Part shown: piece by piece, positions 1 through 36,679 of the stretch | Numbering within the stretch: the first letter of the stretch is position 1 | Layout: the number at the start of each line of letters is the position of its first letter | Assembly: GCA_000434395.1 (NCBI GenBank) | Contig: FR878755.1 | Span: 1 to 36,679, forward strand | Reading direction: 5' to 3' | DNA length: 36,679 bases | Origin: Clostridium sp. CAG:568 | GTDB taxonomy: Bacteria > Bacillota_I > Bacilli_A > RFN20 > CAG-288 | Notes under the pieces: model-generated | Database searches by the model: none | Seen by the model: the letters and a program-made list of their open reading frames with translations, nothing else | Told to the model about the DNA's origin: nothing | Translations under genes and position numbers: made by a program

Positions 1-124
1 GACAAAGGTTATCTAATTTTATTTCTAGAATTTACTTTTATTTTTTCTTTTTTAGTTCACATATAGAGCGAAGGAGGTTTTGATGAAATAAAAAAGCTAG
101 CCATAGGCTAGCATAGTTAGCAAA

Positions 125-209
125 TGGTGCCTTCGGCGAGAGTCGAACTCGCACGGGTCTCCCCACAAGATTCTAAGTCTTGCGTGTATACCAGCTTCAC
201 CACGAAGGC
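125..209 (-). tRNA. tRNA-Leu (anticodon UAG)
   Basis: Reverse complement folds as a cloverleaf. Acceptor GCCTTCG/CGAAGGC, discriminator A, encoded CCA. Anticodon arm CAAGA-CTTAGAA-TCTTG. Long variable arm GGGGAGACCCGTGCG. T-arm GCGAG-TTCGACT-CTCGC. Confidence 0.85.
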
Positions 210-215
210 ACGCCC

Positions 216-290
216 TGGGGTCCCTGAAGGGAGTCGAACCCTTAACTTGGGGTTCGGAACCCCACACTATATCCGTTTAGCTACAGGGAC
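216..290 (-). tRNA. tRNA-Arg (anticodon CCG)
   Basis: Reverse complement GTCCCTG...CAGGGAC-C-CCA. Anticodon arm TGGGG-TTCCGAA-CCCCA. T-arm AAGGG-TTCGACT-CCCTT. Confidence 0.8.
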
Positions 291-292
291 AT

Positions 293-370
293 TGGCGCTC
301 CCGGTGAGATTCGAACTTACGGCCTGCCGCTTAGGAGGCGGCCGCTCTAATCCAACTGAGCTACGGGAGC
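293..370 (-). tRNA. tRNA-Arg (anticodon CCU)
   Basis: Reverse complement GCTCCCG TA GCTC-AGTTGGATTA-GAGC, anticodon arm GCCGC-CTCCTAA-GCGGC, T-loop TTCGAAT with one A·C mismatch in the T-stem, acceptor CGGGAGC-G-CCA. Confidence 0.75.
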
Positions 371-471
371 AACAATTATTATTTTAACAAAAATCTATCG
401 ATTGTTAACTATAAATAATTCAGTTTTATATTTCATCTCCTATACCTCATAAAAGAAAGGAGAAATAACAG

Positions 472-2376
472 ATGTTTAAAGTTATAAACAAGTTAATTTT
501 AAGTATAGTATCCATAGGATTGTCTTTTAGTTTCTTTAATAAAGATCCTTATTTTAGATTCGGAAAAAATATAGATAATAAAAAAGAATCTTTTCATAAT
601 AGATTTAAGCAGGACACAGGAGGAAGGTTATCTTATTCTGATTTTATATCAGATAAAGGCTCTGTTTATTTTAGCTTTTATGATGTTTCATTTGATAATT
701 TCTATTATGATGAATATTTGAATCTAAATTTCCAAGGACTTGATTTTAAAGATAATAATAGCTACGTCAGGTTAAGAACAAGATTTAAAGTTGACAAAAA
801 TGAAATATATTGCAGTGACTATACATATAAAGAAAATAGAACTAGTAATTCTTCACCATACATAAATTATATAGTCGATAGAAAAGATAATTTTCTATAC
901 ATAAAATTTGTATTACAAGAAGTAAAAGACTTTTATAAGAAGAACAAATCATCGATTCCATCGACAGGAAAGAAGGAAGTTAGAGTTGATATTAATTTTC
1001 CAAAGACATGTCATATTGCTAATGCTGCGTATTGTGATTCAAAAGAATTTAGAATTAAAGCCGGAGCAAAGACGATTAATTATCATGATGTTTTTGCATA
1101 TTGGAAAAATTATGAGAGATTTGTAGTTGAAGTTGACAAGATTCACGATACATGGTGGGATTATATGTATCCTTTATATTTGTTGAGAGCAATTACTACA
1201 AGTAGATATGGAAGAAAAATAGGACCGATAGGAATTGAAAAATATACAGAACATATTATCACAGGGATTGATGAGAATTTTGGAGATTATTATTACAAAC
1301 ATGAATTAGCTCAAAATGGTAGATTTGTAGATTATCAATTATCTATTAGATTTTTTGATGAAAGGACAAATCTATATGAAGCTGAAAAAGATATAACTGT
1401 TAGGTTGATGAGTAAAGATGATATAAGTCCTAGAATAATAATAGATGGAATATCAGCCGATAGTTATACAAAGCCGATACAAGTAAGTTATGATAAAGCA
1501 AGAGATTTAAAGATGTTGAAAGATTCCCTATTAGAAAGAATAGAAATATCTGATAATAGTATGGAAGTATTAACTCCTAATATAGAAATAGAAGGCTATA
1601 AACCTATGTCTATTGAAGATTATGTCTTAACTATTTCTAGTAAAGATGCTTCAGAGAATTCGACTTTAGTTAAAAAGGTTCTTCAAATCATCGATGATAT
1701 TCCTCCTGTTATAACATCAAAAGTTGAAAAAATTGAGACGACTATAAATGATAGATTATCAGAGGAATTTATATTATCTAAATTTAGATCAGTAGATGAA
1801 ATAGATGAGGAATTGAATGTCTATTTAGGAAGAGATGAATATCATGAAAATATGAATTATATGAAAGCTGGAAGATACAATGTCGAAATAAAAGCCAAAG
1901 ATAAAAGTGAAAATGAAACAGCAATTATTTTTCCTATCACTGTATTTGGATCTGGAAATGAGAATTATATTTTATCCGAAGGAGCTTTAATAGTTTCTAC
2001 AGATACTATATTAGAACCTGATGAAATTGTAGATAAGCTTATAGAAGCAGGACAAATAGATAAAGTCGAATATAAAGAAGCAAAAATAATTGATGGAAAT
2101 CCAATCGAAGGGAACAATCAAGTCGGAGAATATACTTTGAAAATAGAAATAGTAATAGATGATAATGAATCTAGATATGTTTATTTAAAAATTAAAGTTG
2201 TAGAAGGAAAACTAAATGATATAGACAATAGTACAGATATAGATAACAAAGGCGATAGTAGTGGAAAAGATATAAAATCAGATGAAGAGTCTACTCCCAA
2301 ATCATTTTGGCAGCATATAGTCGATTTCTTTAAAGCTATAGGGGATTTCTTCAAAAATCTATTTGGAATTAAATAA
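472..2376 (+). CDS. large secreted/surface hypothetical protein (634 aa)
   Basis: Good RBS (AAAGGAG) 8 nt upstream of the ATG. Hydrophobic N-terminal signal/anchor (LILSIVSIGLSF). Repeated ~60-aa modules with a D-x-I-(P/S)-P-x-I pattern (possible Ig-like repeats). Amphipathic C-terminus. No enzymatic motifs recognised. Confidence 0.55.
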   Translation: MFKVINKLILSIVSIGLSFSFFNKDPYFRFGKNIDNKKESFHNRFKQDTGGRLSYSDFISDKGSVYFSFYDVSFDNFYYDEYLNLNFQGLDFKDNNSYVRLRTRFKVDKNEIYCSDYTYKENRTSNSSPYINYIVDRKDNFLYIKFVLQEVKDFYKKNKSSIPSTGKKEVRVDINFPKTCHIANAAYCDSKEFRIKAGAKTINYHDVFAYWKNYERFVVEVDKIHDTWWDYMYPLYLLRAITTSRYGRKIGPIGIEKYTEHIITGIDENFGDYYYKHELAQNGRFVDYQLSIRFFDERTNLYEAEKDITVRLMSKDDISPRIIIDGISADSYTKPIQVSYDKARDLKMLKDSLLERIEISDNSMEVLTPNIEIEGYKPMSIEDYVLTISSKDASENSTLVKKVLQIIDDIPPVITSKVEKIETTINDRLSEEFILSKFRSVDEIDEELNVYLGRDEYHENMNYMKAGRYNVEIKAKDKSENETAIIFPITVFGSGNENYILSEGALIVSTDTILEPDEIVDKLIEAGQIDKVEYKEAKIIDGNPIEGNNQVGEYTLKIEIVIDDNESRYVYLKIKVVEGKLNDIDNSTDIDNKGDSSGKDIKSDEESTPKSFWQHIVDFFKAIGDFFKNLFGIK

Positions 2377-2427
2377 GCTTATACAAATTGAAAAGTGCTA
2401 TGGATTGTTGTATTTTATCTAAGCACT

Positions 2428-2514
2428 GGGCTCATGGCGGAATTGGTATACGCGTTAGATTCAGGGTCTAATAGGATTCGTCCTGTGAGAGTTCAAGTCT
2501 CTCTGAGCCCACCA
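2428..2514 (+). tRNA. tRNA-Leu (anticodon CAG)
   Basis: Acceptor GGGCTCA/TGAGCCC-A-CCA. Anticodon arm TTAGA-TTCAGGG-TCTAA. Long variable arm. T-loop TTCAAGT. Confidence 0.85.
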
Positions 2515-2527
2515 TTATTGAAATAAC

Positions 2528-2557
2528 AGCTTTGATTTAAACGTCAAAGCTTTTTAT
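2528..2557 (+). terminator. rho-independent terminator after tRNA-Leu(CAG)
   Basis: Hairpin AGCTTTGA-tttaaacg-TCAAAGCT followed by TTTTT. Confidence 0.7.
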
Positions 2558-3017
2558 ATTTGTGAATAGTTGATATAAAACATACTATTCAATTTTGAAT
2601 AACAAGCAATAATAATTATTTTAATTTCAAAAAAACATTCTTTGTTCTGTGTCGACTTGATATTTATCTTATTCTTTTATGGATTAAAGAAAACGGAGCA
2701 AAGGCAACTTTAGTGTTTGGCTCTAAGATTTAAAGACTTTAATAGGCATTTACATTGGATAATTATGAAATAATAGAAATAGCCTCTAGTGATATTATTT
2801 ACTTGATTTTTCTTTCATATTTAATTGCTCACGAGCCTGTATTTAGAATTTTCTTAAGATTTTATTATCAATGTGTTATGGATTTAAATGCTTTGCCGAG
2901 GGCAAATAGCAAAAGAAATTACAATATCAAGTTTTATTCATATTATGAAATAAACCGATTCAGTGCATTGGTTTTGAACAATTAGTAGTATTTTGTATTC
3001 TTATAATAATCCATCGT

Positions 3018-4181
3018 ATGAAAAAGAGTACAAAGAAAATAATAAAGATAACTTCTATAACGTTAGCTGTAGTGATAGGATTGCCTGTTTTGGTAGTTGG
3101 TAGTTATGTTGCGTATGTCGTATGTTCTTATCATAGGATAGGAAATCAAGTGTTGGATGTTGATAGGAATTCTAATATCGAAAAAGTCGAAACGGATAAA
3201 GAATTGACTGTTTCTACATTTAATGTTGGTTTTGGTGCCTATTCACCTGACTATACATTCTTCATGGATGAAGGATATAACATGGATGGAACTAAGACTG
3301 TAGGAACCCATGGAAAAGGTGAATCAAAAGAGGATGTTCAGAAGAATACAGATGGTATTAAGTCTGTAATAATTGATTTAAATAGCGATTTTTATTGTAT
3401 GCAAGAAGTCGATGTGGATTCAGACAGATCCTACCATATAAATCAAGAGAGTGAATTTGAATCAGTTTTCCAATTTTATGATAAGACATTCGGAATCAAC
3501 TATGATTCAGCATATCTCTTCTATCCTTTAAATGATCCTATAGGTAAATCCAAATCTGGATTATCTACTATGTCTAAATATCAAATAAATTATAGTGAAA
3601 GAGTTGAATATACAGTCTCGACTGAATTCTCTAAATTCTTCGATTTGGATAGGTGCTTTGATGTTAATAGAATCAAGACTGATAATGGTAAAGAATTTGT
3701 TTTGATCAATTCTCATATGTCTGCTTATGATGAAGGTGGAAAGATTAGAAATACACAAGTTCAAGAACTCTATTCTTATATTAAAAATGAATATGATAAA
3801 GGCAATTATGTCATAGTGGGTGGTGATTTCAATCATGATCTATTGACAAACAATCCTATGTATCCTCAATATACAAGTGAAGACTTTGCATTTAAGAATC
3901 AAGTAAACCAACTAAAACCTGATTGGCTGAATCATATGTTTGATGAAGACAAAAAGTCTCCATTTGACGATGGATTTAAAATATATGCTGCCGATAATCT
4001 ACCCAGTTGTAGAGATGTCGATATAACATGGCAAGAAGGAACTACTTTTGTATCTACTGTCGATGGATTTATAGTCAGTGATAATATCGAAGTAGAAAAC
4101 ATAACAATAACTAAAACCGGAGACACAGGCTTTGCTTATAGCGATCATCAGCCTAGTACATTGACGTTTAAGTTAAAGTAA
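3018..4181 (+). CDS. membrane-anchored endonuclease/exonuclease/phosphatase (EEP) family hydrolase
   Basis: N-terminal TM helix. EEP signature blocks: FNVGFG, CMQEVD, INSHMSAYDEGG, VGGDFNH, SDHQP near the C-terminus. Confidence 0.75.
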   Translation: MKKSTKKIIKITSITLAVVIGLPVLVVGSYVAYVVCSYHRIGNQVLDVDRNSNIEKVETDKELTVSTFNVGFGAYSPDYTFFMDEGYNMDGTKTVGTHGKGESKEDVQKNTDGIKSVIIDLNSDFYCMQEVDVDSDRSYHINQESEFESVFQFYDKTFGINYDSAYLFYPLNDPIGKSKSGLSTMSKYQINYSERVEYTVSTEFSKFFDLDRCFDVNRIKTDNGKEFVLINSHMSAYDEGGKIRNTQVQELYSYIKNEYDKGNYVIVGGDFNHDLLTNNPMYPQYTSEDFAFKNQVNQLKPDWLNHMFDEDKKSPFDDGFKIYAADNLPSCRDVDITWQEGTTFVSTVDGFIVSDNIEVENITITKTGDTGFAYSDHQPSTLTFKLK

Positions 4182-4464
4182 ATAATCTTTAAAAAAATAT
4201 ATTTTTCAAAATTCTTTTAATTATTAGACAAAGTATTCGATTTCTTCTATGTAGTAAGAAGTTTAAAAAGCAAAAATAAAGAATAAAAGTTATGCGCTTT
4301 CAAATGATAACTCGGTATGATAAAGCCCATACATTTAATGCTGTAAAGATTGAAGGATAGACTTCGAGTGCAAAAAAGTAGTTAAAATTATGCATAAAAA
4401 TGGTAAATATATGAAAACCGAGCTTGATAATATAGTAAATGTGATATTTTTAATTCAAGTTATA

Positions 4465-4556
4465 AATTTTTGAAAGCACTTGCACCGCACTATAATTGTG
4501 TGAAGCTTTTTTGTGTAAATATCTCTTGACTTCTTAGCGCTTTCATACTATTATTT
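4465..4556 (+). promoter_or_regulatory. candidate sigma-A promoters and a cre-like site upstream of the ABC importer operon
   Basis: TTGAAA(4470)-n16-TATAAT(4491). TGAAAGCACTTGCA (4471-4484) resembles the CcpA cre consensus TGWAANCGNTNWCA. A second TTGACT(4527)-n17-TATTAT(4550) promoter lies downstream. Motif reading only. Confidence 0.35.
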
Positions 4557-4650
4557 CAGCGACATTCAAAGAATGGCAAGAAATCAACTGGTAGATTTCT
4601 AGTCATTTCTGCGTATGCTTCTTATTTTTTTGGAATTAAGGGGGAAACTT

Positions 4651-5868
4651 ATGAAAAAGAATTTAATTCCTTTCGTTCTGTCGACACTAGCTGCAGTAAC
4701 TGTACTTGCTTCTTGTAATGGTGGCAATGGTTCAGGTTTGAAGAAACTTTATGTTTCTACTTACAACAACGCTGATCCTAATATGTCTAACCTTTGGAAG
4801 CCTGGATATGATGCAAATGCTGAAAAATTCGGATTTGAATCACACTGGGATGACGCTGCAAACGATGATAACAAGGGTCTTCAAAACTTCAAGGCTGCTG
4901 TAACATCTAACTCTTATGATGCTTATGCTTTGAACCTAGTCTCTCAAACAAATGGTGCAAACTATTTGAATGAAATCAAGAAAGTCAATGTTCCTGTTGT
5001 CTTCTGGAATCGTGAGCTTGCAAAATCCAATGGAGACATCGATGTTGATTTGATGAAGTCTTATGCAAATGCTTATTATGTTGGAATTGAGTCTGCTGAA
5101 GGTGGACGTTATGAAGGTAGAGCTATTGCGGAGCATATTTTAAAGAATGGTGGAGTAACCAAATTTGATCGTAATAGCGATGGAAAAGTTGGTGTCTATG
5201 TTGTAAAGGGTGAAGATGGACATGCAGATGCTGAGGCTCGTTGTGTCTGGGCTCCTATTTACTTGGATGCATTTTTGGCTGGAATGACAACCGATGCTGA
5301 AATCATGGAAGCCTATAAACCTACTGGAAATCTCACTGGTGTAAATGTACCTGGTGTCACTTTCAAGAAGATTGAAATCATCGGATGCCAAACTGCAAAG
5401 AATACTGCAGGTGCAACTTGGGATCCTAATACGGCTGCTACTCAAGTCAACAACGTTTTGACTGGTGACAATGGAACTAAGGTTGATGTTGTTCTTTCCA
5501 ACAACGATGGTATGGCTGTTCAAATTGCTAAATCAAAGACATTCATCGATTCTAAAGCTTTGATTGCTGGTATCGATGCTTTGCCTGATGCTATTTCACA
5601 GCTCAAGACAAATGGTAGCCAATATGTTGCATCTATCAGAAATGATGGTAAGCTCCAATCCAAGGTTGTTCTCCAAGCTTTGAAGAATATGATCGATGGA
5701 AAAGACATCACTGCTGATATGGACAAGATTGATGAATTTGATAAGGTTGTTACTACAAAGGCTGAATGGTTGGCTGATGCCAATTCTCTCTGGTATGATT
5801 CAGAGCATAAGGCTTTCCGTGTACACCACGTTATCTTGACTCCTTCTAATGTCAACGAATTAGCCTAA
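4651..5868 (+). CDS. sugar ABC transporter substrate-binding lipoprotein
   Basis: Start taken at the ATG after RBS AAGGGGGAA. Lipoprotein signal with lipobox LAS-C. Periplasmic-binding-protein-like sequence. First gene of a CUT2-type ABC operon. Confidence 0.8.
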   Translation: MKKNLIPFVLSTLAAVTVLASCNGGNGSGLKKLYVSTYNNADPNMSNLWKPGYDANAEKFGFESHWDDAANDDNKGLQNFKAAVTSNSYDAYALNLVSQTNGANYLNEIKKVNVPVVFWNRELAKSNGDIDVDLMKSYANAYYVGIESAEGGRYEGRAIAEHILKNGGVTKFDRNSDGKVGVYVVKGEDGHADAEARCVWAPIYLDAFLAGMTTDAEIMEAYKPTGNLTGVNVPGVTFKKIEIIGCQTAKNTAGATWDPNTAATQVNNVLTGDNGTKVDVVLSNNDGMAVQIAKSKTFIDSKALIAGIDALPDAISQLKTNGSQYVASIRNDGKLQSKVVLQALKNMIDGKDITADMDKIDEFDKVVTTKAEWLADANSLWYDSEHKAFRVHHVILTPSNVNELA

Positions 5869-5896
5869 GCAAGATAATTTAGAAGATTTTTGTAAA

Positions 5897-5925
5897 GGGC
5901 AAGATAACTTGTATCTTGCCTTTTA
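5897..5925 (+). terminator. intra-operon hairpin/partial terminator after the SBP gene
   Basis: GGCAAGATA-acttg-TATCTTGCC followed by TTTT. Likely attenuates read-through into the ATPase and permease genes. Confidence 0.55.
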
Positions 5926-5959
5926 CACTTTATACATACACAAATAGGAGGGCAGACAA

Positions 5960-7465
5960 GTGGAAGAGAATAATAATGATTACATTCTTGAACTTCAAAA
6001 CCTCAGTAAATCTTTTGGCAAGAATCAAGTCTTAAAAGGTGTCAATTTAAAAGTGAGACGTGGTTCTGTAATGGGTTTAATGGGTGAGAATGGTGCAGGA
6101 AAATCCACGATGATGAAAGTTATCTTTGGAATTCATCAACGTGATGATGGTCGTATCATTTTCGACGGCAAACCTGTAGAGTTCCATAGTCCGAAAGAGG
6201 CTTTGGAAAATGGTATTGCTATGGTCCATCAGGAACTGAATCAATGTCTTGAAATGACAGTTCTTGAAAATATGTATTTAGGTCGTTATCAAACAATGGT
6301 TGGTTTGATAGACAATAGACATATGATGGCTGAGGCGACACAGTTCTTTAAAGATATAGGAATTCAGGTCGATCTAAAAGCCAAAATGAAGACTATGTCA
6401 GTTGCTCAAAGACAGATGGTTGAGATTGCTAAAGCTGTTTCTTACAATGCAAAAGTCATAGTTTTGGATGAACCTACATCTTCATTAACAGATAATGAGG
6501 TTGAAAAGCTGTTTTCAATCATGTCTGATTTGAAGAAAAAAGGAATATCATTCATTTATATTTCACACAAAATGGATGAGGTGTTCCAATGTTGTGATGA
6601 TGTTTCAGTCTTGCGTGATGGTCAAATGATTTTAACTAAGAAAACCACTGAAACTAATCTAGATGAATTGATTAAGGCAATGGTTGGACGTTCTTTGACT
6701 AATCGTTTCCCACCAGTCGACAATCAACCTGGTGAAGATGTTCTCGAAGTGAGAAATTTGAATACAAAATTTGAACCTTTCTTAAGAGATATATCTTTCA
6801 CTGTTAAAAAAGGTGAGATATTCGGAATCTATGGATTAGTCGGTGCGGGTAGAACTGAACTTCTTGAATCTATCTTTGGAATCAGAACAATTTCAGGTGG
6901 TCAAGTAATCTACAAAGGCAAAGTCTTGGATTTCCATTCTGCCAAAGATGCTATTGATGAGAAATTCGCTCTTGTTACAGAGGAAAGAAAGGCTAACGGA
7001 TTATTTTTGAAGGAAGATATTACTTATAATTCATGTATCAACTCTCTTGATAATTATTTGAAATTTGGCCTTGTTTCATCTAAACAAATGGGCATAGCCG
7101 CTAAAAAAGAGGTTATTATAATGCATACAAAATGTATGTCTACCAGTGATGGAATTACTTCTTTGTCTGGCGGTAACCAACAAAAGGTTATTATTGGAAG
7201 ATGGTTGGAATGTGACCCTGATGTGTTCTTACTAGATGAACCGACTCGTGGTATTGATGTCGGTGCGAAATACGAAATATATCAATTGATTATCAATATG
7301 GCAAAACGTGGGAAGACTGTTATCATGGTTTCTTCCGAAATGCCTGAGATTCTCGGTGTCACTAATCGTATAGCTGTCATGTCAAATCATAGACTTGCTG
7401 GTATTGTCAATACTAAAGAGACAAATCAGGAAGAGCTCTTAAGACTTTGTGCCAAATACATGTAA
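5960..7465 (+). CDS. sugar ABC transporter ATP-binding protein (duplicated ATPase, CUT2 family; MglA/RbsA-like)
   Basis: GTG start 8 nt after AGGAGG. Two ABC cassettes: Walker A GENGAGKST and GLVGAGRTE; signature LSGGNQQK; Walker B LLDEPT. Confidence 0.85.
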   Translation: MEENNNDYILELQNLSKSFGKNQVLKGVNLKVRRGSVMGLMGENGAGKSTMMKVIFGIHQRDDGRIIFDGKPVEFHSPKEALENGIAMVHQELNQCLEMTVLENMYLGRYQTMVGLIDNRHMMAEATQFFKDIGIQVDLKAKMKTMSVAQRQMVEIAKAVSYNAKVIVLDEPTSSLTDNEVEKLFSIMSDLKKKGISFIYISHKMDEVFQCCDDVSVLRDGQMILTKKTTETNLDELIKAMVGRSLTNRFPPVDNQPGEDVLEVRNLNTKFEPFLRDISFTVKKGEIFGIYGLVGAGRTELLESIFGIRTISGGQVIYKGKVLDFHSAKDAIDEKFALVTEERKANGLFLKEDITYNSCINSLDNYLKFGLVSSKQMGIAAKKEVIIMHTKCMSTSDGITSLSGGNQQKVIIGRWLECDPDVFLLDEPTRGIDVGAKYEIYQLIINMAKRGKTVIMVSSEMPEILGVTNRIAVMSNHRLAGIVNTKETNQEELLRLCAKYM

Positions 7466-7475
7466 AGGAGAAAAG

Positions 7476-9192
7476 TATGGAACTAGAGTTAATAGTTGGT
7501 GCCTCTACAGAAGAACAAAATCAATTTTGTAGAGACATGGCAACTCGTCAAGCTAAACTTGAAGAGCTTCGTTCTACCGGTGTTAATAAAATTGAATCTC
7601 TTAAGAACGAAAACTTCAAGGTTAGAAAGAATAAAGAGTTGTCTAAAGAAGAAAAAGATGGAATTATTGAAGCTAATAGGACTTTGATAGAAGAGGCAAG
7701 GCAAGATTCATTAAGTCACAAAGAAGAAATTTCTACTTTGGAAAAAGAATCTATTGCTATTACAAAAACATTCTATAAGAAAGTCTCTCCTGTTGCAAAA
7801 GCTGAATGGAAGAGCAAGAAAGACGATTTTAAGAAAAAGCATAAGGAAGCTGTTGAAAAGATTAACAGTGAGCATGAAGCTAGATTGAAAGAAATCGAGG
7901 CATCCAAGCCTACCGATAAAAATGATAAGGATGCAGAACTTGCTTATAACAATAAGATGAAGATTGAGACTTCAAACTATAAGCAGCTTGCATTCGAGGA
8001 AAAGACAGCTTATAAGAATGCAATTCAAAAGATCAAGAATGAATCACACACTCACTTCTTACAAGAGTATAACTTGTTGGGATCGTTGAGAAATGGTAAG
8101 CATTCAATTGAGGAAATCTTACAAGCCAAATTTGAAGACTATGTATATAGATTTGAATTGAAGGACTTCTTCATCAAGAATGGTCTTTATCTAACGTTGC
8201 TTCTCTTCATGATTGTTTGTGTATGTATTACTCCTTCAGTCTTGAGTATCAACTCAATAATGATGATCACCCAGAACTTCTCCTATAAGATTTTCTATGC
8301 ATTGGGTGTTGCAGGATTGATCTTGCTCGGTGGTACTGATTTGTCAGTTGGTCGTATGGTTACTTTAGGAACATTGATCACTTGTATGTCCCTAAACCCT
8401 GACACTACAGTTTCATTCTTCGGAATACGTCTAGCTGATATGTATTCTACTCTTGGTGTTGCGGGAACTGCTATTATTGCATTGATACTCTCAATCTTGA
8501 TGTGTACATTGTTCTCAGCAGTTGCTGGATTCTTCTCCGCAAAGTTCAAGATTCATCCGTTCATCTCTACACTTGCTACATCATTGACTATTTGGGGATT
8601 ATGTGCAGTCGGAACTAACACTATTAAGACTGGTGGTATTTCTACTGATGCTTCAAAGATTGGCGGATTCGTCGGATCTTCCGGAACTGGAACTAGCTAC
8701 TTCGTCGGATTCCCAATTACAATCATTTATGCAGTAGTCATCATTGCAATTGTATCCTTGATTTGGAACAAGACTAAGTTTGGTAAATATTTGTATGCTG
8801 TTGGTGGAAACCCTGAAGCTGCATCAGTCTCTGGTATTTCTGTATTCTGGGTAACAATGGGTGCCTTCATTATGGCTGGTGTTCTTTATGGTATGGGTGG
8901 ATTCGTCACTGGTTTGATTGGTGGTTCATCTGATTCAGCTTATGGACAAGGTTGGGAAATGGAAGCTATCGCTGCTTGTGTCGTCGGTGGTATTTCATTC
9001 CTCGGAGGTATTGGTAAAGTCTCCGGTGCTGTCATTGGATGTTTGATATTTGAAATGTTGAAGTTCTTCTTGAATCGTATCTTAACAACATATCAGGTTC
9101 CTAATGCTACTGATATTTCAAATATTTTCATCGGTATCATCATTCTCGTCGCAGTCGTCTTCGACTCATTGAAGTATTTGAAGAAGAAGTAA
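7476..9192 (+). CDS. ABC transporter permease with ~240-aa charged N-terminal extension
   Basis: ATG after AAAGGAG. The C-terminal ~330 aa has multiple TM helices typical of RbsC/MglC-type permeases. The N-terminal ~240 aa is K/E-rich, predicted helical/coiled-coil, with no TM. Confidence 0.75.
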
Positions 9193-9219
9193 TCTAATAA
9201 AATAGATTGCAAAGTAAAA

Positions 9220-9255
9220 GCCACATCGATTCAAACGGTGTGGCTTTTCTAATAC
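9220..9255. terminator. bidirectional terminator between convergent genes
   Basis: AAAGCCACA-tcgattcaaacgg-TGTGGCTTT hairpin with T/A tracts on both sides. Confidence 0.6.
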
Positions 9256-9284
9256 AATTTATTTTTTAAGAAGCAAATAGATTA

Positions 9285-10169
9285 TTATTGCTCGATAATC
9301 TTTTTACAGAAGTTGATACAAGCTGCTAAGCCATTAGGGGTTGTGTTTTTGTCCACGAGAACTAATGGCTTTTTATATCCTATTAGAGCTATTCCACCAG
9401 AGACAATTTTTCTATCGATTGAATAATTGAACGAATTAATTACTCCTCTAATCATTGCTCCGCCGATTCTATATCCAATATTGGAATCAATTCCTTTTTT
9501 GATGTAATTGTTATAGATAGTAATTCCTTGATTGATTCCAGAGATTGTGGCTTGAATTAAATCAGGTCTTCCTAATAAAATATCAGCATCAGCTTCAAGG
9601 AATTTGTCTGTTGTTAATTCGCCATCGTATGAGTCATCTTCTTTGAAAAAATTAATTATTTCTTCATCCTCTTTTTTGATACTTAATTTATCTGCGATTA
9701 AATATTTAAATGTAGGGTCTTCAACTCCAAATTTTGAAGTGACAATAGGTTTTAATTGACTTAAATATGATTTCCAATCATCCAAACTTGGATTTGGATT
9801 AAATCCTAAGTCAGCAATAAATGTTTTCTTACCGGAATATGCATTTGCATAATTGGCAGTAAAGAATCCATTTTTTATTTCATTAGAAGGAATGCTTTTT
9901 TTAACTTCCTCATAATTTCTAAAGGCGACAATTCCATCTATTTTTTTGCTTTCATCTTTTAAAAGCTCTAGTGTTATATCTAAGGATGTTGACTCGCTTT
10001 TAATTATTTCTATCTTTTTATAATTTGTTAAAGTGAGTAGATTTTTAGGCTCACCAAATGCGAATAAACTATCATCTTTATTCTTCGACAAAAATATTTT
10101 TGTACCTTGTGCTAAGTTATCTATTTCCTCTTTTGAAATGTTAGAAAAATCTATAAGAATATTTGCCAT
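9285..10169 (-). CDS. hypothetical protein (294 aa), possibly EDD-fold/DegV-like
   Basis: Long ORF with the usual codon bias. Gly-rich C-terminal motifs (IGGAMIRG, SGGIALIGY) faintly resemble EDD-fold proteins. No confident family assignment. Confidence 0.5.
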   Translation of the reverse strand: MANILIDFSNISKEEIDNLAQGTKIFLSKNKDDSLFAFGEPKNLLTLTNYKKIEIIKSESTSLDITLELLKDESKKIDGIVAFRNYEEVKKSIPSNEIKNGFFTANYANAYSGKKTFIADLGFNPNPSLDDWKSYLSQLKPIVTSKFGVEDPTFKYLIADKLSIKKEDEEIINFFKEDDSYDGELTTDKFLEADADILLGRPDLIQATISGINQGITIYNNYIKKGIDSNIGYRIGGAMIRGVINSFNYSIDRKIVSGGIALIGYKKPLVLVDKNTTPNGLAACINFCKKIIEQ

Positions 10170-10291
10170 AATTTCTCCATGTTTTTAATTGCTTTTTTGT
10201 ATTAAAAACTACTCTATTATTTTAAACTTTTAAGCATTATATATATATGGTTTTGATATATAATATTTATTGCAAAGAAGTGAATAATAAT

Positions 10292-10897
10292 ATGAAAAAT
10301 AGTTATAAATTTTTATTCGGGTTTACATTAGCTTCTACTTTATTTTTATCTTCGTGTCAGCAAAATAACAAGCCTGATTATAACGTTGTAGTCGATTCTA
10401 ATCAGATTCACTTAAAAGTAACTTTGGATGACAGCTTTAAAAAAGAATATCAAAGTGGGGAGACTCTTAATCTCGACGGATTACATGCTTATTTTAATGA
10501 TCAAGAATTGAGCATTAATGAAACTTTTTATATAACTAACAGTCAATCTTTTCCTAAAGAATCAAAGATAGATTTAACTAAAGCGAAACTGACTACTGAC
10601 AATGCTGAAGCTACTAAATCATTCTTTGTTTATCACGAAGAAGACGATATTGTCTATGTCAGCGATTCAATTGTATTGCAAGTCAAGAATCCTAATGGTG
10701 GACATACTTGGATCTACTATACTGTCTTTGGTGTCGTGTTAGTTGTTTTAGCTCTTTGGCAAGGATTGAAAATTAAATCTAAAAACGATAAAGAAAAAGC
10801 TGATAAGGAAAATAAGAAAAAACATAAAAAGAATGAAGGAAATATAGAAGAAGTAAAAACTGACAAGACTCCTTCGGATTCAAACGAGAAAAAATAA
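10292..10897 (+). CDS. lipoprotein with C-terminal TM anchor and K/E-rich tail
   Basis: Internal ATG (MKNSYKF...) followed by signal peptide and lipobox LSS-C. C-terminal hydrophobic helix (IYYTVFGVVLVVLALW), then a charged tail. Confidence 0.55.
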   Translation: MKNSYKFLFGFTLASTLFLSSCQQNNKPDYNVVVDSNQIHLKVTLDDSFKKEYQSGETLNLDGLHAYFNDQELSINETFYITNSQSFPKESKIDLTKAKLTTDNAEATKSFFVYHEEDDIVYVSDSIVLQVKNPNGGHTWIYYTVFGVVLVVLALWQGLKIKSKNDKEKADKENKKKHKKNEGNIEEVKTDKTPSDSNEKK

Positions 10898-10938
10898 TTA
10901 CTGTTAGGATTTTGCTTTGTTATTTTATAATTTATTAA

Positions 10939-10961
10939 CTCAACTATTGGCTGATAGTTGA
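10939..10961 (+). terminator. hairpin (terminator or operator) upstream of the suf operon
   Basis: TCAACTAT-tggctg-ATAGTTGA inverted repeat followed by an A/T-rich stretch. Confidence 0.4.
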
Positions 10962-11031
10962 ATATTTATCATATTTATTGATAGATTATTGAAACATAAT
11001 TAAAATATATAAGCTTTGGAGGATTTTTTGC

Positions 11032-11853
11032 ATGGCATTTATTGAAATAAGAGGCCTTAAAGCTGAAGTTGATGGATTGGAGATTCTCCGCGGAATAGAC
11101 TTAGATATTGAAAAAGGTGATGTCTTTGGTCTATTAGGCCCTAATGGACATGGTAAATCCACACTTTTGACTTGTTTGATGGGTAATCCACATTATCAAA
11201 TAACAGAGGGATCTATTAGGATTGATGGAGAAGAAATCGTAGGAAAGACACCTGATGAGATTTCAAAGATGGGTGTTTTCTATTGCTTCCAAAATCCACC
11301 TGAGATTCAAGGCGTTGTATCGATGGATTTTTATAAAGCAGCTATCAACGCTCATAGAGAAAAGCCTATAGGTTTATTTGAATATTACAAATCATTGGAA
11401 CAGGCTTATAAGGATGTCGGTCTTCCTTCAGATATGAAAGAAAGACATCTTAATGATGGGTTCTCTGGTGGAGAAAAGAAACGTAATGAAATACTTCAAA
11501 TGCTTCTTTTGAAACCCAAGATTTGTATGCTTGATGAAATTGACTCCGGTCTTGATGTCGATGCTATTAAGACTGTAGGTGAGAACATAAATAAACTCGA
11601 AAAAGAAGGAACTACTTTCATTATTGTTTCTCATTACGCTAGATTGTTCGATGAGATAAATCCAACTAAATCAGCAGTTATTATAAATGGAAAAGTCGGA
11701 TTGACTGGTGGACCTGATTTAATAAAGAGAGTAGATACAGAAGGTTATACATTCTTGAAGAGTGAGTATGGAATCGATATAACTAAGACAGAAGAAAAAG
11801 CTCCAAATATGTTGGGCGAGTGTTTTGTCGCTAACGAGGCTAAGAATAAGTAA
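11032..11853 (+). CDS. sufC: Fe-S cluster assembly ATPase SufC
   Basis: Walker A GPNGHGKST, ABC signature FSGGEKKR, Walker B MLDEIDSG. About 270 aa, typical SufC length. First gene of a suf operon. Confidence 0.9.
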   Translation: MAFIEIRGLKAEVDGLEILRGIDLDIEKGDVFGLLGPNGHGKSTLLTCLMGNPHYQITEGSIRIDGEEIVGKTPDEISKMGVFYCFQNPPEIQGVVSMDFYKAAINAHREKPIGLFEYYKSLEQAYKDVGLPSDMKERHLNDGFSGGEKKRNEILQMLLLKPKICMLDEIDSGLDVDAIKTVGENINKLEKEGTTFIIVSHYARLFDEINPTKSAVIINGKVGLTGGPDLIKRVDTEGYTFLKSEYGIDITKTEEKAPNMLGECFVANEAKNK

Positions 11854-12548
11854 TGACTGGATTAAGAGATTATTATGAGCCTGACTGTGATGTCATAGAT
11901 TTGTCTTCTACTTTGAAAGAAGGAGAAGAAAAAATCATAGATATCGTCAATTTAAAAAGAAACAAGCCTTTAAAAATAATAGGAAAGATTATTTTGAAAG
12001 ATAGAGCTAAGTTGACAATTGTCGAAGTCGATTTCGCTAAGTTTGATGTCGATTTTCTTTTAGATGTAGAATGCATTGGATATAAGTCTGAATTCAGGTA
12101 TCATCTCTCTTCTTTGAATAGAGATGATGAAAAGAAGATATATAAAGCTAATGTCGTTCATAAAGGTAAGGAATCATTTTCTAGAACTTCGATGTTTGGA
12201 GTTTGTGAAGGCTCTTCTAAGATGCAGTTCTTAGGAGCTTCAGATATTAGAAAAGGAGCAGCTAAGACTAACACTCGTCAAGAAGCAAAGATTGTTAATT
12301 TATCTGGTAAAGCAAGATGTGTTGCTTCACCTGCACTTTTGATTTCGGAAGAGGATGTCTTTGCATCTCATGGAGCATCGATGGGATCAGTTCCAGATAA
12401 CGATATCTTTTATTTAATGTCTAGAGGAATAGATAGACCTACAGCTAATAAGTTGATCATGGTTGGATATTTGAAGCCTATCGCTTTGAAGATTAAAGAT
12501 GAGAAGATTAAAGAAGAAGCATTGGATTTGCTAGGGAAAGAAATATGA
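11853..12548 (+). CDS. sufD: Fe-S cluster assembly protein SufD (short form, 231 aa)
   Basis: SufB/SufD-family C-terminal beta-helix region, sitting between sufC and sufS. About half the length of a typical SufD. Confidence 0.7.
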   Translation: MTGLRDYYEPDCDVIDLSSTLKEGEEKIIDIVNLKRNKPLKIIGKIILKDRAKLTIVEVDFAKFDVDFLLDVECIGYKSEFRYHLSSLNRDDEKKIYKANVVHKGKESFSRTSMFGVCEGSSKMQFLGASDIRKGAAKTNTRQEAKIVNLSGKARCVASPALLISEEDVFASHGASMGSVPDNDIFYLMSRGIDRPTANKLIMVGYLKPIALKIKDEKIKEEALDLLGKEI

Positions 12549-13792
12549 CGAAGTCTATATCACAAGAAGAGATAGAGAAAATCAGAAATGATTTTCCTAT
12601 GCTAAGAAATGTTAAAGAGATGCAAAATCATAGATTTTGCTATCTCGATAATGGTGCTACAACATTTAAACCTGACTGTGTTATTAAAGCTAGCAACTCA
12701 TATTATGAAACTTGGAATGCTAATACACATCGCGGAGATTATGACATTGCTCATCTAGCTGACAAACGATATTGGCAAGCTAGAGAAAGAGTAGCCAAAT
12801 TCATAAATTCAAATCCTGAGGAAATTGTCTTTACTGCCGGAAATACAGAAGGAATGAATATCGTTGCATATGGAATTTGTTCTATATTAAGCCCTGGTGA
12901 TGAAATAGTTATTTCAACTGCTGAGCATGCATCGAATGTTTTGCCTTGGTTTAATTGGGCAAAGAATTTTAATTTGGTAGTCAAGTTTGCTCCTCTAGAC
13001 GAAGAGGGGAAAGTGACTGTCGATACATTAAAAACGGTTATGTCAGATAAGACCAAAGTGGTTTCGTTGGCTCATGTATCGAACGTTCTAGGAAATGTTA
13101 TCGACGCTAAAGCTATAGCTAAATTAGTCCATGATAATGGAGCTTATTTTGTTTTGGATGGTGCTCAATCCATACCTCACAAAAAAATAGATGTCAAAGA
13201 TTTAGACTGTGATGCATTAATCTTTTCTGGCCATAAAATGTTAGGACCTAATGGAATCGGTGTTTTATATGGAAAGAAGAAGTTGTTGAATTCTATTCCT
13301 CCTTTGCTTAGCGGTGGAGGGATGAACGCAACTTTTGATACTAAGTGCATGGTCAGTTATGAGGAAATTCCTTTTAAGTTTGAAGCAGGAACTCAAAATG
13401 TTCCTGGGGCTTGTGGTTTAGCTAAAGCTATGGATTATCTTGATTCTATTGGAATGGATAGAATAGATTCTTATGAATATGAATTGAAACAAATAGCATT
13501 GGACAAGCTTAAAGAAGCTAAGGATATAGAGATATATAATCCAAAATCCAAATCCGGAATTATAGACTTCAATAGAAGAGGAGTTTTCTCCCAGGATGAG
13601 GGAACTCTTTTGAATAGTCTTGGTATCTGTGTTAGAAGTGGATTCCATTGTGCAAAGATATTGACTGATTATCTTCCTAAAACTGGTACTGTCAGAGCTT
13701 CATTTTATATCTATAATAACGAAGCTGATGTCGATCAGTTCGTCGATAGTCTATTGAAAGGAGGAGATATATTAGATGCCTATTTCAATTGA
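12545..13792 (+). CDS. sufS: cysteine desulfurase SufS (PLP-dependent)
   Basis: Class II aminotransferase-like. PLP lysine in SGHKMLGP. Catalytic Cys region RSGFHCA. Confidence 0.9.
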   Translation: MTKSISQEEIEKIRNDFPMLRNVKEMQNHRFCYLDNGATTFKPDCVIKASNSYYETWNANTHRGDYDIAHLADKRYWQARERVAKFINSNPEEIVFTAGNTEGMNIVAYGICSILSPGDEIVISTAEHASNVLPWFNWAKNFNLVVKFAPLDEEGKVTVDTLKTVMSDKTKVVSLAHVSNVLGNVIDAKAIAKLVHDNGAYFVLDGAQSIPHKKIDVKDLDCDALIFSGHKMLGPNGIGVLYGKKKLLNSIPPLLSGGGMNATFDTKCMVSYEEIPFKFEAGTQNVPGACGLAKAMDYLDSIGMDRIDSYEYELKQIALDKLKEAKDIEIYNPKSKSGIIDFNRRGVFSQDEGTLLNSLGICVRSGFHCAKILTDYLPKTGTVRASFYIYNNEADVDQFVDSLLKGGDILDAYFN

Positions 13793-14228
13793 TTCAATGA
13801 TGATGCGAGAAATGATGATGGATCATTACGATAACCCTAGAAATAAGGAAGAAGTAAAAGATCCTAGATATAAATCTATCAGGATGAATTCATCTTCTTG
13901 TATCGATGATATAACAGTTCAAGTCTTGTTGGATAAAGATGTCATCGAGGATGTTAAATGGTTTGGAACTGCTTGTGTCATATCTACAGCAGCTACTTCC
14001 GTAATGTCTGAATTAGTTAAAGGAAAGACGCTAAAAGAAGCTGCCGATCTTATGGATAACTATATGAAGATGCTTGAAGGTCAGCCTTATGATCAAGATA
14101 AGCTACAAGAAGCTATAATCTTCCAAAATGTTGGAAGACAAGCTTCTAGAATAGGATGTGCGACCATCGGTTGGAGAGGTTTGTTTCAAGCGGTGGTGAA
14201 AGAAGATGAGAAGGAGGGGGATAAATAG
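13776..14228 (+). CDS. sufU: SUF system Fe-S/zinc-dependent sulfur transfer protein SufU
   Basis: NifU/IscU-like, about 150 aa. Conserved YDNPRN motif and ligand Cys/Asp residues (CIDD, GTAC, GC). Confidence 0.85.
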   Translation: MPISIDSMMMREMMMDHYDNPRNKEEVKDPRYKSIRMNSSSCIDDITVQVLLDKDVIEDVKWFGTACVISTAATSVMSELVKGKTLKEAADLMDNYMKMLEGQPYDQDKLQEAIIFQNVGRQASRIGCATIGWRGLFQAVVKEDEKEGDK

Positions 14229-14231
14229 ACT

Positions 14232-15665
14232 ATGCCAGATAAAAATAGTCATGCAAAGTTTGATCCTACAGAAGGAAATGAAGAAAGACGTAAGGAATAT
14301 GAATTCCATGACGATGTCATTCCTATAGTTGAAACACCTAAAGGAATCAATGAGGATATCGTAAGACAAATATCTCAATTGAAAGGAGAACCTGAATGGA
14401 TGCTCCAATTGAGGTTGAAAGGCTATAAGAACTTTGCTGAAAGACCTCAGCCTTCCTTCGGACCTAATCTCGATTTCATCAAGTTCCAAGACTATAGATA
14501 CTTTACTCGTTACACTAAGGGTGTATCTAAGAGTTGGGATGATGTTCCTGAAACAATCAAGAATACTTTTAAAAAGTTGGGAATTCCAGAACAAGAGCAA
14601 AAATACTTAGCAGGAGTTAATACTCAATATGAATCTGAATCTGTCTATTCTTCCATGCTTAAAGAGGTCGACGAGAAAGGTGTAATCTTCTGTGACACCG
14701 ATACTGCTTTGAAAAAATATCCTGAATTAGTAAAAAAGTATTTTGGAACAGTCGTTCCTTTCAACGACAACAAGTATGCCGCTTTGAATACGGCTGTTTG
14801 GTCGGGTGGAATATTTATTTATGTACCTAAAGGTGTTCATGTAGACAAACCTCTTCAATCTTATTTTAGAATCAATAATGCTTTGTCTGGCCAGTTTGAA
14901 AGATCTTTGATCGTTGTCGATGACGATGCTTCTCTCCATTTTGTCGAAGGATGTACAGCACCTGTTTATTCCCAGGATTCATTACATGCTGCTGTGGTTG
15001 AAATCGTCGTTGGAAAACGTGCAAAATGCCGTTATACTACTATTCAAAATTGGTCTACCAATGTTGTAAATCTAGTCACCCAAAGAGCTGTTGTTGAAGA
15101 AGATGGCCTCATGGAATGGATCGATGGAAACATCGGATCAGGAAGAAACATGAAGTATCCTTGCTGTATTTTAAAAGGCGATAGAGCTAAAGGTTCTTGT
15201 ATATCTATCGCCGTAGGTGCTAAGAATCAATATCAGGACAACGGAGCTAAGATGATCCATATCGGAAAATACACATCTTCTACTACAATTTCAAAGTCTG
15301 TTGTCAAAGAAGGTGGAAAAGCTAATTTCCGTGGCTTGATAAAGATCATGCCTCAAGCATATGGTGCTAGATCACACGAGGAATGTGACACTTTGATTTT
15401 GGATGACTCCTCAGCTTCGGATACTATTCCAGATAATATATGTATGAATGATTCTGCTTATATTGAACACGAAGCGACAGTGAGTAAGATCAATGAGACT
15501 GAGTTGTTCTATCTCATGTCTAGAGGATTGTCTCAATCAGAAGCTACTAAGACTATTGTTATGGGATTTATAGAGCCTTTTGCTAAAGAATTACCTTTGG
15601 AATATTCAGTTGAGCTAAGCCATTTGATTTCATTGGATATGACCAAAGCAGGGAGTGTTGGATAA
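14232..15665 (+). CDS. sufB: Fe-S cluster assembly protein SufB
   Basis: 477 aa, SufB family, last gene of the sufCDSUB operon. Confidence 0.9.
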
Positions 15666-15668
15666 ACT

Positions 15669-17540
15669 ATGATTACAAATTTTGATTATGATGCTATTGT
15701 AGTCGGAGCTGGACATGCTGGAACAGAAGCTGCCCATGCTTTGGCAACTTTAGGCAAAAATACATTGATGCTTTGTCTAAACAAAAAAGTAATGGCGAAT
15801 CTTCCATGCAATCCATCAATAGGTGGATCAGCTAAAGGAATTGTTGTTAGAGAGATAGATGCTTTAGGTGGAATAGAAGGAAAGTTAGCTGATAAAACTG
15901 CCCTTCAAATGAAGGTTTTGAACATGTCTAAGGGTCCTGGAGTTAGATCCTTAAGAGCTCAAGAAGATAAAGTCGATTATCCTAAAGCTGTTTTGGCCTA
16001 TATGGAGCAGGTGAAGAACTTAACTATCAAAGAGGGAATGGCTGTCGATTTGATAGTCGATGATGATAAATCCATAAGAGGGGTAGTCATGGAAGATGGA
16101 AGTAGAATAACTTCTAAGGTTGTCGTTTTGACTACAGGAACTCATATGGAGTCTTTGATATTGAGAGGACATGTAGTCAAAGAAGGTGGACCTGATGGTG
16201 AGAAAGCTTCTCATGGATTATCTCAAGCTTTGAAGAACTTGGGAATCGAATTGCTGAGATTGAAGACAGGAACTCCTCCTAGAATAAAAAGAGACTCAAT
16301 TGATTTCTCTAAACTAGAGCCTCAGCCTGGAACACCTGGACAATGGGCATTCTCGTATGACACCAATGAGTTCTTACCCGTCGAGAAGATGATTATGTGT
16401 TATTTGACATATACGACTCCTGAAACTCATAAGATTATCTTAGATCACCTCAAAGACTCTGCCATGTATGGAGGAGTAGTAAAAGGTGTCGGACCTAGAT
16501 ACTGCCCATCTATAGAAGACAAAGTTGTTAGGTTCAAAGATCATCCAAGACATATGCTTTTTGTCGAACCTGAATCTATTCATACTGATTCGATTTATCT
16601 ACAGGGATTTTCAACTTCAATGCCTGTTGAATTACAAGGCCCTATGGTGCATTCACTTCCTGGATTTGAACATGCGGAGTTTTTGAAGTATGCTTATGCT
16701 ATCGAATATGATGCGATTCAGCCACTTCAAGTTCAAAGAAATTTGATGATTAGAAATCATCCAGGTTTATTTATCGCAGGTCAAATATTGGGAACATCTG
16801 GATATGAGGAAGCAGCTGGAGCTGGACTTTTAGCTGGAATTAATGCTTCTTTATATATAGATAACAAGCCTTGGTTCACCCTCAGGAGAGATCAAGCTTA
16901 TCTCGGTGTTATGATCGATGACTTGGTTACAAAAGGAACTAAAGAACCTTATAGACTTCTTTCATCAAGAAGCGAATATAGATTGATTACAAGATCTGAT
17001 AATGCTGATGAAAGATTGATTAAAATTGGATACGATTTAGGACTTAATTCCAAAGACAGATACGATAAGTATCTTAAAAGAATGGATGAATTAAAAGTCG
17101 CTGAGCATGCACTTGATACAATTTATGTTGGCTTGAATGAAAAGACGCCTAAGTATTTAGAATCAGTTGGTGAGACTAAGCCTATCGGATCTACATCTTA
17201 TAAGGAATTATTGAAAAGACCTAAGGTCACATATGAGGGGCTTCAGCAATGTGAACCTAAGCTTCCAGTCTTATCTAGTGATTTAGGTGTTAAGATAGAG
17301 ACTAATGTCAAGTATAAAGGCTATATCGATTTGGAAGAGAAGGATGTTGAGAAGATGCAAGCTATGGAAAGCTTGATTCTTCCTCAAGATTTGGATTATT
17401 CTAAAGTTGAAGGTATTTCTTTGGAAGCTAGAGAAAAGTTGAATAAGATCAAGCCTAAGACTATAGGCGAGGCTTCTAGAATAACCAATGTTCATCCAGC
17501 TGATATCGATAGATTGCTTTTCTTGATTAGAAAGAAATAG
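15669..17540 (+). CDS. mnmG: tRNA uridine-5-carboxymethylaminomethyl modification enzyme MnmG (GidA)
   Basis: N-terminal FAD motif DVIVVGAGHAGTEAA. About 620 aa. Conserved C-terminal MnmG helical domain. Confidence 0.9.
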   Translation: MITNFDYDAIVVGAGHAGTEAAHALATLGKNTLMLCLNKKVMANLPCNPSIGGSAKGIVVREIDALGGIEGKLADKTALQMKVLNMSKGPGVRSLRAQEDKVDYPKAVLAYMEQVKNLTIKEGMAVDLIVDDDKSIRGVVMEDGSRITSKVVVLTTGTHMESLILRGHVVKEGGPDGEKASHGLSQALKNLGIELLRLKTGTPPRIKRDSIDFSKLEPQPGTPGQWAFSYDTNEFLPVEKMIMCYLTYTTPETHKIILDHLKDSAMYGGVVKGVGPRYCPSIEDKVVRFKDHPRHMLFVEPESIHTDSIYLQGFSTSMPVELQGPMVHSLPGFEHAEFLKYAYAIEYDAIQPLQVQRNLMIRNHPGLFIAGQILGTSGYEEAAGAGLLAGINASLYIDNKPWFTLRRDQAYLGVMIDDLVTKGTKEPYRLLSSRSEYRLITRSDNADERLIKIGYDLGLNSKDRYDKYLKRMDELKVAEHALDTIYVGLNEKTPKYLESVGETKPIGSTSYKELLKRPKVTYEGLQQCEPKLPVLSSDLGVKIETNVKYKGYIDLEEKDVEKMQAMESLILPQDLDYSKVEGISLEAREKLNKIKPKTIGEASRITNVHPADIDRLLFLIRKK

Positions 17541-17551
17541 GAGAAACCGAT

Positions 17552-18514
17552 ATGACTCTATTTACTATAAAGAAAGCTTTTCATGAAATGAAAAACATGG
17601 GCCTTAAGAAGTTTCTTAAAACTTTTAAGTTCCAAGTCTCATATCACAATAAAAAGAAGAACAACAAATATTTGAAGAAGATTTATAAAGAGTATTATCC
17701 ATATGTATCAAAGACTTATGGCGGAAAGAATAGAGAATATCCATCTCTTACAAAAGAAGAAAAGAATATGTTCTTCTTTTGGTGGGATGGAATCGATAGT
17801 CTTCCAAATAAAGCTAAGAGAAACTTAGAAAGGATGAAAGAACTCTATGGAGATACTTTCAATATCGTTTTCATAGATAAGCATAATTTTAAAGAAATTT
17901 CTGGAATGAAGCAGATATTCATAGATGCATTTATGAAAAATCATATCTCCATACAAACATTTTCTGATATTCTTAGATTCAGTCTTATATATAAAAAAGG
18001 CGGAATATGGGTAGATTCGACGATATTTTTTACATCGAAGATAGATCTTGAATCGCAACTGGAGAAACAATCTATCTTATCTTTGGGAAATCAGGGGATG
18101 AAAGGCTGGTTCGAATTGAATGGTGAGCATTGCACTTGGAGCGATTTCTTTATAGGTGGAAGACGTAATTCTTTGATTTGTGAAGCCATGCTTGATTTAT
18201 ACGAGAAATATCTATCTAAACATAAAGATATTCTCATATACTTCTTAATCGATGATTTCTTGATGCTTTTGAAATTGGCTGATGTAGAGGATGGAGCTCT
18301 TAAAAGATTATCTATTTATGAATCTAGTCCATTCTATATAGCTGATCATTTTAAAGATGAGTTGTCTAAAAATAATCTGGATATGATTTATAGTGTTCCT
18401 CAAAAGATTGACAGACGTGAAAACTATGATAATGATAATCCTAATTCAATCTATAACTTAGTAGTTCTAAACGGATTGAGTTATGAGGATGCCAAAAAGC
18501 ATTGTTCTATGTAG
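17552..18514 (+). CDS. Caps_synth-like glycosyltransferase (capsular polysaccharide synthesis protein family)
   Basis: ATG after TAGGAGAAA. Motif FFFWWDGIDSLP, reminiscent of the WQFWWQG motif in capsule-synthesis glycosyltransferases. Confidence 0.55.
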   Translation: MTLFTIKKAFHEMKNMGLKKFLKTFKFQVSYHNKKKNNKYLKKIYKEYYPYVSKTYGGKNREYPSLTKEEKNMFFFWWDGIDSLPNKAKRNLERMKELYGDTFNIVFIDKHNFKEISGMKQIFIDAFMKNHISIQTFSDILRFSLIYKKGGIWVDSTIFFTSKIDLESQLEKQSILSLGNQGMKGWFELNGEHCTWSDFFIGGRRNSLICEAMLDLYEKYLSKHKDILIYFLIDDFLMLLKLADVEDGALKRLSIYESSPFYIADHFKDELSKNNLDMIYSVPQKIDRRENYDNDNPNSIYNLVVLNGLSYEDAKKHCSM

Positions 18515-18553
18515 TTTTACCAAGAATCAATGCTGTTTTCTCTATTCTAACAC

Positions 18554-18582
18554 TTGAAATTTATATACTTAGTTTATAAAAT
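18554..18582 (+). promoter_or_regulatory. sigma-A promoter for tRNA-Gln
   Basis: TTGAAA-n17-TAAAAT, ending ~12 nt upstream of the tRNA 5' end. Confidence 0.5.
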
Positions 18583-18594
18583 ATCTTTTGCCTT

Positions 18595-18669
18595 TGGGAA
18601 TTAGCCAAGTGGTAAGGCTCTGGTCTCTGAAACCAGCATGCAGTGGTTCGAACCCACTATTCCCAGCCA
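18595..18669 (+). tRNA. tRNA-Gln (anticodon CUG)
   Basis: Acceptor TGGGAAT/ATTCCCA-G-CCA. 3-bp D-stem typical of tRNA-Gln. Anticodon arm CTGGT-CTCTGAA-ACCAG. T-arm AGTGG-TTCGAAC-CCACT. Confidence 0.8.
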
Positions 18670-18681
18670 ATAGATATCAAT

Positions 18682-18705
18682 TCCGGCGATTTGCCGGATT
18701 TTTAT
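18682..18705 (+). terminator. rho-independent terminator after tRNA-Gln
   Basis: TCCGGC-gattt-GCCGGA followed by TTTTTATTT. Confidence 0.6.
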
Positions 18706-18769
18706 TTATAAAATATGTTGAAAAGAGAAAGAGAAAGTTAAATAATTTTAGCTTGGTTAGGTGGTACAT

Positions 18770-20908
18770 ATGAATAGAAGCAAAATAATTGAATTATTGA
18801 ATATTCGTGATATGGATGAAGATGAATTGAGAGCTAAGTCGAATTGTTCTTTAGATGAGATTAAAAAATTCTTAAATATACTAGTTTTTGAAGGCCGGAT
18901 AATCAGACTTGGAGATGGTAAATATTCATTGACTGGATCTAGAATTGTTCTTTCATATGTTAAAAATAGATTTAAAGATTATGCTTACGTCACACCATTG
19001 AAGAAAGATATGCGTGATATAAGACTGGTAGGACAAGACGCAACTAAATTATTAAAAGGAGATTGTGTCTTTGTAAGAATTGATGATGATCTTTATGAGA
19101 ATAATGGTGAAGGTTCATTGATTCAAATAGTAAGACCGGTATCTTTTATTGAGGGCATTATATCTAAGGATGATGAAGGATTCTTTATCAATTCTTTTAA
19201 GAACATCGATAGTGAAGTTAGATTCGATGTCAAAAGGACATCTATAGAATTGATAGAAGGTCAATTAGTTAGGGCGGAAATAATTGATAGAAGAGATTAT
19301 ATATGTGATGTAGAAGTTACTAAAGTGATATCTAAGCCAGGCGATAGAATGTTCGATTTGATGAATGCTATAGTTGAAAAAGGCGGGACATTGACATACC
19401 CTAAAGATGTTGATGAACAAGCTATAAATTTAACTACCAACTTTACTGATACAGCTAAAGATAGACATGATTTAACCAATGAATTTATGGTGACCATAGA
19501 TGGTGCATCCACTAAAGATTTCGATGACGGACTATCTATAAGAAAGACTGATTATGGTTATGATGTGGGAGTTCATATTGCAGATGTTGCAAGTTACGTT
19601 AAAGAAGGAACTCCGTTGGACTATGAGGCTAGATTGAGAGCTACATCTATGTATTTCCCAGAGACTGAAATATCGATGTTACCAACGATTCTATCCGATG
19701 ATGTCTGCTCATTGAATCCAAATGTCGATAAATTGACTATAACATGTCTCTTACATTTAGACCATGATGGAATTTATAAATCTAGTGAAGTCTTTTTGTC
19801 TAAAGTCAAATCCAAAGCAAGACTCACTTATGATCAAGTCGACGAATATATAAAAGGAAAGGAAGATGAGTTTGATGGTGACCTTAAATATAATGTCGAC
19901 TTGTTGTTGGAATGCTCTAGAAAAATATTGAAGAGAAAAAAGGAAAAAGGCCAGCTTGTTTTTGGAAGAAACTATCCTGAATTCACATTAGATAAGGATG
20001 GAAATCCAGATACAGTTAAACCCAGACATGAATCTGAAGCTGAGAACTTAGTAGAAGTTTTTATGATTTTAGCTAATGATGAAGTCGGAAAGCTTTTAAA
20101 TGACAAAGCAGTTCCTGCTTTGTTTAGGACTGAGGATGCACCTAGGTTTGATGATATGTGTCTAATTAGAGATTTCTTAGATAGATTTGGAATAGATCCT
20201 GATTTATTTCCTAAGATTATTACATCTGAAAACTTAGCCAAATACTTTGAATCGATTCCTAAATGGGCTGAAGTAATAGGAAAGTTATGTACATTAAAGA
20301 TGATGAATCCTGTAGTCTATAGTAGATCGCCTGGACTTCATTTTGGATTGAATTGTAATCATTATGTTTATTTCACTTCTCCTATAAGAAGATATCCAGA
20401 CCTTTTAACTCACAGATTGCTTCACGATTTCTTATTAGACAATAATGATGAAGCGGATAGAAAAGCAGTAGGAGATTATTTAGATAATCTCCCTGACTTA
20501 TTATCGCAAGAAGAAAAACTTGCTAAGCAAATCATGAATAATGCTCATGATATGGAATGTGAAAGATTCATGTCTTCAAGAATGTATGACGTTATGGAAG
20601 GCGAAGTTAGAAACTTCATAGGATCGGGAATTAAAGTTTCTTTAACTAATGGAATAACTGGTCTGTTGCCATATGATCATATCGATAATGATTATTATAA
20701 GAATCAAAGAATGTGTTTTTCAGTTTATGGTAGAAACACTGAAAGAGAAATAGTGTTGGGTGATGTGTTGAAAGTAGCTGTTGTAGATATAATTCCAGAT
20801 ACTCATACTTTGATATTAGGTACAGAAGAATATTTAGATGAATCTGGTGATGATATCGACGAAAACACACTCCAAAATATGAAGAAAAACGGAGTTGTTA
20901 TTAGATAA
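18770..20908 (+). CDS. rnr: ribonuclease R (RNB family 3'-5' exoribonuclease)
   Basis: RNB catalytic motif HFGLNCNHYVYFTSPIRRYPDLLTHR. N-terminal winged-helix/cold-shock region and a C-terminal S1-like region. ATG at 18770 after AGGTGG. Confidence 0.9.
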   Translation: MNRSKIIELLNIRDMDEDELRAKSNCSLDEIKKFLNILVFEGRIIRLGDGKYSLTGSRIVLSYVKNRFKDYAYVTPLKKDMRDIRLVGQDATKLLKGDCVFVRIDDDLYENNGEGSLIQIVRPVSFIEGIISKDDEGFFINSFKNIDSEVRFDVKRTSIELIEGQLVRAEIIDRRDYICDVEVTKVISKPGDRMFDLMNAIVEKGGTLTYPKDVDEQAINLTTNFTDTAKDRHDLTNEFMVTIDGASTKDFDDGLSIRKTDYGYDVGVHIADVASYVKEGTPLDYEARLRATSMYFPETEISMLPTILSDDVCSLNPNVDKLTITCLLHLDHDGIYKSSEVFLSKVKSKARLTYDQVDEYIKGKEDEFDGDLKYNVDLLLECSRKILKRKKEKGQLVFGRNYPEFTLDKDGNPDTVKPRHESEAENLVEVFMILANDEVGKLLNDKAVPALFRTEDAPRFDDMCLIRDFLDRFGIDPDLFPKIITSENLAKYFESIPKWAEVIGKLCTLKMMNPVVYSRSPGLHFGLNCNHYVYFTSPIRRYPDLLTHRLLHDFLLDNNDEADRKAVGDYLDNLPDLLSQEEKLAKQIMNNAHDMECERFMSSRMYDVMEGEVRNFIGSGIKVSLTNGITGLLPYDHIDNDYYKNQRMCFSVYGRNTEREIVLGDVLKVAVVDIIPDTHTLILGTEEYLDESGDDIDENTLQNMKKNGVVIR

Positions 20909-20922
20909 ATAATAAGAAGTTG

Positions 20923-22815
20923 TTAATTCAATAATTCTTTTATTTTCCTTTTTATATAAAACCTTAAAGGTTCATCCATAATATACAAATAAGTTCCTTT
21001 TTGACCTCTGGTCATCAAGACTTTATATGTGTTTCTAATAAGTCTGTCTATTATTATTTTATCATTAGGATCTATCCTTTGTTTGTGAGGTCTTTTAAAT
21101 TCTCCAGATTTCTCTGGATGCTTTGTATAGTCGGTTTGTATTAGGCCATCCCTATAAATGAAATCATCACCGATGATTAATCCGACATAATCAAAATCCA
21201 TTCCCTGAGATGTATGGATACATCCTACTTCATCGATTGATGTGGGATCGACTGCAAATTTTTTATCTTTATTCCAAATGGCGTGAAAATCGCCTATGTT
21301 TATATCTTTCTCATCGTCGGACAAATCGCTTAATTTGCTTTTTGGCATTCCCATTGTTTTCCAAGGGAAAACATCGCCTGATAACATCCTAGAATGCTTG
21401 TTTCCTGTTTTGTTCTTTTCAATTATGACATCTCGCATTTTGCATAAGTCATCGAAAACTTTAATGTCGTAATCAACCTTCTCACCAGATTTAATAAAAG
21501 GCTTGTTGTATAGAATGGATTCTAGCCAAGCTATGTATTCATCGCTGCCGTTGCATCTGAATTGAGACCTTAAGGTGTATTTAGAATTGTCATCTACAAT
21601 TGCGTGTTCGGCTTTTGCAGCTGCTTTAATATTTTCGATTGTTCCATAATCCTTGATGTCGATGCTTTGATTCTCATCGATGAAAAAAACACTGTTCTTA
21701 GCTGCGTGAATAATCTCTTGGATTTGATTGTTTCCATAGAACATATATGACTGTTTTGTTTGCTTAGTGAGACGATGGGCCTCGTCGACTATTAAACAAT
21801 CAAATTCGTTGAGATTTGAATCATTATAGAATTGACCTGATCCTAAAAACAAAGATCTTAACTTCTGATAATCTGGAATATCTTTCGTTAATTTCTTTTC
21901 ATATGCTTCTTTTATATAGCTTGACTTAGCTACATAGAATGTATTTATTCCTTTGTTCACAAAGGCAGATAATAATTGCAATGAAATTAATGTTTTTCCA
22001 GTTCCCATTCCACCTTTTACTATGTATACATGTTTATAAGGTGATGATAAGTTGGCTATTATATTTTTATATAGGTTTGAATATACGATTCTTTGATCAT
22101 CAATTAATTCGAATTCTTTATTTCCCTCAAGGATTTTAGCTAATGAATCCGATAAATTCTTTGAAGGCTTTATCTTTCCATCAGAGATTTCAAAGAGGAT
22201 ATTATTTTTTGATGGCTTTTTGATATATTTTCCAACAAACTCTGCCAACTTAAAATAATCGTTCATTATATAAGGATATGCTTTTTCAATTCCTTCTTTA
22301 TAAATAGGATTATCTAATTCTTCTTTATAACATTCTCTATAGTTATGTAAAAAAGCACATGCATGAATCTCAACATTATTTTGCTCTACAAATTCATTAA
22401 AGTTTGATATTGTCGATTTGTACGAATATGCTTGCCATGATGGATGTACTTCTTCTGTGTTTCGACCATAATAATCAACGGTTACAATATCGGGCATATC
22501 AGTATGCTTTACTTTTTCCCATTGTTTTAGTTCGACAATTATTGCATGATCTTTATTTTTATCATCGGCACCAGCTATGATGAAATCTATTCTTTTACAA
22601 GTTAATGGGATTCTCATCTCTAGAGCTACTTCTGCATCTAATGGAATGTCTTGGTTGAATTTTAATGCCGTAGCAATTGCGGGTAAAGAATTATGAAATG
22701 CTCGCAATTGACTTGGACCAAAGTTCATATTTGTTTGAGCTTTAATTTTATTTTCGATTTGATCACTATCAATATCCTCATAGAATCCTTTTAGCGTTGA
22801 ACTATATGTTCTCAT
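20923..22815 (-). CDS. PD-(D/E)xK nuclease / SF1-like P-loop ATPase fusion (DUF2075/Schlafen-type helicase-like); candidate defence protein
   Basis: N-terminal D...ExK motif (RIDFIIAG...AIIVELKQW). Walker A GGMGTGKT, Walker B DCLIVDEAHRL. SF1 motif VI-like IHTSQGMDFDYVGLIIG. 630 aa. Convergent with rnr. Confidence 0.7.
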   Translation of the reverse strand: MRTYSSTLKGFYEDIDSDQIENKIKAQTNMNFGPSQLRAFHNSLPAIATALKFNQDIPLDAEVALEMRIPLTCKRIDFIIAGADDKNKDHAIIVELKQWEKVKHTDMPDIVTVDYYGRNTEEVHPSWQAYSYKSTISNFNEFVEQNNVEIHACAFLHNYRECYKEELDNPIYKEGIEKAYPYIMNDYFKLAEFVGKYIKKPSKNNILFEISDGKIKPSKNLSDSLAKILEGNKEFELIDDQRIVYSNLYKNIIANLSSPYKHVYIVKGGMGTGKTLISLQLLSAFVNKGINTFYVAKSSYIKEAYEKKLTKDIPDYQKLRSLFLGSGQFYNDSNLNEFDCLIVDEAHRLTKQTKQSYMFYGNNQIQEIIHAAKNSVFFIDENQSIDIKDYGTIENIKAAAKAEHAIVDDNSKYTLRSQFRCNGSDEYIAWLESILYNKPFIKSGEKVDYDIKVFDDLCKMRDVIIEKNKTGNKHSRMLSGDVFPWKTMGMPKSKLSDLSDDEKDINIGDFHAIWNKDKKFAVDPTSIDEVGCIHTSQGMDFDYVGLIIGDDFIYRDGLIQTDYTKHPEKSGEFKRPHKQRIDPNDKIIIDRLIRNTYKVLMTRGQKGTYLYIMDEPLRFYIKRKIKELLN

Positions 22816-22933
22816 ATTTCTTTAGCTCCTTTGTGAATAATATTACGTCTTTTCTCAATCATCAAAACTGGTAATTATTATTTAGTCTATAAAACGAATG
22901 TTTTTCTTTGTTAAAATACATCTGGTGATATAA

Positions 22934-23338
22934 ATGAGAAAAGATAGAATTGATCTTTGCTTAGTTGATATGCAGGGAAGATTATTTGAAAATTCAAGAA
23001 AATATAATTTTGATAGTGAGATTTTTATTGAAGTTTTTATGAATTCTGATATAGCTAAAGATTTGGACTCTAAAATAAGTATTAAAAAACTAGCAAATGA
23101 TAAGATAATCATGAAGAAATTCTTGGAAAGTAGTAAAAAGAAGCTAAGCACTATAGGGAATAGTTTTGATGAAGAAATCTTATATTGGATCGGTTATGTA
23201 TATAGATATTGGAATATTTTAACTGGTGAATCTAGCAAAGATATTTATAAGAAAGCTCCAGTAAGACTTATGGAAGAAAAATATGATGAATATCATCTTG
23301 TGGATATAGAAGACGTAATTGACATTTTAAGAAAGTAA
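22934..23338 (+). CDS. hypothetical protein (134 aa), divergent from the nuclease-ATPase gene
   Basis: ORF with coding-like composition. No recognisable motifs. Confidence 0.45.
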   Translation: MRKDRIDLCLVDMQGRLFENSRKYNFDSEIFIEVFMNSDIAKDLDSKISIKKLANDKIIMKKFLESSKKKLSTIGNSFDEEILYWIGYVYRYWNILTGESSKDIYKKAPVRLMEEKYDEYHLVDIEDVIDILRK

Positions 23339-23586
23339 TATTTTTGTGATGATTAGAGCAACTATAAAATCCACTGTTTTATCAAATTCAAAAATTAATT
23401 ATTTATTGTATCTAAGACTTGTTTATGTCTGATATGTTGTGTGTCCATAATCTGTTTAAGTTTATGGATACGTAAAAAAAAGGAGATAAAACTCAATATT
23501 TTGAGTATTATGCGTTTTGATAGTTCTAAACATTCGATTTTGTGGTATAAAAAGTAGCAAATTTTCATAATAAAGGTGGTAATAGC

Positions 23587-24138
23587 ATGTGTACAGAGGA
23601 TATTATTCAATTTGAAATAGATAAATTCTTGGAAAAGAAAGAAATTAGTGTTCCCAAAAAGAAGAATGATTTCATTGATTATAGAAGTGAAGATTCAACG
23701 CAAGGCGTCCCACCTCATTTATGTGTCAGATTTTCAACCCCTGAAATCGATGCAATAAATAAGAATTATCCTGCTCAAGATAAAAAGGTTATTGGAAAGT
23801 TTAGATTTAGATATTTCTGTCTTTTCGAGCTTTACACATTTGATACACATGACGAGCAGTCCCATGAAGGATACACGATAGATTTAACCTTCCCTATTCC
23901 TGATGAGGATGATGCATTAACACCTATTAGAACTGAAGCATTTAATAGGATTAAAAAAGTATTCGTTGATAGACCCTGGGCAAGACCATATAGTGGAGCA
24001 AATTGGCATCATCTTAGAGTATTCGAAGTTTCAGAGAAATCGATGAAAGAAGATCCTAGAGGTTTCGAAGTAGCCTTAAGAGAATTCTTGGATAAAGGAA
24101 TCCAAACAGCAATCGATTTGTCAAAGAAGTTAAATTGA
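23587..24138 (+). CDS. hypothetical protein (183 aa)
   Basis: RBS AAAGGTGG before the ATG. Extended -10 (TGTGGTATAAA) upstream. Followed by a strong terminator. No family recognised. Confidence 0.5.
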   Translation: MCTEDIIQFEIDKFLEKKEISVPKKKNDFIDYRSEDSTQGVPPHLCVRFSTPEIDAINKNYPAQDKKVIGKFRFRYFCLFELYTFDTHDEQSHEGYTIDLTFPIPDEDDALTPIRTEAFNRIKKVFVDRPWARPYSGANWHHLRVFEVSEKSMKEDPRGFEVALREFLDKGIQTAIDLSKKLN

Positions 24139-24144
24139 TTAGAC

Positions 24145-24172
24145 AAGACCTTCTGGGGAAGGTCTTTTTCTT
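24145..24172 (+). terminator. rho-independent terminator
   Basis: AAGACCTTC-tggg-GAAGGTCTT followed by TTTTCTTT. Confidence 0.7.
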
Positions 24173-24266
24173 TATTCTTTTCATGAGAAAGTTAATTAAT
24201 TATAACAACCTAAATAGAAAAACACTTTTATCATATACAATTGAATTTTGATAAGAGGTTGAACAT

Positions 24267-25385
24267 ATGAATAACGATGCCGATATAAAGATGAGTTGGT
24301 TGGATAGGAAAAAAGAAGAATACAAGGAAGACTTTAAGCAAACATTTTTAAGTTTACCTCCTAAGAAAGTTGCGATGAACTTGATTCTGATATTTTTAGG
24401 AAGTGTATTGCTAGCTTTTGCAACATCATTCTTTCTAATTCCCGGAAATATTGTTATGGGTGGAAATTCAGGAATAGCTTTGACTATTATGGAAATAATA
24501 AAGAGATCGACAAACAATAACTATCCGTCTTGGATAGATACTGATTTTATTATTCTATTGTTGACTATTTTCTTTTTTATTTTAGCCTTTATCCTATTAG
24601 GATTTTCATCTTTGATCAAGAATAGTATTTCAGCTATTACTTATCCATCTTTTGTCTTTATATTTACAGCTATTAGAAATGTCGAATCATTTCATTATTT
24701 GAGAATAGAAGAATATATGTCTTCATATCCTAATCCTGTTATAGGAAGTGGATATGATCTTTTAGCTGTAAGCATTGTTGCAGCAGTATTTGGCGGTGTT
24801 TTTATGGGATTGGCAACTTCTTTAGCCTTTAAAGGAGGTGGAAGTGCTGGTGGAACTACGTGTCTCGTGGTTTATTTTAGTAAACACACAAAGATGAAGG
24901 CTCATACTGTTTCGATTATCATCGATATAATCATAATTGCAGCCGGTATGTTTGCTTACATGGATATCATCACTTCTTTGATAGGCATAATGTCTGCTGT
25001 TATATGCTCTCAAATCATAGCGAAGGTGTTTGTCGGTGGATCACAAGTATTGCATGCAGAAATCATATCTTCTCATTGGGAAAACATATCTCATGCTATT
25101 CATACTAAGATGAGAAGAGGAACTACTATTTATACAGCACAAGGTGGATATACAGGTGTTGAAAGGAAAGTTGTATATGCATCTTTCACTAAAGAAGAGT
25201 ATCAAGATTTCTTAAAGATTGTAAACGACGAAGATCCATCAGCTTTTATCACTATCACTAATGTTTATGATGTTTCTGGTGGTTATGGATTTGCTAAGAA
25301 ACGAAATAAAAATATTAAAGAAGAGCCAAAGCTTCTTGATACTAAAGAGAAAATAGAAGAAAATAAAGATGATAAGAAAGAGTGA
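24267..25385 (+). CDS. YitT-family membrane protein (DUF161 + DUF2179)
   Basis: Multiple TM helices, then a C-terminal DUF2179-like segment (GGYTGVERKVVYASFTKEEYQDFLKIVNDEDPSAFITITNVYDVSGG). Confidence 0.8.
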   Translation: MNNDADIKMSWLDRKKEEYKEDFKQTFLSLPPKKVAMNLILIFLGSVLLAFATSFFLIPGNIVMGGNSGIALTIMEIIKRSTNNNYPSWIDTDFIILLLTIFFFILAFILLGFSSLIKNSISAITYPSFVFIFTAIRNVESFHYLRIEEYMSSYPNPVIGSGYDLLAVSIVAAVFGGVFMGLATSLAFKGGGSAGGTTCLVVYFSKHTKMKAHTVSIIIDIIIIAAGMFAYMDIITSLIGIMSAVICSQIIAKVFVGGSQVLHAEIISSHWENISHAIHTKMRRGTTIYTAQGGYTGVERKVVYASFTKEEYQDFLKIVNDEDPSAFITITNVYDVSGGYGFAKKRNKNIKEEPKLLDTKEKIEENKDDKKE

Positions 25386-25394
25386 GGATTTAAA

Positions 25395-26273
25395 ATGGAA
25401 AAATTATTCTTGGATGCATTTGATGGCGAGAAGATTCCAGTAACTTTCTTCCCTTGCGATAATCCTAAAGGATTATTTCAAATTATTCATGGGTCTTTGG
25501 AGCATAAGCAAAGATATTATGATTTCTGTGAATTCTTAAACAAAAATGGGTATGCGGTAATTATTTCTGATTTAAGAGGGCATGGTGAATATGTCAACGA
25601 GAAATATCCTCGTGGTCATTTCATCAATCTTGATGAATTGATCGATGATGCCGTAGTGGTGACCCATTTCATCAAGAGCAAATATCCAGGCAAGGATTTG
25701 ACTTTGTTTGGACATTCTTTAGGAAGCCAATTAGCTAGAGTATATCTAGAAAAGCATGATGATGAGATTAAGAATCTCATATTGACTGGGACTGTTGAAT
25801 ACGAGCATTTCGCTTGGCTCGGTGATTTTATGTGTGGTGTAGTAGCTTTCTTTAAAGGCGGATACACTAAAAAATCCAAACTATTAAAAAATGCTAGCGG
25901 TCTAGCAAAAGATGAGAAACTTTGGCTTTCTTATAGTCAAGAAAACATTAGAAAGAAGAATGCGGATGAGCTTTTTGCAGATGAGTTTACCATTGGTGGA
26001 TATAAAGTGCTAATCAAATCTAATAATGAAATTAGAAAGATCAAACATTATCAATGCAAGAATCCTGAATTAAGAATCAGATCTTTAAATGGAGATGGCG
26101 ATTTCTTGACTGGATATGATAAGGGTTTAACTAAATCGATGAATTACCTCAAAAAGATAGGATATAAAGACGTCGAATATAAGAGATATGATCATATGCT
26201 TCATGAGATATTAAATGAAGACAATCATCAAATTGTATATGATGATATCCTTAAATTCATCGAAAGCAAATAA
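25395..26273 (+). CDS. alpha/beta hydrolase (lysophospholipase / monoacylglycerol lipase-like)
   Basis: Nucleophile elbow GHSLGS. HG oxyanion region IIHGSLEH. About 290 aa. Confidence 0.75.
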   Translation: MEKLFLDAFDGEKIPVTFFPCDNPKGLFQIIHGSLEHKQRYYDFCEFLNKNGYAVIISDLRGHGEYVNEKYPRGHFINLDELIDDAVVVTHFIKSKYPGKDLTLFGHSLGSQLARVYLEKHDDEIKNLILTGTVEYEHFAWLGDFMCGVVAFFKGGYTKKSKLLKNASGLAKDEKLWLSYSQENIRKKNADELFADEFTIGGYKVLIKSNNEIRKIKHYQCKNPELRIRSLNGDGDFLTGYDKGLTKSMNYLKKIGYKDVEYKRYDHMLHEILNEDNHQIVYDDILKFIESK

Positions 26274-26375
26274 AAATTCAAATACTAAATAACTGCTGAG
26301 AAACTCCAATTCTTGGAGTTATCGGCAGTTTTCTTTTTGATGTATTGACAAATATAATAGCTAGTTTTAGTCTAT

Positions 26376-26399
26376 AAATAGTTGATTAATCAACTATTT
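26376..26399. promoter_or_regulatory. 24-bp perfect palindrome, probable MarR operator
   Basis: AAATAGTTGATTAATCAACTATTT equals its own reverse complement. Lies just downstream of a TTGACA -35-like hexamer and directly upstream of the marR-family gene. Confidence 0.6.
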
Positions 26400-26411
26400 A
26401 AGGAACAGTCT

Positions 26412-26843
26412 ATGGATGAAAGATATCGTTATATAACTAAGATTAGTAGAAATCTGGATTTGTATAAGAGAAAGAACAAAGAAATGGATGACTTTTCATC
26501 TTCTGAAGAAATGTCTTTGCATTTGATAAGACATAACAAAGGCATATCTCAGGAAAGACTATCAAAGTTGTTAGGATTAGATAAAGCATTGATAACTAGA
26601 ATAGTAAAGAAATTGATAGATCAGGGCTTGGTCGATAGAAAGAGAAGCCAAAAAGACAAAAGGGCATATGAACTTTATCCAACTGATAAAGCTGAGTCGT
26701 TTAAAAAGGATATCGTCGATTTAGAAGACAATTATTATCGATCAGTTTTCTCTGTTTTTAGCGATGAAGAAAAAGAACAATTTTTATCTTTATTGACAAA
26801 AGTATATACAAAATCAAAACAGATTAGAAAGCAAGGAAAATGA
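26412..26843 (+). CDS. MarR-family transcriptional regulator
   Basis: Winged HTH (ISQERLSKLLGLDKALITRIVKKLIDQGLVDRKRSQKDKR). Start chosen at the ATG with AAGGA RBS rather than the ATG at 26382 inside the palindrome. Stop overlaps the start of the downstream ABC exporter. Confidence 0.75.
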   Translation: MDERYRYITKISRNLDLYKRKNKEMDDFSSSEEMSLHLIRHNKGISQERLSKLLGLDKALITRIVKKLIDQGLVDRKRSQKDKRAYELYPTDKAESFKKDIVDLEDNYYRSVFSVFSDEEKEQFLSLLTKVYTKSKQIRKQGK

Positions 26844-28483
26844 AACACTATAATAAAATTAGATATTATTTCTATTATCTTTGGGGGATACTAGTTCCTT
26901 TAACCATCACTGGAATTCTTTATGATTCGTTGATGAGTTTTATCCCTAGGATAGAAGGAGATGCTATCAATAGCATCAAACAACAAAATACTGATTTGAT
27001 TATCAAATCAGCATTGATATTTTTAGGCTTGACAATTTTTGTTCAAATAAACAGATTTTTGAAAAGATATCTAGTTAGAGTATTTTCAAATAAGATGAAT
27101 TATTTGATGAGAAATAAATGCTTCAATCATATGTTGAGTTTGGATATGGTCTTTTATGAGCAAAATAAAGTTGGAGATATCCTGAATAAGAATACGACTG
27201 ATATTTCTGATACTTGTGAAAGTATCAGGAAATTGACTACAGAGATATTTGATACAGTGATATTGATGATCGGATATATAGTTTCTTATTTTTTATTAGA
27301 TTATAAAATTGCCCTTATGAGTCTTCCTTTTGTTCTCATATCTATAATTATTTCTTTGCTTCTAAAGAAGAAAGTATATATGACTACAAAAGATTACAAA
27401 GAGTATTCATCTAAGTTTAAAGATAGTACTTTGAATATGTTGAAGAATGAGATTTATTTTAGAGGAATGGGAGTAAATGAGAAATATATAGATCAATATT
27501 CTAAAGAAGTCGACATATTAGCTAAAAAGAATGTGAAGAACTTAGTTTATAAAGCTAGTATGGAATCTATATATTCATCAATTGGATTTATAGGATTGTT
27601 CTTTGTCTTATACTTTGGCTTAAATAATGTTATCGATGGAACTTATGATATAGGAAAATTCACAACTATTCTTACAACTTTTGTTTTGATAGCCAATAAA
27701 GGATCAAAGGTTGGAAAATCTTTCAATGCATATCAAGGGCTTAAAGTTACCTGGAAACGTATTAAGCCTTTCTTAGAAGATGATATAGAAAAAGAAGAAG
27801 AATATCAGTTTAATTCTGATGGATTATCTTTAAACGATTTCTCATATTCTTATGATGATTTTAAAACTCCAACTATAACTTATAGTTTTAATAAAGATGA
27901 AAAGATTGGAATTGTAGGTAGAGTGCATACAGGAAAATCAACTCTCTTAAAGTCTTTAACTGGTCTATATGAATATGATGGGGAAGCAAAACTAAATGGA
28001 ATAGATTTAAAAGATTTATTTAAATCTAAAAATCAAGTTATTTCTTATTGCCCTTCTAAAGAATCTTTATTCAAAGATTCTATTGCTAATAACATTGAAT
28101 TAGGTAGAGATGGGAATATAAAAGAAGCCTTGAATTCAGCTTGTCTTACAGATTCTCAATTAGATATCAATACTGAGATCAATCCGACAATGGTGAATAT
28201 CAGTGGTGGTCAAAAGCAAAGATTGATGTTAGCTAGAAGCTTGTATCATCAATCTAATATGTATTTACTCGATAATCCATTTTCTTCTTTGGAAAGATCG
28301 ATGTCTGAATCTATTTCAAATCAAGTATTAGATATGAACGGATTGTTTTTCATCGTTACCAATGATGAAAATATTTTGAAGAAACTGGATAGAATCATTT
28401 ATTTGAATGATGGAATAGCAAAGATAGATACATACTTTAATCTATTGAAAGATGATTCGTTTAAATCTTTGGTGGAAGGGTGA
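26840..28483 (+). CDS. ABC exporter, fused permease/ATPase subunit 1
   Basis: Six-TM domain plus an NBD with Walker A GRVHTGKST and signature ISGGQKQR. Confidence 0.8.
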   Translation: MKHYNKIRYYFYYLWGILVPLTITGILYDSLMSFIPRIEGDAINSIKQQNTDLIIKSALIFLGLTIFVQINRFLKRYLVRVFSNKMNYLMRNKCFNHMLSLDMVFYEQNKVGDILNKNTTDISDTCESIRKLTTEIFDTVILMIGYIVSYFLLDYKIALMSLPFVLISIIISLLLKKKVYMTTKDYKEYSSKFKDSTLNMLKNEIYFRGMGVNEKYIDQYSKEVDILAKKNVKNLVYKASMESIYSSIGFIGLFFVLYFGLNNVIDGTYDIGKFTTILTTFVLIANKGSKVGKSFNAYQGLKVTWKRIKPFLEDDIEKEEEYQFNSDGLSLNDFSYSYDDFKTPTITYSFNKDEKIGIVGRVHTGKSTLLKSLTGLYEYDGEAKLNGIDLKDLFKSKNQVISYCPSKESLFKDSIANNIELGRDGNIKEALNSACLTDSQLDINTEINPTMVNISGGQKQRLMLARSLYHQSNMYLLDNPFSSLERSMSESISNQVLDMNGLFFIVTNDENILKKLDRIIYLNDGIAKIDTYFNLLKDDSFKSLVEG

Positions 28484-28485
28484 TT

Positions 28486-30069
28486 ATGATAAAGAAATTA
28501 CTTTGGGAATATATTAAGCAAAATAAAATAAAATCAATTTTATGTATTCTTGCTTTAGTTGTTTCTATTCTTCTGTCTTTGACTCCAGCTCAGTTAATTA
28601 GAATAATAACTGATGATTATTTAGATAGGAATAACATGGCTGTCTTAGTTATTCTTATTTGTGCTTATGTCTTATTTTATGTCTTATATGGATTATCTAA
28701 TTTCTTAAAGAATTATTTGCTTCTTTCTTTTTCACAATATTATTTTGCATATGTTAGAAAGGCTATGATAAATCATTATTCCAAGATTGATTACAGGCTT
28801 TTAACTGATGTAGATATAGGAACATATGAAGGATATTTTGGAAATGATTTGAATTCGTTAAATAGTCTTTTTGAAGATGGAATAATAGATATGATCAGCG
28901 ATTTGTTTAAGATGGTTGGAATATTAATATCGCTTTATATGTATAGCTATATATTTGGTCTGATAGTCACTGCCATTTTACCTTTGATAATATTTATGAC
29001 TTTATTCTTTCAAAGAAGGATGTTAAAAGCACAAAAGAAAGTTAAATCTTGTGATGGAAATGCTAATGAAATTCTATTTGAATCTATAGAGAATATAGAA
29101 CAAATAAAAATAAATAAAGCATATAAATATTCTAAAAATAGATATGAGACTATTTTAAATACTAATTATAAGGAAAGCCAAAAATCTTATTTCTATGATG
29201 CAATATTTTCACCGATAATGCAGATGATTAGATGTATTTTGATTGCAACTATAATCTTAGTTTCAGGTTTAAAACCCGACATATTTAATATGACTGTTGG
29301 AATGATCATCTCATCGTTGAGTTTGATAAGTGATTTGTTTTCTCCAATTGAAAATATAGGAATGGAAATACAAACTATTCAACAATCCATCGCTTCATAT
29401 CAAAGATTAAATAAGTTCTTTGAATATTCTGAAGTCTTGAATAATAGCGATGAAATAAAAGGATATAGTATTGAAATTAAATCATGCAGTTTCAAATATG
29501 AAGATAAAGATGTTTTATCTAATTTTAATCTTGATATAAAAGAAAAAGATAAGATTTTATTAAAAGGTGAAAGTGGAAAAGGGAAATCGACTTTAATGAA
29601 ACTTATTCTTGGCTTGTTAAAGCCGAATGAAGGTGATGTATCAATAGGAGGGAAACCATCATTCTTATTGAATGAAGAAGAAAGAAATAGATTGTTTTCT
29701 ATCGTTTATCAGGATCCATTCTTCAATGGTGGAACCATTTATGAAGAAATGACTTTATTAAATGATTCGATTTCAAAAGAATCAGTATTCGACGCTTTAA
29801 ATAAAGTGGGATTATCGAAGATAAAAGACATAGATATAAAATTAAATCCTAATGAATATTCTTCTGGAGAACTTCAATTATTTAATATAGCAAGGATATT
29901 ATTGAAAGATTCATCAATCATCTGTTTGGACGAAATGAATTCTAAAATAGATTCAATTACAAATAAACAAATTATTAGCTTGATTAATAATTTGTTTAAA
30001 GATAAGACTATTATTTCTATAAATCATTTTGGAGAGAGCATAAACAATGTTAAGATTGTTGAATTATAA
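28486..30069 (+). CDS. ABC exporter, fused permease/ATPase subunit 2 (degenerate signature)
   Basis: TM domain plus an NBD with Walker A GESGKGKST. The signature is degenerate (SSGELQLFNIAR) and the Walker B is CLDEMNS. Forms a heterodimeric pair with subunit 1. Confidence 0.8.
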   Translation: MIKKLLWEYIKQNKIKSILCILALVVSILLSLTPAQLIRIITDDYLDRNNMAVLVILICAYVLFYVLYGLSNFLKNYLLLSFSQYYFAYVRKAMINHYSKIDYRLLTDVDIGTYEGYFGNDLNSLNSLFEDGIIDMISDLFKMVGILISLYMYSYIFGLIVTAILPLIIFMTLFFQRRMLKAQKKVKSCDGNANEILFESIENIEQIKINKAYKYSKNRYETILNTNYKESQKSYFYDAIFSPIMQMIRCILIATIILVSGLKPDIFNMTVGMIISSLSLISDLFSPIENIGMEIQTIQQSIASYQRLNKFFEYSEVLNNSDEIKGYSIEIKSCSFKYEDKDVLSNFNLDIKEKDKILLKGESGKGKSTLMKLILGLLKPNEGDVSIGGKPSFLLNEEERNRLFSIVYQDPFFNGGTIYEEMTLLNDSISKESVFDALNKVGLSKIKDIDIKLNPNEYSSGELQLFNIARILLKDSSIICLDEMNSKIDSITNKQIISLINNLFKDKTIISINHFGESINNVKIVEL

Positions 30070-30417
30070 GCAATAATCCTTCTTTAATTATGTAATCGGC
30101 TATATTACAATCCTACGAAAGATGGCATTAATTTATGAATAACTCAATACAAGAATTTAAAAAATAAAATTTGATTATAAAGAATCAATTAGCCTTTTTT
30201 GTCTTTGGATGTTAAGTGAATAAATGAATTAGTTCATTGACCCCTGAGCAGATATCATTCATCAACAAATACAACAATGAAGAATTATTTAGGAATCTAG
30301 TTAATTCATATAGAGATAACAATGAGAAAAGATTGTCCTTGGACTACATAATCAAGCTCAAGAACAAATCAAAATAATCTTTCATACCACTAGTATTAAC
30401 TATAATATTTGGACTTA

Positions 30418-30445
30418 AATAGCGGCCAAAAAGGCCGCTATTTTT
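30418..30445. terminator. bidirectional terminator
   Basis: AAATAGCGGCC-aaaaa-GGCCGCTATTT, an 11-bp stem, immediately 3' of the minus-strand gene ending at 30448. Confidence 0.7.
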
Positions 30446-30447
30446 CT

Positions 30448-30834
30448 TCATTTCATCGGTTCTATATACATATAGGTGGCTACCTGATTTACAAATGTCT
30501 TCGTCTCAGGACCAATGTATTTTTGGGCAGCTTTGTATATTTCTTCGCTTTCGGTTGTAAGATTTTCCAATATAGTGACTTGAAGCAAGTTTTGCACCCT
30601 ATAATCTTCGTTTTTAGCCATATCTTCAAAGAAAGAGAACGCTTTTCTCAACCTTGCATCATCTTCGTTTTCCAAAAGCCTGTAGATGAAAGGCATGACA
30701 AATATTCCGAATGACATATGCGATAACTCGTCGCCCTCATCTCCGATAACGGAATTCTTTTCACACGTAGAAAAATATTCTTTTTCTTCCGGAAATAAAT
30801 TTTTAAAATCAGTATATATAGTTTCATATTTCAT
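30448..30834 (-). CDS. hypothetical acidic cytoplasmic protein (128 aa), possibly immunity-like
   Basis: Strong RBS AGGAGG before ATG (MKYETIY...). Acidic, helical composition. No enzymatic motifs. Confidence 0.55.
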   Translation of the reverse strand: MKYETIYTDFKNLFPEEKEYFSTCEKNSVIGDEGDELSHMSFGIFVMPFIYRLLENEDDARLRKAFSFFEDMAKNEDYRVQNLLQVTILENLTTESEEIYKAAQKYIGPETKTFVNQVATYMYIEPMK

Positions 30835-31053
30835 TTTTTAGTTCCTCCTAATGCCTTTATGCGGTTACAATTTCTTTATTTGCTAGTCTAACTGGAAATG
30901 TTATTATTGCAGCAGCAGCCGGCATCTTGGTTACTCTTGCAACTAATGCAATCGTATATTTCATAGTAAAGAACCTTTTATCTATCGCTTTCAGTTATAT
31001 TGTTGATAAGATTCTTGGTTACACTATTACTAGAGGAATTATAATATATACCT

Positions 31054-31503
31054 ATGGAACAACACCAATCAGATTTAGCTATCAATAAAGTTAGATATAT
31101 CATTAGTTTGGTATTAGCTGAAATTGTCATTTTTTCTCTTGAATATCTCTTTGAGTTTTTAACAAGAGAGAATTTAAATGCATTTCAAACATTTACATTA
31201 ACATGCTATTTCGAGATTCCTAATTTTTGTATATTTGTTATTGCAATTTTGACAGGGCTGTTAATGAATGAAAAGAACATCAATTTCTTAAAAAAGCAAA
31301 GAAAATTTTTAATAGTTATCGTTTCTATAATTGCTATTGCTCTATTTATTACTTTAACTATCAATTATGAATCAAATTTAAAGAATGATGAATACTTTTG
31401 TTGGCCGATATCAGCAGAGTGTCTCTTCTTAACCATAGTTGATTATCCATGGGTAACTAAAAAAGTATGGAAAAACAAAGAAGAGGTGAAGAAGATAAGA
31501 TAA
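31054..31503 (+). CDS. hypothetical small membrane protein (149 aa)
   Basis: Three or four predicted TM helices. Weak RBS. Overlaps the end of an upstream start-less hydrophobic reading frame. Confidence 0.45.
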   Translation: MEQHQSDLAINKVRYIISLVLAEIVIFSLEYLFEFLTRENLNAFQTFTLTCYFEIPNFCIFVIAILTGLLMNEKNINFLKKQRKFLIVIVSIIAIALFITLTINYESNLKNDEYFCWPISAECLFLTIVDYPWVTKKVWKNKEEVKKIR

Positions 31504-31559
31504 AGTAAGAGTAAAGTCAGCCAAATATGATTAACTAAAACTCTTCTCATTGTTCAAAC

Positions 31560-31869
31560 TCACTTGCACCGCCTTACAAGACAGTTTTTTCTTTATAGAT
31601 GATATTTTGTCCATAATTTTTTATAATTGATAGTTGAAAAGGTTAATTTCGTTTATGCAATAGAAAATTCAATTTAGTCTTTCGCTAATTTCCTGATAAC
31701 ATAATCCAGTCTGTTTCTGAGATACATAAATTTACTTCTTGATGAAGAAGAGATCCACTTTTTTCTCGGATGCAAAAAAACTATGAGATGGTCTTCCACA
31801 CGTTGGGATCTTATAGGCCACGGGTGTGAAAGTATCGCTAAATATCTTTCCTTGGCCCGTAACATCCCC
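31560..31869 (-). ncRNA. tmRNA (ssrA)-like 5' segment; apparent truncated or degenerate remnant
   Basis: Minus strand reads GGGGATGTTACGG from 31869, matching the 5' acceptor/D region of Firmicute tmRNAs (B. subtilis GGGGACGTTACGG). The GAUUCGAC SmpB motif is absent. No T-arm/acceptor/CCA lies within ~400 nt downstream. Confidence 0.3.
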
Positions 31870-32186
31870 TACTTAGCTTGCATATTATCCCCTGAAAATG
31901 GGAGCAACACTTAATTCCTACTTCGATCAAGCAATGAAAATTTGAATGGCTTTTCTTTACTAATTTGTGAATATCGAAAGATTATATATATTTAATATCA
32001 AAAACTCTTTTTTATTATTTTTTTAAGCTTGAATAATGATACACTATTAATGCAAGTTATACCGATAAGGCGGACATGTCAATTTGTCGCAGTACACGAG
32101 ATATTTCAAAGTGTATACTGGATCTCTTGTGGGAAATGGCAAATCCCTCTTTGAAAAATAATGCCTCTAGCACCTTTGAGGTGTAA

Positions 32187-32216
32187 ATGACGTGGGTTCG
32201 AATCCCACTTGATTGT
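32187..32216 (+). other. tmRNA/tRNA 3'-end-like T-arm fragment
   Basis: GACGTGGGTTCGAATCCCAC matches the tmRNA 3' T-arm (B. subtilis GGACGTGGGTTCGACTCCCAC). No acceptor strand or CCA follows (TTGATTGTC). Immediately after comes the hairpin TTGATTGTC-ttttt-GACAGTCAA. Confidence 0.3.
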
Positions 32217-32539
32217 CTTTTTGACAGTCAATAAGCTTAGTGGTAAAAGCTCCTGTTTAAAAAACAGAAAAATCTATTAAACTATTGGACTTTATGTCCA
32301 ATCAAAAAAAGAAACACCCGCATCAAAGAAAAATTAGGCTCGTTTTGCTAATAGAGTAAGTGATAATAAGCATTTTGCTTTGTTCAATGAGGATACCGTA
32401 AATATGGAATTTAGTCCAAATGATTTCATTCCGACTAAAAGAGTACTTACTTAATCAAAGACCGCTTTATGTTTATAGGGTGTTTATCGCTAATAATCCC
32501 TTTTATTTATTAGGGTTATTAATATAGGAGGATGAAAAT

Positions 32540-33661
32540 ATGAGAGTATTAATTAAAGAAGGTTGCAAAGGATTTCTGTTCAAGAAAGGGAAATTCATAA
32601 AAATGGTCGGGGCTGGTGTATATAACACTTTAGGCGGAAAATCTTATGAAGTTTGCGAGGTTAATAATTCAGCAATTAAAGTTAATGATATCAGCGATTT
32701 AGGAATTTTTAATAGTGACAGCGATTTTCAGAAAGAAACTTTAAAAGTAGAGGTAAAAAGTGGAGAAATTGTCGTTCACATAGTGGATGGTATTTTTGAG
32801 AGTGTCCTCACACCCAACAAATACTATTTTTGGAATGCGAATTATAAGCATCAATTTTTGCATCTTAATCTAAATACTCCTGAAATTCCAAGTGATTTTC
32901 CAAAATATCTACTTACTGAACAAGTATTATCACCTTATGTTTCTAAATTTGAAATAAATTCAAAAAGTATTGGTGTTCTACTTTACAATCACAAATTTGT
33001 AAAATTACTCGAACCAGGCATACATTTCTTCACCAAAGGAAACAATGTCGTCACTGTAATTCCTGTAGAATCTTGTGTTGTATCTCAGGATATTGTTGGC
33101 CAAGAATTATTGACCAATGATAAAGTATCATTACGTATAAATTGCGTTGTTAATTATAAAGTTAATGATTATGTTAAAGTAATTACTGAGATTAATGACT
33201 ACAAAAATCAACTTTACACATATGTTCAATTAGCGTTACGTGATTATATTGGTGAAAAAACATTTGATGAAATTCTTGCTTCAAAAAAGGAAATGTCTAA
33301 ATATTTATTAGATACTCTTAAAGAAAAAGGTAAAGAATTGTATCTAAGCATAAATGAAGCATCTGTTAAAGATATAATTTTACCTGGCGAAATTCGTGAC
33401 ATTATGAATACTGTTTTAGTCGCAGAAAAGCGCGCTCAAGCAAATGTCATTACTAGACGTGAAGAAGTAGCTTCCACTCGTTCATTACTTAATACAGCAC
33501 GTTTAATGGATGAAAATGCCACTCTTTACAAATTAAAAGAGCTAGAATATGTTGAAAGAATTTGTGAAAAAGTTGGAAATATCAATATTAATGGTGGCAG
33601 TGATGTGCTTAGTCAATTAACTGGCATGCTAAGTTCTAATAAAAACAACCCTCAAAAATAA
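32540..33661 (+). CDS. SPFH/band-7 (slipin-like) domain protein with ~170-aa N-terminal domain and no TM anchor
   Basis: RBS AGGAGGA. Residues ~175-340 match the SPFH core (QDIVGQELLTNDKVSLRINCVVNYKV...ALRDYIGEKTFDEIL...KDIILPGEIRDIM...AEKRAQANV). No N-terminal hydrophobic helix. Confidence 0.75.
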   Translation: MRVLIKEGCKGFLFKKGKFIKMVGAGVYNTLGGKSYEVCEVNNSAIKVNDISDLGIFNSDSDFQKETLKVEVKSGEIVVHIVDGIFESVLTPNKYYFWNANYKHQFLHLNLNTPEIPSDFPKYLLTEQVLSPYVSKFEINSKSIGVLLYNHKFVKLLEPGIHFFTKGNNVVTVIPVESCVVSQDIVGQELLTNDKVSLRINCVVNYKVNDYVKVITEINDYKNQLYTYVQLALRDYIGEKTFDEILASKKEMSKYLLDTLKEKGKELYLSINEASVKDIILPGEIRDIMNTVLVAEKRAQANVITRREEVASTRSLLNTARLMDENATLYKLKELEYVERICEKVGNININGGSDVLSQLTGMLSSNKNNPQK

Positions 33662-33823
33662 CTAAAGATTTCTTGCCTTTATACACCTGATTTTAAAATT
33701 TGTTATATGTAACCCCAAAAAATGCTTAATCAAGAATTTAATCATTTAAAAATGGGGTTTTATAATTTAAAAAGTTTAAAGCACTATAAACGTCAAGCTT
33801 TTCTTTTATAAGTAATTATTAAT

Positions 33824-34711
33824 TTAATTTGCCTTTCTATCTTCATTCAATACAAGATAATAAACAACCTCATCATAATATTTATTCTTATAACATCCAG
33901 AAAATAATAAAGTTCCGTATCTTGTAAATCCAGCCTTCTCCGCAAGCTTTTGTGAACCAATATTTGTTATTTTAGTTTTAATTTTTAGGCATCTAATATC
34001 GGGATTAACAACATCGAATACACACTGTCTTAAAGTTTCAGACAATATAAATAGACTTTTTAATTTCAGTTGATTTATAAGTTCATTTAATGCTTCAAAA
34101 GCATATCCGTTTCTTCTATATTCTTTTATAATAAAATATTCAACATTGTACAAAGCATTATTAAAATTCGTAAAGCAAATACTACCTATAGGTGTATTAC
34201 TATTCTTAAGAAATATAGCAAAACCTAAAGGTTTTTCGTTCATATAACAATGTTCAAATGAATCACCATATTCCAAACCATAATAATTTTCAAATTCATC
34301 TTTATTTTGATAAAAATATTCATCATATAATTTAGAAGTTTCTTCATTAAATGCTTTTAAAATTAAACGATTCGTTTCTATAGGTTTATTGATATTAATA
34401 TCCTTAGACAAAGATCCATATTTATTAATAGCATCTTGTTTAGCTTTTTCTATTAATCTTAAAAAATCTAGTTCGTCCTTTGTAAAATCTTTTTCATAAA
34501 AATTAGAAAGAGTGGAATTCCAAGTAATGTACTCATTCCATAAATATGTCTTTCCATCTTCTCCTAAAGAAAATATATAGTGAAAAGCCTTAAGATTATC
34601 ATTATATTCAGCGCTTTGTCTATTTGTTAAATCAGGCATCCAAAAATCAAAATCAAACATATCTTTGACTTTCTCTTCAACAAATTTATCTATACGGAAA
34701 ATATCATTCAT
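33824..34711 (-). CDS. GNAT-family N-acetyltransferase with ~150-aa N-terminal extension
   Basis: C-terminal half has the GNAT core (YFIIKEYRRNGYAFEALNELI...AEKAGFTRYGTL), RimJ/RimL-like. N-terminal half unassigned. Confidence 0.65.
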   Translation of the reverse strand: MNDIFRIDKFVEEKVKDMFDFDFWMPDLTNRQSAEYNDNLKAFHYIFSLGEDGKTYLWNEYITWNSTLSNFYEKDFTKDELDFLRLIEKAKQDAINKYGSLSKDININKPIETNRLILKAFNEETSKLYDEYFYQNKDEFENYYGLEYGDSFEHCYMNEKPLGFAIFLKNSNTPIGSICFTNFNNALYNVEYFIIKEYRRNGYAFEALNELINQLKLKSLFILSETLRQCVFDVVNPDIRCLKIKTKITNIGSQKLAEKAGFTRYGTLLFSGCYKNKYYDEVVYYLVLNEDRKAN

Positions 34712-35149
34712 GTAAGTTTGTCTCCTTATTTTAATATGCCACTACGTTAATATTCATCAGCAATTATTATATTATTTAATAATAAAAATTTTTATATAAT
34801 AGTCCTACTTTTGAATAATGTCATAAAATTTTACCTGCAGAAATAAACAACCATTCGTTATATGATTTTTAATAAAACTGAACACAAGTTGACCTTCGTA
34901 GAAATTATGACATTTACCATTCCATGGCGAATAAGAAATATTGTTCTTACCACTTTTTTGCTAATTTTTTTATAAATAAAATAGCAGCTTTCGCCACTAT
35001 TTCTTCTTTCTATTATGGACAATATCTAATTTTGCCCTTAAAACGAAGTGACATATCGCATAATATATTCCTATTATGTGAACGCTGTTCGTCTCCTTAC
35101 AATTTGGTGGAATGTTGCTTGAAAACGTTCTTATAGCTCAAGATTTTGA

Positions 35150-35560
35150 CATTCGACAATAAGGCAAAATAGCGAGCATATTTTATCTCGTTCTATCTTC
35201 CATAGTCTTTTCTCCGATGATTTGATGTCTTATTTCGGAAAGAGCATTTTTCCCAAACGCAAAACTATCTTCTTAAAGCTTGATCTGCTTTCGAAGGAAG
35301 CTCATTCTCACGTCTTCTTTCCTAAGCTCGAGGACCATCTTAATAATGTTTTTCGTGAAAGCGAAAATGTCCTTTTCGCCTTCCCCGTTTAATATGTTGT
35401 AGACATTCGTTGCCGACAAGTCATCCATCGGTCTTCGACGTACCTCTTGACGTCCTCGGTTAAAAGCATTGCTATGTCGTGCGGGTTCAATTATTTTTGT
35501 AGACGAAGCATCCTTTCATTTGAAATGAACTCATGTTTAATGTATTTGATTGTAGTTGAA
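35150..35560 (-). pseudogene. GC-enriched decayed coding remnant(s)
   Basis: About 42% GC by eye versus ~30% background. Only short broken frames (e.g. a ~51-codon frame MDDLSATNVYNILNGEGEKDIF...). No RBS. Lies between the GNAT and ATPase genes. Confidence 0.3.
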
Positions 35561-35567
35561 TTGTTGG

Positions 35568-36679
35568 TCAAAAGGTCTTTTCTAAATCTTCGCATTGTAG
35601 TAAACCACCTTCTCCAAACAAAACAACATTCTCCGATTTTGGACGCTTAATCGATTCTAGTTGGGAAACACATACGAACAAAGGCATTTGAAATGCGGTC
35701 CCAGAAACGATGCATTCGCCAGGAGATAGTATTGTAACGAAATCCATGGCCTTATCATCCATATATGCCACAGCTTTTCTGATGATTGAGATGTCGGATG
35801 GATTAACCAATTTATGAATAAAGTAATTATGAAGCTGAGAAATAATTGTTGGTGAAATATTGCTTGGCCTTTGACTAGCCAACATCAAGAAAACGCCAAA
35901 TTTTCTTCCTTCTTTAACTACTTTTTCAAAAGATTCTAATACGGTTGCATGCGTTGGTTTCGAAGAATCCCCTTCATAAAGTATGTTGTGAGCCTCATCC
36001 ACAACGATTGATACGATTTGCGAAATTGAATCTTTATCCTCTTTTACTTCCTGTAGTTTTTTAAAAATATTCGTTGCGATAATTGATGGAATTATTTCTT
36101 TCATGTCTTTGTTAACGTTTGCTAGTTGGATGATTGCTATATTTTTACTTTTATTATCGAAGAGGTTCTCGAAATTGCCAGAGAAATCAAAGATTTTCTT
36201 GAAATCATCAACTAATTTTTGAGCCCTAGAAGCCAGTGGCATGATAAAATCTATATTAACGCCATTTTCATTTTCTTTTGCGATTGCGAAGTAAAGTTCG
36301 AAAACAAACCTATCAAGAGGATCGCTAGGCACATTGATAACGAGTTTATCGAGATATTTTTCTCCATCCTCATTCTCACAATAGTGTTTTTGTCCATCAA
36401 CTTCGAAATAATATTTTTGGGCCTTGGAATGCCATTTTAAAGGCTCCAATCCATCGATATATTTTTCTAAATGATGTCGAATGGAGTTTAAAAGTGCCCT
36501 TCTCGAATTTTTGATTACGCTTTTTAGATAATTTAAATAGTAACCCGTCTCATGATCTTCTTTCATGCTTCTGTAGGCAGTTTTGACAACTGGAACTTGT
36601 GTTTTTTGAGATGCGTTCATTAATACAACGAAATCATCTTCGGAAAGGCTATCGAGATTTGTACTGCACCCCTCTCACT
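35568..36679 (-). CDS. HerA/FtsK-like (DUF87) P-loop ATPase, C-terminal part (N-terminus beyond window)
   Basis: Walker B IVSIVVDEAHNIL and arginine-finger/sensor-like MLASQRPSNISP. The frame stays open to the window edge, so the Walker A lies outside the window. Confidence 0.6.

Follow-up and report, generated by a model that had tools for sequence, protein, structure and literature searches.

In this work we analysed a 36,679-nucleotide stretch of Clostridium sp. CAG:568 (contig FR878755.1; hereafter the window) and characterized, next to rnr, a gene encoding a predicted 630-aa nuclease–helicase, H630. This gene is likely to work alone against phages and plasmids, to have been acquired horizontally, and to be of the Nhi/Nhi-like/AbiO nuclease–helicase kind. 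An anti-phage role is very probable because a nuclease–helicase architecture is found here in a slot where the gene is swapped in and out, the slot holding a restriction enzyme or nothing in other strains; the reading is further supported by the patchy distribution of the family, by its frequent restriction-enzyme neighbours and by remote homology to the validated Bacillus cereus Nhi-like protein. The first-pass annotation had already proposed a single-protein antiviral gene, and the architecture, the remote homology to Nhi-like and the alternation with a Type ISP RM enzyme bear this out. The features of the locus are collected in Table 1.

Table 1. Features of the H630 locus (window positions; aa, amino acids of H630)
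Feature	Position	Strand	Basis or detail
rnr	18761-20908		Pfam RNB 9e-90
Strain-variable cassette slot (H630 gene)	20909-22845		blastn breakpoints at 20908 and 22846-22932, junction sequences
H630 gene (630-aa nuclease–helicase)	20923-22815	-	ORF
SF1B helicase domain, DUF2075/Schlafen group 3 type, aa 261-614	20974-22035	-	Pfam
C-terminal SF1 motif region	20995-21219	-	
SF1 motif YKVLMTRGQKG, aa 597-607	20995-21027	-	translation
SF1 motif IHTSQG, aa 533-538	21202-21219	-	translation
Walker B DEAH, aa 344-347	21775-21786	-	translation
Walker A GGMGTGKT, aa 268-275	21991-22014	-	translation
N-terminal domain, aa 1-258	22042-22815	-	PD-(D/E)xK core (about aa 60-160) and helical linker
Predicted nuclease active site	22525-22620	-	E66 22618-22620, D77 22585-22587, E95-L-K97 22525-22533 (translation)
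Second variable module, with 134-aa ORF	22846-23479	+	
134-aa ORF	22934-23338	+	ORF
183-aa ORF	23587-24138	+	ORF
Terminator-like hairpin 3' of 183-aa ORF	24145-24166		
YitT/DUF2179 gene (yitT)	24267-25385		

Architecture of H630

H630 is predicted to be a PD-(D/E)xK nuclease joined to a complete SF1B helicase, an architecture confirmed at the level of profile match, fold and invariance of the catalytic residues. The helicase part matches Pfam PF09848 (DUF2075, now SLFN-g3_helicase) from the first to the last position of the profile (1–354 of 354, aa 261–614), at 1.5e-82 and 278.1 bits for a cut-off of 24, a score that places the sequence match far beyond chance. The complete P-loop ATPase and SF1 helicase motifs read in the first-pass annotation are all real, and residues K274, D344, E345, H347, R420, H534, Q537 and G538 are invariant in the 81 family proteins compared; R603 is present in 80 of them, the remaining row being gapped. 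H630 thus has the features that define SF1B enzymes, namely Walker A and B, TxHxxQG, a C-terminal arginine motif and a two-RecA-domain fold. When the full-length model (pTM 0.83) was used as a Foldseek query, the top matches were Dna2, the Dda-like DSH9, nsp13, Upf1, SLFN14, RecD2 and Dda (E between 5e-9 and 2e-6 for all of these except SLFN14), with TM-scores of only about 0.3 for SLFN14 and Dna2, both among the best structural matches. When PDB sequences were searched with the complete protein, as a single sequence and as a profile, the outcome was spurious RecA Walker A matches or nothing, and judging from these searches no solved structure of an H630 relative exists; a PHROGs search returned a generic helicase match only.

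The N-terminal domain combines a restriction-endonuclease-like alpha/beta core with a D...(D/E)xK motif, as do members of the PD-(D/E)xK superfamily. The motif noticed at first reading is present (D77 and E95-x-K97, coordinates verified by translation), and E66, D77, E95 and K97 are conserved throughout, being invariant in 81 of 81 family proteins from 80 species and in a 44-sequence alignment (A1). The helical linker that follows carries a conserved KPS motif (aa 216–218). No Pfam family covers this domain in a Pfam search, and for that reason the NERD identity suggested earlier for the N-terminus was ruled out.

Strain variation at the slot after rnr

The first-pass annotation placed three ORFs between rnr and yitT, which is correct, except that the gene directly preceding yitT is the 183-aa ORF and not the helicase. 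We compared this region among conspecific human-gut contigs (98–99% nucleotide identity), using blastn breakpoints and views of the junction sequences. Eighteen contigs extend past rnr, 17 of them classifiable and one ending too early. The H630 gene is present in 5 of the 18; four carry instead a Type ISP RM gene encoding 1,626–1,633 aa (one copy being split in two), two carry remnants of it, and six have deletions that leave about 80 bp of the Type ISP gene 3' end. H630 is therefore missing from 12 of the 17 classifiable contigs. The alternative occupant, 4.9 kb long, replaces the whole slot; it matches Pfam Type_ISP_C (1e-90), ISP_coupler, Mrr_cat_2 and N6_Mtase, and PADLOC REase_MTase_IIG at 1558 bits. 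The slot thus behaves as a defence hotspot, varying among close strains and housing a known defence system at the same site in some of them. From the junction sequences, the H630 cassette is a single gene exchanged with the RM enzyme through flanking sequence. The alternation of a DUF2075 nuclease–helicase and a Type ISP enzyme in one slot of one human-gut species is a clean natural experiment, and provides direct population-level evidence for H630 as defence cargo.

Most pairs of conspecific H630 alleles show dN/dS of 0.09–0.24 which, like the invariant catalytic residues, points to selection on function. One allele carries W127stop, which indicates that the gene is dispensable. A metagenome scan for rnr relatives returned the same species only, so synteny in sister species was taken from homologues of the 183-aa ORF; conservation of H630 at this position in all relatives, a sign of a housekeeping gene, was not observed, as it is strain-variable and absent from the related species examined. 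The tRNA-Gln gene at 18595–18669 was considered as an integration site and rejected, since the variable segment starts 2.2 kb away, at the rnr end, and there is no integrase.

The H630 family and its neighbourhoods

The family is very large (over 6,400 full-length homologue clusters) and multi-phylum, and is annotated only as "DUF2075 domain-containing protein". The 81 proteins with invariant catalytic residues span about a dozen phyla. Full-length relatives at 37–55% identity occur in Bacillota, Bacteroidota, Acidobacteriota, Pseudomonadota, Desulfobacterota, Spirochaetota, Saccharibacteria and Elusimicrobiota, and in methanogenic archaea. As the PADLOC Nhi model misses this family, defence catalogues probably undercount the class. 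Frequent neighbours of family members are modification-dependent restriction enzymes; SauUSI-like PLD-helicase-DUF3427 enzymes, McrBC-like pairs, Mrr_cat, HNH, Mokosh, PbeA, PDC-S05/S07, Fic and AbiEii were found beside relatives. Two close relatives (P0060 and P0070) lie in two unrelated genomic contexts. Some relatives are located among housekeeping genes, an observation that counts against the defence reading.

Relatives also come from 28 plasmid records and from phage genomes, for instance that of Microcystis phage Mwe-JY31, which together with the wide range of phyla speaks for horizontal spread. One close relative has an excisionase-like gene (HTH_17) and numerous small ORFs next to it, and another an FtsK/SpoIIIE-type ATPase. 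These contexts are what would be expected if H630 served a mobile element, in plasmid or ICE replication, in transfer or as a weapon against competitors, the chromosomal copy being a stranded remnant. We consider this quite unlikely: the ORF list and Pfam reveal neither an integrase nor a relaxase or replication gene around the window copy, the cassette is one gene swapped with an RM enzyme, the plasmid matches are mostly on large, non-mobilizable replicons, and the recurrent neighbours are of restriction type and include no transfer genes. Moreover, competition between elements would call on practically the same biochemical activity as defence.

Judging from gene neighbourhoods, the true recurrent partner of the family is a MazG-like nucleotide pyrophosphatase, often accompanied by SauUSI-like, McrBC-like and NUDIX genes. 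A gene for a MazG-like NTP pyrophosphohydrolase is immediately adjacent in 44 of 80 family loci, mostly just upstream, and overlaps the start of the family gene by 4 bp in at least eight. We looked for such a gene in the window and found none. Since over half of the family has this gene, a solo H630 could be impaired or could work differently, and the nonsense allele circulating in the species would fit a decaying or crippled system. That the window copy is such a system nevertheless appears improbable, as the ORF is intact with all its motifs, the dN/dS values are low in most comparisons, and the closest relatives examined (L004–L006, P0060 and P0070, 51–57% identity) all lack MazG and keep every invariant residue. 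This last observation suggests that a MazG-independent subfamily is stable.

The two small ORFs and the core genes

The first-pass annotation had described both small ORFs as devoid of recognisable domains and as possible partners or regulators of the helicase. The 134-aa ORF does match a profile, PADLOC PDC-M42B (1.6e-11), and weakly DUF3791. PADLOC defines PDC-M42 by adjacent components A (DUF3990-type) and B (DUF3791-type), of which only B is present here: the component A gene is found neither in the window nor in any conspecific locus. Elsewhere, homologues of the 134-aa gene come after an HTH_3+DUF3990 gene that matches PDC-M42A. Within the species the 134-aa gene accompanies either cargo, H630 or Type ISP, and is missing from the empty alleles; it is deleted in one contig (L098) whose H630 gene is intact. 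We conclude from these comparisons that it is an orphan DUF3791-type/PDC-M42B-like gene, a neighbour and not a partner of the helicase. All conspecific strains with a contig long enough to reach it carry the 183-aa gene, the six with an empty slot included, and in related species its homologue stands in the order upp – ORF – yitT with no helicase nearby, so that by synteny it belongs to the lineage-specific core and goes with yitT. A terminator-like hairpin does follow it (Table 1); the promoter scan, with 19 sites for 22 expected by chance, is uninformative.

A system made of all three proteins, in which the small ones would act as regulators, sensors or immunity factors, is strongly disfavoured by these comparative data and in our view highly improbable. 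The 134-aa gene is divergent from the H630 gene across a shared 118-bp intergenic region, its family is catalogued as a component of a candidate system, and the three genes are adjacent in seven conspecific contigs; however, in other species none of the 80 relatives has either small gene as a neighbour (with the small ORFs, rnr and yitT as tblastn queries, the 80 family loci gave matches within this one species only), the 183-aa gene is kept without the helicase, and the 134-aa gene occurs with an unrelated Type ISP allele, is dispensed with in L098, and has as its usual partner elsewhere a protein that is no helicase. The boundary of the locus is thereby corrected, as neither small ORF is part of the system.

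A housekeeping nuclease–helicase of DNA repair or replication, Dna2-, RecD- or AddA-like, could be imagined from the best structural match, Dna2 (which joins a PD-(D/E)xK nuclease to an SF1B helicase), and from the location among the core genes gidA, rnr and yitT, but has hardly any chance of being the right explanation, as the gene is lacking in most conspecific contigs and in the related species that were examined, is patchily distributed over phyla and archaea, plasmids and a phage included, has a natural nonsense allele, is the only minus-strand ORF of at least 150 aa in a 20-kb plus-strand run, with a local inversion of GC skew, and is no RecD/PcrA orthologue, its NCBIfam scores (recD 18 bits, recG 14–16 bits) being far under the cut-offs (310 and 659–995, respectively).

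Proposed mode of action

If H630 is a defence protein, its helicase would load onto invading DNA and translocate with ATP, and the attached nuclease would nick and degrade this DNA, stopping its replication. The two small genes would play no role. There is no methyltransferase or immunity gene, so discrimination between self and non-self would have to lie in the substrate, the likeliest being phage DNA that carries modifications (methylation or hypermodification), or intermediates of phage replication. A modified-DNA substrate is favoured by the escape of phage from the B. cereus Nhi-like protein through loss of a phage DNA methylase and by the modification-dependent restriction, MazG and NUDIX neighbours of the family; H630 may act in this way, as association and one distant relative suggest. 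The MazG-like partner and the SauUSI-like, McrBC-like and NUDIX neighbours make action on modified phage DNA or nucleotides a testable hypothesis. Such activity could clear the phage directly, in the manner of Nhi, or lead to abortive infection, in the manner of AbiO.

A bolder proposal, doubtful at present, is that the H630 family forms a distinct class of ATP-driven, modification-dependent (type IV-like) restriction, ancestrally associated with a MazG-like (sometimes NUDIX) pyrophosphatase that would destroy phage-made modified dNTPs. The window copy would then be a MazG-independent derivative that displaced the Type ISP RM enzyme, and the two would never co-occur, as ISP methylation would make the host DNA a target.

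Comparison with known nuclease–helicase systems

Nhi, Nhi-like and AbiO share one architecture, for which anti-phage activity has been described. The closest of them to H630 is Nhi-like of Bacillus cereus FSL H8-0482 (system SG141), a standalone protein validated against phages (Millman et al., 2022, bioRxiv 10.1101/2022.05.11.491447). Each is a single protein of about 610–630 aa in which a DUF2075 helicase follows an N-terminal nuclease, and hhalign pairs them with 96.5% probability (E 9e-10); the 270 aligned columns span the nuclease part up to and including Walker B, and the E..R.D and ExK motifs, the KPS linker and both Walker motifs line up. Homology thus extends to the nuclease and helicase parts, remotely, as identity is only 22%, in a comparison that covered the first 399 aa of Nhi-like, which precede its C-terminal 212 aa. 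Unlike the standalone Nhi-like, the H630 family often has a MazG-like partner, and it makes up a large clade of its own, in which full-length relatives show 37–63% identity.

Nhi itself (SERP2475 of Staphylococcus epidermidis RP62a) joins a PD-(D/E)xK nuclease (D72/E85) to a DUF2075 SF1B helicase, spreads horizontally, is found on plasmids and in phages, has defence genes as neighbours, and counts 302 homologues from three phyla (Bari et al., 2022, bioRxiv 10.1101/776245). H630 has the same one-protein architecture, D77/E95 corresponding to D72/E85, and its family shares the horizontal spread, the plasmid and phage occurrence and the defence neighbours, whereas it comprises thousands of clusters in many phyla and archaea. 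By sequence H630 does not belong to Nhi: hhalign barely detects the S. epidermidis protein (83% over 63 columns), and the PADLOC Nhi model gives no match to H630 at E<=1 and only partial matches to relatives, in the helicase core (1e-10 to 1e-15). AbiO, an abortive-infection protein from a Lactococcus lactis plasmid, has an N-terminal PD-(D/E)xK domain and an SF1B SLFN_3-like helicase, an abortive phenotype and toxicity at high copy (PMC13064643). Its PADLOC model, shorter (468 positions) than the 630-aa H630, is matched partially, from positions 176 to 369, by the helicase N-half (aa 234–467; 7.7e-12, 42.7 bits). The PADLOC single-gene candidate PDC-S41 (a profile of about 657 positions) matches H630 weakly and partially (1.7e-10), and relatives in their N- and C-terminal parts; over PDC-S41, Nhi and AbiO, matches to family members range from 1e-10 to 3e-18, the latter with PDC-S41. 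As PDC-S41 scores 38–63 bits against about 650–880 bits within the H630 family, these scores indicate that it is a sister family and not the same one, itself a candidate system. The remoteness of the validated homologues, the lack of a PADLOC Nhi match and the weak and partial AbiO and PDC-S41 matches count against the defence reading.

Outside these systems, H630 shares with Dna2 the domain order, nuclease then SF1B helicase, and with the group III Schlafens (SLFN5/11/13/14) a helicase of the same Pfam family. Unlike Schlafens, it has a PD-(D/E)xK fold at its N-terminus in place of the AlbA_2-type RNase domain, hence no N-terminal Schlafen RNase core; papers on bacterial Schlafen defence deal with the RNase domain and not with the SLFN-g3 helicase. 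The first-pass annotation had likened the protein to both Nhi/Hna and Schlafen-type helicases: the likeness to Nhi-like and to Schlafen helicases holds, as judged from PF09848, the fold and the hhalign alignment, and that to Hna (the Sinorhizobium helicase–nuclease) does not, the PADLOC Hna model giving no match at E<=1. In conclusion, single-protein defence by a nuclease–helicase is already known from AbiO, Nhi and Nhi-like, and H630 adds to this known kind a candidate member.

Conserved active sites in H630

The three ORFs lie exactly where the first-pass annotation had placed them, between the RNase R and YitT/DUF2179 genes (see the table), and translation confirmed and positioned the helicase motifs that it had read by eye: Walker A GGMGTGKT, DEAH, QFRC, IHTSQG and YKVLMTRGQKG. 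Within a 20-kb stretch of plus-strand genes, H630, the 630-aa predicted nuclease-helicase, is the sole minus-strand ORF of at least 150 aa, and GC skew inverts across it. Amino acids 261–614 match the entire Pfam PF09848 profile (DUF2075, at present named SLFN-g3_helicase) with 278 bits for a cut-off of 24. Residues 1–260 matched no Pfam family, including NERD, against which a search had been suggested. In the PDB, the full-length AlphaFold model (pLDDT 84.7, pTM 0.83) most resembles Dna2, a Dda-like helicase, nsp13, Upf1, SLFN14, RecD2 and Dda; as modelled, H630 would have its best structural neighbours in the SF1B group, those also reported for Nhi of S. epidermidis. PDB sequence searches found no solved structure of any H630 relative.

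In an alignment of H630 with relatives from 80 other species (37–55% identity), 11 N-terminal residues (E66, P70, R75, D77, E95, K97, W99, H124, P125, Q128 and H157) and 10 helicase residues (K274, D344, E345, H347, R348, R420, G531, H534, Q537 and G538) are invariant in all 81 rows, and R603 is conserved in 80 rows, with a gap in the other. Strong purifying selection therefore acts on both active sites. The reading of H630 as a housekeeping helicase, for instance a RecD/PcrA orthologue, which the first-pass annotation had named as a refutation of its proposal, was rejected on two grounds: the NCBIfam RecD and RecG equivalogs score 14–18 bits against cut-offs of hundreds, and relatives are spread over many phyla, plasmids and a phage (see below).

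Features of the locus, its strain alleles and related loci (L-numbers are contigs or loci of conspecifics or relatives)
Feature	Sequence	Position	Strand	Remarks
Caps_synth glycosyltransferase gene	window	17552-18514		
strain-variable segment	window	17571-18337		inside the glycosyltransferase gene
61-aa ORF	window	18588-18773		spurious translation of the tRNA gene it overlies
tRNA-Gln(CTG) gene	window	18595-18669	+	just upstream of rnr
RNase R gene (rnr)	window	18761-20908		flank; Pfam RNB 9e-90
H630	window	20923-22815	-	ORF, 630 aa
89-aa ORF	window	22882-23151		antisense within O134 gene; probably not a gene
O134	window	22934-23338	+	ORF, 134 aa
O183	window	23587-24138	+	ORF, 183 aa
terminator-like hairpin	window	24145-24166		after O183
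YitT/DUF2179 membrane-protein gene (yitT)	window	24267-25385		other flank
H630 + O134 + O183 (window type)	L084, L085, L089, L100			also L001-L003 (separate look-up)
H630 with W127stop	L089	10166-12055	-	
H630 + O183, no O134	L098			
1,626-1,633-aa gene replacing H630, then O134 and O183	L092, L094		-	for example, L092:10157-15037
1,626-1,633-aa gene replacing H630	L086		-	contig stops before O134/O183
large gene split (827 + 800 aa), then O134 and O183	L101	12553-15036 and 10157-12559		
large gene in fragments, full O134	L096	10887-11204		
large gene in fragments, partial O134	L091	10949-11272		
"empty" allele	L087, L088, L093, L095, L097, L099			200-400 bp only before O183
unclassifiable	L090			too little sequence after rnr
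O183 homologues directly upstream of yitT	L112; L114; L116	9001-9552; 9001-9561; 9001-9576		
O134 homologue loci with HTH_3+DUF3990 or small HTH gene	L104; L107; L109	6108-7426; 1078-2393; 6619-7414		
MazG-like gene beside helicase	L012	7654-7971		other examples L014, L034, L046, L065
modification-dependent restriction neighbours	L022; L042; L035	4467-7589 and 7602-7976; 3106-7127; 6619-7614		
second DUF2075 paralogue, 713 aa	L005	10120-12258	+	SLFN-g3_helicase 7.5e-66; directly after family member
130-aa ORF	L117	9920-10312	+	no Pfam match; overlaps helicase stop by 4 bp

Alternating alleles after rnr

A metagenome scan with RNase R as query yielded 20 conspecific contigs from human-gut assemblies, with flanks at 98–99% nucleotide identity. 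Eighteen reach beyond the end of rnr, and homology breaks there (window 20908) every time. In several strains H630 is replaced by a large minus-strand gene, whose product matches Mrr_cat_2, ResIII, Helicase_C, ISP_coupler (1e-32), N6_Mtase and Type_ISP_C (1e-90) in Pfam and REase_MTase_IIG in PADLOC (1,558 bits). By these matches it is a Type ISP restriction-modification (RM) enzyme, composed of an Mrr nuclease, a helicase, a coupler, an N6-MTase and a specificity domain. About 80 bp from the 3' end of this gene survive in the six empty alleles, joined to the O183 upstream region at an AAGGA microhomology, so these alleles arose from the RM allele by deletion. The H630 allele differs even in the last rnr codons (715 vs 714 aa), and its right-hand breakpoint lies near 22846; H630 thus forms a single-gene cassette (about 20909–22845), which supplanted an RM enzyme through recombination in the flanks. 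A second strain-variable segment lies upstream, in the glycosyltransferase gene, which has lost homology over most of its length in several conspecific contigs and encodes 280 aa in one assembly instead of 320 aa.

Between H630 alleles dN/dS is 0.09–0.24 in most comparisons. In L089, codon 127 in the nuclease domain is changed from TGG to TAG and the remaining gene is intact. Defence cargo behaves in this way: the gene is accessory, has a restriction enzyme as the alternative occupant of its fixed site, and is sometimes inactivated. The observation in the first-pass annotation was thus confirmed, and its core proposal, a single-protein nuclease-helicase defence gene, was right.

The two small ORFs

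O134 and O183, the neighbouring 134-aa and 183-aa ORFs, had been proposed as possible partners or regulators of H630 and described as lacking recognisable domains. They are not partners; both are missing from the surroundings of all 80 relatives found in other species. The lack of domains holds for O183, for which every family library searched gave no hit, but not for O134, which matches the PADLOC candidate PDC-M42B (1.6e-11) and, weakly, Pfam DUF3791, both matches being confirmed by its homologues.

O183 homologues form seven clusters in a handful of related species only (55–64% identity), where the arrangement is always upp–O183–yitT and no helicase gene lies nearby; O183 is also kept in every conspecific contig that is long enough, even where the slot is empty. 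O183 is thus a core gene specific to this lineage and linked to yitT. In other genomes, O134 homologues come directly after a 285-aa HTH_3+DUF3990 gene with a match to PDC-M42A, or in one case a small HTH gene within a HicB/Abi_2 island. No DUF3990 gene was found in the window, and O134 accompanies both Type ISP and H630 alleles and is lost in L098. It is an orphan B component, devoid of component A, in a second variable module (22846–23479).

Distribution and neighbours of the H630 family

Scanning a single genome from each species gave more than 414 relatives. The best 80, all of them full-length, represent Bacillota, Bacteroidota, Acidobacteriota, Pseudomonadota, Desulfobacterota, Spirochaetota, Actinomycetota, Saccharibacteria, Elusimicrobiota, Lentisphaerota, Kiritimatiellia and methanogenic archaea. 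Relatives are also carried by 28 plasmid records, archaeal plasmids among them, and by the Microcystis phage Mwe-JY31, annotated merely as "DUF2075 domain-containing protein" or "hypothetical protein". Used alone as query, the N-terminal domain retrieved 1,265 clusters (50% identity), in whose proteins, mostly 615–660 aa long, this domain is N-terminal without exception. Eight proteins with this domain (P0154, P0158, P0166, P0171, P0175, P0191, P0277 and P0278) have 785–817 aa and P0212 has 1,068 aa, and the additional 150–440 aa imply extra C-terminal domains.

A gene of about 105 aa directly adjoins the helicase gene, in the same orientation, in 44 of 80 family loci, or 44 of the 74 whose sequence includes the upstream side; it is usually just upstream (downstream in three loci), and in at least eight loci it overlaps the start of the helicase gene by 4 bp. 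Its product, the partner that does recur in the family, belongs to the MazG-like all-alpha NTP pyrophosphohydrolases (Pfam PF12643, 1.4e-20), for which PADLOC has no model; MazG is among the unvalidated predicted defence domains of DefensePredictor, and its pairing with a nuclease-helicase was not found as a described system in the literature searched. Neither the window nor the closest relatives examined (51–57% identity; L004–L006 and the contexts of P0060 and P0070) have this gene, which therefore places H630 in a MazG-independent branch.

Other recurrent neighbours are SauUSI-like PLD-helicase-DUF3427 proteins (a homology cluster over 9 loci) and small NUDIX hydrolases (over 7 loci), one member of each being Pfam-checked, McrBC-like pairs (4–5 loci) and HNH_2 proteins (6 loci), as well as Mrr_cat, Mokosh, PbeA, PDC-S05/S07, NERD, Fic and AbiEii. 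DUF2075 NTPases adjoining DUF3427 modification-dependent enzymes were already noted in a 2019 survey (PMC6765204). In the Lachnospiraceae locus L005, an FtsK/SpoIIIE-type ATPase precedes the family member, which is followed by a second DUF2075 paralogue. L117, the context of a close relative (57% identity), also carries numerous small ORFs and an HTH_17 excisionase-like gene, features suggestive of a mobile element. The exchange of Type ISP and H630 alleles at the population level and the MazG coupling across the family are both worth following.

Probable action of H630 and relation to known systems

Architecture, intact and conserved catalytic sites, accessory status at a hotspot and horizontal distribution were shown for H630. 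An SF1B motor would translocate along invading DNA using ATP, with cleavage by the N-terminal nuclease coupled to it, a scheme that parallels Nhi, for which the literature reports that both activities are needed and that phage DNA accumulation is blocked. No methyltransferase or immunity gene lies beside H630, so that discrimination would have to lie in the substrate. Phages escape the Nhi-like protein of B. cereus by loss of a DNA methylase, and the family has modification-dependent nucleases and nucleotide pyrophosphatases as neighbours; we therefore favour modified phage DNA as the putative target. Alternatively, H630 may recognise replication intermediates, as proposed for Nhi.

H630 is an unvalidated nuclease-helicase whose architecture is already known from three validated anti-phage proteins, AbiO of Lactococcus lactis, Nhi and Nhi-like. 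In profile comparison with the H630 family, Nhi-like (399 aa compared) aligns over 270 columns (96.5% probability, E 9e-10, 22% identity), a stretch that takes in the nuclease motifs E..R.D and ExK, the KPS linker and both Walker A and Walker B, whereas Nhi aligns over just 63 columns (83% probability). In PADLOC, H630 matches AbiO over the helicase half only (7.7e-12), as well as the candidate PDC-S41 (1.7e-10), but neither Nhi nor Hna, and the Hna-like label given in the first-pass annotation was wrong; other family members match PDC-S41, Nhi and AbiO at 1e-10 to 3e-18. H630 thus represents a sister family inside the nuclease-DUF2075 class and lies outside the Nhi and AbiO families in their present models.
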